DNA of 63,678 bases, counting the filler, from Licmophora abbreviata (lineage: Eukaryota), in the NCBI GenBank assembly GCA_900291995.1. It is 12 parts of 12 records of this genome, joined end to end, with 100 filler letters (N's around TTAATTAATTAA, not from the genome) between each part and the next. Parts side by side here need not be neighbours in the genome. Positions count along the whole stretch, not along the records: positions 39,272 to 41,182 come from OLMU01001659.1; 11 more parts are not named here. One strand, 5' to 3'. The notes beneath the pieces were generated by a model. That model ran no database searches. It was not told the origin of the DNA and worked only from the letters and a program-made list of their open reading frames with translations. Below, piece after piece: positions 1 to 63,678 of the stretch; within the stretch, counting starts at the first letter, position 1; each line of letters begins with the position of its first letter. Position numbers and translations under genes: made by a program.

Positions 1-816
1 AATTTGGGCTATCTGCTGACGTTTGCGCACATGGTTCGGATCCGCTTCCACCTGCAGTCGTTCCTGAAGGACATTTTTGAGAAGCGAGTACAAAGAATAC
101 GGCACGTTGACACATCGGACGGAAAGACACTGCGTGTGAGTCTGCACATGCGACGGGCCGACGCTTGTGGTCACGCCCAGGATGGTTATGAGACCAAGGG
201 ATCGCCTCTCGACTCTCCCGCGCAAACTTCCGGAAAGAGAAAATGCTACGCCACATGCGTGTACTTGGATGCCCTGAAACGAGCAAAAGAAGCTGCTCCT
301 CCGGGCACAACGATTGAAGTATTCTTGTCGACCGACCACGCAGGTTCCGTAATGGACGAGATTCGAGACGAATACGGTGAGCTCTACAAGTCAATGAACT
401 GGTACTTTCTAAACTATTCCAGCGAGAACACATTTCATTACGAGGGTATGATCGAGGGCACTGACGTCGAAAGCGGCAAGCAGGCCATGCTGGGCGAAAG
501 CGCCGTGGCTGATCTGTTCCTCGTGAGCCACGGCGAAGTGTTTATTGGTCACTTGGGTTCCCGCTTTGGTAAGCTTTCATGGTTGTTGGCGACATCTCGC
601 CGCAATGCGTTTGTCCCGTTCTTTTCGGTAGATGGACATAGCTTCTGCTGCGAGATTGACGAAGCATGTGAGAAAGTGAAACCTTACATTCAATCGATGG
701 AGAACTGCATGACTTTCTCCCACGAGATGACACATCATATCGAGACGAATAAGGACTACTGGGAGGTAGGATCCCGTGTACGAGAAAAGTTTGTCAAGTC
801 TTTGAAAAAGAAGTGA
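1..816 (+). CDS. Alpha-1,6-fucosyltransferase/NodZ (GT23-like) glycosyltransferase, 5'-truncated by the window edge
   Basis: Open frame to TGA at 816. GT-B fucosyltransferase motifs occur in the expected order: SLHMRRAD (cf. HVRRxD), VFLSTD, and ADLFLVSHGEVFIGHLGSRFGKL (cf. D..LL...D..V.T.SS...R). Confidence 0.65.
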   Translation, partial: NLGYLLTFAHMVRIRFHLQSFLKDIFEKRVQRIRHVDTSDGKTLRVSLHMRRADACGHAQDGYETKGSPLDSPAQTSGKRKCYATCVYLDALKRAKEAAPPGTTIEVFLSTDHAGSVMDEIRDEYGELYKSMNWYFLNYSSENTFHYEGMIEGTDVESGKQAMLGESAVADLFLVSHGEVFIGHLGSRFGKLSWLLATSRRNAFVPFFSVDGHSFCCEIDEACEKVKPYIQSMENCMTFSHEMTHHIETNKDYWEVGSRVREKFVKSLKKK

Positions 817-1305
817 GAGAACGATCGAGGGTCGATGAGCGCGGTGAGGGTTATCAATTCTGTCCCTACCGACACCAGTCGCTATTATAAGATAGGCTTC
901 GATTTTGTTGCTTGCATCGTCAGTCTATCCTTACCTGGTCCAGGATGAAGCACGCACAAGTGAGTTGTGTCTGAAAAACAACATTCCTCGTCGTGAGGAG
1001 TGGCATGAACGTCGATCAGGCTTCAGAGGGCGGCGCTCCGAAACGCGAAATGCCTTTCAAATCACTGTCGGCGGGAAAGCTCTATTTAAAAGGGTATTAG
1101 TGAAGGTTGATGTTATTAATAAGAGCTGGAAGCGCGCCGATACGGCAATAAGTGCGTTGAGACGCGGAGACGACAAAATTCAAAATTGCAAAATTCAAAA
1201 TGCCGGTGCAGAGGGCAGACAAGCTCAAAGTTTCGAAGTTTGAAGTTTGTCTTCGCTCGTCACGCTGTTGCACTGACCATGAATGCGAAGCAATTTTAGT
1301 CCGTG

Positions 1306-2639
1306 ATGAACCAGTCTAGGACAGAGAAGAAGAGTGCATCATGGCGGCGTTATGTGGTCACCTTCTCTGGAGTAATTCTAGCGATCTACGCTCTCCAGCA
1401 GATCGCGACGTCGAACTTTCTCATCTGCTCTCAATTTCAGGATTCACCGGGGTTCGACTCGGCGTCTCCCGAAAAGGCCGTCGTAGCAGCGCCAGGGCTG
1501 AAGGGTCTTGCGGACCTTCATTTGGTCCGACCGTCAGTTCAGAACTCGTCTCTCTCAGGAGCGGATATCGCCATTTCCATTCTGTCACGGACCTACAACC
1601 AGACGTTTGGCCGTCTAGTAGACTCATGCGACGAAGACACGACGCTGAGAGCATGCGCTCAAGACATGGTGCAGGCAAAGACAGCGACGCAGTCAACTAA
1701 AGATTCTGTTCTCGAACGTCTGGGCGCGTCTGTGGTGAAATCTGAAGGAAAAGACGAGGACGACAGCGACCGGTCACGCGCAAGTCCATGGTGGTTCGAA
1801 ACTCTCGTGCGAGACATATCCAAGCCTGAAGCTCATGCCGGCTGGCACCATCTCGCTTCGATTGATCCCCCCTTGGCCATGTGCACCATTGAGAAAGTTG
1901 CGACGACGCAGTGGCGTCGAGTCTTTGCACAGTTGAAATACTCCAACTGTACGGAATACGGCCCTATAAAGCCTCCCTGCTGCGCTTTTGCGTCTCAACA
2001 TTGCTTCGGGGACAAGTGGGACGAGCTGCAGGCAGCAGCCAAACAAAATTTTGTCATTTTGCGAGACCACTAGAGAGATTTCTGTCGGCGTTCTTGAACA
2101 AGTGCGAAGGAAGCCCGGGTGACCGGCAGTGGTGCAAACCTGAAGTCGTATTTACAACCTTCTCCGATCGGAATCCCCTGCTCAAGGGCATGACGAAACG
2201 GGAACGATTTTCGGCGTACGTGGATGTCGTACCACTGCATTGGGACTTACACTTCTTTCCACAATCGCTTTATTGCGGCGGCCTGTACCGCTCGATCGAC
2301 CAGTACGATTTTGTAGGAAAGATGGACTCAGAGTTCTTTCAGGACCTGGATCGGCTGACTCGTATGGCAGACGAAAACAGCAGCAAGAAGAACAAGATGA
2401 GAAACATTGTCAAGCTAATATTCGATACGAGGTGGGAGCAATTCAATAAGGGTGGCAACGTGAAAAAGAAGGGAGAAAATCAGGGAACAGAGACGAAGGC
2501 GCCGTCACACGTGCTTGAGTACTACACAGCCAGAACGGTTCGGCGGGTGTTGGAGTATACAACACTGGATTATCTCACGCTTGGCCTTCAAGTTCCTGCC
2601 TGGGCTCTTGATATGCTGGAAGAAGATGCTCGCCGGTAG
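1306..2639 (+). CDS. Golgi-type carbohydrate sulfotransferase (Sulfotransfer_2 family), one-base frameshift at ~2067
   Basis: N-terminal type II anchor (YVVTFSGVILAIYAL) and 5'-PSB motif CTIEKVATTQWRR. The 3'-PB motif LRD[P]LERFLSAF is split between ORFs 1303-2073 and 1911-2639. Downstream HFFPQSLYCG and YDFVG also fit the family. Confidence 0.8.
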
Positions 2640-2914
2640 CGCTGCTTGCCAGAGTGGGAGGTGACGAAGAGAATGGTCTCGTCGGGAGGCCAAGATGGTT
2701 TCGATGTACGGAAAAAGTTGCCGGTGCTACATGCATGATACGGCACGCATGTCCCAGAATGAGATCAGCTCGGAAAGACCCAGCAACTTCGATCAGAGAC
2801 GTCTAAGTTGTTGAAACCCTAACACCAGATTACTATGTACGCTAACCATTCTAATACTCCAATGAAGCTCCCAGATTGAACAATCTCTTCATAACGATAA
2901 ACGCTCCTCATCAT

Positions 2915-3768
2915 CTATACTTGAGCGACGACATCGATTTCGTCCTCAGCACTTTCAGCCAACTGCGATGCCGTCGCCGCTGCAAGTCTCGCCGCTGCAT
3001 CTAGGGCCTCCGATGTCGCGGACGCTTCGAGCGGGTTGTGCACACGTACAGATTCCATGCCCAAGTTTTCTGCCTTGACGTAGGAATCAGCCGCCGCCAA
3101 GGCGGATTCAACCACCGCCGACTCTACAACAGCCGCTGCCGCAGCAGCCGATGACTTCTGGTACGACTCGTCTCCTTGCAACAACGCATGATCGACGATA
3201 CCGGCCGCAGCTGACGAAAGCTCTTCGTCTTCAACTTCATCGCCACTCTTACCCGTGTATCGCCGCATCATCTTTTTGTTCTCCCTTCGATAACGCATGC
3301 GACGCCAAATGTTCTTCCGCAGCAACCAATCGTGGCCTTCCTTGCCTTTGATGTACTTTTGATTGTAGACGAACTCCTCGCCATCATCAGCCAATTCAGC
3401 CCACGCGCGATACGATCTAGTCGCAAGCACCGCAGGAACATCCATTTCCTTGGCAATCTGCTCGTCAGGGATAGATGCTGTGAAGCGTCGCTTCTTCTCC
3501 TTCAGTTCGTCTCCTCCGGCACGCCCGTCTGTTCCAGTTGCCGCGCACGCTTCAAATGTTCGTGATCCTTGATGTTGTTGCGTCGAGCAATCATAAGGCG
3601 CCGCAACAATCGCTCTTCATCGTCTCCGCGACCCTTGAAGAATTCTCGGCAGGCATAGCGAATCTTCTGGCCGTCCTCGAGATTCATCCACTTCTGGTAT
3701 GTCGGAGAACGCTTAACGAGACCTTCGTCAAAATCGGGTGGGCGAGGGCCCATTTTGGGTCCCGGCAT
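2915..3768 (-). CDS. Uncharacterised protein with two internal repeats of a (S/T)Y..W..L.DG....Y module; frameshift at ~3502-3545
   Basis: ORFs 3502-3879 and 2915-3445 encode similar modules ([20 protein letters not shown] and [21 protein letters not shown]). They are bridged by an open -1 frame ([25 protein letters not shown]). Confidence 0.6.
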
Positions 3769-3857
3769 GATGGATGATAGTGTTTGACGAACGAGGGGTG
3801 GTGCCTCTGCAAGGAGAGAATCATGACGAGCAAGGGGTGAGCCATTGCATTGGTTGG

Positions 3858-3880
3858 TTTGGCGGGAAATCGCATTCAAA
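3858..3880 (-). promoter_or_regulatory. E2F-like site TTTCCCGCCAAA preceded by a CHR-like TTTGAA
   Basis: The minus strand reads TTTGAA-tgcga-TTTCCCGCCAAA about 90 nt upstream of ATG 3768. It matches the TTTSSCGC consensus. Confidence 0.45.
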
Positions 3881-4447
3881 AATGTACCGGCGCATCAACC
3901 CGTATCCCTAATCATCTAATCATCTGATCATCGTTCACAAGACAGATACAAGAGCTTCAATTTCTGATCGGATCACGCCAGACAGCGAGCGAGTGCGTCA
4001 CAGCCACAAGAAAGCAATTCGATCGTGAGATGAGCTGGCGACGAGCATGGACGCTTTCGTCATTGCTCCCTTTCACTTGGGCGTTCGAAAATCTGTCGCA
4101 TCATCAGGACATGGGCTTTTGATGTCTCCCGGAGCAGGAATGAATTGGGTCATGTTGCCGTCGCTCCAGGTCATGGGCTCCTCACCTGCTTTTTTGTGTG
4201 AACTTCGAACTTTGTGTGGTCGAGATCGCCAATTTGAGAATGTACTGAAATTTGTTTAGCGTGTACATACGTCGATTCATTACTTGAGTCTACGATGCAA
4301 CAAAAGATTCTGTCTGTCAGCCCGCAAAGGTATCCTCGAGCGCGCCATCACCGCTCATTCTTTCCACACATCGGGTTGGCGTTTTGAGTTTCGCGCGCGC
4401 CCAAGATTTCAAGATGTTTCAGGTTCCCAGGTTTCGTTGAACATACT

Positions 4448-7400
4448 ATGACGACGACGACGACCATGAACGACTCTGACTTGTCTCTTCGCAGCCTGCT
4501 TCGACTTGCATCTCCTCTCCACAAGGACAGCAGTACTTTATCCCTTCGTCAGCTGGTACCTGTCCACTTTTGCTTACTGCAGGCCGTGTTTTCCGATGGA
4601 GGAGAAGCCGCTGGATTTGAGTCTCTACTCGTAGATGATGCCTCTATAGACGTGTCGCTGTTCGATCAAGAAGAGGGGAAACAAATATTGCAGCAATATT
4701 GCGATCCAAAAAAGAGGCTACTCGTACTACAGCGACTCTTGTACGTGTTTCGAAACGACCCCTTTCACGGGCTAGCCAGGATTGTTCTGCCGTATCTTCT
4801 ACGGAATGCCAATCTCGGAAGAAGTGATGGCAGAAGCGATGAGGAATTGAGAGAAGAGTTGCTAGATGCAGTTTTTGAATGTCCATCAAGCTCTGTAGCA
4901 GAATCATCGCCTTGGTTAGACGAGTGCCTGCAACGCTGCCGTGATCCACCAGGTGCCCTTTCGGTGGAGGAACCCGTGCAGATTGGCTGGTGGACAACAA
5001 CATGTCGAGTCTTGATGCGACTGTATCGTGTTTCTGTGTCTCAGGAAAATTCTTGCAGTCGTGGGACTGTAAAAGTTGCTGCGGCGTGCTATGGCAAGAT
5101 ATACCAGGGCTTAGAACTTGCCTGTACAACGACGACCAGACAAGATACCGACCCGGTAGAGTATTTGAAGCCAATCACCTCTTGGATTCTGCCACTTTTG
5201 TACGATGGCCAGAAATCTCAGGAACGGGACGATCAATCTCAAACGAACGAGCTTTGGCGAAGAGTATGGGGTGTCTACTCGGTGAATTCTGCAGATGAGT
5301 CTCGTATGGTTGTCATTTCTGCAATCTTGTGTAGCATTCTTCCACATGTTTCACAGTTACCGCTACCAGTTGGCAACGATCCGGATGTGTTGTCACAAAT
5401 CCCTGTACATCAGTCAATTATGTGGGACTTTCTGTTTGCGTCGCTCCGTCAAGGAATGGATGCCTCACTGGTTCTCGATACGGGATCTGCCGCCAAGCAG
5501 CGACTGAACGCACGAGACCAGATCATACGGCGACGGGGGCTCTACATCTTGCGACTTGTGATCGAATCTTCGAACGTACCAAGAAACTCAGTCTGGAATA
5601 AGTATCTTCTCTGTGCTGAGGCGTTGGAAATGGAAACGGAGGCTCATTTGATAGATCAAGTGTGGGACACAGTAGCGGCACTCTGCATTGAAGCTGCCTC
5701 GACAGAGCCTGATATGACAGCACAGAACTGTCTACCGGTACTGACTTGGAACTGGATCAACTTGCTGTTATCCAGAGCATTCTTCTCTGAGACGCCTGCT
5801 CAACGCAAGTTGACTCTGTTTCGCTTCTTGAATGGAAACACGGGAATCCGAGTGACAAATGAAAACTCAACGCCGGTACCGCCTGAGGAAAAGACTCCCG
5901 CCGTTATATTCCAGCCCGGCAAGAAAAAACACCACATTAAAGCGAAGAAAGTGCGAACGTCGACCCTTGCACCGATAACGTTTGTCTCGTCGGACTTTGT
6001 CTTGAACGTTCTCCTGCCGTCGTTTGACGCGACCGTGCAGTCGGTAGGAACGTTCATAAACTTCGAAGAGAAAGGGAGAATCCAGAAGGATGATCTGGAA
6101 GCAAAGCTTTCGAAGTTTCTTATCTGCTACTTTCAGGCAATCTTGTCCGATAAAGAAAAAGCGAAACTATTCCTAGCGGGGGTGTGGAGCCCGGGTGTGG
6201 TGTGTAGATTGAGGACCAAGATTGTGGTGCAAGTGTTTCGCGCCGTTGCGGACACGCTGGACGGGTCGAACGAGAGCGAGCGTATCGACGTCAACGAGAT
6301 TATGCTGGAAAACGCCCTGGCCTCGCTAAAGCGCCTCTTTGGGACGGGCTCAGTAGTGACGGTGTACCGTGAAAGTCTCTTGGCGGACTTCGCGTGCACG
6401 TTGTCGCGGTCGTCGGTAGAAAGAAGCATTGAACCGAAACTGATCCTCGGAGTTTTCTCAATGTTCCCGCTCGTTGTACCATTGAAGGCTACGGCCGCAG
6501 TCGACCCACCTGTTGATATAATCCAGCAGAAACCAACCTATGGCTCACTTCAGCAGTGGCTTGCGGTTCAGATGGATTCGCTGTCTTGGGCCCCGACTGT
6601 GGGGGCCGCTTGCGCGTCTGCATTTGTTGCTGGTCAGCTTTTTCCGCGATCTACTGATTGGAATCCAGCATCGGGAAGCACTGACACTGAACGCGCCGTT
6701 GGAGGTGCCATTTCGCTTTTGTGCACGCTGGCCAGTGACTTGGATAGCTCATCGACTGCAAGCGCTTTACTCTGGCCAGCTATTCATAAAGCGTTATCCA
6801 ATAGCCCGCGGGGGCAGCCGTGGATCAACGCAGATCGAGCAACTAGAGGATTAATTCTCCTTGAGAACGGCTGTCGTTTGAATGTACTCTCGGGAATGGG
6901 AAACGGCGATCTCATTGTCGACAGGACTCAGCAGATGCTTCCTCCTCCCCCAAACATAGACGGAATCCTTGAAAATGCAGTTCAGTTTATCTTGAGTCAT
7001 GTCGCTGCGTTGACTTCGTTTGAAGGAAGCGCATCAACCGCAAAACTTGGTGGGGGGCTACGTTCAGGAGAACCCGCTCGTGTCTCGTTGACTTTTACAA
7101 ATCTTATTCGTCAGATGGAAACTCTGAAGAATGCGTATCCGTCGAGTCTGGCTGTTTCAAGAGCGATTGATGAGATGCTGCAACAGAGTATCGCCGCTCT
7201 CGATGTTACTACAGGACATCTTGTGTCGACGATGGCATTGGCGTACGCGGCTCTTGCATGTGGAGCACAGCCTTATCAGCCGAGCAATTCAGAATCGGTC
7301 GAGTTGCTTGAGCCCATGCTCACCGTCTGTCGACGCTTGCTAGAATCTGTGTTTTCGAGTGCCGGACTGACAAAACGCGACGAGCAGACGGCGCGGTCAG

Positions 7401-9961
7401 TGTTCTATTACGCCAAGTGGGGAGCTCTGTCTTGCATGCTGAAACACGTACGCGAGGCACCGAAACGAAATGAGTCCCTCGAGCTGAATACTTTGCTTAC
7501 CGACTTATTCGACAACGCGCTGGATTCGGTCCGTGCTGCTCCACCGAGCGCGCTCCTCCCCCTATTTGACTGCATCGTCGTGGGGGCTAAAAGCTGGCTA
7601 CCTGGGGCGGCAAGTGGTGTTGATTCCGATGTTTACGTACAGAATCTGAATGGGATTATCACAGCGCTCTTTGCCGTGATCGAAGACTCATCTTCTAATG
7701 CTCGTGAAGCATCGTATATGTTGGACGAAGTTTGCGCCCTGTTGTTCCGGCCACCCCTCCTCCTGGAGGAACTCAGACGCCTGGACCGAGACCCCGACAG
7801 CCCAACGCCGATCCTTGATGCCTATCGGAATCTCATGAGGAAAGCGGGGACACTTCGCTCCCATATTTCGAGGGCGGTTGTTTGTAGATTGAGTGTCGCG
7901 TGGCTCGGAAAGCCAGGAGCTGGTGACGAGGCGATTGGAATGGGAGCGATTCCATACCGGGAAGATATATTCAATCTTCTGTTGCACAAAGAAACGAGGC
8001 AAGATGCAGAATCAACTCAGCGCGATGAGACGACGACGAACGGCGACTTAGCAAAACTGGAACTTCCAATAGGCACGAGTGACTCTAGTGTCGTGCAGGG
8101 CTTCGTTCTTCTCTTCTTGGGGAAGATTCCAGTTGTCGATGTCTCTCTCAGAGTCAGAAGCGACCTGCTTCATTTCCTAATTGAGAAGTTACTGGACGAG
8201 GCCAGCGCGAAACTTCCCAAGAAGGGCACGATAATGATTACAGGGACACCGCAGTATAGCGTGAAAATGCGATCATGGCAAGCACTCTGTGTTCTGTCCC
8301 GCTTCGTTACCCTCAGTAATGCCCAGTATGTATGTGACAAGACGTTTGCATGTTTTGGTCAGACATTGCATGGTCAGATCCGATATTTTATGGAAATTTT
8401 CGCAATTCAGTGTGCTCGCGAGCGCACCCTGAGATTTTTGGTAGAGCGCTTGCGCATGAGCTCCGCCGACGAGATCTGACTCTGCAACAGGTTTCATCGC
8501 TCATGATTGTCGCCGGCAACCTCATTGTGGGACGGTACAAGATTGACTTCTTTCGTCAGTTCGAATCTGGCGCTCGCACAACTGGACTACACGAGATCTT
8601 GGCAGGCGTGCTTCCTTGGTTAAGTAGCACACAGGGCTTTAGCCGGGCCATTGCACAGCTCCTTGCCTACGACTTGATCCCCATGGTCATCAGTGTTGAA
8701 GAGGGCACCACTGACACCGTACCTGACAGCGACTGGTACCTGCGGTCCGTTTTCTGGTTTCTGAACGAGAACCCCGACACCAAGCGACTGCGCAAGAAAC
8801 AAGCAAAATTCTTCGACAACTACGAAGTCGACGAAACGTGTACGGCGGAGGGCATTCTTCGGCTACCTGTGGATGAGGGCAGTGAAGCGAATCCACCACA
8901 CATGGTGGAGGCAATTAAAAGATGTCTCGAGCAGGTGTATCTCGAATCGCATGAGCATGACGCCCCCAATTGGAAACACGTGGAGACTATTTTGTCGACT
9001 GCCGAACAGGAGGCCTCGGGTGTGCTTGATGATGCGCATGGTAGCAATAGCCAGGTGAGCTTCCAACGCAAGATAATTCCCATTGACGCCTTGGACTTGG
9101 CCGTTGACGAGTCGCGACTGGGGCGACTGTGTAATGCGACTGGACGATCGAAGCAGCAGCTCGTCGTGTGTGCAACGTTGGTAGACAAGGTCCCGAACCT
9201 CGCTGGACTCGCGCGGACTGCCGAGATCTTTGCGGCTGATCGCCTCGTGATTCCTGACAAGGGCGTTTGCCGCATGGACAATTTCAAGAGTATCAGCGTC
9301 GGCGCTGAACTTTGGATCGAGATTGAAGAATGCAAGGAGGATGTGAGTAGTTTTGCATGGACACTTTGTTTCGCTAGAGTGCATCAACCGCGTTTGCCGA
9401 GTGAGGACTGTCATATGATATACCAAGATCTGTTCTGAGCACATACTGACGAGAATCTTGACCCAAGCATCTGACGGCAAACATACAAGGACGACTGCTT
9501 CAAAGGACGTTCGAATGATATCACAATTCTTGCCTGAATAGTGTTGTATTCTGACACCATATGGAGGCTAGTTTACTAGGGATGACGAACGTCCAACGAA
9601 CTGCCGAAGCTCGCTCATGAACTCTGAGTCGCTTTCTGTCTAACTTGTCACTTGCTTACTTCTTTCCTGCATGCAGTCACTATTGTCTTGGCTAAGACGC
9701 CAAAAAGACGACGGATATACCATTGTTGGCTTGGAACAGACTTCCTCAAGCAGCCTCATAACTTCTTACTCGTTCCCCAAGAAGTGTGTTATATTGCTGG
9801 GGAAAGAAAAAGAAGGCATCCCGGTCCAGTATTTGCAAGCCGTCGACACTTGCGTAGAGGTTCCACAGCTTGGCATCCTGCGTAGCTTGAATGTGCACGT
9901 CACGGCGGCGTTGGCGATTTGGGAATATACGAAACAAGGAATGATGGCGGCGGAACATTGA
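4448..9961 (+). CDS. TARBP1: tRNA (guanosine-18 2'-O)-methyltransferase TRM3/TARBP1 (long helical region plus C-terminal SpoU domain); frameshift ~8417-8424; intron 9343-9676
   Basis: SpoU motifs VCATLVDKVPNLAGLARTAEIF, GYTIVGLEQT, LLGKEKEGIP and VEVPQLGILRSLNVHV, plus the SFQRKIIP linker. A phase-0 GTGAGT..ATGCAG intron joins KED to SLLSW. Confidence 0.9.
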
Positions 9962-10208
9962 GTACGCATAACCATTGAACCTGAGTGTGTATACCAGCAC
10001 ACGGACTCCACGGAAAGATCGGTTCTGCTATCAACGTGCCGTCGTGTGTTATCATTCGAATCGAACCTCTACGAGACCAAAATAGTCTTCCGATGCCTTT
10101 CAGCCCTTGTAGTCGACTGTCACCATGAAGCTAGATGTGATTGCCTTAGAATGCAGAACGATGCGGTGCACTTCGCAATCGTCGCGGCGTGGGGATGGGA
10201 TGAGCCGG

Positions 10209-10308
10209 NNNNNNNNNNNNNNNNNNNNNNNNNNNNNNNNNNNNNNNNNNNNTTAATTAATTAANNNNNNNNNNNNNNNNNNNNNNNNNNNNNNNNNNNN
10301 NNNNNNNN
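10209..10308. other. Artificial contig spacer N44-TTAATTAATTAA-N44
   Basis: The identical 100-nt linker, with stops in all six frames, recurs 11 times in the window. Confidence 0.97.
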
Positions 10309-10310
10309 TT

Positions 10311-12179
10311 CTATTTCCACAAAGTTAACATGCCACGCTTCTGGCTTTTGCTATTGCTAAAGGTCCCCACCATGCCGTCATGAGGATGATGAAGTAGACC
10401 CGTGACCTCTGCCGCTTCCTTGTCACGCCCACTTTCCAGTGCAAAGTCCCCTATCATCTTTTCCTGCGTACCCGTAACGACATCAAAGACGCAACACACG
10501 CCGGCCTCGGTGACGGCATACAGCCAACGATTTGATGGGCTCACAGCAGCAGCAACAAAGACGGAACCGTTCCCATCGAACGTGCGTATCACTAGTCCAT
10601 TAGGCGTCACCAGGAAAGCTCGACTTCCGCGGGGTACAATCACGATGGAGTGCGGAGGTGTGTGGAGCGGAAGGATACTGTGGACGTTGGGACTGGTCCC
10701 CTCGTCCGTTGTCGCCTCCACACGAGTTTCCATAACGATAGACGAGCCAGCACTTGAAAGTTTGCTTCCCAAGGACGATGGTCTTAACACGTACATGATT
10801 TCGGCAGTCTTTCCGTCCCATACGCGAACAGTCCCGTCTGCAGACCCTGTGACGACCCGCAAATGAGAGCCCCCGTCAGCCAGAAGATACTGACAAGTGT
10901 TGACATAGGACGTGTGCCCTCGGAACTCTTTGAGCATGCGAGATGTACGCAAGCCGAATTCACGACATGTTGAATCGTGACTTCCGCTCAGTACATGCGA
11001 ACCATCGTGCGAGAATGCCAAACAAGATATGATTTGAGCATCGTGGGCGGAGAACTGGCGAAGACACGTGCCATTGTCGACTTTCCAGACGAGGATTGTT
11101 CCATCTGCAGCTCCACCAGCAATCATGGCCCCATCGTTTGACACTGCCAACGACATTATCGCACTGTTATACCAGAGAAAGTCTTCCTTCTCTTGGTAAG
11201 GCAAATCCGTTCGGAGGCTCGAGTACTTTGGTGCGCTGTAGATTTCCACAAGACCGTCCGACGAGGCCGTCACAAGCCCCGAGGCATCTGGTAAGAACAA
11301 AGCACATTCTGCTGTTGCCTTCTTTCCAAATTTGATGGACGAATAAGGACTTGTAGGTATTGATTCACCTACAACTTCATCGGCGACGACCACATCTCCA
11401 ACGCTTCGCGTCTCAAGCATATCCACTTCACCAAGAACCAAATCGAACTCCTTCCTTCGCTTTCGACGTTTTCGCTTCTTTTCAGTGTCCCTTTCCTCTT
11501 CAATACATTCGTCAGCTTCCCAATGACGCTTCACCATGGGTAGCTCTCCCGTATGAGACTGCCACTTGACCGCTTGCTGTAGCAAGGTCACGAGACGGGA
11601 GGGTGGAACGATAGCTATTGAATCGGCTAGCCGCTTTCCGACATCCTCCCGTCTAGTTCGCTTCGACACAGTCCCATAAAAGTCGTCCGGAACTAGAAGC
11701 TTCCGTCTCGCTTCGTCGTTGGAAGCCCGAAATGACGAGAGTGCCGCCAAGGTTTGCTCCAGCACTCGCGAAGGAGGGATGGAGTGGAGCCCTCCTCGTT
11801 TGTTCGGTTCTCCACTCACGGCCTCGTCTAAGTCATCCGCCGCCAACCGCAGTACAGCATAAGCTAACTCCATCTCTCCAATATCCGCCAATTCCAAGAT
11901 TGCCATCTCATGTACATCTGCCAACAGATCCTTGGGAATGCGACTACGCGTTTTGTCCAGAGTGGATAGGCTCTGCAGAATCATGCCCCAGTCGCCCTTG
12001 AGCGCCCAAGCTTTAAAACTGGAATGACAGACACCCGCTGGAAGTACACCGCTTTCTTCTCGTAGTACCCGAGAAGCTTCATGTAGCCCGGATTCAGTCA
12101 AGTGAGCTTGAATTAGTCGAAGTACATCGCCAGAGTCGACCGACAAGGATGGAGGACCGGCAGAGTCGGCTGGCATCAT
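10311..12179 (-). CDS. SMU1: Spliceosomal WD40 protein SMU1 (LisH/CTLH + WD40)
   Basis: DVLRLIQAHLTESGL (LisH), VPPSRLVTLLQQAVKWQ, IKFGKKATAECA and MLKEFRGHTSYVN match SMU1 hallmarks. The protein ends in HHPH...LTLWK. Confidence 0.9.
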   Translation of the reverse strand: MMPADSAGPPSLSVDSGDVLRLIQAHLTESGLHEASRVLREESGVLPAGVCHSSFKAWALKGDWGMILQSLSTLDKTRSRIPKDLLADVHEMAILELADIGEMELAYAVLRLAADDLDEAVSGEPNKRGGLHSIPPSRVLEQTLAALSSFRASNDEARRKLLVPDDFYGTVSKRTRREDVGKRLADSIAIVPPSRLVTLLQQAVKWQSHTGELPMVKRHWEADECIEEERDTEKKRKRRKRRKEFDLVLGEVDMLETRSVGDVVVADEVVGESIPTSPYSSIKFGKKATAECALFLPDASGLVTASSDGLVEIYSAPKYSSLRTDLPYQEKEDFLWYNSAIMSLAVSNDGAMIAGGAADGTILVWKVDNGTCLRQFSAHDAQIISCLAFSHDGSHVLSGSHDSTCREFGLRTSRMLKEFRGHTSYVNTCQYLLADGGSHLRVVTGSADGTVRVWDGKTAEIMYVLRPSSLGSKLSSAGSSIVMETRVEATTDEGTSPNVHSILPLHTPPHSIVIVPRGSRAFLVTPNGLVIRTFDGNGSVFVAAAVSPSNRWLYAVTEAGVCCVFDVVTGTQEKMIGDFALESGRDKEAAEVTGLLHHPHDGMVGTFSNSKSQKRGMLTLWK

Positions 12180-12375
12180 GATGTCACTCTTTTCAATCAG
12201 TTGTGGGGGAGCCGTTTCTTATCAAAAAATGCGACAGTTAAACAGAATCAATGACTTCATAAGCACTTCACTGTACTGGACGGCAAATCAACCAGCTCAA
12301 GATGCAGGCTCTGTTTATATGCTGCCATCGACAGACAACGAAAAACCGCGACGTCGAGACATGACGGCGAAATCG

Positions 12376-12475
12376 NNNNNNNNNNNNNNNNNNNNNNNNN
12401 NNNNNNNNNNNNNNNNNNNTTAATTAATTAANNNNNNNNNNNNNNNNNNNNNNNNNNNNNNNNNNNNNNNNNNNN
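12376..12475. other. Artificial contig spacer
   Basis: N44-TTAATTAATTAA-N44. Confidence 0.97.
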
Positions 12476-12777
12476 CGCGGTCTCATTGAGTCAGTCACTG
12501 CGACGAGACGAAGACGACAACGAGACGCGAGCGATCGAGTATGATGGATGCTTCTTGTGCTCTTAGTCACATTGCTTGCTTGAGGTGTCAATGCTTTCAC
12601 ACCTAACGGCGTCGCTATAGTCACGTCTTCGCCAATATTGTGGTCCCAACCTTCTGCACTACTTAAACTCATAGCTTATATATACAATTGAAAGTTCACG
12701 ATTGCATCCGCATGCATCAGTTTCGACGCAGAGTCGATGGCAGCGGCGGCGGCTGTTCACTCACAAACGACTGAGCA

Positions 12778-14034
12778 CTAGGTCACACTGCCTCGCCCTG
12801 ATGATTTCCGTTGGTCCTTTTCACGATCGGGATCCGTAGCAGAGCTTGACACTTCTCGATCCCAATATGCATACCGCGCCGGTGGACGGGAAGTGTCGAC
12901 GCTAGCTGATGGTAATACCGTCTCCATCGACGAGCGGCGTACGTGAGCTGGTGGTCCTATAGAAGACGAAGGGCCTCCAAAGTGCAGGCCTGCGAAAGCT
13001 CCCGATACCCCAGGGAACCCTTCCGGTCTAAGAAAGGCCCGATGGGAGCTGTCAGAGTCGTTTCTGTCTCCTGGTGCTAGCGACAAAGATGACCTGCTAG
13101 AACTTGGCTCAACTTGCGGCGCCTGTGCAAACAGCGGTGAATCGGTCCTGTAAAGGATGTCTCTCCGGGGTGGCAGTCCGATTGGATGTTGACTTGGAAA
13201 TGAGCTGTCACGTGCATACGATCCTCCATATGCCATAGCTCGGTTTACTTCTGCAGCCGTGTAGAGCCTTCCCGCGTCCATGTTCTGTTGAATCAGTAGA
13301 GGACTATGCTGCACGACGAGAGAGCACATATCACAGTGTGAGATACCGCATCGCACAGGTTGCTAATGATCGCTTTCCTCAATTTGGGGTGTGCTTACCT
13401 GTGCTAGCGAGGTCGTACGTTGCTGCAACAGAGAAGCCGGCACTAAGTCGTACATTCCTCCTAAGAAGCCTTGGCGCAGACCGGTCACTCTATTACTGCG
13501 CATGAGATCATTTATGACAAGCTTGCGCTCTTCATTCTCATGGTGGATTCTTTCGAGCGTGTACAATGCGTTCTGGACGATCTCCACTCGACTCATGCCT
13601 GTGTGAGACTCCCCTGTGGACTTGAGCCCCGCAAGTGACGTCCACTCGCCAGATGCAACCGGGTGCCTGCTTCTTTCTACAGCTTCTCTATTGAGATTTG
13701 GATCAATCCGCATGAGAAGTTCCATCAAGTCATCTAATCCTTTATTGACATTGCCGCGGCGTTGTTGTTCCCGGTGTCGCTTCCGTTCGGCGCGTGTCCC
13801 ATCGCCAACGTTCCTACGGGTTGACTCAGAATCCTGAATGTCTTGATCTTGCGCGCGACCACGTTTGCGAGTTGAAAGCGATGTGCGATCTCCAGTCGTA
13901 TCATAAATTCTGTCTGAACTAGATTCATTTTGAGAACTCCCTGCGGATGCGTTGTGTTGTGTAGGGGGAGTCTTCCCTAGGGACTCGACGCCACTACGAC
14001 TCGATTCTCCTTCGATAGGTTCCATGCCGGGCAT
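12778..14034 (-). CDS. bHLH transcription factor; intron 13309-13398
   Basis: Basic helix RKRHREQQRRGNVNKGLDDLMELL and helix 2 MSRVEIVQNALYTLERI. A 90-nt GTAAGC..GCAG intron joins ORFs 13363-14034 and 12778-13356 in frame. Confidence 0.75.
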
Positions 14035-14643
14035 GAAAAGGACTTGCGCATAGCTTCCTTCTCAATCCCAATTCTCTTTCCTGCGACAGAGGGCTCGCGT
14101 CTTTTCATGTTCCAACTTGTGCGACCAGCGCCGAGGGTTCGCAGGAGCTTCACCGGTCGACTTTCGTTCGAGTGACAGCAGAACCGGCAGGGTCCAAATC
14201 GTCCAAATTATGAGGGGAACGTGCCCCAGCGAACACACGATCCAACTTACTTATCAGCGCTTCTGTATTTGGACACTTTCACGTTTTGTATTACTGATAC
14301 TAATAGACTCGAATATGTCCACTTTCTGATAACCCATCCGGATTCGTTTATCACTGAATGAATGGAAACCACATATCACTTGACATGACTGTGACTGACT
14401 CGACTCGAATGAGTACACGGACACAAGCGGTATCACTTCGGCGCAAAACATTCCGCATTCCTCTCATCAAGCTTTTCCTTTTTCGCAACTTCTACCCACA
14501 AGCCTTCCGGAAGTACACACACAGCAAAAGGGTGGGCAACATCACAAAACGCAAGAAGCGTGGTCGCGTTTACACAAACACTTGTCTTTTCCCGAGTGTT
14601 CTTGTTCACTTTTGCATCGTTCAACCAGAAGTAGAGCGCCACC

Positions 14644-15769
14644 ATGATGATGAACTACCATGAAATGACGATGGACGAGCCGCGACACTCACCAGCCCGG
14701 AGAAAGCAGTTCCTCGTCATCTGTACCGTCATGGCAGGCGTATTCATTCATAGCCTGCTCACATCAGGAGCGATTTCGAAGGTAGACATCAAGGAGGGGG
14801 TCTTTCCTGGAGGAACCTTCGTGTACAAATATACGGCGAGGTATGTGTGTGAGACTGTGCGACAAGACATTCAAGTTTGACGTCGAGATAAATCTGCCGG
14901 TCTCGATCGAAATGGCGAAAGGTAGCGACACACTCACTCCGCTCCTTAAAATTGTCCACAGAGACTATGCGGCAAGTCAGGGGCTCATGCGTCACATTGG
15001 AGATGATCTGGACATGAAACCGAAAGAGTTTGTGGACGTCATGTACTCTCTATACCTAGACAACCCGAACGAGGTGAGCGGACGTCGCCAGCGCTTCGCT
15101 GCCGGCATCTTGGTCGACAAGACGGGGAAAGACATGAAAACAAAGTTACTGGATATGAATCCGGGACTCTTGAAGAAACAAAAAGGGAAAGTGCTTGAGG
15201 ACGCGCCCGCGTTCGAGCTATGGAAGCTTCTTGAGTACGAATCGGCGTCCCTTCCAAGTGTCGATGCCGCAGTGGTCCAGTTCCCTTTTACGGACGGCTT
15301 CGTTTCCTCGTTGATCCATAGCTACAAGGTGAGCTTTGCAAGGCGTCTACAAAATGACAGTCCACTTTGGTTTTCCGTGGCGTCTCAGCGTCATCGTTTA
15401 TTTATGTTTAACGTCTGCTACAGGTGATGCCTGCCTTGCGAAAGTACGCTCGAGAAGGAGGAAACTCTGTTCCCGTTATCTTCATGACCTGCAGTACAAA
15501 GGAACAGATGTGCACCCATTATGCGGTAAGTGCATACTATGCAGGTGCTCAGCTGGTGCACACTTTGTTTTAGGTGATATCCAGCTCACAGAACACGCGT
15601 ATTTCTCGCGTTCTTGCAGCCGCTGGTGAAGGGGAAAAAATTCTTGCTCGGAAAGCCAGACTCGGAGACGTGGAAAGCTAGTTTGCCTCCTGATCAGTTG
15701 ATCGACTGGTCAGTTATGAGACGAAGGCTGGTAAGGGTGATCCCACCGTTGAAGTTCTTAGGGTTGTAA
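14644..15769 (+). CDS. TEX264-like protein (N-terminal TM + GyrI-like domain); 4 exons: 14644-14840, 14962-15328, 15424-15525, 15620-15769
   Basis: Three canonical GT-AG introns give a continuous ORF. It contains the TM segment FLVICTVMAGVFIHSLL, then FVYKYTARDY, YSLYLDNPNEV..RFAAGILV, VVQFPFTDGFVSSLIHSYKVMPALRKY and HYAPL, collinear with TEX264 motifs. Confidence 0.7.
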
Positions 15770-16009
15770 GTAGCCTTTCGGCTCCGTTGCTACTCAATTC
15801 TCAACGCGCCTGCGGCATCACTTGATCATGGTCGCTACGCACCGAAATTGTTGGCCTCGTTCTCTGAATGCGTAATATACGATCGCCTGGATACCTGTAC
15901 CTCGGTGCTCATCACTCGAATGACTATATAATCAACAGCAAATCACGTATATCTGTTCCTAAAACTAGTCCTTTACTGTATGCTGCATGTATCACGTAAC
16001 GATTGTGGA

Positions 16010-17374
16010 CTAGTGGGTCGTACCAGTGACCTTTCCAAGCATCTTCAAACGGTTAGAGTCCATGACGGCAATACGACCAAGGGCAGCGCACTGCTCAAAA
16101 GGCTCGAGGAAGAGGGGCTGCGTGGGCTCGAACTCGACTTCGGCGTTCTCGAACTGCTGGAGCTCCGGAGGGTTGTCGACCTTCTGGTTTCCAGTCTTCT
16201 TGGACTGCTTCCAGAGGATCTTGGTCATCTTGCACGCAACCTTGGCGGTACGAGAGAAGATGACAGGCGTGTATCCGGGCTTGAGGACACCAGGGTGCTC
16301 CTGCACGGCGACCATGGCAGTGAAAGTCTTAATGGGCTTAAGTTCACCTTCCTTCTCGAGGTAGATGATGTCTCCCGGAGCGACCTTCTCGTCCTTGGCA
16401 ATACCCTTGATCGACATACCAACGGAGTTACCAGGTCCAGCGGATGGGAGGACCTTCTTGTGCTGCTCGATGGAGAACATCTTCTTTCCCTTGAGTCCCG
16501 AGGGGGAAATTCCGATGACATCACCTGGGCGAAGGGTTCCCTGCTCGATGGTTCCGCAAATGATCTGTCCAACTCCCTTGATGTTGTAAATGTTGGAGAC
16601 AGGAAGACGGAGAGGAGCATCCGGGAATCGCTTGGGGGGAACAATCAAGTCGTTCAAGGCATCGTAGAGAGTGAATCCCTCAACGACCTCCTTGGGGGTC
16701 CTGTTGGCCTTCCAGCCCTTGTACCAGGCGGCCTTGTCGGACTTCTCGACAAGGTTGTCTCCGTTGAATCCAGAGTAGGGAATGAAGGGGACCTTCTTGG
16801 GCTTGAAGCCAATCAATTGAAGCATCTTGACGAACTCGTCCTTGATCTCGCTGAAACGACCCTCGTCCCAGTTGCACGAGTCCATCTTGTTGACTCCGAC
16901 AATGATCTGCTCAACACCGAGAAGGTAGAGAAGACGAGCATGCTGACGGGTCTGACCTTCCTCGACTCCCATCTTGGCGTCGGCCTTGGCAATGGCGGCC
17001 TCGAAACCACCCTTTTCGGCGGGAACCAGCAAAAGACCCACATCGGCGGTCGCGGATCCGGTGATCATGTTCTTGATGTAATCCTTGTGACCCGGGGCAT
17101 CAACAATGGTGTAGTGGTACTTGTCAGTGAAGAACTCCTTGGTGTTGCACTGGATGGTGATACCACGGTCACGCTCTTCCTTGCAGGTATCAAGGTAATA
17201 GGCGAATCCGAACGAGGACTTTCCCTTCTCTTCGGCCATCTCCTGGAGCTTGGACATTTCACGATCGGAGATTCCTCCGAGCTTGAAGATGAGATGACCG
17301 CAGGTGGTCGACTTTCCGGCATCGACGTGGCCGCACACAACGAGCGACAGATGCTGCTTTCCTTCGGCGGACAT
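16010..17374 (-). CDS. EFL: Elongation factor-like (EFL) translational GTPase, not canonical eEF1A
   Basis: [15 protein letters not shown] and NKMD GTPase motifs. EFL-diagnostic segments [11 protein letters not shown] and the insertion [26 protein letters not shown]. Intronless with strong codon bias. Confidence 0.92.
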
Positions 17375-17971
17375 GGTTCCTTGCTTTATTTCTCTTGCGA
17401 AAGTACGAACAGATCGATGAACGAATGGGCAAAAGCCAGAATTTGTGGCACTTGCAAGTGGGAGTGTGTGTGTGGACCAGAAGATTCACGGCAATGCCAG
17501 TTTCGATGAAGTGGAACGAAACTCGAAGAATTGTGTGGCTCCGCTGGGCTCTATGCAGAAATTGTACGGCTCTGGGAGCATTTCACGTAGGTTTCTACGT
17601 GTTTCATTAGGAGGTGAGCAGTCCACGTCATCCTTTGCAAACTATGGTGTGTTCGAGTGGGTGTTCGCAGATTGAAGATGCGCAAATCCACAATGAAATG
17701 GCGGCAACGTCTGTCTTCGTTTGTTGTATTTCTGAAAATCAATCTATCATACCGGTGTTAGCTAGCCATATGATACAAGAGGAGTCTACAACTACTGGTA
17801 GGTCGCTCGTATAGATCTTAACTCGCCGTTAGACTGTTGAAGGATCGCATTCTCGCACAATAGCTAGCTGTCCGTAAGCACTCGTGCCTCGGAGAGGCCA
17901 GGCTGGAACGTAGAGCCTACTCGCTAGAAATAGTTTACTAGGTGCCGCCTCCATACAAAGTGGCTGGCGCA

Positions 17972-20794
17972 TTACGTGTCGTCGTCGTCTTCGTCGCTTT
18001 CCTCATCTTCTTCCAGGTCAAACAGATTCAACGCGACGTGAGTCTGCAGGGAATTGCAAACGGCGCCAACGCCGCGAGACCCGCTCACGAGTAGCTTCCA
18101 ATCGCCGGAGCCAGCACTAGCAACACGACGGGCTGCAAATACAAAGAGGCAAGATAAATAAGGAAAGCAAGCCGCAACGGCAACACAACACGGACATAAC
18201 TTACTCCTGGCAAACACCAGCGACGCTTCATCTGTTGCAATTTCGCCGTCTTGAAGTGGCATAACTGGAACGGAGGTCGTCGCGTCCCCTTCTTGCAAGA
18301 CTAGCTTTTCGTCGAGATTGACGTCGGGCGCAGCAAGTACTTGAAACGCGACTGACTCGTACGGAACGACCCAGAGCTCGTCAATATCGTTCCGTCGAGC
18401 CAGCAATCCGATTGCCTGACGCCCTTCCTTGCCCGTTCCACTGTCAATCCCAGAAGACAACGAGCTCTTCCCGTCGTCACCGTAAAAGGCTATCTGTCGG
18501 ATATGATTGTCTGGGGTAAGCACCAAGCGAGAAAACAGGTAGTAGGGTGTCTTGATTTCACCCTGGGCACAGTGTTCATCGAGTCCATCTTCTCCGTCGA
18601 GCAAGTCATCATCGTTTGACATGGCAGTCTCATTCCATCCAAGCGGAACGGCATATAGGCACACACTGTCATGTTGGCCCTTCCAGCTCGATGCCTTGGC
18701 AATCAAGGCCCAGTTTCGGCAACAGGACAGATCTGGTCCACCCTCCGCCATCGAGCCTGTGATGAGACAAGGCCTATAACATCCCTCGGTTGTGTCACGC
18801 GCCGTGTCACTTCCAACTGCTCTACTGCCACACCCAACTCGCGTGTGAATGTCCATGGGCACGTCCGCATCTTCATTCGGAATAACCCAATCTTGTTGCG
18901 ACAACGACTGCGATACGTGTGCACGAGGCTCTGCGAAGGCAATCGCCATGTCCTCTTCCGCGCTCAGTAGCAATTCGGGCAATGACTTGTTGTCGCAGCC
19001 GGCATCGTGATGCACGGCCCTTGGTGAAGTAGGACGTTTCTTCTGCGAATCCACCGCACTACATAAGTGCGAAACATCCAATCCCAACAGTCGCTCCGTA
19101 AGGCTACTACTTGTTCCTTTAGATCCTTGTTGCGACGCACTCATCGTCAGGTATTCAGTGACATGCTGTATGGTCGTTTGAGGTACACGCCGTTGTTTGT
19201 GTGTGTCGTGTGACAAGCTGCGGTGCTTGATCTGGGCCGAAACGCTTCGCAACCACGCGACGAACTCATGGAGACGCACTCGCGCCTGGACCAGCATAGA
19301 CAGTAACAGCTCCGCTGTGCGATACAACGACTGTACAGACTGCTGCAGCTGGAGCGTAGAGCTAGTACGACTGTTGTCACCCTGTCTTGCGTCATCCCAT
19401 AGTCCTACCAGCTGGAGGGCGTCGTAAACGAGTGCTCGTGCCGGACGTACGAGTCCCTTGCGACACGTTCCTTCGACGTTGCCCAACGCAGCATGAAGCG
19501 ACTTTTCCACACGTTGCACCAACTGATCATTCATTTGTACGCTGGTGAAGAACTGATCCAGAGCTGAGTTTGTCGAAGACTTGGATGTAGTTGTAGAGTC
19601 AGTCGGTTGACCAAAACGAATGTAGTGTAGCAGGACGGTGGATAGATCCTCTGTAACGCCATAGTTGGTCATCACCTTCTGCAGTGCTTCCAACTTGACA
19701 TCTAGCGGCTTAAGGGAAGACTTCCAACAAGCCAATGTTTCATGGAGATGTCGCTTTATTGCGTTCACCTGCCATGTCATGGAACCGTACAAGGCTGTCG
19801 TTACTTGCAATCCATACCGATGATGCTGCAATGCCGGCAAGGCGAAGCACGTCACGTGGCTGGAAGAAGAAGAAGAGCCGCGTTGAAATAGTAAATACGT
19901 CAAATCGGAACTACAACACAGTTTCGTCACAGCTGAGTTCTCTTCAAGAGTCTCACAAGTCAATGTGGCAATCGGGTACCGGCCATGCAAGTACAAACCC
20001 ACGCTGCCATTCGACGCGGCGACACTGAGCAGACTCAACGGCGTCCGACACGAAGGAGACAGCTGCTGGTACTGTAGCGCTTCATCCATTTCGTCGTCAT
20101 AAAGTCCATCCTCCACGACATAGTGATGGTGGTTGTGAGCATAATCGTCGGGTTGTGTTCCATGATACGCGGGCGGCAAAAAGCGCGACGCCCGATCCAA
20201 ATAATACTGCGACTGATACACCCACGTGACTTGTCGTAAGTGTTCCACGTTGGTTATACGCCAGTTCGGATGCGGTTTGCCGACATGTGCCCATGACATG
20301 GCCAAAATACTAGAGTCCTGCGACACCTCTTTGTTGCCGTCTGCTAATGCCACTTGACTCAGGGGTGGCGTTTCCGCGTCACCAATCGTCTCGACGTGAT
20401 ACAGCGCAAGGATCTGATTCGAGGTAGCAATAGCCAAAGATCGTCCATCGGGACTCCAGCAGACTTGTTGCACTGAGGGCTCCTTCTCCACGCCGGTCGA
20501 GGCAGCATCGACATTGGTAGCCGCAGCAGCGCTAAGACTAGGCGTAGCCGTCACCACTCTGGCTGCCAGTCGCTGCCACGACACCGTGCGATGCAGTAAG
20601 ATCGTATTCATCTGACTAGATAGGAACACCATGAGGTCCATGGACGGACATAGAGCCATCGGTCTGTTGCAGGATGAGGAGGACACCGCGTTGTTGTTGT
20701 TGTTGTTCGAAGCGGCGACGTACATGGTGCGCGATTGAATTGGCGTGAAACATTGCTTCGATATGTCTGCTTTCTCTGTGGACTGGATGGGATC
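17972..20794 (-). CDS. APC4: Anaphase-promoting complex subunit 4; probable in-frame intron 18133-18204; start codon uncertain (20794 or 20725)
   Basis: CPSMDL..LHRTVSWQRL..WSPDGRSLAIA (APC4 WD40 start), a central helical region (LHEFVAWL) and C-terminal VSGSRGVGAV...LFDLEEDE. A 72-nt GTAAGT..TTTGCAG segment encodes a Cys/Phe-rich non-homologous stretch. Confidence 0.85.
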   Translation of the reverse strand, partial: DPIQSTEKADISKQCFTPIQSRTMYVAASNNNNNNAVSSSSCNRPMALCPSMDLMVFLSSQMNTILLHRTVSWQRLAARVVTATPSLSAAAATNVDAASTGVEKEPSVQQVCWSPDGRSLAIATSNQILALYHVETIGDAETPPLSQVALADGNKEVSQDSSILAMSWAHVGKPHPNWRITNVEHLRQVTWVYQSQYYLDRASRFLPPAYHGTQPDDYAHNHHHYVVEDGLYDDEMDEALQYQQLSPSCRTPLSLLSVAASNGSVGLYLHGRYPIATLTCETLEENSAVTKLCCSSDLTYLLFQRGSSSSSSHVTCFALPALQHHRYGLQVTTALYGSMTWQVNAIKRHLHETLACWKSSLKPLDVKLEALQKVMTNYGVTEDLSTVLLHYIRFGQPTDSTTTSKSSTNSALDQFFTSVQMNDQLVQRVEKSLHAALGNVEGTCRKGLVRPARALVYDALQLVGLWDDARQGDNSRTSSTLQLQQSVQSLYRTAELLLSMLVQARVRLHEFVAWLRSVSAQIKHRSLSHDTHKQRRVPQTTIQHVTEYLTMSASQQGSKGTSSSLTERLLGLDVSHLCSAVDSQKKRPTSPRAVHHDAGCDNKSLPELLLSAEEDMAIAFAEPRAHVSQSLSQQDWVIPNEDADVPMDIHTRVGCGSRAVGSDTARDTTEGCYRPCLITGSMAEGGPDLSCCRNWALIAKASSWKGQHDSVCLYAVPLGWNETAMSNDDDLLDGEDGLDEHCAQGEIKTPYYLFSRLVLTPDNHIRQIAFYGDDGKSSLSSGIDSGTGKEGRQAIGLLARRNDIDELWVVPYESVAFQVLAAPDVNLDEKLVLQEGDATTSVPVMPLQDGEIATDEASLVFARSKLCPCCVAVAACFPYLSCLFVFAARRVASAGSGDWKLLVSGSRGVGAVCNSLQTHVALNLFDLEEDEESDEDDDDT

Positions 20795-21204
20795 CATCTT
20801 CGAAATCTCAGGGGGCTTGCACAAGTCAGGAAAGGCTGAGAGGTTTAGATCGGATACGGAAAACCAAGAGCCCTCGCCTCGACGTCCGCCATCTTGTCAT
20901 CACATCATTGCGAATATTTCGACAAAATCCAGAACAAGAAATGCGAACTTTTCGTTCCAACATCACCATTTGGAGCTCGAGATGGCTCGAGCTTTCGTCC
21001 GTTTTCGAATTTTGGAGCTCGCAGTCCGAATGGGGAAGAGAAAAATGTCGCCGGAAGCACACCGCGACATCTTTCGTGTTACCACTTCGACGATGACAGA
21101 AAAGAAAGCAGAACACGACCCAAGCGTTCGTTCTGTTTGTGTCTGTTGTCGCTGCCGTTTTTATCGTGACTTTTTGGATAGTATTCATTCGATTTTACAC
21201 TGCG

Positions 21205-22475
21205 ATGTTTTCTTGGTCTCAGTCTCAACGGCAGCAGCGACGGACAACAACCACGTCGACCTATCCGGCGCAGCGCACTGCTCGCACCGGCGGTATCAGT
21301 CAATCACAGAGTGGACCGCCGGTACTTGCACAAACGGTGCAGGGATCCATCCGACCGCCTACGAATGCTTCTCAGAACTACACACGACAGCAGCATATCG
21401 ATTCGTACTTGAATGATGCTACGCTGCAGCGATCGACACGAAAAGTATCAGCAGGTACGAACAGCGGAGTATTGACGCGTGGCTGCCTCCATGTCCGACT
21501 TGTGCAAAGCCTCATGCATTTTTCTCCCATTTCAATATTTCAGATGACTCTACATACGATACAGTCTTTCAAACGACTACTGGCAACGCCTTGATTCTGC
21601 GAGTGCACATTGGAGGAGGCTCGTCGTCGTCTCAAGTTCCTTGTCCTGCCATGACGCTCGTGGGAGTCAAGGTCCGCCATGCCTGGTTGGATGCGAGGAT
21701 GCGAGTGACTGGCTATGCGCCGATTCAGAATGACACGTCGTGGCAGCAATGCGACTTGTTGCTGGGCACTGCCGTGCATCAGGTCGTGCAGCATTTGCAG
21801 CTGCAGCCACCCGAAATTCTCGAAATTACCGATGCGGGGTTGCAGCAACTGCAACAGAGGTTGGGTGGTGCGACTGGGGGCGGGAGCAGCAGAAGCGGAA
21901 ACAATGGGAGCACAGTGGCGGCGCCGCCCGATTACAGTACACTGTTTGAAGCGCAGTTGCCTGATATGCCGACTATTCCGAGTGACTTCCCCGTGCTGCA
22001 GTCGAAGTCGAGAGACGAACTGCAGAAACTGATGCGGAACGACGTCGAATTCCAGCAGCTGCTGGAATCTCTCCCAGTTTACTCACAGTATCAAGGTATG
22101 GCGCTATCTGTTGTAGAAGAGAACGCTCAAGTGGCATTGGCGAATCTTGACGAGGAGGTGAAATTGAAAGAGTTACACTCTCGCGTCTCAAAGCTACAAA
22201 CGTCCTTGGGGCCAAAGCTGAACGAATATGAGCAGCTCGAGAAAAACTACCACTCGCTCACAGCGCCACCCGACGCCAAAGACGTCATGAAGCAACTGAA
22301 CAAAGGAAAGAGGGAAGCGTTTGAGGAATCGGAGCAACTTGCGGACACTTGGGTCGAGTCGGCAACTGCAGTTGACGAGCTACCTGATTTTCTTGAGCGA
22401 TTCTTGGAGATTCGACAAGTACATCACGCCCGAGCCGCAAAAATTGAACGTCTACAACAAGAACAGTTGAGATGA
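21205..22475 (+). CDS. VPS37: VPS37-like ESCRT-I subunit (C-terminal Mod(r) domain); intron 21455-21543
   Basis: Coiled coil followed by EESEQLADTW...FLERFLEIRQVHHARAAKIE, matching Mod(r). The intron GTACGA..TTTCAG joins the upstream MFSWSQ exon in frame. Confidence 0.75.
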
Positions 22476-22516
22476 TGGTAGCATGGTGCTATGCTTGTAT
22501 TATGGGCGAGATAAAG

Positions 22517-25207
22517 TCATCTAGAGTCGATCGCACGATGTGCTGTAACTTCCTCTTGTCGTAGCACTTGCTTTCTTGCTTCCCGGGAGGCCAAAGATCC
22601 CACAAACGTCGTTAGAAATGCGTACAGCCCTTCTAAGCCATGGCATTCGCGAAGATATTCCAAGTACCGGACTTTGATTTTGCCTTGAATGTCATCGACC
22701 GACGACAGCTTGTGGCGTTCGCAGAAGTCGGTAGCGTATCCACAAAAAATAGCTCCGTGCGTGATCGACAGCGCCTTAGGTGCGGTGCTTCTGTTCGGTT
22801 CATCATATAGAGTCTTAACTAGAATTGGCGACAAGTCAGTAAAAAGGATCGACTTGGAGTGTGCTTGGTTGCCGGGGTCGTCCAGCGCTGGAAGAGGCGA
22901 GCAGCGCCAAAGCATCGTGCAGAAGTCCCACAAGAAACAGTTGAAGATCGCAATGCTACAGAATGATGAGGTCGAATGAAACGCACTAGAAAAAGCTACT
23001 CACTGTACACCAAAAGAAGCGTATTTTTCACTTACCGAGGGTCTGTCGCTTTCTCATCTGCGCTCTTCAGTTGCTGATATGCACTCTTGTAATTGACGAG
23101 TAGTCCGCAGACTTTGTCTACGCTCAACGCCGATGGCGATAGCAAGAATCGATACATAAGTGCCGGACTCGGCGCTCCAAGAAATATCGATCCTCCCTCG
23201 CGACACAGACGTGAGGCAGTATCGAAGAATCCCAATGAGGCTTGTCGGAGCAATTCATGGGCGTCATTCACCAAGAATCCCTTCAGTAGCAACCGATCCG
23301 TCCACTGAATGAGATCTTCTAGTGTAGACTGCTTGACTTCCGCCGGATCGTCATTATTGTTGCGCCGTTTCTTGCCCGTACGCATTGCCCGGGCCCAGTC
23401 CAAGCGTTCCCATCGTTCTAGCAGCTTGGACAGGGCCCCAGTGACGATCGCATACTGTAATCCGGGAGGTCCATAAACAAACTGCTGGGCAAGGTATCGG
23501 AGTATTGATGAATTCAGTTCCGAAAACGACATTGGAGTAAGTTTCGGCAGCAACTCGTGACAAAGCACTAATCCGGCCTTGTCTGACCCATCCCAATTGG
23601 GCAGTATCTCGTCGAGGAGGAAGTTCTCGATTTCGGGTAGAAGAGAATCGATCTGAGTAGCCATGGATGCCATTGCCCTCAAAAGTCGCATCCTCCGATC
23701 CATGGATGCCATTGCGGGTCCAATCGCTGCGGCAGGTATGTCAGATTGTACTTTGTCGCCTTGGTCCACACAAATATCGGACAAGTTGCCGTATTGCCCA
23801 TCTTTGTCCTTGCTATCTTCGTGCGACTGCTCACTAGAGTTCTCACCGTGCGAGTTCATATCGGCATCTTCCTTGGCTGCGTCAAGACTTGAGCTCTCCC
23901 GATGATACCATTCTTCGTGTAGCATGTAGGGAAGGCATGCCTGTAGACGGATCAACTCACTCTGTGCAACTGAAGAAGCCCCTGGATTATTCGTAGCCAG
24001 AATCAACACAGACTGGAGTCTCTCGTCCGATAATAGGTCCGACGCTCCCATCACATTTCGACTTCTGTTTCCTGCGAGTCCCCAGGAAAAGGAATGTACC
24101 CCATCGAACGCTTTGTCAAGCCATTCCAACGAGTAAGACATGGTAGCGCCAATTCGGTCATTGTTCACTCTCACACGCTTCTCAGGTCGACTTAGTGCGT
24201 CGGAGCCAACAATGTTCGTCACGCGAAAGGCTTGCTCCCACTTTTCATCCGGAACTAAAAAACAATCAGACGACAGCAACGTGAGCACTACAAACTGCAC
24301 GTTGCAGCAGGCATAGTCGCACACGACACGTACTATGAAAGCATCGAGACCAAGCACCGCTTCCCATGCGTCGATAGGACGAAAAGAAAGAACCGCAACC
24401 GCTAGGATCATAGCGAGCATACAATTGCAATAACAACCAGATCGGCGACAGTTGATTGTTCTGACTCTTTGATACAATAGACGACTTATCGTACCAAGCT
24501 CGGAGGCGCTTGGCTCGATCGATGCGAACATGGCGACGTCGCGTTATAGCATGTAGTAATCTGACTGCATCCATGCAACACTTGGGGTCAGATACCATGC
24601 TGAAGATCACGCCATACAGGTGCGACAGCGTCTCTCGAGCTTGTCCGACAAGGCAGCCACTTCTCAATGCCAGCGTCAGGAATCTCAATACGAAAAGCCG
24701 CCCGTCACCAGCACATCTTATCGAAAGAAGTCTACTAATAAGTGCTGAGGTGATTTGCCGATGCTGTTGGTCGCTTCGACTTGGGATCATGCATCGAACA
24801 AGACTGCAAAAGTGTTTGCATGTTCCATCGACCAGGGCACTGACGTGACTTCCATTCTTGTTCTCTGGAAGTGTCTCGCATGCCGCAAGACAGACACACC
24901 AGATCTGCGAGCAAGTCAGCCCAGTTTCATTTGCTAGCTCTGTCAGCGAAGCTATACTTGCAGCAGCCTCCTTGCTCGAGATAGCAGTTCGGTCTTGGCG
25001 AGAGGGCCAAGTGGTGGATACATCGGGAGGAGCTGTGACGATCTCGTTGTTGTCCTCGTGCTGTTCTTCAGTGGACTGTGGACAACCGTCCGGGAATAAG
25101 TGGTGTCCCAGAGGCCCAAATGCTATTTGGAAGACTGTGTCATGGCCGTTCTCTTGCTCAGGCGAGGAATGCAGCGGCCGTTTGTCGGTCATGGTCAACG
25201 TGAACAT
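22517..25207 (-). CDS. CENPI: CENP-I/Mis6/Ctf3-like inner kinetochore protein; introns 24255-24333 and ~22956-23035
   Basis: LLHAITRRRHVRIDR, LLLQLYARYDP, EILPNWDG, FNCFLWDFCTMLWR, LSITHGAIF and YLEYL..HGLEGL are collinear with Mis6-family motifs. Two canonical introns join the three ORFs. Confidence 0.75.
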
Positions 25208-25497
25208 GCCTCTGAGGTTGAAGGTGTCGCCGCATCCCGTTCCAAAATCCAAGTAAAAATATGTGTCAATGGTCAAAACTTCAAACTTTTGACATTTCGA
25301 TGTAAAATTACGATAAAAATCGATTGATTCTATTCGATATGGTGAGCCGACGGCATGGTAGCCTACATGATGGCCCACAAAGACGACCAAAGTATGATAC
25401 AAGTACATTTCTGCCTAGCTAGAGTAGACGAGTTACCCTGAGTACCTCACCTTTATCGACAAGGATCGCACAGGCTTGAACACGTGCTCTTGTAGAG

Positions 25498-27183
25498 TTA
25501 CTTCATTTGGGTCTTGATCTTTCGGTAGGCATCGGTGATTATCTTCGATCGCTCGGTCGATCGCTCCTTCTCGGCTTCCGTCGCGCTTGCCTGCACGTCT
25601 GGATGGTGCTTCAACATTTCCCTACGAAATGCGGCAGAAACCTCAGCTTTGGTTGCCCCGCGGCGAATGCCGAGTACTGAATACGGATCGTTCGGGTCAA
25701 AATCCCACTTGTATTCTGGTTTGGGTTTCGCACGAGGACGTTGCTGACGTTGTTGTTGTTGCTGTTGTTGTTGCTGTTGCTGTCGACCACTACCATAAGA
25801 ATCCTGTTGATGTTGCTGCTGCTGGCGCGTTTGCTGCTGTTCATACTGCTGGCGCGCCCAAGCCTCCCATTGTTCATACCAATTGTACTCTCCTTGTTCG
25901 TGCTCGAACTCACCACTCAAATGGCGTAGGATGCGAGCACGGTTCATCCGGAAATATTGCCGCGCCGCACCGGCATCGGTGAAATCATCCTCCCTTTCCA
26001 AGCCCTCTTTAAGAATTGCCTCGTTCTCCCGCTGACGTTCCCATTCAGCCGATGCATAGCGCTCGTCGACCCAAGGCTGCACAATCTTCCGAAAGCCGAC
26101 AAAGGCACCGCCAAGGAGCCCAACGATCGGAATTCGAGCGAGAAGACGCGTCGCGAGATTCCCGACGAAGTGAAGCACAAACGCGAGTAGACTCAACCCA
26201 TTCCGATTTCCAAATATACGAAGGAGACCCCTCTGAACGTCGTTACTTGAAAGCGTCCCCAAAAACGTATGCCTCGCTCGGTCTATGTCCTGCGACGTAG
26301 AGCTCGACCACACTGCGTGGGATATGCCAGAAACGGCAGCGCCAGAATCGCAACCACTCACGAACGCCTTGTAGTCGGCTCCGAGCACAGAGTAGTCAAT
26401 CACATACGTGGGCATGTAAACACGTCGCGCCGAAATAACCTCCGTCTCAACAGTGACCTCTCCAGGAGCGTCTTGCGCCATTGCCTCCAGTTCGTCTCGC
26501 AACACGGCGAACGCTCTTCCTCTCGTGGCATTCCAGGGATCGGGAAAGACTTCGAGACGGGTACCGTCGGTCAGTTTCATATCGCGGAGCATCCATTTTC
26601 CAAAGGGAACGGTTTGGTCGCCCATAAACACCAAGGTCGTATTGTGTACCGGATTGATAAGAGAGCGGCGATACGTATACCCTGCGTACGTGGAAAGGCC
26701 TGGCAGATGAACGACTGGCTGATTCTGGTACGCCTGAAGAATTTCTGGCTTCCACCCGTAGGTGCGCACCCCCTCCTTTGAAATTAATTCAAAGCGAACA
26801 TTGACGTCAAACGACCAGACTGGCGCATAGACAGCTGTGATCCGGATGGAGTTCTCCCGCATGAGATAGTTCAGGCCCTGGTCATCGACCGTCCAACGAT
26901 GAAAGTCATTCAGCGCTTGTTCAGGCGAGATTGAGAATTTGAGCGCATCCAGCTTGAATCTAGAGTCCCCACTTCGACCAGAGACATATCGACGCTGCTT
27001 GCAGTGGACAGAAAAGAAGCTCAGTTGCTGCATGGATCTACAAGTGGCGCCGGCGGGGCAGCGGCAGATCAAAGTTGACACTGGGCGAAGGTCTGGGAGG
27101 GAAGATTGATGCGACAGTCGTCGTTTCACGCCTGTGCAGCTTGCGAGTCGCCCCATATACGATGCGACCGTCTTAGGTACCAT
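25498..27183 (-). CDS. DnaJ-domain protein (C-terminal J domain, TM segment, poly-Q linker), likely organelle-targeted
   Basis: DPYSVLGI..VSAAFRREMLKHHPD..IITDAY J domain. The N-terminus is Arg/Ser-rich. Confidence 0.8.
   Translation of the reverse strand: MVPKTVASYMGRLASCTGVKRRLSHQSSLPDLRPVSTLICRCPAGATCRSMQQLSFFSVHCKQRRYVSGRSGDSRFKLDALKFSISPEQALNDFHRWTVDDQGLNYLMRENSIRITAVYAPVWSFDVNVRFELISKEGVRTYGWKPEILQAYQNQPVVHLPGLSTYAGYTYRRSLINPVHNTTLVFMGDQTVPFGKWMLRDMKLTDGTRLEVFPDPWNATRGRAFAVLRDELEAMAQDAPGEVTVETEVISARRVYMPTYVIDYSVLGADYKAFVSGCDSGAAVSGISHAVWSSSTSQDIDRARHTFLGTLSSNDVQRGLLRIFGNRNGLSLLAFVLHFVGNLATRLLARIPIVGLLGGAFVGFRKIVQPWVDERYASAEWERQRENEAILKEGLEREDDFTDAGAARQYFRMNRARILRHLSGEFEHEQGEYNWYEQWEAWARQQYEQQQTRQQQQHQQDSYGSGRQQQQQQQQQQQRQQRPRAKPKPEYKWDFDPNDPYSVLGIRRGATKAEVSAAFRREMLKHHPDVQASATEAEKERSTERSKIITDAYRKIKTQMK
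25750..25782 (-). repeat. CAA/CAG trinucleotide repeat encoding poly-Gln
   Basis: tgttgttgttgctgttgttgttgctgttgctg tract within the DnaJ gene. Confidence 0.8.
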
Positions 27184-27413
27184 CGAGACGATTCAATTCG
27201 AGTACGTGAATCATAAGATCAAGATCGTCTCGACATCATGGTTGTGAGTTTTGTGCTGATGATGAGATGTCGAGATGAAAATGGTCTATTTCTGCCAAAA
27301 CTAGAAAGTCAAAATGTTGAGGTTTTACTGCTTTAGTAGATTCAAATTAGCAGGTTTTGAATTGCTACGTAGGCTTCAGTATTACATCTACGTTGTCAGA
27401 TGGAGGAAGAAGT

Positions 27414-27447
27414 TTTCCCGCCAAAATTGAAATCAAATTGGCGCGCG
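27414..27447 (+). promoter_or_regulatory. E2F-like site TTTCCCGCCAAA plus a nearby TTGGCGCG
   Basis: Same 12-mer as at 3858-3869 and same orientation relative to its downstream gene, about 100-140 nt upstream of ATG 27531/27564. Confidence 0.45.
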
Positions 27448-27530
27448 GAGTGGTCGAAGTTGCTTGCTAACTCTCTCGATTGTCGTCACGTTCTCTCCTT
27501 TCTCGTTGCCATCATATATACCCGGTATGC

Positions 27531-29107
27531 ATGTTGCAGTGCCATTTCATCGAACAAGACCACATGAACATGAAGCAGCTGGGGTCGTTTACACTGCGTC
27601 CCTCCAGTGCGTTCTCTGCTTACACTGATGGGAACGGCGAGATCGATAGTTCAGAGTCACTGCCGCAGTCGCTCGTAGTGTCGGGCACGGTCCTATCGGA
27701 TTTTCAGGGGAGCGACCGTCGATCAGTCGACCCCGAAGCTGGCTTGGGTATTCGGGCCTCCCCATTCGAACCGCTGGTGCACGATCGCAACCTTCCGAAA
27801 TCGGGTACAATCTCGCCGCTGAACGTGGAAGAGTACAAAGCTTGGAGGCACCGAGGGACACGTTCCCGCGCGTATGTCGGCATCCACAATGTGACAGATA
27901 CGGGACCGAGGCAGGATGGCGATGAAGGACTCGCCCCGTCGCATCACTTTCTTCCCACCAACTCCCATCTCATACCTGTCTCTGTTGACCGAAACGACGT
28001 CGATGCGGAGACTTGGAAACTTCGGTATCTTCAATCGGAAATGGCTCGCACCGAGGTGCGCACATCAATGGTGTCATTGATGGAGGAAAAGCGAAAGCTT
28101 CGAGTACAACTCATCGAAGCAGAGGCCCAGCTGCATCATCAACTGGAAAAGAGAAGTTTCCTCCATAGTGAAATTCCCCATGATGAAGGATGGCGGCCAG
28201 TATCGACTGGATGCGATGCTAGGACTGAGATTGGTACGACCGACTTGCCTGGAATCGATTCGTCTTCGGGAGCTCACGACAAGGAGTCCCCAGTTCCCAT
28301 CGAGGCCCGCAAGCATGGCAGCGGGGCGATTTATGCTAATCCCAAACGTGGTAGTCGATTGTCGACAAGCTCCGATCGTCTGAGCGGGGAGTTTGCTCCG
28401 CTCGATTGCAACGACGGCACTGACGCACTGCCAACATTCCTCTTGCCCGGCGCTGAAGATACTTCGAAAGAAGAATCTCCGTACCTAGATCAGTGACATT
28501 TGTTGATGAGGTCGCATCTTATCGACCTCCGGAAGGCGAATGTGAACCTGAATCTTCAATCAATGGTTCGGCTTACATGCGCGCCAACTCAAGCCCGCGC
28601 CATCAGGCATCGCAGGCTGCAATATCTCAAAGGGAGGAGGAGCACCAAGAACAGCTGCGACCAGGGCAAGCTTCGCCAGAAGAAGACACGGTGAAGAAAA
28701 TATCACTGGTAAATAGCGTGGCAACTCGCAGCCGCGGAGCGATGCAAGCGAGTGGTGTGCTGCCCGTGGAGAAACGGCTGACAAGGAGTCGAGCGAAGGT
28801 GCTGAAGGAAGCAATGCCTCCACGCGCGATAACTGTACCCTCCAAGAAGAACGAGAGTGACATCACAAGCCCTGCAACGAATGGTGCTAAGCCAAGGCGT
28901 CGCATCAGTATTGGCGGCATGACCTTCACACCGCTCCTCTCGAATGACGGAAGTCAAGAAGAGAACGCATCTGATGCTGCCAAGTCATCCAAGGTCCAGG
29001 AGAGGGAGCAGAAGACGAAGAGAGACCCACACAGGAGAAAGAGAAAGTCGCTTCGGAACTCGTTCCAGGCGCCGGTCCTCCGACAGAGGACGCGAAATAG
29101 AGCTTGA
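27531..29107 (+). CDS. Low-complexity protein with one coiled coil and a basic C-terminal motif (possibly shugoshin-like); frameshift at ~28490
   Basis: ORFs 27480-28496 and 28493-29107 abut in a -1 relationship (GAT CAG TGA / GTG ACA TTT) and have similar composition. No intron signals at the junction. Confidence 0.5.
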
Positions 29108-29194
29108 GAATTGTGGATGTTCTTGCAGTGATGTCTCGAAAGCCATAAAGTCTATGTATGAGTCACCATAAGTATGTCTATGTCAGAGTCTCTT

Positions 29195-30352
29195 CTATGT
29201 TACTGCTGGGATGTCAGCATTTAGTAAAGTATCAATGTCGTCGTCGGTCAGTCTGTGTATTCTCACTTGGGTACACCCTTCGCACTCATCATCGTCATGC
29301 AGTAGCTTCGTCGCCTGAATCGACGCAACTTGACGATCGTCCACATAGAGCAACCCATTCAACGAGTCCAAGACAAACTTCGCAAGATTATCTACGTCAG
29401 TTCTTGATGGACTCAGTCGCGGCGGCGCCCCGTCACGCAGTCTACCTGGACCCGGTTTGCTATTTACAAAGTGCTTCTTGGGTCGTTTCATGTAAAAAAC
29501 AAGCGAAATAGCGAGCTGTTCCTCTTCCGAGAATAGAGGTTCATGATTTTCCAATTCCCACGCGATATCTGGCCAGACCAGTCGATGGACAACTTGGCGA
29601 AATGCCTCTTGGAATGCCGACGATGGATTGTACATGAATCCACGCGCAGTTCGGTGTCTCCGCAGCGGCCTCGGGTTGCCTCTCACTTGAAAGCCTACAG
29701 AGCTTGCCTGCTCATTATGTGCGTACTCTAGCCAAAACGTATCTGTTCCATTGAGCCAGTATGCAGGAGCATCTACTGCGGCGGTGGACTTTCGTTTCCT
29801 TGGCGTCCTTGGCTTCGTCTTCGTTCCCGGCGGCGCGTGTGTATCTGCTGGAGGGTTCCTGTTTGGACGTGTTGTTCTCCTAGTTGACGCAATGGTGTCA
29901 TTGAGTAGCTGAGTGTCCCCTGTTTCGTCCCCCGTGACGCTCAATGATACAGTCCATCGGCCCTCGTGATGTCGGCCTGTGTTGCTGAACGCAGGACGAA
30001 GTGCGCGACGCTCCCCGAATAGTGAGAGCGACGACGAGCCCAGCGCGCTGCCAAGTAGCCAAACGCAGCTTGCGATAAGCCTCACTTTTCTTCCNNNNNN
30101 NNNNNNNNNNNNNNNNNNNNNNNNNNNNNNNNNNNNNNTTAATTAATTAANNNNNNNNNNNNNNNNNNNNNNNNNNNNNNNNNNNNNNNNNNNNCTCAAT
30201 GATACAGTCCATCGGCCCTCGCGATGTCGGCCTGTGTTGCCGAACGCAGGACGAAGTGCGCGACGCTGCCCGAATAGTGAGAGCGACGACGAGCCCAGCG
30301 CGCTGCCAAGTAGCCAAACGCAGCTTGCGATAAGCCTCACTTTTCTTCCCAT
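29195..30352 (-). CDS. rusA: RusA-family Holliday junction resolvase with an N-terminal signal/transit-like extension; the start codon lies on the next, overlapping contig (ATG at 30352)
   Basis: FQVRGNPRPLRRHR..MYNPS, LAISLVFYMKRP, and TDVDNLAKFVLDSLNGLLYVDDRQV (RusA DxDNxxK...DD catalytic signature). 29940-30094 is duplicated at 30195-30349. Confidence 0.88.
30095..30194. other. Artificial contig spacer between overlapping contig ends
   Basis: N44-TTAATTAATTAA-N44, flanked by a 155-nt duplication. Confidence 0.97.
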
Positions 30353-30656
30353 CACATCTAGTCGTCGCTTCAATCAGTCAGACGGTAAATTAGAGAGAGA
30401 AGGGAGACAGACAGTTGGATTGTATTGGCCATCGTCGTCGACGGCATCACGGCCATTAGCTTTTCTCAACATCCTAGAGCGTGAAATGTGGGTTCGGCGA
30501 CCGCGAACTCAGACAGAATCGCATCGTATCGTATCGTATCGTTTCGGCGAGGACAAGATGACGATGATGAGAATAGCCGTTAGCGTCGCCGTTGTTGAAG
30601 CAAATCCCTCGTCGCTTTGTGCCTTTCCACAATGAGAACTCTCTCTTGACAGAATC

Positions 30657-31478
30657 ATGTTGTTAGTTCCAGAGATTTCAATAGCACGCCAGTTCCTGCC
30701 GGTAGTTGCACGTCAAGCTTCCGCGGATGGGTGGATCAGCAGCCGCGGCAGCAGCTGGACCCCTGTAGGCAAGTTTGCTATCCATCGCGTGTACTGCATT
30801 GGGCGCAACTATCGGGAGCATGCGATTGAAATGGGTGCGGATCCTGACCGGGAACCTCCTTTCTTCTTTCAAAAGCCGGCATCGGCCGTGGTGGACACAA
30901 TGAACGAAAAGCTCACGGACCTGACACCCTACAAGACTGTACCATATCCGCCCATGACGAACGATCTACAGTACGAAGGTGAGCTTGTGGTAGCGATTGG
31001 AAGCAAAGGAGAGAATTTGACTATTGAGGACGCGCAATCATGTATATTCGGATATGCCGTGGGGTGTGACTTGACGCGACGCGATCTGCAGTCCGAAGCG
31101 AAGAAGATGTCTCGACCGTGGGACACCGCGAAGGGGTTCGATGCCAGTGCACCGTGTGGACCGATCGTACCCAAGGCCGATGCCGGTCTAACAGGGGATT
31201 CGAAGCTAGTTCTCAAAGTCGGGACAGTTGTCAAACAGGAGGGAACGCTTGAACAGCTCATTTGGTCCATATCCGAAACGATTTCGTGCTTGTCGAGATA
31301 CTTCACTTTGGTGCCGGGAGATCTCATCATGACTGGCACGCCCGCGGGCGTCGGGACGCTGAACGTGAATGACACGGTCCATGTGTCGTGTGGCGAGCTT
31401 CCCACCTGCGACTTCACTATCGGCCCTCGGGAGCATGCAAAGAAGAAACGAGTCGATGATGAGTTGAAGGTGCCTTAA
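30657..31478 (+). CDS. Fumarylacetoacetate hydrolase family protein (FAHD1/NagK/YcgM-like acylpyruvate hydrolase)
   Basis: RVYCIGRNYREHAIEMG..REPPFFFQKP, YEGELVVAIG, DLTRRDLQ, PWDTAKGFD and GDLIMTGTPAGVG. Confidence 0.9.
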   Translation: MLLVPEISIARQFLPVVARQASADGWISSRGSSWTPVGKFAIHRVYCIGRNYREHAIEMGADPDREPPFFFQKPASAVVDTMNEKLTDLTPYKTVPYPPMTNDLQYEGELVVAIGSKGENLTIEDAQSCIFGYAVGCDLTRRDLQSEAKKMSRPWDTAKGFDASAPCGPIVPKADAGLTGDSKLVLKVGTVVKQEGTLEQLIWSISETISCLSRYFTLVPGDLIMTGTPAGVGTLNVNDTVHVSCGELPTCDFTIGPREHAKKKRVDDELKVP

Positions 31479-31486
31479 CGTCCTCC

Positions 31487-32653
31487 TTATGACATTGGGT
31501 TGTACTTTGGAAGTTTGCCGAGATACCCGGTCGCAGCCATCATTTCGTGTCCCATCATTATGATCTCCATACTTTCGTCGAACTCTTTCATGGCTGCCTT
31601 GACAATATCGTGAAGACCCGCACCTAACGCCGCCTTTCGTATTTCCGGCAGTCGGGGATTTGGAGATTCTGGCACATCTCGGAGAATATCAAACAAGACA
31701 GCTATGCCATGCCGTGCAACTTCCAGCGAGTCGGGTACGTTCTTTAATGTTTGAAGAATTGTTTGCATCCCACTCAAGCGGAGCAATCGATTCTTGTTGA
31801 CGGGATGGTCGTAGCACAGAGCAAACGTTGCCCATAGAGACCAGTTGGCCACGTCTTCGTGATATCGATACCATCTCACAGCATCCAGTACACAGTCAAG
31901 ACCTTGCTCGTCAACGACTAGAGTAGCCATTTCCTTATCGCCATCCGCAAGAGCACCCAGAAGCAAACATCCCTTACGCTGCAAGTCTGCCGATTGTTGT
32001 TCGACCTCAATCGATGGCTCCGATTCTTCCGACTTGGCTCGGTTCAATGCTCGCTGCATCGCTTCTATCGGAAGATTCAATCCATAGATGTCCGCCTCCT
32101 GCAAATGTCGCTCTCGTACTTTTTCATCCTTTGCCACAAGGGCCAACAAGGAGAGAGCTGCAGCGACGGCTTCATCATGATTGGGGTGCAATCGAAACAC
32201 AATGTAAGCTGCTTCCTGACATAAAAGTTCTAGGTCGTGTTCGGCATGTTTGGGCGTCAAATCCCGATCTGCGCGGCGCCGTTCCTTTGCAACCTTTTTC
32301 GCCAAGGCTTCTAGAGCCAGAGTGCACTGGGAGCGACGAGTCTCGACCTCGTCATCATCCATCACCGATGATGTCGACGGCGACGACGAGTCAGCATCAT
32401 TCTGTGTGACTGTTCGTTCCATATCAGACAAGCCCTCCACGACATCCATCGCATCCATCACGTTGTATCGTATTTCGTCCTTATCCTTTTGTTCAATTTG
32501 ATCCATCGCGTTGCACAGTGCCAACGACAGGCCCAACAGAATCAACATGACGGCCAGCATCCAGCGACCGGAAAGCATCATGGGCAGCCCAAGCAACATG
32601 AGGCAAGAAGACGCAGTGATGCTCCCATCCTTGTTCACAAAGAGACTGCTCAT
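31487..32653 (-). CDS. Membrane-anchored armadillo-like repeat protein
   Basis: N-terminal hydrophobic hairpin, then helical repeats (LQRKGCLLLGALA; VANWSLWATFAL; VARHGIAVL). The ORF is open further upstream to 32818. Confidence 0.65.
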   Translation of the reverse strand: MSSLFVNKDGSITASSCLMLLGLPMMLSGRWMLAVMLILLGLSLALCNAMDQIEQKDKDEIRYNVMDAMDVVEGLSDMERTVTQNDADSSSPSTSSVMDDDEVETRRSQCTLALEALAKKVAKERRRADRDLTPKHAEHDLELLCQEAAYIVFRLHPNHDEAVAAALSLLALVAKDEKVRERHLQEADIYGLNLPIEAMQRALNRAKSEESEPSIEVEQQSADLQRKGCLLLGALADGDKEMATLVVDEQGLDCVLDAVRWYRYHEDVANWSLWATFALCYDHPVNKNRLLRLSGMQTILQTLKNVPDSLEVARHGIAVLFDILRDVPESPNPRLPEIRKAALGAGLHDIVKAAMKEFDESMEIIMMGHEMMAATGYLGKLPKYNPMS

Positions 32654-33050
32654 GGTCACTGCTACCAATAAGACTATTTCGATGCTGAGTAATATGATTC
32701 TCTTGGAGCCAACATCATGCAGCGACGAGAAGCGTGGCGTCACACCGGCGTCGTCATGGTGGCCGCGGTCGTGATGGTGCCGCGGGTCTCCCGTCTGTCT
32801 GTCTGTCTTCCAATGCAAGGCTCAAAATCTGCATTTTGAATTTGCAGGCGTCAAGGCCACTCACTCATTTGCACGCCTACACGCTCTCACGATGAGACGC
32901 GACAATGGCACACACTCACTCATCACCACCGCATCAGTTGACACTCACACCGCAATGACGAAAATAGTAAGGGAGGCAAATGACTGAGGTCTTCTCCGCC
33001 GCCACGTACAGCAGAGTCGCTGTGGAATCGATAAGAACACCCCGAGAACC

Positions 33051-33512
33051 ATGTCTTTGCAACCGGAGGATGAAAATATTCGTCTTGCCATCCGTGAGAT
33101 GAGCCAGCCAATTTCCTCCAAAGGGGATACTCCTCCACAGGAAGCAATGCCAGAAGCCACAGAGGCGACTCCCAATCCGTCAACGTTTGCGTGTAAGAAG
33201 AAGGACGCAGAAGTGCGGACCGCTCGGAAAGAAGCCACGCAGCGTACTCTTGTCGGCATTGAAATCAAGCCGTATGACGTGGAACAGGATCTCATGGCCT
33301 TGTGGAAAAACATTACAACAGAAATAAAACAGGAGGGGCTCAAGTGGGGTCAAAACTGTACACTGGTACCTGTGGCGTACGGAATCAAGAAAATCCAAAC
33401 AACCTTCACCATGGGCGTCAACAACAGTTCGGACGACGTGCAAGATGCCATCACAGAGGCCTACGAAGAGGAGGTTCAAAGTGTTGAAATAACGACGATG
33501 AATGCGTTGTAA
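33051..33512 (+). CDS. eEF1B-alpha/beta-type guanine nucleotide exchange domain protein, short and divergent
   Basis: IEIKPYD...EGLKWG...LVPVAYGIKKIQ...EEEVQSVEITTMNAL matches the EF1_GNE domain. An in-frame stop lies upstream at 32985-32987. Confidence 0.85.
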   Translation: MSLQPEDENIRLAIREMSQPISSKGDTPPQEAMPEATEATPNPSTFACKKKDAEVRTARKEATQRTLVGIEIKPYDVEQDLMALWKNITTEIKQEGLKWGQNCTLVPVAYGIKKIQTTFTMGVNNSSDDVQDAITEAYEEEVQSVEITTMNAL

Positions 33513-33628
33513 ATTCAAATTCATAAAGTAGACTGCTCATGCAAGTGTATGAGATATGCCTGACTGTGAACATAAACGTGACCAGCGGCTTCAAGTGGTG
33601 AAAGGTATCATCGTCCGTTTTAACAAAT

Positions 33629-33904
33629 CTATTTCTGGTTCTGGGCGTTGCTCATACTTTTCCACATACTTCCCGCCATCTTTTCCCCTTTCGATGCTTG
33701 TTCCTTTTCGTGCGCAGCTTGCTGCTGTTTCATGTATTCTCGCATCTCCTTCCGGACGGCTTCGGGGGCCTCGGCCTCCTCAAACATGCCTCTGACTTTA
33801 TCGCGATCCGCAATAAAGGGAAGGTAAATTTCGCCAAAAGCAACCGCTGCTACTGTGACAGCTGTCACGCCGACAACCAGCTTTCTACCATCAAGGCGAG
33901 TCAT
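33629..33904 (-). CDS. Small single-TM hypothetical protein (91 aa)
   Basis: ATG-initiated ORF with a TM segment (LVVGVTAVTVAAVAFGEIYLPF) and a charged tail ending GSMWKSM. Confidence 0.6.
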   Translation of the reverse strand: MTRLDGRKLVVGVTAVTVAAVAFGEIYLPFIADRDKVRGMFEEAEAPEAVRKEMREYMKQQQAAHEKEQASKGEKMAGSMWKSMSNAQNQK

Positions 33905-34160
33905 GTTATCAATGGATTGGTTCTATCACGAGCGTATCCTTTCAATGCTGCGGTCCACAAGTGTTGTGACGTCGTGTGGGCTTTGCTCGGCTGAAAAGTC
34001 GTGTCGAACGGACCAAGATGTTTAAGAAAAATAATTGCTCCTCTGTTTTGAGAAGCTTGACTGACTCTGATGGAGATGCAATGCAGCGAAAGAGAAAGCT
34101 ATAATGCAGAACAGTGGGTCGCGATCAGACAACAAGGCACAGTCGCCATTCTTGTTCGCG

Positions 34161-34260
34161 NNNNNNNNNNNNNNNNNNNNNNNNNNNNNNNNNNNNNNNN
34201 NNNNTTAATTAATTAANNNNNNNNNNNNNNNNNNNNNNNNNNNNNNNNNNNNNNNNNNNN
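34161..34260. other. Artificial contig spacer
   Basis: N44-TTAATTAATTAA-N44. Confidence 0.97.
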
Positions 34261-34933
34261 AATCTTCGCTCGCTGCGTCCCTATCTGATGGTAGAAGCAG
34301 ATTGTGTATCACTCTTGTAGCCAAGCCAGTCGCAAACTTGGCCATCTTCCCTGGACCAAGTGTCTGTAGTCGTGTAACTCTCTCCTTCTCGCTGGCATCG
34401 AGGGCTTTGTAGGCGGCGGTTTCCTCCTTCATGGTGTTATACTCCAGATTAGGCGATACACATTCGATAACGACAGGTGTGCACTGCGCACTAAGAGCTT
34501 CGGCGAATGATCGAATCATCGCAACGTCTTCGGACGATTCAATCCCACAGCCGACAGCTATAGCAGAAACACCAGGAAATACAGGCGGGACGCTTCGTTC
34601 GGTCTCGTTTTCGTCTTGTGTTTCAAAGAATGATGCCAAACTCGATCCCTTATCCTTCCCCTCCGGGCCGTGGTACTCCACACTCGCGAGATACCGAACT
34701 GAGTCTCCTTGCTCATTCGAGTACGCCCCGAACGTTGCGACACATGGAAGATATGTAATTGCGACATTGTATTCTCGACCGGTATCTTCGACGCGACACG
34801 ACTTTGCGGATGCATCATCCGCACCATCAGCAAGTAGCAACGACACGACTTTGGCTACTCTCGGACGCTGGGCTCCGACCACCGCGATTCGCACCTCGTG
34901 CAATGCAAGTCCGTCAATCACATTCTTAGGCAT
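34261..34933 (-). CDS. Hypothetical protein, 3'-truncated by the gap
   Basis: ORF of more than 220 codons with globular-protein composition, running into the spacer. Confidence 0.6.
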
Positions 34934-35629
34934 ACTGTTTCGTTTCTTGCTTCTCTCTATTCCCTATCCGATATCATTGAAGAACGATGGACAACGGTAT
35001 GGTCATGATGCGGTGTCGTTGCGAGTGGTCGTGTGGGGTGCGTGATGATGATGACAGAGGGCAGTGTCACCACAGACGGCATCACAGACGACGTGTGAAG
35101 CTCTCACAAAAAAGTCATACCTTTTTAATAAAAATTGACACATTTGAGCAGTATTGTTCTTGAAAATCACAAAAGCATCACGCGACGGCCGGCGGCGTCT
35201 CATCCGCGCCTCGACGATGAACCTCATGAGATGCAACAACATCATCCCGTGTATGCAATCGTCTACGAAGAAGACGACATCAGTCAACTGGAACATGGAG
35301 GACAGCGTCTTGAAAATGCCGGAGCCCACATCTCCTGTCGCAGAAAAGTTTCTGGAGTATCCGAGAGACTTGTTTCTATAGTGAGTACCCTTCACTCCAG
35401 GGTACATAATAGCAGGTGGAACGGACGGTAACGAGGAAGAAAGTATGTGGTGTTGTGGATTTTGGCGTTGAAATGAGCCGCAGCTAAACGAATGTGTATG
35501 TTGGTTTGTAAACTTTTTCATAGTCAGAGTAGAACTGCCGTACCTGTAGGGAGGAACGGCAAAATATCGGTATACGTACTCTAGGACGATCTCGACACAC
35601 TGGATCTATTTAGTTGTGTTGGATTATTC

Positions 35630-36316
35630 CTACTTGCAACTTTTCCTTCTGTTCAAGTCTATACGATGTGACATTTTTTCATCGTGATGCTGTCGTCTTT
35701 TCTCCGCTTCCGCCTGGAGCTCTTGAGTTCGCCGCCGTTCTTGTGCCTTCACTTCATACTTGAGTCGCGCTTGCTCAAGCTCCGAACTCTGGCCATATCT
35801 CCATTGCTGCTTGACGATTTCCTTTGCATGTACGGCTTCAATATATCCTTTCGGTCCGAGCAAAGCCTCGCCATGTGCGCGTGAACACATTTGATAGAAG
35901 AATTCCTTCCCGTTCATGAGGGCGTAGCGGCTGCAAATGAGCTCATTGATTCGAGCCATTGCTATTTGGGTATTGACATACCTTTTCTTCTTTTGAGATT
36001 TTTTAATGATAACCTGCAAGGCGCGCTTCCCCCTGTACTTGCCGAATGGCTCCTTCTCTGCTTCCTCGAGTTCCTCGTTTACTTCTTGAAGTCGTCGTTC
36101 AATTACTTTTTCGTCGCAGCGTTTCGACCAGTGCAGAGGTTTCCTGCTAACCTTTTTCTGATCACCCTCTTTCTTGCGACCTCCCATGAAACGGACGGAG
36201 GGAATCAGTACGTTTCCCCTCCCGTGCAGACCCAGCGGCGACGGGGTGCGTCGCCGGTGCCAGGTGCGACCCAGCTTTGTCGTCAGTCGGAAAGAGCTGT
36301 TCATGTGTCGCAGCAA
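35630..36316 (-). CDS. Hypothetical basic helical protein with a mitochondrial-type presequence
   Basis: Arg-rich, acid-free N-terminus ending SVRFMGG; 228-aa ORF. Confidence 0.5.
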   Translation of the reverse strand: MLRHMNSSFRLTTKLGRTWHRRRTPSPLGLHGRGNVLIPSVRFMGGRKKEGDQKKVSRKPLHWSKRCDEKVIERRLQEVNEELEEAEKEPFGKYRGKRALQVIIKKSQKKKRYVNTQIAMARINELICSRYALMNGKEFFYQMCSRAHGEALLGPKGYIEAVHAKEIVKQQWRYGQSSELEQARLKYEVKAQERRRTQELQAEAEKRRQHHDEKMSHRIDLNRRKSCK

Positions 36317-36705
36317 ACTTCAACAAAGGACGAAACTTCACACCAGAATGAGTACATCAATCCGTTCATACCAGACACAACAGGGTAGCAGAGAGGTATC
36401 GGCGTCAGCTGATGTTGACTGTCAGGTGTGGCATCTCGCGGCGTCGCATCGTGATGAAAAAAGTTCGTCACATCATCTGCGCGCGAGAAAATTCCTACTA
36501 GAGCTCGCGAGCTCTCACAAGTTAATTGATTTGAACAACCTTTCGTGATTCGTGCCACAGCTCCGCTTAACACGCACAAGCTCGGTAACTCTGGGACAAG
36601 ACCAAGCAAACCAAAGTTCATATCTTGTTCAACAATGGCTTAAATGTAATAGAGCTAGAGGGAGAGAGAGGTGTATTCATTAATATGAAGCTGACTCCAT
36701 GGTCG

Positions 36706-38244
36706 CTAGTCCTTGTCATCCAATAAAGACGAGGCTGGTGTGTCGCCGTCGCCAGAGGCGACGACTTCGTTTCTTGTCCAATCTTCACCACTACCCAGAC
36801 AATCGCTTTCCGCTGTCGCCACTAGATACACGGCAGAACCGATGAGTGACCCGCCAATGTAGCCAGCCGGGCCGAGAGTTTCGCGTAGTAGCGCCCACGC
36901 AACGAGTGCAGTAAAGAGGGGTTGAATAGTATAGATCAAGTTGGCATCTGTAGCATCGACACGACTCTGACCAAACGACTGAGCATAGATAGTATATGCG
37001 ATAGTCACGAGTCCCGTCCAGAGAACCGCGCCGGCCGCCGGAAGAAGGGTCGCTGCAGATATCGTCCCGCTCGACACATCCCTAGCAAAAGACGTGACAA
37101 ATTCAGCGATCGCGCTTCCTTCTTGCATTGCGAGCTCAAACATAGTACCACCCGTCCCGCCAGCTTGCGAAACTGCTACTAGAGTCAGCACTAGAGCGAG
37201 ACTTAGAGCGGTCTCTGTTGTCGCCTTGCATGCCGCCAACTTCAACGCAGAAGTCTCTCGGGCGAAACGACCAAGGCGAATGCAATGAAATGTATAGGAG
37301 AAGGCTGCGAGAATGATCAGCAGATCGCCTGATGAAAGACTATGGAAGGATGATAAGAATGTTGATAGGACTGAGCCGTCGTCGCTATTGTTCACCTGCC
37401 CGTCTAACGCCATGATCGCAACTCCCAGCAAGGCTATTAGACATGCACCCCATGTTCGCGGTGGAATCACAAAGATGTCCCGAAGAAAGATCGCCTGTAC
37501 CAATGGTACAAAGATCTTTACATGACGAGCAGCACGGTTCAGATTTGTGTTCGTTTATCTCGTACAGACACCATTCAACCGGATCGTTGAACCGCTTACC
37601 GTTGTAAGCTGTAAAAGGAAAGCTGCTCTATCTGACGGAACAGTCTTCAGACCCAAAACTTGTAGACCATTACCAAGGAAAAGATAAAGCCCAAGCTCCA
37701 TGCCTCCACGTATCGGTAATGATGTAGATTCTCCTGACTCTACTGCTATCTCGTCGTCAGTCCCATCTATGCTAGACTCGTCATCGGTAGAAGACAGATT
37801 CGATGCAGTGGACATTAGAACGAGAAACGAAAGCGATGCTGCTGCGACCAAGTAGTATGCCACGGAGAAGACAAACCCAGGAACAGGCGGTTGTATTGCG
37901 TACACATATCTCACGGCTGGTTCAAATGTTCCCCACGCCATTGGAACAGTCAAAAGAACAAGAATACCAATTTGACGATCGGGGCCAGAAGAAGTATTAC
38001 CCCCATTGCCGCCTCCCGCATCTGCGGGTAGCTTCACTGACCGTGATCTTTGAAAGGGGCGCCTCGATGTCGGACTGAACTGACTATTTGACTGAAATCG
38101 TGCACAAGAAGCCTTCTGCATGCGATGGACCGGATGGTGATGGCCCATCAGGTTCTGTGAGCAGATTGGAACAATAGACTCCACGAAGCAATGTGAGTTG
38201 GGCACTCCACCTAGCATTGCGATTGCAGTTGCTCGAGCGCGCAT
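36706..38244 (-). CDS. EamA/DMT-family transporter with an N-terminal targeting extension; intron 37516-37599
   Basis: About 10 TM segments with motifs GMELGLYLFLGNGLQVLGL, RAAFLLQLTT|IFVPL, GDLLIILAAFSYTFH, AQSFGQ..A.DANLIYTIQPLFTA and ETLG. Confidence 0.85.
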
Positions 38245-38558
38245 CCTCTATAGCACCTTGGGAACAGAAATGTCGACAAGGATCTCGTTGCCACCACATG
38301 GCGATCTTGTCATTAGCAGGATGGATTGATTCAGAATGCTGATGGCTCAGATGGCATCATCGCGCACCTCCCGCTGCGCGCCGCCCATCATACTCCACGT
38401 GCGGCGTACATCCGCGAAAACTATAGATGCGTTTACCCAAGTTTGAGAACACATAGGGTGAAGGGGAGGGACGAGATTCGGTTAAGTCTATTGCTGTGCA
38501 GGAACTGCGTTGTTGGTGAACGAGAGTGGCGAATTTGAACTCGGGAAGTCTGTAAATA

Positions 38559-39171
38559 TTATCGAATCGAAAATATTCTATTCTTCTCGGCCTCGACTGG
38601 TGAGGATGGGACATCTTTCGCTCTGCCGTCATTCGAACCTAATGTCTCTGGACCAGAATCGTCATCATGCCGCTGCTCTACTCCTGCTACTAGGTATACG
38701 GCGGACCCAATGAGCGCGCCACCCACGAAACCGGTTGGACCGAGCGTTTCCCCTAGCAAAACCCAAGCAAATAGTGCCGTGAAGAGTGGCTGGACAGTAT
38801 AGATCAAATTTGCATCTGTAGGGCTTACCCGCCGTTGACCAAAGGACTGTGCAAAGATGCTGAGAGAAACATAAGGCGATAGAGTAAGACCCACATTACA
38901 GTCGTCAATGCATTTGTGAGACAAGAAAACATCTTCGATCTACTAACGTGTATGCGCATGTCACCCATCCCGTCCACAGTGTAGCGCCGATCGCCGGAAG
39001 AAGAGCCGAGACTGGTACAGCACCAGATGGGATGCCATCGACCATGGCCGCAAAAAAGGATGAAATCTCATGTCCCGTCTCCCGTGCGAAGCCGACTAGG
39101 CCAGCCGCATCAGCATCACCGCTCATTGACAAAAGTCCCACTACCAGCGCCGTACTGAGCACGGCCTCTGT
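38559..39171 (-). CDS. Second EamA/DMT paralog, 3' part only; intron 38860-38947
   Basis: LLPAIGATLWTGWVTCAYT|IFAQSFGQRRVSPTDANLIYTVQPLFTALFAWVLLGETLG is closely similar to the neighbouring gene. Confidence 0.85.
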
Positions 39172-39271
39172 NNNNNNNNNNNNNNNNNNNNNNNNNNNNN
39201 NNNNNNNNNNNNNNNTTAATTAATTAANNNNNNNNNNNNNNNNNNNNNNNNNNNNNNNNNNNNNNNNNNNN
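39172..39271. other. Artificial contig spacer
   Basis: N44-TTAATTAATTAA-N44. Confidence 0.97.
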
Positions 39272-39351
39272 AACAATGGTGACAAGCTGCACTCTACTTA
39301 GCTTTCTTTTTAACAAAATGTTTTATGGTCGGTTCAAGAGAGGCGGGAGGA

Positions 39352-40977
39352 TCATGGTTTCTCGTCAGCTTTGGGAGTAATCGACGCGCCCGCCTCCAAG
39401 GCTCCGACTTCGTCAATGATTCGCTGCCGCTCTTCTGGATCCTTTTGCAGCTGCTCCATTAACTGTTGCCTTGCCGCCATGGTGCGACCATGGACCTCTT
39501 CAATTACGTCGTCCATGTCGCCACCTTTTTCCTCGAGAATACCAAGAACCTCGTCCGCATCTCGCCGGATTGTCGAAAGGACTGCATTAACCTCTTCCTC
39601 CGAGCAATTCTTCTTCAGTTGAGTAACCATGCCCTGCCACATATCGTCAAGCATATGCTCGTCGACTTCCTCTTTTTTTTCTGCTTCGTCTTCGTCAGCA
39701 TCCTCCTTACCAACCATCCAGTTGCCGTCCTTCATATCGTCAACTTTTCGAAAAAGTGTTTTCGGGATGAGTTGCTGCAGCATATACTTTTCTGCCATGT
39801 CCAGAAACTCACGAATTGCTTTTATCGATAGAAAGCACGTGGCGCCGACTATCATTTCGTGCTCGGAAGTCGGAGGAATTACTCCTTCGACAATGCCGCA
39901 CACCTTTCCGTCGTCGTCCAGTGCTGGACCACCGCACAATCCTTCCGGTAAAACCCGACCGGTACTTGCCAGAAAACGTTCTGAATCACTCGCAGCAAAC
40001 AACAATTTGCCAGTCTCAGCGAATGGTACAAAGACTCGCGTGTCGTCCATGGTCTGCAAAGCGATGATCGCAAAATATGTTGTTGGTCACATGCATACGA
40101 CCGTGCGGGGTTGCAACACTTAACGGCGCGGTTTCATCACGACATACCTCCTTCTCTGCTGGATCTAGTCCCGGTGGATCTGCAATCTCGAATCCATCAA
40201 AGTGCACCTTGTCGCCCTTGGAAGGTTGCTTGTCCTTGTCTGTCAAGTGCAGTATTTCGACCCCCAAGTCCGTCAAGTGTTCGAGCGCCCCATCTTCTTG
40301 CTTTAGATGCAGCATCGCAAGGTCCAAGCCCCGATCATCGTGAATGGGATAGGGATTTAGTGCAAATTTGGCCAACGCTTCCGCGTAGGGTCGTTGAGTG
40401 TCGAATACTTCCAAGGAGTATGTGCTGATGACGACGAGTAAGAGGCTTACAATGTGAGTACATTTTTGTGTCATGAACCCCCCTTCGAACACAATGACGG
40501 CCCGCAATTCCAGCACACGTACCAATGCTCAGGCTTCACTTGCTGTAACCACTCGTGTGGATAGTAGTTTTTCCAGTTCCACGGCGCCAAGACATGACTC
40601 GATGCCAAACAGTGCACAGTCGGTCGAAACTCCTTGGGACAAAACTCCAACCACCCGAGCTCGTGAACATGACGCTGGGGGCCTCCCGCCGGTGTGTAGG
40701 GATAACTTTGTTGCACCTTGCGCTCTTTTCGTCTCTCTTCAGATTCATCGAGATGACTGTACTTTCCACTGCCGGCGATGGGCGTCGGTGGCGTCGGGGG
40801 ATCGACCGCAAGCAAAAACGCAGTAGCGCGACTGAGGATTTCATAGTCCTTCATGCCAAAGTCGGGGTGCTTGAAGTGCACGCTCAGACCCACGGATTTT
40901 AACTGGCGCTTGGGGGCATTGCTCTGTTGGGAGACGGCTCGTTGTAAGAGCGCTGCTGAGGGGCGAAGCATCACCAT
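39352..40977 (-). CDS. Trypsin/chymotrypsin-fold peptidase-like protein with Cys at the nucleophile position; introns 40425-40522 and 40054-40147
   Basis: The spliced ORF has LASSHVL (His), LDLAMLHL (Asp) and PEGLCGGPALDDDGKVCGIV (nucleophile loop) in PA-clan order. Confidence 0.75.
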
Positions 40978-41182
40978 GGTGACAGTCTTTATGTGTGTCT
41001 ATTTTGCGTCGCTTTTTGTGTGTGGGTCGGCCAGACGCTCTGAGAGTCATCCGCCATTCAAAAAATGATGATGTCACATGATCTTGTGATGTTCTATTCC
41101 GACACAACATTTACACCGCGAGTTTGACAATGACGTCGGAGCGGTCGTTGGGTCAACATGAGCGCTCAGGACAAGCCAGTCT

Positions 41183-41282
41183 NNNNNNNNNNNNNNNNNN
41201 NNNNNNNNNNNNNNNNNNNNNNNNNNTTAATTAATTAANNNNNNNNNNNNNNNNNNNNNNNNNNNNNNNNNNNNNNNNNNNN
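41183..41282. other. Artificial contig spacer
   Basis: N44-TTAATTAATTAA-N44. Confidence 0.97.
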
Positions 41283-41283
41283 C

Positions 41284-41892
41284 CATCAGTCCATTCTGGA
41301 GGCAGCGGCCACGATTACACAGAAGTCTTGTCAACTTCTGGGCGTCAAGAGTATCGGAGTGGACTACGGGCTAGCTCGGACGGGTGTCGCCGTGACAGTG
41401 GGGTACGAGCCGAAAGGTCTGAAGATCGTTTCGAGTGACAATGCAACGAACGTGATTTTTCAAGTTCTGGACTATGTGCGTTCCGAACAGGCACAGCAGA
41501 TTGTCGTCGGCTTGCCGCTGCATAGGAATGGGACCGAGGCGGTGCAATCCAACTTGACACGGGCGTTTGCGACGCAACTGGCATGCTGGAGTCATGCGCA
41601 GCTCGGACCGACCATGAAAGTTTATCTTTGGGACGAGCGGTATACTAGCAAGGAAGCTGCTGCTCGCATGCGCAGCGAGGACCCATCACGAAATTTACGG
41701 AATCAGCTTGACGCCGACGCGGCATGCATAATCCTTGAGAACTTTTACGAACAAAATGGCAAGGGGGCAGAACGAGTCTTGATTCCGGACGAGTTTCAGG
41801 AAGCGTGTCAACGGGCATGGAAAGCATTGCAGGACGAACAACAAAGGAACAAGCAAGCTGCCTTATCTACTAGTGGGATGGTGACACTGTAG
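41284..41892 (+). CDS. yqgF: YqgF/RuvX-family nuclease (putative pre-16S rRNA nuclease), 5'-truncated by the gap
   Basis: IGVDYGLARTGVAV, IVVGLPL, LWDERYTS and LDADAACIILE are the four YqgF motifs. Confidence 0.88.
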   Translation, partial: HQSILEAAATITQKSCQLLGVKSIGVDYGLARTGVAVTVGYEPKGLKIVSSDNATNVIFQVLDYVRSEQAQQIVVGLPLHRNGTEAVQSNLTRAFATQLACWSHAQLGPTMKVYLWDERYTSKEAAARMRSEDPSRNLRNQLDADAACIILENFYEQNGKGAERVLIPDEFQEACQRAWKALQDEQQRNKQAALSTSGMVTL

Positions 41893-42507
41893 ATGCGAAG
41901 ACGAGACGACAAGAAGCAATGGAACGGGCACGAAAGTTGGAAGATTGTATGGCACAGGAAGGTACGTTAGGCTCGTCGCGTAAGAAGAAGAAGAAACAGA
42001 AGAAGCCCAGAGCTTCGAGAGGTTCGTGGACCGCGCTGTAAAAACGTAAAAACCTGTAACGCGAAATGGGTTGAGCACAGCTTTGATGTGATAGGGTTAA
42101 GCTTTTACATATTTAGATCCTCATACATAGGTTCATTTCTGATCGTGACGCGAAGTATCCGTTCCGACGCGCGTGTCGGCCGTGTATCCACTCCTTCAAA
42201 ACGCGGACGAGAAGAACGCGACGACGTGCCATGCGCGGCGGCCGCCAACAGCTGCATGCATAGACATTAACCCTCTGCAATGCTCTGTTGATGAGCGCGT
42301 TGCAACGACAGCGCCGGTCATAACGACAACAGCCTTATTCTGGTCAAGTCTTGCTGTATTAGATAGCTGGCGGGTCAGAGTGCAAAGGCTTGAGCCTAAT
42401 TTTTCTAAAGCAACGCACTTCGACGCCTTCACCTCCAAGACCTCATCGCAACAACTCTCGCTAGTCTACTCGCCTCCACGATACCACTTTAAAAAGGAGG
42501 TTGTACA

Positions 42508-43476
42508 ATGTCTCATCATCAATCTGCACCGCCTCCTCCCCCACCGGATGATCCTCCAGCTGGATCTGGAGACGGAAGTCTACCAAGTAGAACGTCGTCA
42601 CTCGCGTCGATACCAGAGGGACCACCGTCTATTCTGCCTCGCCCTGCCCATGCATCCATATCTTCACAAAATCTCACACCACCATCGAGTGCGGCATTCA
42701 CCAAGAGACCTTCAGGACACGCATCTTCTCCAGTAACACAGCAGCCGCAGCCTCTCGAGATTGAAAACACTCCGTCCATGCCGGAGAGCGTCTCGCGATT
42801 CCTTGCTCGATTAAAGCTTGGAGGCGTCGGTGGTCAACAAGGGATGGATACACCGACTGCTGGGTGGAGGGGATCCCCGAATGGTGGTTCTATGGAAGGC
42901 ATGTACTATGGCGACTTCATGACGTCCTTTGACGCGGGAAGCGAGGTGGGCGATTCAAATTCCGTGTCCCACTTTTCGACGACGCATCAGCCAATTGGTG
43001 AGCCCGGGAACAGCTTGATGAACTCATTGTCTATTTTGACTCGGTCGTCCATACGATCTTCGCGTGACGACGGTGATTCGATGGCCAACTTTGATGATTG
43101 GACGCCTCAAGACTCCGCGTACGGTGCGGCATGTCCAGCGTGTGGCTTTCTGCCCAAGAAGATTCGGCGGACGATTGAAATTACAATGATTGGCCTTTTG
43201 GTCTTTTTGCTTGTGTATGTAGTGGTCACCACGTCAATGCGAATCACCAATGAGCACGGCGCCGACGACGCGGACAACTACAACGGCGACTACAACAATG
43301 GAAACAAACTTGCGGACGACGACTATTACATCGAGGGATGGCAGAACGACGATACATCGACGGATGATACGTACGACGATGGATACGAACAGAACAACGG
43401 GGATTCCAATGACCAACAGGATGATACAAGTGACCATCACGATGGCGAGCGTTTTCTCAGGCGACTCTTCTTATAG
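42508..43476 (+). CDS. Hypothetical single-pass membrane protein with a Pro/Ser-rich N-terminus and a D/N/Y-rich C-terminus
   Basis: 322-aa ORF. WTPQDSAYGAACPACG precedes the TM segment ITMIGLLVFLLVYVVV; the protein ends RFLRRLFL. Confidence 0.65.
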   Translation: MSHHQSAPPPPPPDDPPAGSGDGSLPSRTSSLASIPEGPPSILPRPAHASISSQNLTPPSSAAFTKRPSGHASSPVTQQPQPLEIENTPSMPESVSRFLARLKLGGVGGQQGMDTPTAGWRGSPNGGSMEGMYYGDFMTSFDAGSEVGDSNSVSHFSTTHQPIGEPGNSLMNSLSILTRSSIRSSRDDGDSMANFDDWTPQDSAYGAACPACGFLPKKIRRTIEITMIGLLVFLLVYVVVTTSMRITNEHGADDADNYNGDYNNGNKLADDDYYIEGWQNDDTSTDDTYDDGYEQNNGDSNDQQDDTSDHHDGERFLRRLFL

Positions 43477-44009
43477 CTAAGAGTAGCAGAGCCAAATCTT
43501 TATAGATGATAGAATCAACTTTTCCCAACGCTGTCTCTCCTACCAATATTTTCAGAGAAATGGTGCATGTTGACGCTGATATTGATGTCGAATCTCCAGT
43601 CGGGCTCTGTAAGTTGTGTGCTCATGTGGCAAAGCAACAAATTGAATATCATAGTGCGCACGATTCCCGCAATTTTGCTTGCTCACTGCTCTCCAACGTT
43701 CAAGAATATCTTAGGTGAAGAGTGCGTCGAGTATGTGGTCGGTTCCAAAGACTTACAGTGTGAGTGGGTATTTAGCGCGGGCTCTTGGTTAGCGCCGACG
43801 ACGCACGCACGCACGACATGACGCGAATTCGACCTAGGATGATGGCGCCGCGTCTGTCGCTGTACAACAGTAATCACTCTCCTCTACTGAGAACACTTCG
43901 CCATTGATTCGATTAATTGCGCTACAACTCAACTCATAGGCAAATTAAGAATCTTAGATGGATGAACACGTAGATGACTCGGGAGAGTCCAGCAGTGATC
44001 TTCAAATTG

Positions 44010-44109
44010 NNNNNNNNNNNNNNNNNNNNNNNNNNNNNNNNNNNNNNNNNNNNTTAATTAATTAANNNNNNNNNNNNNNNNNNNNNNNNNNNNNNNNNNN
44101 NNNNNNNNN
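44010..44109. other. Artificial contig spacer
   Basis: N44-TTAATTAATTAA-N44. Confidence 0.97.
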
Positions 44110-47100
44110 CGGGTCATCAGCATCATCGTACACTGCGGCGCTTGTTCAGTCAGCCGCCAAATCTCTGCTGGATACATCTACCTCGCAGATATCTGACGAC
44201 GAGACAAGCTCGATTGGAGACTCCATGCGTTCTCCTGAGCCCGGTGCCACCCTGAAGTCTCTTGAAATGAAGACTCTGCCGGCACTCCCCGGCGAGCAAG
44301 ATCGCAAGCGATTCATTGTGAGTGCGATGAAGTGACTCAGACTAATTGTGAGACCGCACATCTTCTGTAGCTTACAAAATCCCATCCCTTTTTTCCATGC
44401 AGGGCTGTCTCGCTGCGATATTAGCTTCGTCCTATGAGTATGACTTCAAATTGGAGAGTTTGGACGAGGATGATGTTACGGATTCATTTGCATACTTTGA
44501 TGTCGACGATGGGGATGACCCTGACTGGATGGAGATAACTAGGTCGACTGCAGGTGGTGTTCAGAATACCGAGTCGGATCGCGCGACCAGTTCCATGGCA
44601 TCAACCCATTCGGTGCCACGGCTGTCCCGGCAAAGTGCCAGCAATCAGGAGTTTCGGCATTCGGGCCGCGGTATAGATGCTGTCAAACGAGCTCAAGAAA
44701 GACATCGACGACGGCGATACGACGTTTTTTCTGGCGTACTTTTGTCCGCGTCGGATCTTCTCATGCTGGAAAAGAGTCAAGCGAAAGCGTTCTTGCCGAT
44801 GCTAGCCCGACTTTTGGTTCCGCCGACCAAGTCCGCGGACGCCATGAAGAAGTCAGAGGCAAAATTGAAAAATAGGAGAGCGCTCACAACTCAGGGTCGA
44901 TCGCAAGCGTCCAGTGGGATAGATGGTGCTGCTCTGTCGTGTCAGTCGATGACAGACAGTCATCACAAATCCGATTGGAACGATGATCCTGTAGCCTATG
45001 CTTCGGATCCCGGCGCGTCATCGGCAGCGTTCGCATCGGTTCCTTCGTCGATTTCAATGGAACACGATTACTATCGATCTCCACAGGGAAGTCGGGACGT
45101 GGAAGAAGACGACCGATACTTTCTGCTCGACACCATCGAAGATTCCGACATTCTACGACCATTCTTGGAGTCGTTGTCACCTGGATCTGGCTTCCGCTGT
45201 CTATCGCTCTTGCTCTTGCAGCATCTTTTGCTTAGTCAGGATGGATATGATGCACGTGTTCGGCATGTATTCAAGAAAGTGGGAGTTATTGTACTGGTGC
45301 ATGAAATGGACCGGGAAGTCAGTACATGCGGACCGGATGGCGTCGAGCGCCCCGAGTTTCTAAAGGGCGCTGCGTTGGTAGAGCTCGCGACACGCAAGTT
45401 CGAAGCACTAGAGCATGGGATTGCTTCAAAATTGATTCGGCTGTCCGAGCTTCAGCGAAAACAGCGGGGACGCAGTGCATGCAGTTCAGCTGCCGCTCGC
45501 AATGAAGCCCCCGACGCCGAGAGCAAGGGCGGTATATCGCGTGCTCAGGTTGTGCGCGGCTTGAAGATTGGCTCAGCAGGGCTCGTTGCTGGAACTTTAT
45601 TTGCTGTGACGGGTGGATTAGCGGCACCTGGCATCGCTGCAGGCGTAGCTGCCGTTGCGGGTGGGACTGCGGCAACTGCAGCTGTCGTGACACTCACCAG
45701 CACAGCCGCCGTAACAGCAATATTTGGCGTCGGCGGTGGCAGCTTGGCGGCATACAAGATGCAGCGTCGAACGCAAGGTCTAACGGAATTCTCCTTCACC
45801 AAGGAAAGTGAGCCGGACGAGAAACGACATGGTAGAAGCGGGAAAGTCAAAGTCGAGGCGGAACTGTTTAGTACTATTTGCATATCTGGCTGGCTGAGGG
45901 ACAAGTATGACTTTCAGCGCCCATGGGGCGTTACACCTTCAGACCCCGAAATCAAAGACAGACTGGAGCTTCTCGAGCGCTTCTATGCCGTTTACAAGCC
46001 CGATCATATTCCGAAATGCTCGAGGATATTGAGTAGCTGGAAAGGCGAAGAAAAGGAGCTGTGGCAAGTGCTGAAACAGAAATATGGCCGTGACCCTGAT
46101 CATCTGTTTCCGCTGCGCGAAGGTCCTCGCTTCCAGGCAGCGTTGACCCTCGAACAGGATGAAATCTTGAATCAACTTTTCTTCGAACTAGGGCACGCTC
46201 AACTTGAAAGTGACGACAGTGAGACGAAACAGTCAAGTCCACTCGAAAAGATGAGATCGAGTTGGAGCATCCGCCGACGCCGCAAGGATGATATGTCGAA
46301 CAGGGCTGTGGACGAGTCACAGGAATCACCTCTCACTCTCGCGAGAAAGGAAGTCGAACTCCAGAACTCATTGCGGGGACCGATATCCTCTTCCGGGCAA
46401 CCTACGACGGATGGCATGTCATCAGTCTCATCGGCGCTCGAGAGCGCTGCGTCGTCTTCTACAAGAGGTTCCACCGCAGAAGAAGCCCCAGAAAAGGAAT
46501 ACAAGCCGCCGAAACACTTGCAAACCGTATGGGACTATCAGGCGACTTATGGCGGTGAGCTGTACACCGTGAAGTGGGAGAGCGATCTTCTCTTGGAGCT
46601 TTCCGATTCTGTCGCATCGCTTGCTGTCGATGTACTAGAAAAGGCTGGAACGCAGATTCTGAAGCAAACTGCGCTTGCTACTCTTCTGTCCGCCGTCGCT
46701 CTTCCGGCGGCTCTCGTCAGTGCCGCGAATATGATCGATGGGACTTGGATTTTAGCATGTGAACGCGCCGACGAAGCCGGAAAAGAACTCGCAAAGAGCT
46801 TGCTCTACAGTCCTGCGGGACGACGTCCAATTACTCTTGTCGGGTTTTCGATGGGAGCACGAATCATTTACGCGTGTCTCAAAGAGCTTGCTAAGTATCA
46901 AGAAAAGTGGGAAGAAGCCCGAGAAGAACTTCGCGAACATCGGTCAGAAGAGCCTGGCGAAGGGGGTGCCGCGAGCCAAAGCGTTCGTCGCAGTAGCAGG
47001 CGCAAATCCTCCACGACGAACATTCTGGAGCAAATGCGCGAACCAGCGAGCATCGTCGAAGACGCTATTCTAATGGGAAACCCGAATCATCTGAATCTGA

Positions 47101-47387
47101 AGTCATGGGTTGCATGTCGCCAGGTTGTAGCAGGTCGCCTTGTCAACTGCTATTCCCGAAAAGACTTAGTTCTATCGCTCATGTTTCGATACAAGAAGAT
47201 CTCGATTGGTCGACGAGTGTGTGGCACAAGCCCGATCGACATTCCAGGCGTTGAGAATTTCGATGTCACCCATCTAGTCGGAGGCCATGACGAATATTGT
47301 GTTGCTGCCGGCAACATTCTCAAACAAGTTCTCCAAGGTCAGCCTTTTCGAGGCAAGCAGTGCTCCCCCGACGTCGAGTCATCGTAA
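44110..47387 (+). CDS. TMCO4/DUF726 (Mil1-like) alpha/beta-hydrolase-fold membrane protein, 5'-truncated; intron 44318-44402
   Basis: GYDARVR, TGGLAAP, RPITLVGFSMGARII (GxSxG), VVAGRLVNCYS and VENFDVT..V.GH. Confidence 0.85.
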
Positions 47388-47466
47388 AGAAATTACGCTG
47401 AAGCATTCTGTCTCTTTTTCTTGGTTACATACCGCGTTAGTTTTGTCCATCGTTAATTATTTTACG

Positions 47467-48804
47467 CTAGTACTCAAAGCGATTTTCGGCATCGCGCCGA
47501 CCAGGAAACCTGTTAGTGAATGGCATCTTGTCGTGAATGGCATCGTATGCCTCCTCGGCCTCACGGTGCCTGACTTTTGCATGTTCAAACTGCCTTGCGA
47601 GCTGGCTGTACTGCTCTTGGAGCGCGATAAGCTCGGCAACAAGGTCTTGGTTCTTGGAGTGACCATGTCGCAACACTGTTTCCAAAATCTTGACCTTTTC
47701 CGATTGGGCTGCAAGTTTGTAGTTTTCTTTCCAGTCTTGACTAAACGATGTTTTCTCGTCTTCTTCCGTCTCCGAGTCCTTGGCGCATGTTGCCATGACC
47801 GCACATGCAGGGAAAGCGACAGAAGAGGCCACAACACCACACTTTCGTCCACACGCATCGCGACAGCGGTCGCGAAACGTCTCGAGCACCTCGTCGTCTT
47901 CATCACCAACTTCGTAGGACAGGTTGATAAAGAACGGAGAGACTTTAAAGTAGATCGTCGGAATGCGGGGGACCAATCGACGGAGAAAGTCGGCATTCAT
48001 CTCGTCACGGTGCTCCTCGCAGTACGATGCCACCACGCGACTCAAGAGCTCACTCTCACATGCGACCGCTTGAGACGCAAAGACTTGAACGGCCAGTCGC
48101 GGTGACAGCGAGAAAAAGTCTTCGTTCTCTGCAATCATAGGTCCTAGATTGGCGGCACACGTGTCGGCGACCTTGGTAACGAGCTTGTCGTCGCAGAGCG
48201 AGTCTCCTGCAATCAGGCATGGAAGCAGAACTGTCGGATCATCCAGGCGTTCGAGAATAAGTAGCGCAACCTTGGTGAATAAGGGGCGCACCGAGAAGTA
48301 CTGTGAAAGGTAGCGAAGGCCTACCAGATCTTCAATGCTCATGCTGAACGTGCTCTGGTTGTGCTCCACGGAGACGGTAACGTTGAGTTGTTCGTCTGAC
48401 GTTCCATTGGCGTAGAAAAAGTCGAGCATGTACTCGAATGCCTGGAACGCGAGTTCGGGGAGGGTAATCTCACTGGTCGATGTAGCGGATTCTTTCATCA
48501 TTGGCGTTTCCGTCCGAAAAACAGACACGAAGTAGTCGCTCTTGTGTCGACCGACAGAGAGGATTACCTTGTGCACATGGTAGGTCTTCTGCTGTGTCGG
48601 CTCGCTCTCGTTGATAATGACAATCGTCCAGTCGCTGTGCGACTGTTTAGGATCAAGACGCCACGACAGACGTTCTTCCTCTTCGAGACTCTTCTCTGAG
48701 GCTTCGAATCTGCTAGGCGTATCTTCGAAGCTGAGGAAGTCGAAACTGATGCCTTCGGGAGGAGCGCTGACGGGCAGCGAAGAGTTGCTGATGCTGACAT
48801 TCAT
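47467..48804 (-). CDS. BTB/POZ-domain protein with a C-terminal coiled coil
   Basis: LSWRLDP..SHSDWTIVI..YHVHKVILSVG..KSDYF..AFEYMLDFFY. Confidence 0.85.
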   Translation of the reverse strand: MNVSISNSSLPVSAPPEGISFDFLSFEDTPSRFEASEKSLEEEERLSWRLDPKQSHSDWTIVIINESEPTQQKTYHVHKVILSVGRHKSDYFVSVFRTETPMMKESATSTSEITLPELAFQAFEYMLDFFYANGTSDEQLNVTVSVEHNQSTFSMSIEDLVGLRYLSQYFSVRPLFTKVALLILERLDDPTVLLPCLIAGDSLCDDKLVTKVADTCAANLGPMIAENEDFFSLSPRLAVQVFASQAVACESELLSRVVASYCEEHRDEMNADFLRRLVPRIPTIYFKVSPFFINLSYEVGDEDDEVLETFRDRCRDACGRKCGVVASSVAFPACAVMATCAKDSETEEDEKTSFSQDWKENYKLAAQSEKVKILETVLRHGHSKNQDLVAELIALQEQYSQLARQFEHAKVRHREAEEAYDAIHDKMPFTNRFPGRRDAENRFEY

Positions 48805-49100
48805 GGTCGATGTTCGCTGCGATTGCGATGGCTGCTTGCGGCTCAATGAGCGCACTACAGTGGCACGAGCCAGACAATAAGGCCCAGTGTGGCATAAGCA
48901 GAGCGTCCTTCAAATCATCGATCTCGTCATCTCTCATCTCAAGTCGTGCTTCGTTTGCGACAGCGTCGTGTTTGAAAATGACGCGAGGATCCACCCAGCC
49001 CGCGCGCGTGTACGAGTAGTGATGTCCTTGGGCCTTTTCACTCCTCATCAGTCGATGTGAATTCAGTTTTCTGACAAGTCTTCGTTCAAGGAGTCTCTAA

Positions 49101-49200
49101 NNNNNNNNNNNNNNNNNNNNNNNNNNNNNNNNNNNNNNNNNNNNTTAATTAATTAANNNNNNNNNNNNNNNNNNNNNNNNNNNNNNNNNNNNNNNNNNNN
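49101..49200. other. Artificial contig spacer between overlapping contig ends
   Basis: Linker; 49059-49100 is repeated exactly at 49201-49242. Confidence 0.97.
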
Positions 49201-49410
49201 GAATTCAGTTTTCTGACAAGTCTTCGTTCAAGGAGTCTCTAACGACTGGTTTGTGTTCGAGCTCTATCTGTGGAGCGCGAACATCGATGCATTCGACTAA
49301 AACACATCTTCTTCGATCTGAAAAGGTTGAGGCACATTTCGCTGCGATCACATCACAATCGATATGGTGGATGATGGTGCCCCTTGCTGAACTGTTTCCG
49401 TCCTCAAACA

Positions 49411-52400
49411 ATGACTACAGAGCAGAGCAGAGGCTCCGACGACGAAATTATTTGTCCGTGTAAGGAATTCGAAACGCTTGCATCCGTCAGAGCCGCGTTA
49501 GAGTCCGAGGAGCAGTCTCGCACGCTTGTCGCGTGGTTGTCTGGGGACCTGCAGCCATCAGTGGACGGGGACTTACCAAACTTATCATGTCAGGGACCTG
49601 GTAGACGAAACATACGATGTCCAAATCGCTATGCTGCTTCATTTTTAATTTTGAATGGCATTAGGGATGCTTGTCGACCCTATCTCGAGGCATCGCCCTC
49701 GACCATCTCTGGAGATAGTAAGTTGGCCGCGGGTACCTTGGAGACTCAGCCTACATATGAACAGTCATTTCCGTCTCTATAGTCAAGTACAGGCTCAAAG
49801 GTTCCGTCGACGATTAAAGCTCGGAAGAAGCCAAAAAAGAAAGTCGAGTTACGTCCAGCTGGATCGGGTACGTCACGCGGCTTGACAAACACTGTCGACA
49901 ACACTAAGATGGAACCAATTGCTAGGCTAAAGCCCACCACCGCCACCAAACGTCGGATACGACCAGCACCGGCCAATATTCAGACATCTTCGGCATGGGT
50001 GCCGTCATTGTCGACACCAATGACTCACTTGCATGGGAACATATCGATACTGCCGTCGGAAGATCCTCTACCGTTCGGAGTTGGTGCACCCACCGATCGG
50101 ATGTCGATGCTCGCCGCCACACCGACCAAGTGGCTCGCACCAGAAAAGAAGGCACTCAAAGTTGATCTAGATCCACTTGAAAACGAAAGTCCGGAGACAA
50201 CTGCAACTGCCAACAAATCCATGCCGCTTGAAAGCCGACATCCAGTGGATGCGTCGAAGGAACTTGGTCGGTTGGCCTTGGTTCACGCAAGTCTGGTTTT
50301 AAACCAGCTTGTACCTTCTACTGCGATAGAGTTACATTTGCTAATTCGATTACTTTCGCTCGACGAGTCTAGAAATGGGGCTTCTGTGCCGAAACCGTTG
50401 GAACGAGGACTGGACTCTCTCTTCTGTTCTGTGACCAATTGTCATGTCTTTGCAACTGCCGCGCTGAAACGACTCATTGTCATTCTACGGAATCTCGATC
50501 TGGACTTGCTGGAAGCTTTTGTTGGGTGTCCACCAATCGAAAAGCTCCTACCTGAGCTTAGAAATGAGCTAATCGAGGAAGTAGATCGGCGTCGACAGAG
50601 CCCGCTACGGTTTGAAACACTGGCAAGCCCATCCAAGCAGGCGCCGATGATCACCTTGCCGTTTGATCACGACCGTGATTCAAGACACAATTTCAAGAGC
50701 AGAGAAGACGCACTCTTGTATAAGAATCGAGAAGAGAGCCGAGACTCGTTTCTGTATCAGCTACGAGCCTTCCAGAATGCAAGAGGTAAAGTACTGGACT
50801 TGATTCAGGCGGAGCGGTCGATCGATCAGATTCGTGCGGCCTCCTTTGAGGTTGGTCGGAGGCTTCTTGCTGGCAACATGGCGTGGTTTTCAGACCTGTT
50901 CTGCGAGTTGCTTCTACAGATTGGCCTTGTTCCGATGGAGGAAACAGATAAGGACCTCCTCAAGATTGCAGACAAGGAGAAACTGCAGGTGAGAATCAAT
51001 TTCCCTGTTCTGCGTCTCTAGATTACTCGTGTACCGACGTATGCTAATGTGCCGACGTGCAATTGCGACCTTTCAGAAACTACATAAACGGTTCTCATCA
51101 AGGAGTCGTGAATCCAGCAAGAGCAGCGAAGCTCTAGTCCTCGAGCACAGCCTGGGATCAGCTTCGACGACTCCCATGAAGGTGGCACAGCAACATTTTC
51201 CTGGACACCAGGAATTCTTCTACATCTTTGTCCTTGCAACGGATTCCTACAATCTATCTTCTCATCTTAAGACTCGCTTCAGATCGAAACTTATGCAATT
51301 GTCTGGCTTGGCGGTCACGGGCATGGATATTGGAAAGCGATTGTCGCATCTGGGCCTGCTAGCCAAATTCCTCGGCTTGCTTGTTTTTTCTCCCAACTGG
51401 TATATGAACCGTTCGAACGAGACCACAATACCGCACCTAGAATACGAAGATCAGTTTGATTCTGGTTTTCCGCTACTCGAATTGGTAGACGACGCTTGGC
51501 GGAGGCGCCGCCTCTCGTCAACGATACCCTGGGTCATCGACTATCTAAGAATGAGTGAATGGGATATTCCATTTCAAGTCTCGTCCCTGTATCAGAAGCT
51601 TCTCGCATTTCTTGTCGGTGTTCATTCTCAACAGCGGATAACTGCCGTTGACGCACCACTTGGTCCTTTGAGAGTCAATGCACAGCGGCTATGCTTCGAT
51701 CTTGAGACTCTTTTCGGAGACATTGTGGGCCTTGATAAAATTGCATTCCTCCCTTCTAATGATATTCTCCCTCCGCAGGATCCAGTATCTCAATCCTCGA
51801 ACGCGTCGGCGCAACTAGATACCTTGCCAGTGGTCATCCGTGTCGCTGACGTTTCATCTGGGAATCTACATGTTGACGAGCTCTACGTGCTGATGGCGTC
51901 GCTGGCAAAGAAAGCATACAGATCTTCTGCCCCGAGGAAGCTTCGACCAAGCGCGATCAACGAAAATCTCAATGCTCTTTCATTGATTTCACCGCCATCG
52001 TTGGAATCATTTGTAGAGAAAGAAAGTGTCTCAGTGGATTCAGCAATACATCGTAAACTCAAAGACGCATTCTTTCATCAGCATCGTGACCTCAAGGACA
52101 TCTTCGAGTTCGTTGTGGGCCGTGCAACAAAGAATGCAGTCGATGAAGCGAGGGACTTTTCTATCGTACCGCTTCTGGAATCCAGCTTATCTGACTCGGA
52201 TTCAATGCTGGCGCCGCTTCAAGTTAAAGAAGACGCGCTGGCATCCGCACTCAATCATGTTCGCAAGAGCATAGCCCATAAAGTCCGTGAGTCTTTCGAC
52301 ATTCTGTGCATAAAGAGTACAGAAGCTCGTGTAAAAGACGTTGCATCTTCTCTTGCTGTTGCGCACGGTCTACGTATCGCAGAACGTATGTTGTCGCCGA

Positions 52401-53128
52401 TGATTGACACTGAGTACCGCAAAGTTGAGCTTCTAAAGGGTAACGGAAACGGAGTCGACACCAGCGTGAAGCGCTTGTGTGCGATTTCGACGAACGATAG
52501 TAATTCTACGCGCACTGTCGGGGTGGAGATCGCTCTTGTCAAGGCGGTGGAGGCATTGGCTGCTGCAGATTGGGACCACCGCCACTCAGATGTTTTTCTT
52601 TCCTTGAGAACACTTCGCGACAATCTTGAGATGCAAGGTACAGGGAATCTTTCGCGAGGGCATGAATCACTGGACCGAGACCTCGTTTCGCTTCTTGTCT
52701 GGTGTACAAAGACTTCCTCTGGGCATGCTACACGGAAGACTCGTTGCTCAATGGCAATTGAGTTACTTTTGACAGCGGCTGCACTCCAGAAAGTGCTGTC
52801 TCGGGTTCTGTACTCATTGACGGCTCATTTGAGTGTAGACAACGGGCTGTTAAATGTGGTTCAATTGGGGCTCATCCAACTTCCGGCAGGCTCAATCTTC
52901 GACCGAATGTGTGCCGCACTGCTCGGCGCCCTTGAGGTCAGATTGGTAGCGCCTTCGATTCTCGAGCGAGTCTTGCACCAAACTCTTGACGACAAGAAAG
53001 TTAGGGGCGCTCGGGAGTTTGCGATCCACCTGCTAGAGCACCTAGGCGGAAGAAATGTAGAGGAGAAGACTTGGACGTTTGAACGACTGCGATACCGACT
53101 TGCGCGCGACGTGGGTACTGAAGCATGA
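49411..53128 (+). CDS. CDAN1: Codanin-1/discs-lost-like protein; intron 50989-51076; in-frame TAG at 49780-49782 or an intron 49718-49792
   Basis: ELHLLIRLL, YKNREESRDSF, KLQ|KLHKRF, FPGHQEFF...DSYNL, LLAKFLGLLVFSP, TIPWVIDYL and LKDAFFHQH...EFVV match codanin-1 blocks. Confidence 0.8.
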
Positions 53129-53153
53129 ACTATGTATCGCAAGTGCCAGTGAT

Positions 53154-54608
53154 TTAAAGATAGAACTGATTTACGATATGCACGGTGTCGTTCTCAGCGA
53201 GCTCATTCTCGCCGCTCTTGTACCCCGACCACTGCCAGGTCGCATGCGTTCTGTTCGTAAACGTCATTCGACCATAGCCGTTGTGCCTGACGTCCCTATA
53301 TGCGACCCATTCCTCTGGTGCCGACGATAAAAAGTCCCCCTTCCGGCGGAAGAAACTTCCAACTGTGAAGTACATTACTCCAGTTGGTCTATTTCTACCG
53401 TACGCGACAGGATGCGTTCGTTGATACGCATGGACATGCCCCGAGAAGACAAAGTTCACTCGGTAGTGAACAAGGATTGGCTCTAAAATAGACTTGCCAA
53501 CAATTGCTTGTATGTCCCCCTGGTGATCGGCGAACGTGTTATAAAATGGAACGTGTATTGTGACTGTGATCCATGGTGTCTCAGCCCGGTCGACGCACTC
53601 GAGTTCCGCTTCCAGCCACACCAATTGTCTTGACCCCTTTTCCAAGTTTGAATACGAGCTTAAGACGATGTTTCGAACCATACCGTATGTATATGCGTAA
53701 AAGGCATTTCCGTAATCGTACTCGAGAGGATACGGAATGAACTTATCCGCAAAATGCTCGGCCATTTTGGAATCCGGAGTTTTTATCGCCGGCGAAACCT
53801 GTGGCATTCGAAAGCGATGCTCGAAGGCAACAAAGATATCCCCCGTGGTAGGGTGTCGGTCAATGTCATGGTTACCGGCTGCTACATGAGTAGGAATCGT
53901 TGACATCACACTGTATCGGTCCCAAAGATCAAACAAGCTGTCCCATTTGTGGTGAGATAGCCTGGAGTAGGCGACGTCGCCTACAAGAATTGCCGAGTCA
54001 ATGCTTTCCTTCACACTTTCCAGAATCTCCATACTAGTCGTTGATTGGTCTCTGAGGCCTACATCACCGAAAACAGCAAACGTGATTGATTCATCCTCAC
54101 TGATCGGAGGACTCCGTGGTGCTGTTGTGAAGGATCCCAAACGACGAAGATCTCGGTCGCGGATACATCCATCTCCGTGATTACGTCCCTCTGTCTCGAC
54201 ATGTTTTGAGAGAACGTGGTACCAGTAAGTAGTTCCTGGTACAAGACCATCAACAGTGATATGATGGAAGTACGGAGATTCATAAGTCAGGTGGCGATTC
54301 TCGTATCGGGCAGTATACTGCGATGCCGACGTCGTTTCAGTGTAGACTTTGTTCATATCTGCTGGGTCGATCCCTACCATCACCGAACCGACAGGAGCCC
54401 CCACCGACAAGAATTTTACCCTGGCGACGTCCTCATTTCCTTCCACATCACAGTATACGTCGCTTGCAAACGAAATCGTCATGGATGTAGATGGGTCATA
54501 TCCTACCGCCAAGTGAACATGTTTTGTAGTGAACTCACATTCCGCATTCGTCCATCTCACGGCCACAGAAAAGGCTAACGCGAAACTCACTGTTTGAAGG
54601 AACGACAT
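53154..54608 (-). CDS. Secreted purple acid phosphatase (N-terminal FN3-like domain + metallophosphoesterase)
   Basis: Signal peptide; all five metal-ligand blocks present: GDVG, GDVAY, GNHD, IHVP, GHVH. Confidence 0.9.
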   Translation of the reverse strand: MSFLQTVSFALAFSVAVRWTNAECEFTTKHVHLAVGYDPSTSMTISFASDVYCDVEGNEDVARVKFLSVGAPVGSVMVGIDPADMNKVYTETTSASQYTARYENRHLTYESPYFHHITVDGLVPGTTYWYHVLSKHVETEGRNHGDGCIRDRDLRRLGSFTTAPRSPPISEDESITFAVFGDVGLRDQSTTSMEILESVKESIDSAILVGDVAYSRLSHHKWDSLFDLWDRYSVMSTIPTHVAAGNHDIDRHPTTGDIFVAFEHRFRMPQVSPAIKTPDSKMAEHFADKFIPYPLEYDYGNAFYAYTYGMVRNIVLSSYSNLEKGSRQLVWLEAELECVDRAETPWITVTIHVPFYNTFADHQGDIQAIVGKSILEPILVHYRVNFVFSGHVHAYQRTHPVAYGRNRPTGVMYFTVGSFFRRKGDFLSSAPEEWVAYRDVRHNGYGRMTFTNRTHATWQWSGYKSGENELAENDTVHIVNQFYL

Positions 54609-55052
54609 TGCTTCAGTTTTTTCTGAGAGCAGGCCTCAAGAGGGAAGATAGAGATTCATTGCAGGTCATCCGCGTGTGAACAACATTGACTGGGGTGTGG
54701 TAGTCTATACACTCACGCGCGAATGTTTTGCGATCTCATCAATCACGAGTTTAGGTCAAGGAGTCATTTATTTTGCGAGGGCCTCTCAATTTCTTGTTAG
54801 ACCATATGTACATACGACAGTATTGTAACGTCATGACAGAAAGAGTCATATTCACATTTTTACCGAAGAAGCCTCACATTCATCAATAATCAATATCCCC
54901 CCCCCCCCAACTCTCTAGGCTCTTCAAGAGTGCTCCCTGGCATCCCTACGCGATCATTCAATGTGGTCCATGTCGTCACCAAGAGCTACTTCGGAAAGGA
55001 TGGTCGAAACAAATAAAAGCTTGGCCAATTTACGTAAAAATGTGGATCGTAT

Positions 55053-57008
55053 TTATTCGGTAGTGTCAGAAGTCTGGACGCTCGGCGGTGCCGTCAGCGC
55101 TGCGTTGATGGACGCGGCAAGCTTCTTGACTGCTGCCAAAACATGAGGTGCGGGTCTTAGTTTGATTTCTTCACTGNNNNNNNNNNNNNNNNNNNNNNNN
55201 NNNNNNNNNNNNNNNNNNNNTTAATTAATTAANNNNNNNNNNNNNNNNNNNNNNNNNNNNNNNNNNNNNNNNNNNNGCTCCTCGTTCCACTTTGAGATGC
55301 CTCCTCATCCGTCCCGCTCATCTGGTCTAGCTTTCGTTTTCTGCTGTCGCCGCCTACCTGATCAAAAGCCCGGGTGTGCCGAATCAGAAGGTCGCGAGCT
55401 CGATAGAAGCTTGTGTTGACACAGTCATCGCATTGCCAGTTTCCTTCGGGGACTTTGGCCAAAGGTGGATTGACACATCCCATGTGGAACTCACGTTCAC
55501 ATCCGTCGCATATCAAGAGCGATCCTCCATCCCCACAGACAGCACACGCATCCAGACCCTGTCGATCGTACTCTTCCTGTCGCTCGACACGTTCCTCTGC
55601 ACATACGGTTTTGAGCAAACGATAGTCATCGGATTTCTTGAACGACCCAAGATAGTACGTCATGCATGCATTCACACTCTTGTTCATGGACTTTGCGATC
55701 TTTCCTATATCCTTTCGAAGTCGGAACACTTCCTTTCGAAACATTTCCTTCTCGCTATCAGTCCATCCGTGCGCGTCGACGCTGATGCGGTGCGACATAG
55801 CGCTTTCCAGCTGCTCTGTCTGGTAGTGATGCTCGTGAAGCGCGACCATGCCGGCCTCCTTCATTCTGGACGTGACGTTCTTGTGGACATAGTTGTCTAC
55901 GCCTGCCTCTTTCGCCTTCTTCGGGTCCCAGATTTGTATATACCTAGGAGAGAGTCGCGACATACGAGAAAAGAGATATGAGGGACTTGACAAAATCAAA
56001 GCACCCAGAGCAGAACGTGTGGCGTCGTACAAAGGATTTTCTGGTTTATGGGTGACATGCATGGCGAATGATCCCGATGCAGGGATGTCAGTTGCCTGAT
56101 ATTCAGCTCCAACGCGGCTAACTTTCAATGGAAAGGACGGCCCCCCTTGTTTCCAGCTAAGATCTATTTCGGCGGCCGCTTGTTCAGCTGGCCTGCTCGC
56201 ATTGTTCGTTCGGCGGCGAGTCGATCTTGACATTCCGTCTTCCTCTTCCGAATCGTCTCCAAGTTGCTCTGTCTCCGCGGCGTAGGCTTCGGCGACGGTT
56301 GCCTCCTGATCATTTCGCCTTTCTTCCACTCGATCAATCACATCCTTGATCCTGTCAAAGTAGTCACGGCCCTTCTGTCCCGACTCAATGTCGATGCCTG
56401 TCGGCACAAAATACAGTGACGCCTGATCTCCCCCGTCCCCGTTTACCTGACAGAGGTGAAAGCAGGAAAGCCAGCGGGGTTGGCCCGTATTCAACACGAT
56501 GGGCAGGAGCGCGTTAGGGTAGTTAGCGGAGGGTATCGACAGATATTAGTATGGAGGCAGCACAAGACCGAGTTATGGCAATCACAATGAGCTGATTCGG
56601 ATTCGTTCTTTTCGGACATAGGACAGACCACGTTCCCAAGAGGCCATCATCATTCCGCCACAGTGAGAGTCGAGTCAATTTGACGAGCCTCGGCATACAT
56701 GATACCGAGATGGGTGCTCTCGAAAAAACCTTAAGCTTTTCGAAGTACACCCTTTCATTTTTGAGTATATCTCGTGTATCGACACTAACTTAAACTGGGG
56801 AAAAAGCGTTCGAAAATTGTAGTGTATTATTACATACCTGTTGCCAGCCCATGCTCGCCAGTTGAGGCCATACAATATTCCAGAAAATATCGAGTTGTAG
56901 TTTTTTGGTATCCCCCCACCCAAGCCCAGAGGTGAGATGAGTATCCTGGCGCGTCTTTCGCCGAGAGGATTTCGCGCCGTTGCTTGATGACAGTCCATGG
57001 GACGACAT
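55053..57008 (-). CDS. ELM2-SANT-PHD chromatin regulator spanning the gap; introns 56447-56837 and 55944-56030
   Basis: SRVGAEYQA (ELM2), WTDSEKEMF..KDIGKIAK..KSVNACMTYY (SANT) and CAVC..CDGC..HMGC..WQCDDC (PHD). A likely C-terminal piece SEEIKLRP..DTTE* lies at 55053-55176. Confidence 0.8.
55177..55276. other. Artificial contig spacer inside a gene
   Basis: N44-TTAATTAATTAA-N44. Confidence 0.97.
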
Positions 57009-57371
57009 TGTTAGAAGTAACCTCCCGTAACCACATCGACGCCGATGTGTGTGCGATGACTGTGCGAGCGGCGTCTTTCGTGACGTGAAAAAAATTCGTA
57101 GTCGAACAAGTCACACTCGAAGTCACCTCGGCCTCAAACTGCCAAACCATGACGGTGGTCAATGGAGGCCTCTTGTACACACACTGGAATAACAGAAATG
57201 CATACTCAGTTGCTGCTACCCATAAGGTCGGAAAGTGAATTCGTTGCCGGAGGCAAGTAACAAACTAAAAACTGCCAGTTTAGAAACATAATAAGCTAAG
57301 ATACTGGTGATGATAATGACGGAGAGCAAGTTGGATCAATACGCGTCCGTTGCTTCTGCAAATCGCCCATA

Positions 57372-58629
57372 TCACGTCAAGCGATGAAGAAGTCGGAAAG
57401 ACCTTTGCTTGCTGAAGACTATGGAAGACGGATGTCCTTGAGCCTCCGAAGCTCGAAACTCCACAGTACTTATTTGGTCAACCAGTGAACTGCAGCGGAG
57501 AAGCACAGGAAATCGAATTGTTTGATGTTCCTCTTTCGCCACTGGCGACCAAAGCAGACACTGTGCGCTAACCATGAAACTTTCGCCTTTTGGCAGCTCG
57601 TCAACTTTCCATTTTATTGTTCGCTTCAAGTCGTCCCATTCACCGTCACCGCGAAGCACTTTCACTGAGTCCGTGTCTACGGATTCTGGGACGGCCACAG
57701 CTATTGTAAAATCAGTAACGGACCCAAGATTAGACAGCTTCGACCGCACTTGTACCGCCACTCGACATGATTTCCCAAATATTGTCACTTTTCGTTCAAC
57801 AAGCTGCATTCGGAAACGCCAGAAGGTGTGAGAGAAAAGAGTGTGTTGACGAGAAAATTAAAAAAATCGTGAACAGCAGCGGCCAGATGGAGACGAGACT
57901 TACAATCGGCATGTGTGGTACTTCTTCGGTCAACGTATAATTCCCGAGGGGAGCATTCCCGATCTCTTTCTTGGGAAGTGTCACCAGCTGCTGAGTCTGC
58001 GATGGAATGGTCTGCGATGGGCTTGTTGGAGTGGACACATACTCGTGGTTGGGACGTAGCTCAAGATTGCATCCCTGCTGCGTATTGGCAAGAAGCATAA
58101 ACGGCGCATTTTTCTTTGCATCTGACGACTGAATTTGGGCCTAAGGAAAACAATGCGATAGATCAGTGAGAAGCAATGAGTCAGGGAGCACAAAGCATGT
58201 CGCTGATGGCAGTCATCGATCCGCAATTTACTATTAACTCACGTGCAGTGTTCCCTCAACCGAAACTTCGGACAATCCTTCATTCATGGGATCACCTTTT
58301 GATATTGACGATGCTTCTTCGTGGTAGGAGAAACGAATCAAAAGCTTTGGAGGCAGCGGCTGTCCTTTCGCGCCGTCTTTCTTCGAGCGGGGCATTTTTG
58401 TCGGAGTCGTCATTTCCCCAACAGGAGAACCTCCAGTTCTGGTAAGTCTCGACAGAGTCGGCGGCGGTTTGGGCGAGGCCGTCGACATGTCTTCAAAGCT
58501 CGTCCCTAGTCCAAAGGCGTCAAAAAGGTCTTCTTCCGATTTGAAGTCTTGCCCGGATGCCGACAGCGTTGGTGTCGAAGCCTCGACCGGGAACGGGGCG
58601 AATTCCGGGGGCGCTCCGCCCGTCGCCAT
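57372..58629 (-). CDS. Mu-homology-domain (adaptin mu C-terminal/muniscin-like) protein A; introns 58141-58242 and 57804-57903
   Basis: IRFSYHEE..VEGTLH|AQ..HMPI|LVERKV..VQVRS..DFTIAVAVP..GEWDDLKRTIKWKV..FPVLLRC. Canonical introns restore the frame. Confidence 0.75.
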
Positions 58630-58929
58630 TTTTCCAGTTCCGGCGAAAATCTAATAACTAAGAACACCTCAGGCTATAGAAGGAGCGGATACAGCTCAGA
58701 AACGTTTTCAGGGCTCTCAATTGACACCAACAAGAAGTCTTGGGTGGTGCCGACACTGCGAATGTGTTCAGCCGGCAAAGTGAACGCGAGATGAGAGACC
58801 TGCGAGCTGTGATTGTGGCGCGCCCTCTTTTAAACTCTTCATGTTTGTAGTTGCATTTATGATAATTCAACGGATGGATAATAGAAACCTTAGAAGACGA
58901 ATAAATGTGATCAGCTCCTAAATTGAAAA

Positions 58930-59029
58930 NNNNNNNNNNNNNNNNNNNNNNNNNNNNNNNNNNNNNNNNNNNNTTAATTAATTAANNNNNNNNNNNNNNN
59001 NNNNNNNNNNNNNNNNNNNNNNNNNNNNN
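58930..59029. other. Artificial contig spacer
   Basis: N44-TTAATTAATTAA-N44. Confidence 0.97.
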
Positions 59030-59180
59030 AAATCGCGCAATATTCAATATCTTTCTCGGCGAGCACACATTGATGCTGTGGCGATGTGGGGGCGACTCTG
59101 GACGCATGATGGCATTTAGTTGTAGGTTGGTTTGGAGTTTGATGTCCGTACCAGAACTACACTGGACTAAGTTTTAAACC

Positions 59181-60406
59181 ATGAGCGCGTCATGGGATCC
59201 GTTTGATCCCTTCACGTTGGACAATTGGCAAGAGAATGGGGAGTCGACGACAGAGGCTGATCCTTGGTCGTCGGGTGCTTGGGGACGCGGCGTGGACTTC
59301 CAGAATACTGCCCTTGATACAACTTTTGACTCGGCAGGCTTATTCGATATTAATCTTGCGCCGTCGTCTGATGCGTTCTCGGTGGCTGACGACGCCTCGT
59401 CGCTACTTTTTCCGGGGTTCGAAAGCGATGCGGTGGGGGCGACGAATGCCTTGGACGATGAGCCTACGATACAAGTGGCCATTCACGAGCAACTTTCTTG
59501 TCTGTATGATGGAACGGCAAGCTCAGGGCATGTCGATGGATCAATTCATGTGAGTAGAGAAACAGAAACAATTTCCGGTTTTTGACGCTTGCGTAGGCGT
59601 CATAAAATGTCCCTCTGACAGAGTTCCGTTCTTGTCATTCTGGCTATGCTGCTAGGTTCGCCCTTCGGATGGTACGCCTGAATCATTTGCATTGTTAATT
59701 CATGATTCGTGTGGTCACATTGAAAAGTTGGAAGAAGATGCTGGTCTTTGTCAAGACATATCGACCACCACAGACTTGGTTGTGGATGGTCAAGATTATG
59801 CATTGCGTGTTTCGATTCCGTTGCGATTTAATCCGATGAGCCCCATTGCCCGATATCGATGTACCAGTGAAGTCTACCCAATACCATTGGTAAGTTATAG
59901 AGAGCGATCCCGTCGCGTTTATTCAACGGCGTGGGATGATTATGACTGATGCTCTTTTTTTGTCTCGCTCGCCGCAGCTTGTGAAAAGCAAGGTTCATGT
60001 GCTTAAGAATGTCTGTCGCGTGCAGATCAAAATACGAGGCAATCCAGCGAATCAATCTACATTGACAGACGTGGCTATTATTCTAGCAGTTCCTCCCGAT
60101 GTATCTGGGGAGTCTGCCAAGATGTCACAAGCGGGTGGGGTATGGGACGGGATGAAGCGGCTTGTCGCCTGGTCGGTCGGGGAGATGGAACCGGGGCAAA
60201 TGATTGAGCTAAAGGTGCAGTTTAAGTGTGTGGCCGAGGAAGATGCGCATCGCACAGTGCCGAAGTTTCCGATTCTGGCGAGATGTGCCGCGGTGGATGA
60301 ACTGCTTAGTGGGGTCTCGCTAAGCGCTGCCGACGAGTACGACTTGACTTCTCCAGCGAAAGTGAACGTCAGTCGCACCGTTCGAATACTGCACCGTAAA
60401 GTATAA
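59181..60406 (+). CDS. Mu-homology-domain protein B with a DPF/DPW-containing disordered N-terminus; introns 59550-59655 and 59890-59977
   Basis: IQVAIHEQ..VDGSIH|VR..PIPL|LVKSKV..IKIRGNPAN..DVAIILAVP..GVWDGMKRLVAWSV..FPILARC. Confidence 0.78.
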
Positions 60407-60834
60407 GCAAGCATAGGGGGGCATTCCCTGTGACGTTATCAAACAACATGGTGCAGAGGCTGTAGGTGCCGTCGTCAAAACCCCTCAGAAATTACCAAGC
60501 TTCAGTAGGAAGCTGTGGTGTGGGCCCAACTATCCCGCTCAACCGCACTCGCCGGGGCGCGCGCGGCGAATCGCGATAGTCAGAAGAGTTCTTGCGATCA
60601 GAACGCCGATGGCATGTCCGGCTTACATTTATTTCGTTCACGAGGATCGGTGCTATTCTCAGTTTCGAATCCTACAAGACCCACACGTGATGCCGTCAGA
60701 CCGCAGGTCTGTCCACACACAAAGCGACACGGCGACGAGAACATTGGAGACCGGTGGTGACGGTGCTATCATTGACTGTACCTGTAGGCGTTGTCGTCGA
60801 CTGAGTGGGATCTCGTCGCAACTGGAGGAAAATC

Positions 60835-61456
60835 ATGACGTACAAAGCGCGGGGGCGTACGGCCATTGAAGTCGTCCTGGTAAGCGATCGTCGAATGATG
60901 TTGCATTGGGGAGCTGTCATTGCTATAATGTCAGACTGGCATGGATCGAGGAGGCTATCCAGCGAATTGTAATTCCTGCTCATTGCACGGTTCAAAAGTG
61001 CAGAAAGACTCATGGCATGCTTTGGGATTCTGGGCTGGTCATCATCGAGTTGCGCCCCCAGTCCTCGGTACCGTTTTCTCAAACACTATGTTTCTACCCG
61101 TTCTCTCTCAACTTACAGGCTGTTTGTTTCGTTGCGCTTCTGGTGGGGTTCATCACAGTTTTGTGTATCGGGAATTACTTTCGAGCGAAACGTGCACAGG
61201 AACGTCAAAGGTATGTTGAAACGGAAGAGTTTGCCAAGAGGAAGTTTTGCCAGCCATTTTGGGCGAGTTCGCGTTGTGTACCATGAGACTAATCGATAGA
61301 CAACCCTACTTTTCACACAGACAAAGACGGATGACAAAATTAGCAGCGGCAGGAGGAGGAAGTATGGGCCCGCCTGCTAGTCAGTACTCCACGGATCCGA
61401 GTTATACTGGTTCCTACGAAGCTCCGCCAATTTCCTCAGGTGCGGTGCAGGTATAG
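60835..61456 (+). CDS. Small single-TM protein (90 aa); 3 exons: 60835-60879, 61119-61210, 61321-61456
   Basis: GTAAGC..TACAG and GTATGT..CACAG introns give MTYKARGRTAIEVVL-AVCFVALLVGFITVLCIGNYFRAKRAQERQRQRRMTK...AVQV*. Confidence 0.65.
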
Positions 61457-61993
61457 TCGATGCGCATGCCGACGACGATTGTCGCATTGGGGGGACTGAT
61501 CTGGGTTAATCTGTCAGACAATAGCACCTTGGGAGAACTTGGGTTCACAACTTTGCTTGAGCAGCCATTATTGGGAGTCTAGACGTCGTGGATCGCGTGA
61601 TGGAGCTGATCTATACTGAAACTTAACTTCGGTGGTACTCTTATTAGCTGTCCACTCTAGCTAGAGCAGCGACCATCTATCAAAGGAGATATTCATGTCA
61701 AAGGCTACCATGGTCCTTTCATAGATGGCATGGACACCGAGCCACTTACAACTATCAGCTACAGGTACTCTAGACGCTAGCTAGGTCTCGTCGTCGTGGT
61801 CGGTGGAGTGGTCGCGCTGCGAATCCAAAAAATGGAGCTCGGAGCTCGTTTACTGAAAGCTATTTAGTGGGTATCGATTCCGTATTGCTCGTATCGGTTT
61901 AATCTTTTTGCGGCTCACCATGAGGATGACAGCGGAGTGAGTCGAGTCGACGTCGCGATCGCGATGTTGGCAATCATCATCGTCGGCATCACG

Positions 61994-62257
61994 ATGCGAC
62001 GTCTTTATCGATTGCTGCTCCTTGCCCTGTGGTACAAAGCTTCTCAGGCTTTTGTTCCACGACCGTCAGTATCATGTCGAGCATCGCCCGCGAGTTTCGC
62101 GATACGATTACATCAGCGGATGCTGATGGCTGCAGGAGACTCGCCGACAACACTCGTCACCACCGTGGAAGAAGCGTCTCATATCCTTGAAGCATGGGAC
62201 AAGTCTGTTAATCAAGAGAGCGAGGGGAGTGAAAGGGAGGAAACTGGTGATACTGAC
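61994..62257 (+). CDS. Plastid-targeted protein, 3'-truncated by the gap
   Basis: Signal peptide MRRLYRLLLLALWYKASQA-FVP (ASAFAP-type motif), then a Ser/Arg-rich transit peptide. Confidence 0.65.
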
Positions 62258-62357
62258 NNNNNNNNNNNNNNNNNNNNNNNNNNNNNNNNNNNNNNNNNNN
62301 NTTAATTAATTAANNNNNNNNNNNNNNNNNNNNNNNNNNNNNNNNNNNNNNNNNNNN
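62258..62357. other. Artificial contig spacer
   Basis: N44-TTAATTAATTAA-N44. Confidence 0.97.
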
Positions 62358-62373
62358 TGTCTTTGTAAATTCA

Positions 62374-63678
62374 ATGAGCGGGCGTATTCCGAGGTATAAG
62401 CACGATGTTCCGGCGGTCCGACTTGACATTCAAAGCCACAAGCACTACAAAAAGACAGCGTCTTCATCGACAGCCTCGCCACCCGCAGATCGTCGTGCTC
62501 AGTCTGACGGTATCTTGAAGACGAAAAAGGGCCGAGCAATGGGAGACGAGGCTGAAGCCACGCTCTTAACTTTGTTGGAAGAAAGACGAGCCCGCGCCAA
62601 GTCTGAAGATCCTGGATGGATCGGGGCTGTCGAGGGGGAGAGACCCCCGCTGTACAACGTTCCCATGCAGGATACACCGGCGGCACTGGTGGCTCCCGAG
62701 GAAGGAAGTCCATACATGATTCGAAAAAGTGAGGCTGCGAAAGAAAAGAAGAGATTCTCGATTTTGTCCAAGCGAATCTCTTTATTCAAGTGGGGCGGCC
62801 GTGAGGAGGCGCTCGATTCTGGGGACAGGCAGGACGTCTTTGACGGCGTGGCAGCTGCAGATAGCGAGGCTGGGCCTTCTCAACTCGCCTTGGCGGATAC
62901 GGACACGGATCGCCTCATCACAGGCGCCATGGCGCTTGACGATCTATTTGCGGAACAAGCTGAAACGGAATCTGTCATTTCGGAAGTGTCGGAGGATTCG
63001 TGGGCTGGCAGTGCAGTAGAGGAGGAGATCTTGCCGCTAACAGCTACCGAGCCCACCGTACGGACTGGATACCAGTCAACAGTTCCTATGGAAGCCGCAA
63101 AGGTGCGACGGAGAAATAAAAAAGACGCAAACGGAGAGGTCGACGCTTCAGGAAGTGTTTGGAAAGGATCTTTTGTGTCCATCGCGACAACAGGCTGGCG
63201 GAAGCTTTGCATCCGATGATTCTATGGAATGGTGTCGTTAGGTTTCTCTTCTCCTCATTGTTCGCCTGGCTTGGGATTCCATGTTTGATCACGGCTGCTG
63301 TTCTTTATTATAAGCTCGGAAATCCTACGGTAGACTTTATGTCTCAGGCAACGGTTTCGTGGTTTCTTGTGTTCTTTGCGCGGCAGACCTTGATGCTTCA
63401 GGTCGCTCTAGTAACGCAGTACCTGATTGTGGACATTATTGCCATTCGGAGCAAACTTGCAGTTACACTACTTGGTCCCTTGATTACTTTGTTTTTGATC
63501 AATGCGAAAGGTTGGCCGCTCCTTGCTGTCTGTAAGTTCGAACGATGAGTGGCCTGCGTATTTTTCTCGATAGACATCGACTCACATGTTCTTTTGTCAG
63601 TATGGTCGCTTTGGGACTTGTTCCTATTTCACGGCGACGACAATTTCCAGCGGAACTGGTTGTATTTTGCAGATATTG
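62374..63678 (+). CDS. Multi-pass membrane protein, probably the N-terminal half of a diatom MscS-like mechanosensitive channel; frameshift ~63206; intron 63532-63600; runs off the window
   Basis: Disordered N-terminus, then TM blocks AAVLYYKLGNP, ATVSWFLVFFARQ, LLGPLITLFLINAKGWP and WSLWD..HGD..NWLYF, which I recall from diatom MscS-family proteins. The MscS core itself is outside the window. Confidence 0.5.

Follow-up and report, generated by a model that had tools for sequence, protein, structure and literature searches.

The window, that is, the whole stretch of 63,678 nucleotides of Licmophora abbreviata DNA that was analysed, is made of separate contigs joined by eleven 100-base N linkers (e.g. 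39172-39271 and 41183-41282, these two with a TTAATTAATTAA core). One 1,911-base contig (G000:C1659) is filled by a single-copy nuclear gene that is spliced, carries a start and a stop of its own and does not lie within a polyprotein (Table 1). Its coding strand is the minus strand, an orientation absent from the first-pass annotation. The three exons proposed there are borne out: both introns are GT-AG, and the spliced coding sequence of 1434 nt specifies a protein of 477 aa with a single terminal stop. The SSHV, DLAML and GLCGG motifs noted earlier recur in the spliced protein, where they hold His128, Asp186 and Cys284; the splicing agrees with the claim that the gene is nuclear-encoded.

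Table 1 Features of the gene, in window coordinates
Feature	Position	Strand	Description
Exon 1	40523..40977	-	aa 1-152: presequence, first beta-hairpin (conserved M-x3-E-x-L-x-R), diatom-specific insert, His128, aromatic loop after His128
Predicted mitochondrial presequence, aa 1-28	40894..40977	-	5 Arg/Lys, 0 Asp/Glu; predicted from composition
Arg50	40828..40830	-	Family-specific conserved residue; Arg in 71/78 representatives
His128 (CAT), predicted catalytic base	40594..40596	-	His in 285/285 proteins covering the column
Intron 1	40425..40522	-	98 nt, GTACGT...CAG
Exon 2	40148..40424	-	aa 152-244: Asp186 and conserved F-x-G strand
Asp186 (GAC), predicted triad acid	40322..40324	-	Asp in 292/292 proteins covering the column
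Intron 2	40054..40147	-	94 nt, GTATGT...CAG
Exon 3	39352..40053	-	aa 245-477 and stop: second barrel with nucleophile loop, then diatom-specific tail
Cys284 (TGC), predicted nucleophile in G-L-C-G-G	39934..39936	-	Aligns to the HtrA catalytic Ser (G-N-S-G-G)
Glu300 of G-I-V-E-G	39886..39888	-	Conserved residue specific to the family, next to the active site; Glu in 73/78 representatives
Acidic three-helix C-terminal domain, ~aa 375-450	39438..39663	-	Helical in the P0025 model

Among full-length homologs P0025 comes closest, with 52% identity over 449 columns and an alignment that is continuous across both splice junctions. A contig from run X3, which shares a study with the best-matching DNA data set and may not be independent of the assembly, spans 39890-40128 including the TGC codon with zero differences. 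Further to that, Cys occupies the nucleophile position in 120/120 homologs listed (the best 120 of 289 matches), 119 of which fit the motif pattern, P0068 reading GLCGC. Sequencing error in the Cys codon was considered and rejected on the basis of the X3 contig and, chiefly, of these homologs, which make a misread at Cys284 unlikely; the TGC reported by the first-pass annotation therefore stands.

Two lower-bound searches of the same genome for paralogs matched this locus alone. As regards expression, no RNA data set was listed as containing the gene, and two runs guessed to be RNA gave short pieces only. Since the window consists of joined contigs and the gene fills its own, the neighbourhood is uninformative and genes across linkers are no real neighbours. 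A RuvX/YqgF-family gene (PF03652, E 2e-25) lies at the start of the next contig (41284-41889, plus strand). On the minus strand lies an EamA-type transporter gene (36706-38247), with its C-terminal part repeated as a near-duplicate shortly upstream (38559-38939), likely a tandem duplication.

Homologs and conservation of the predicted catalytic residues

A search with the last exon as query returned 10 longer proteins, and a profile of these gave 289 matches; the named proteins among the best 120 are diatoms, and several of the sequences are transcriptome-derived. A profile of 58 homologs, searched against 1.84 billion representatives, produced 633 matches at E <= 0.001 (150 listed), to which a further search added 33. 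These wider matches include shorter proteins without the diatom tail. Named members (10/30 clusters looked up) come from Parmales, Nannochloropsis, Chrysoparadoxa, Discosporangium, Pinguiococcus, Blastocystis, Palpitomonas, Geminigera, Balamuthia and Willaertia, and so cover at least four eukaryote supergroups (stramenopiles, with Blastocystis among them, Cryptista, Amoebozoa and Heterolobosea); among the named matches, a minority of the total, no animal, fungal, plant, bacterial or viral protein was seen. Nothing describing this family or its motifs emerged from our literature search, although subscription journals and supplements may contain such an account.

Across the 336 collected proteins, a redundant set including fragments, the nucleophile column holds Cys in 272, Ser in 18 and Tyr in 1, so that Cys is conserved among protist homologs and the orthologs are not all Ser. 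All three triad columns are covered in 259 proteins, of which 241 are His-Asp-Cys, 17 His-Asp-Ser and one His-Asp-Tyr. For finer comparison we used 78 representatives of <55% identity; named and Ser rows served as seeds, so that Ser is over-counted. In this set His and Asp are each present in 78/78, the oxyanion Gly in 72/78, a second His in 76/78 and a Pro four residues after the catalytic His in 78/78, and the aromatic loop is conserved. A column restricted almost entirely to Cys or Ser beside invariant His and Asp is best read, from the alignment, as a working nucleophile.

In one Ser-reverted subclade (P0306, P0309, P0310, P0311, P0313, P0314, P0315, P0317 and P0319) the oxyanion Gly is replaced by Cys, Ser or Ala, and one of its members has Tyr at the nucleophile position. 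These proteins are possibly pseudoproteases, or their Cys may have been displaced by two residues. As several Ser members have no oxyanion Gly, parts of the family may be inactive.

Predicted fold and C-terminal tail

AlphaFold models were made of two homologs, P0025 (pLDDT 84.5), which represents the Licmophora protein, and the compact P0185 (pLDDT 90.7, pTM 0.88). HTRA1 was the top Foldseek match of the P0025 model (E 2.4e-9). In the wide structure search HtrA/Deg proteins ranked top for both models (Z 18.6-19.8), with V8 about 1 Z unit lower: the P0025 model matched Deg1, Deg2 and DegS at Z 19.1-19.4 (rmsd 3.2-3.9, 186-197 residues aligned), and the P0185 model matched Deg2, DegS and Deg9 at Z 19.5-19.8. 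A double beta-barrel is indicated by the match of both models to S1 proteases (Z 16-20 over 155-212 residues). At the sequence level, the best match of the family profile among solved structures was again HtrA (E 6e-4), with the Cys placed on the catalytic Ser; Pfam Trypsin_2 was matched by 29/42 members at E <= 0.1, and the look-alikes in the atlas are trypsin-like peptidases from bacteria and phages. We conclude that the protein has a predicted double beta-barrel fold of the HtrA/Deg type; the trypsin fold suggested by the first-pass annotation is upheld by these models, whose best matches reach Z ~19-20.

One or more PDZ domains at the C-terminus are usual, though not universal, in HtrA/Deg proteins. 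No PDZ match was found in the diatom protein or the members searched, in which the tail is helical or absent. In residues 336-477, acidic side chains outnumber basic ones 38 to 19, and the corresponding part of the P0025 model forms helices, in keeping with the acidic helical C-terminal domain described earlier. Of the 70 representatives measured, the only ones with tails of >170 residues were diatom-clade rows, and searches for a family of the C-terminal domain returned weak or designed-helix matches only.

Proposed catalytic function

We consider it probable that the protein is a mitochondrial, ATP-independent cysteine peptidase of limited specificity, a reading in which catalysis, import and substrate are all deduced from sequence and models. 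Following clan PA chemistry, His128, oriented by Asp186, would deprotonate Cys284, which would then attack the carbonyl of the peptide bond; the oxyanion hole would be lined by the backbone NH groups of Gly282 and Cys284, and a thioester intermediate would be formed and hydrolysed. A putative hydrophobic S1 pocket (Leu279, Val299) would favour aliphatic P1 residues as in HtrA, rather than the Gln/Glu preferred by 3C. Arg50, Glu300 and the aromatic loop, all specific to the family, would read a defined substrate motif and, as there is no PDZ domain, the acidic helical tail of diatoms may provide substrate or partner binding. Such an enzyme would probably make selective cuts in a few mitochondrial proteins, possibly during the build-up or turnover of complex I. 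The earlier description as a cysteine protease of the trypsin fold is thus supported as to the conserved His-Asp-Cys and the predicted fold, whereas proteolytic activity is something that we infer.

The extra near-invariant polar residues near the site (the second His, Glu300 and Arg50) could also suit acyl transfer, thioester or deacylase chemistry, metal binding (through Cys, His, His and Glu), redox sensing on an HtrA-like scaffold, or a chaperone-like assembly factor. The matches at Z >= 16 include the inactive trypsin-fold proteins haptoglobin, scabies SMIPPs and MamO, and the Ser subclade and an NDUTB9-like protein (see below) have no oxyanion Gly, both of which would be in line with a function other than proteolysis. 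However, neither His nor Asp varies, 290/291 proteins carry Cys or Ser at the nucleophile position, and a metal ligand or redox thiol would not become Ser three times while His and Asp persist. We therefore regard a non-proteolytic role as unlikely.

N-terminus and probable mitochondrial import

The mitochondrial look of the N-terminus, remarked on in the first-pass annotation, is supported by the composition of the first 28 residues (Table 1). Among sequences whose N-terminal extension has at least 10 residues, the extension is basic and acid-free in 73/92 close homologs and 25/34 diverse representatives, compared with 5/32 of the window's long ORFs and 2.5-4.6% of internal segments. Together with the lack of any transmembrane stretch in the Licmophora protein, this suggests a soluble protein that is likely to be imported into mitochondria.

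Alternatively, an active cysteine protease could work elsewhere in the cell or in more than one compartment, in which case presequence and tail of the diatom type would be additions of that lineage. The presequence call on the Licmophora protein is based on composition, and N-terminal extensions are shorter than 10 residues in 20/54 Met-start representatives, many of them non-diatom, which start just 2-9 residues before the first strand. The family motif was not found in the supplement of the predicted Andalucia mitoproteome, which is a weak test. Nor did a search by name of the Euglena mitoproteome supplement reveal a family protein, and 'trypsin-like' is absent from the main text of the Acanthamoeba MitoCarta. 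On the other hand, presequence-like extensions are present not only in diatoms but in Palpitomonas, Geminigera and Balamuthia, the short N-termini are mostly basic as well, and the Diplonema relative DIPPA_32547 has mitochondrial proteomics support. A site of action other than mitochondria thus appears improbable, and we retain mitochondrial import as the preferred reading.

Apparent relatives among putative complex I subunits

A search of the diplonemid mitoproteome supplements (PMC12699882) with the family motifs led to DIPPA_32547, filed there as 'mitochondrial CI subunit NDUTB6'. By eye, all five motifs of the family can be read, in the right order, in its first 400 residues, the portion inspected, and His, Asp and Cys are kept; the first six letters of its His loop are identical to those of the Geminigera member, and three of the four motif spacings fall inside the family range. 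The chance expectation for the five-motif pattern, which was written after DIPPA_32547 had been seen and which matches 14/78 representatives, is ~1e-21. The supplements count it among the curated mitochondrial reference proteins and give its evidence as 'proteomics, literature' (PMC12699882). A second protein, DIPPA_22676, filed under NDUTB9, shows the hairpin, His-loop and Asp motifs by eye, with Ser and no oxyanion Gly; the supplementary tables consulted give no proteomics entry for it, and NDUTB9 itself is 'not retrieved' in the main table, yet has a structural hit in the supplement (PMC12699882). Both Diplonema homologs look trypsin-fold, on which the sections of PMC12699882 at hand make no remark. 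The label 'uncharacterised', given to the Licmophora protein by the first-pass annotation, hence needs qualifying: apparent euglenozoan relatives already carry the names NDUTB6 and NDUTB9, but are not termed proteases in those sections.

The NDUTB list also includes superoxide dismutases, a DnaJ protein and a ferredoxin reductase (PMC12699882), which are likely bystanders. Native bands of complex I from three trypanosomatids contained 11 NDUTBs according to the parts of PMC8312217 available, NDUTB6 and NDUTB9 not being among them, and the tables of PMC12699882 consulted name a counterpart in Euglena complex I for neither protein. Bystanders on the list, absence from the native bands and the lack of a Euglena counterpart all argue against a stable subunit role. 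The available main text of the Euglena complex I structure paper contains no 'trypsin', 'protease' or 'peptidase' (PMC10884005). No complex I chain occurred among the best 60 of 84 profile matches in solved structures, and a metagenome motif scan for a euglenozoan-type member gave one short partial member only. In favour of a link, Blastocystis, whose organelle keeps complex I without complexes III and IV, retains the family.

A transient role in processing or quality control fits the complex I data, which chance co-purification of mitochondrial proteins fits equally. A role at complex I is the best available functional lead, albeit a tentative one. It may be that we are dealing with an ancient, pan-protist family of mitochondrial chymotrypsin-fold cysteine proteases that process or quality-control complex I, with NDUTB6 as an active and NDUTB9 as a degenerate member, neither being lineage-specific, and with animals, fungi and plants apparently lacking the family; we put this forward as a rather doubtful possibility.

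Direction and probable origin of the Ser/Cys switch

With the nucleophile column left out of the tree (231 columns, 79 family rows and 8 outgroups), the Licmophora protein falls in a starred diatom clade adjoining a Parmales group. Ser rows are found inside Cys clades at three places, amounting to three changes on the tree: Nannochloropsis; P0233, whose sister is a Cys row (support 100); and the P0263 group, which is nested in a starred Cys clade. A single Ser clade, uniting nine Ser rows and the Tyr row (the latter added after the tree had been seen), was rejected (p-AU 0.035). We conclude that at least two of the three changes are returns from Cys to Ser, irrespective of the root. Rooting with HtrA outgroups is unreliable, as 7/8 outgroup rows occupy just 14-26% of columns; with outgroups so poorly aligned, the direction of the first Ser/Cys change has to be taken from the fold and not from the tree.

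The same genome encodes a Trypsin_2 protein (L009 90-869, G000:C6930) with a G-M-S-G-G loop resembling the G-M-C-G-G of the family. Aligned over just 42 profile columns, it lies near the family base in the tree and is a candidate Ser-type sister. A cluster of S1A-type trypsin genes with G-D-S-G loops occupies ~11 kb elsewhere in the genome (L014-L016, G000:C954 30893-41722).

The active-site motif of 3C proteases is G-x-C-G, and an S1 His (G-I/L/M-H) together with a Thr gives them specificity for Gln or Glu at P1. Among the 78 representatives, the column of the S1 His holds Val in 37, Leu in 18, Ile in 16, Thr in 5, Phe in 2 and His in none, and the position of the S1 Thr, five before the Cys, is Leu in 71 and Thr in one. 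Viral cysteine-protease Pfam families were matched by 0/42 members at E <= 0.1, and no 3C/3CL chain appeared among the best 50 rows of either wide structure search. In a viral library no fold match was stronger than E 1e-7, the best being trypsin-like and S39-type proteins; viral polyproteins appeared from 4e-7. Scans with diatom-type patterns, which do not extend to distant relatives, matched 40 stretches of viral contigs and 79 of prokaryote genomes, none of which was confirmed.

Domestication of a 3C/3CL protease from a positive-strand RNA virus would account for the shared G-x-C-G motif and the viral polyproteins among the fold matches, and would agree with the origin of all nine clan PA cysteine families of MEROPS in such viruses and with the closeness of viral PA proteases to HtrA, as stated in the parts of PMC6524800 (2019) consulted; it is nevertheless very unlikely, given the best structural and profile matches to cellular HtrA/Deg, the residue and search results above, and a spliced gene present across four eukaryote supergroups. 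Therefore, of the two origins put forward in the first-pass annotation, the convergent Ser-to-Cys switch gains from the cellular best matches, and no support was found for a domesticated viral enzyme. We favour a cellular switch from an HtrA/Deg-like ancestor over viral capture. One Ser-to-Cys change in an HtrA-like gene of an early eukaryote, followed by several returns to Ser, would be the corresponding history.

A conserved cellular Cys family in at least four supergroups would break the virus-only division of clan PA cysteine proteases, as drawn in the sections of PMC6524800 available. If our reading is true, a Ser/Cys switch took place inside cells on the HtrA scaffold, the one thought ancestral to viral 3C proteases, and the Cys-to-Ser reversions found in nature offer a way to test what the switch requires. 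Should the link with NDUTB6 and NDUTB9 also be true, two nameless complex-I-associated proteins would receive a fold and a testable function, and an unrecognised protease would be added to protist mitochondria.

Comparison with known systems

NDUTB6 (T. brucei XP_827669.1) and NDUTB9 (XP_829447.1) are annotated as hypothetical complex I subunits, not as proteases, and were likened to the new family by eye from their Diplonema sequences. DIPPA_32547 shares motif order, triad residues and mitochondrial proteomics, but is 797 aa long, with a long tail, and is missing the conserved Glu after the nucleophile. DIPPA_22676 likewise has its family motifs in order, and differs in the nucleophile and oxyanion positions described above.

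The staphylococcal V8/Spl proteases (S1B) resemble the family in fold (Z 18.5-18.7), small size and lack of a PDZ domain. However, they are secreted bacterial Ser enzymes, and the His that confers Glu specificity on V8 is missing in the new family.

The 3C and 3C-like proteases (MEROPS C3, C4, C30 and C37, clan PA) have in common with it the chymotrypsin fold, predicted here, and a His-Asp/Glu-Cys triad whose nucleophile, the Cys, lies in G-x-C-G, going by the parts of PMC6524800 consulted. Unlike these polyprotein components, the new family is cellular and encoded by a spliced, stand-alone gene, with neither the S1 His/Thr pair nor a Pfam match to 3C families.

The closest likeness is to HtrA/DegP/DegS/Deg (MEROPS S1C; Trypsin_2, PF13365; including mitochondrial HTRA2), which give the best Z and E-values for the predicted double beta-barrel and share the order His-Asp-nucleophile, the G-x-nucleophile-G-G-P loop, a hydrophobic residue five before the nucleophile and, likely, organellar targeting. 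In contrast, their catalytic Ser is Cys284 here (Cys in 272/291 relatives), the diatom protein has neither a PDZ domain nor a transmembrane anchor, structural alignments are just 10-18% identical, and the new family has its own conserved M-x3-E-x-L-x-R hairpin, aromatic loop after the His and E-G motif. With Cys in place of Ser and no PDZ domain the protein is not assigned to S1C, and as a stand-alone product without the S1 His it is not assigned to 3C: it is 3C-like in its presumed chemistry, HtrA-like in its predicted fold, and a member of neither.
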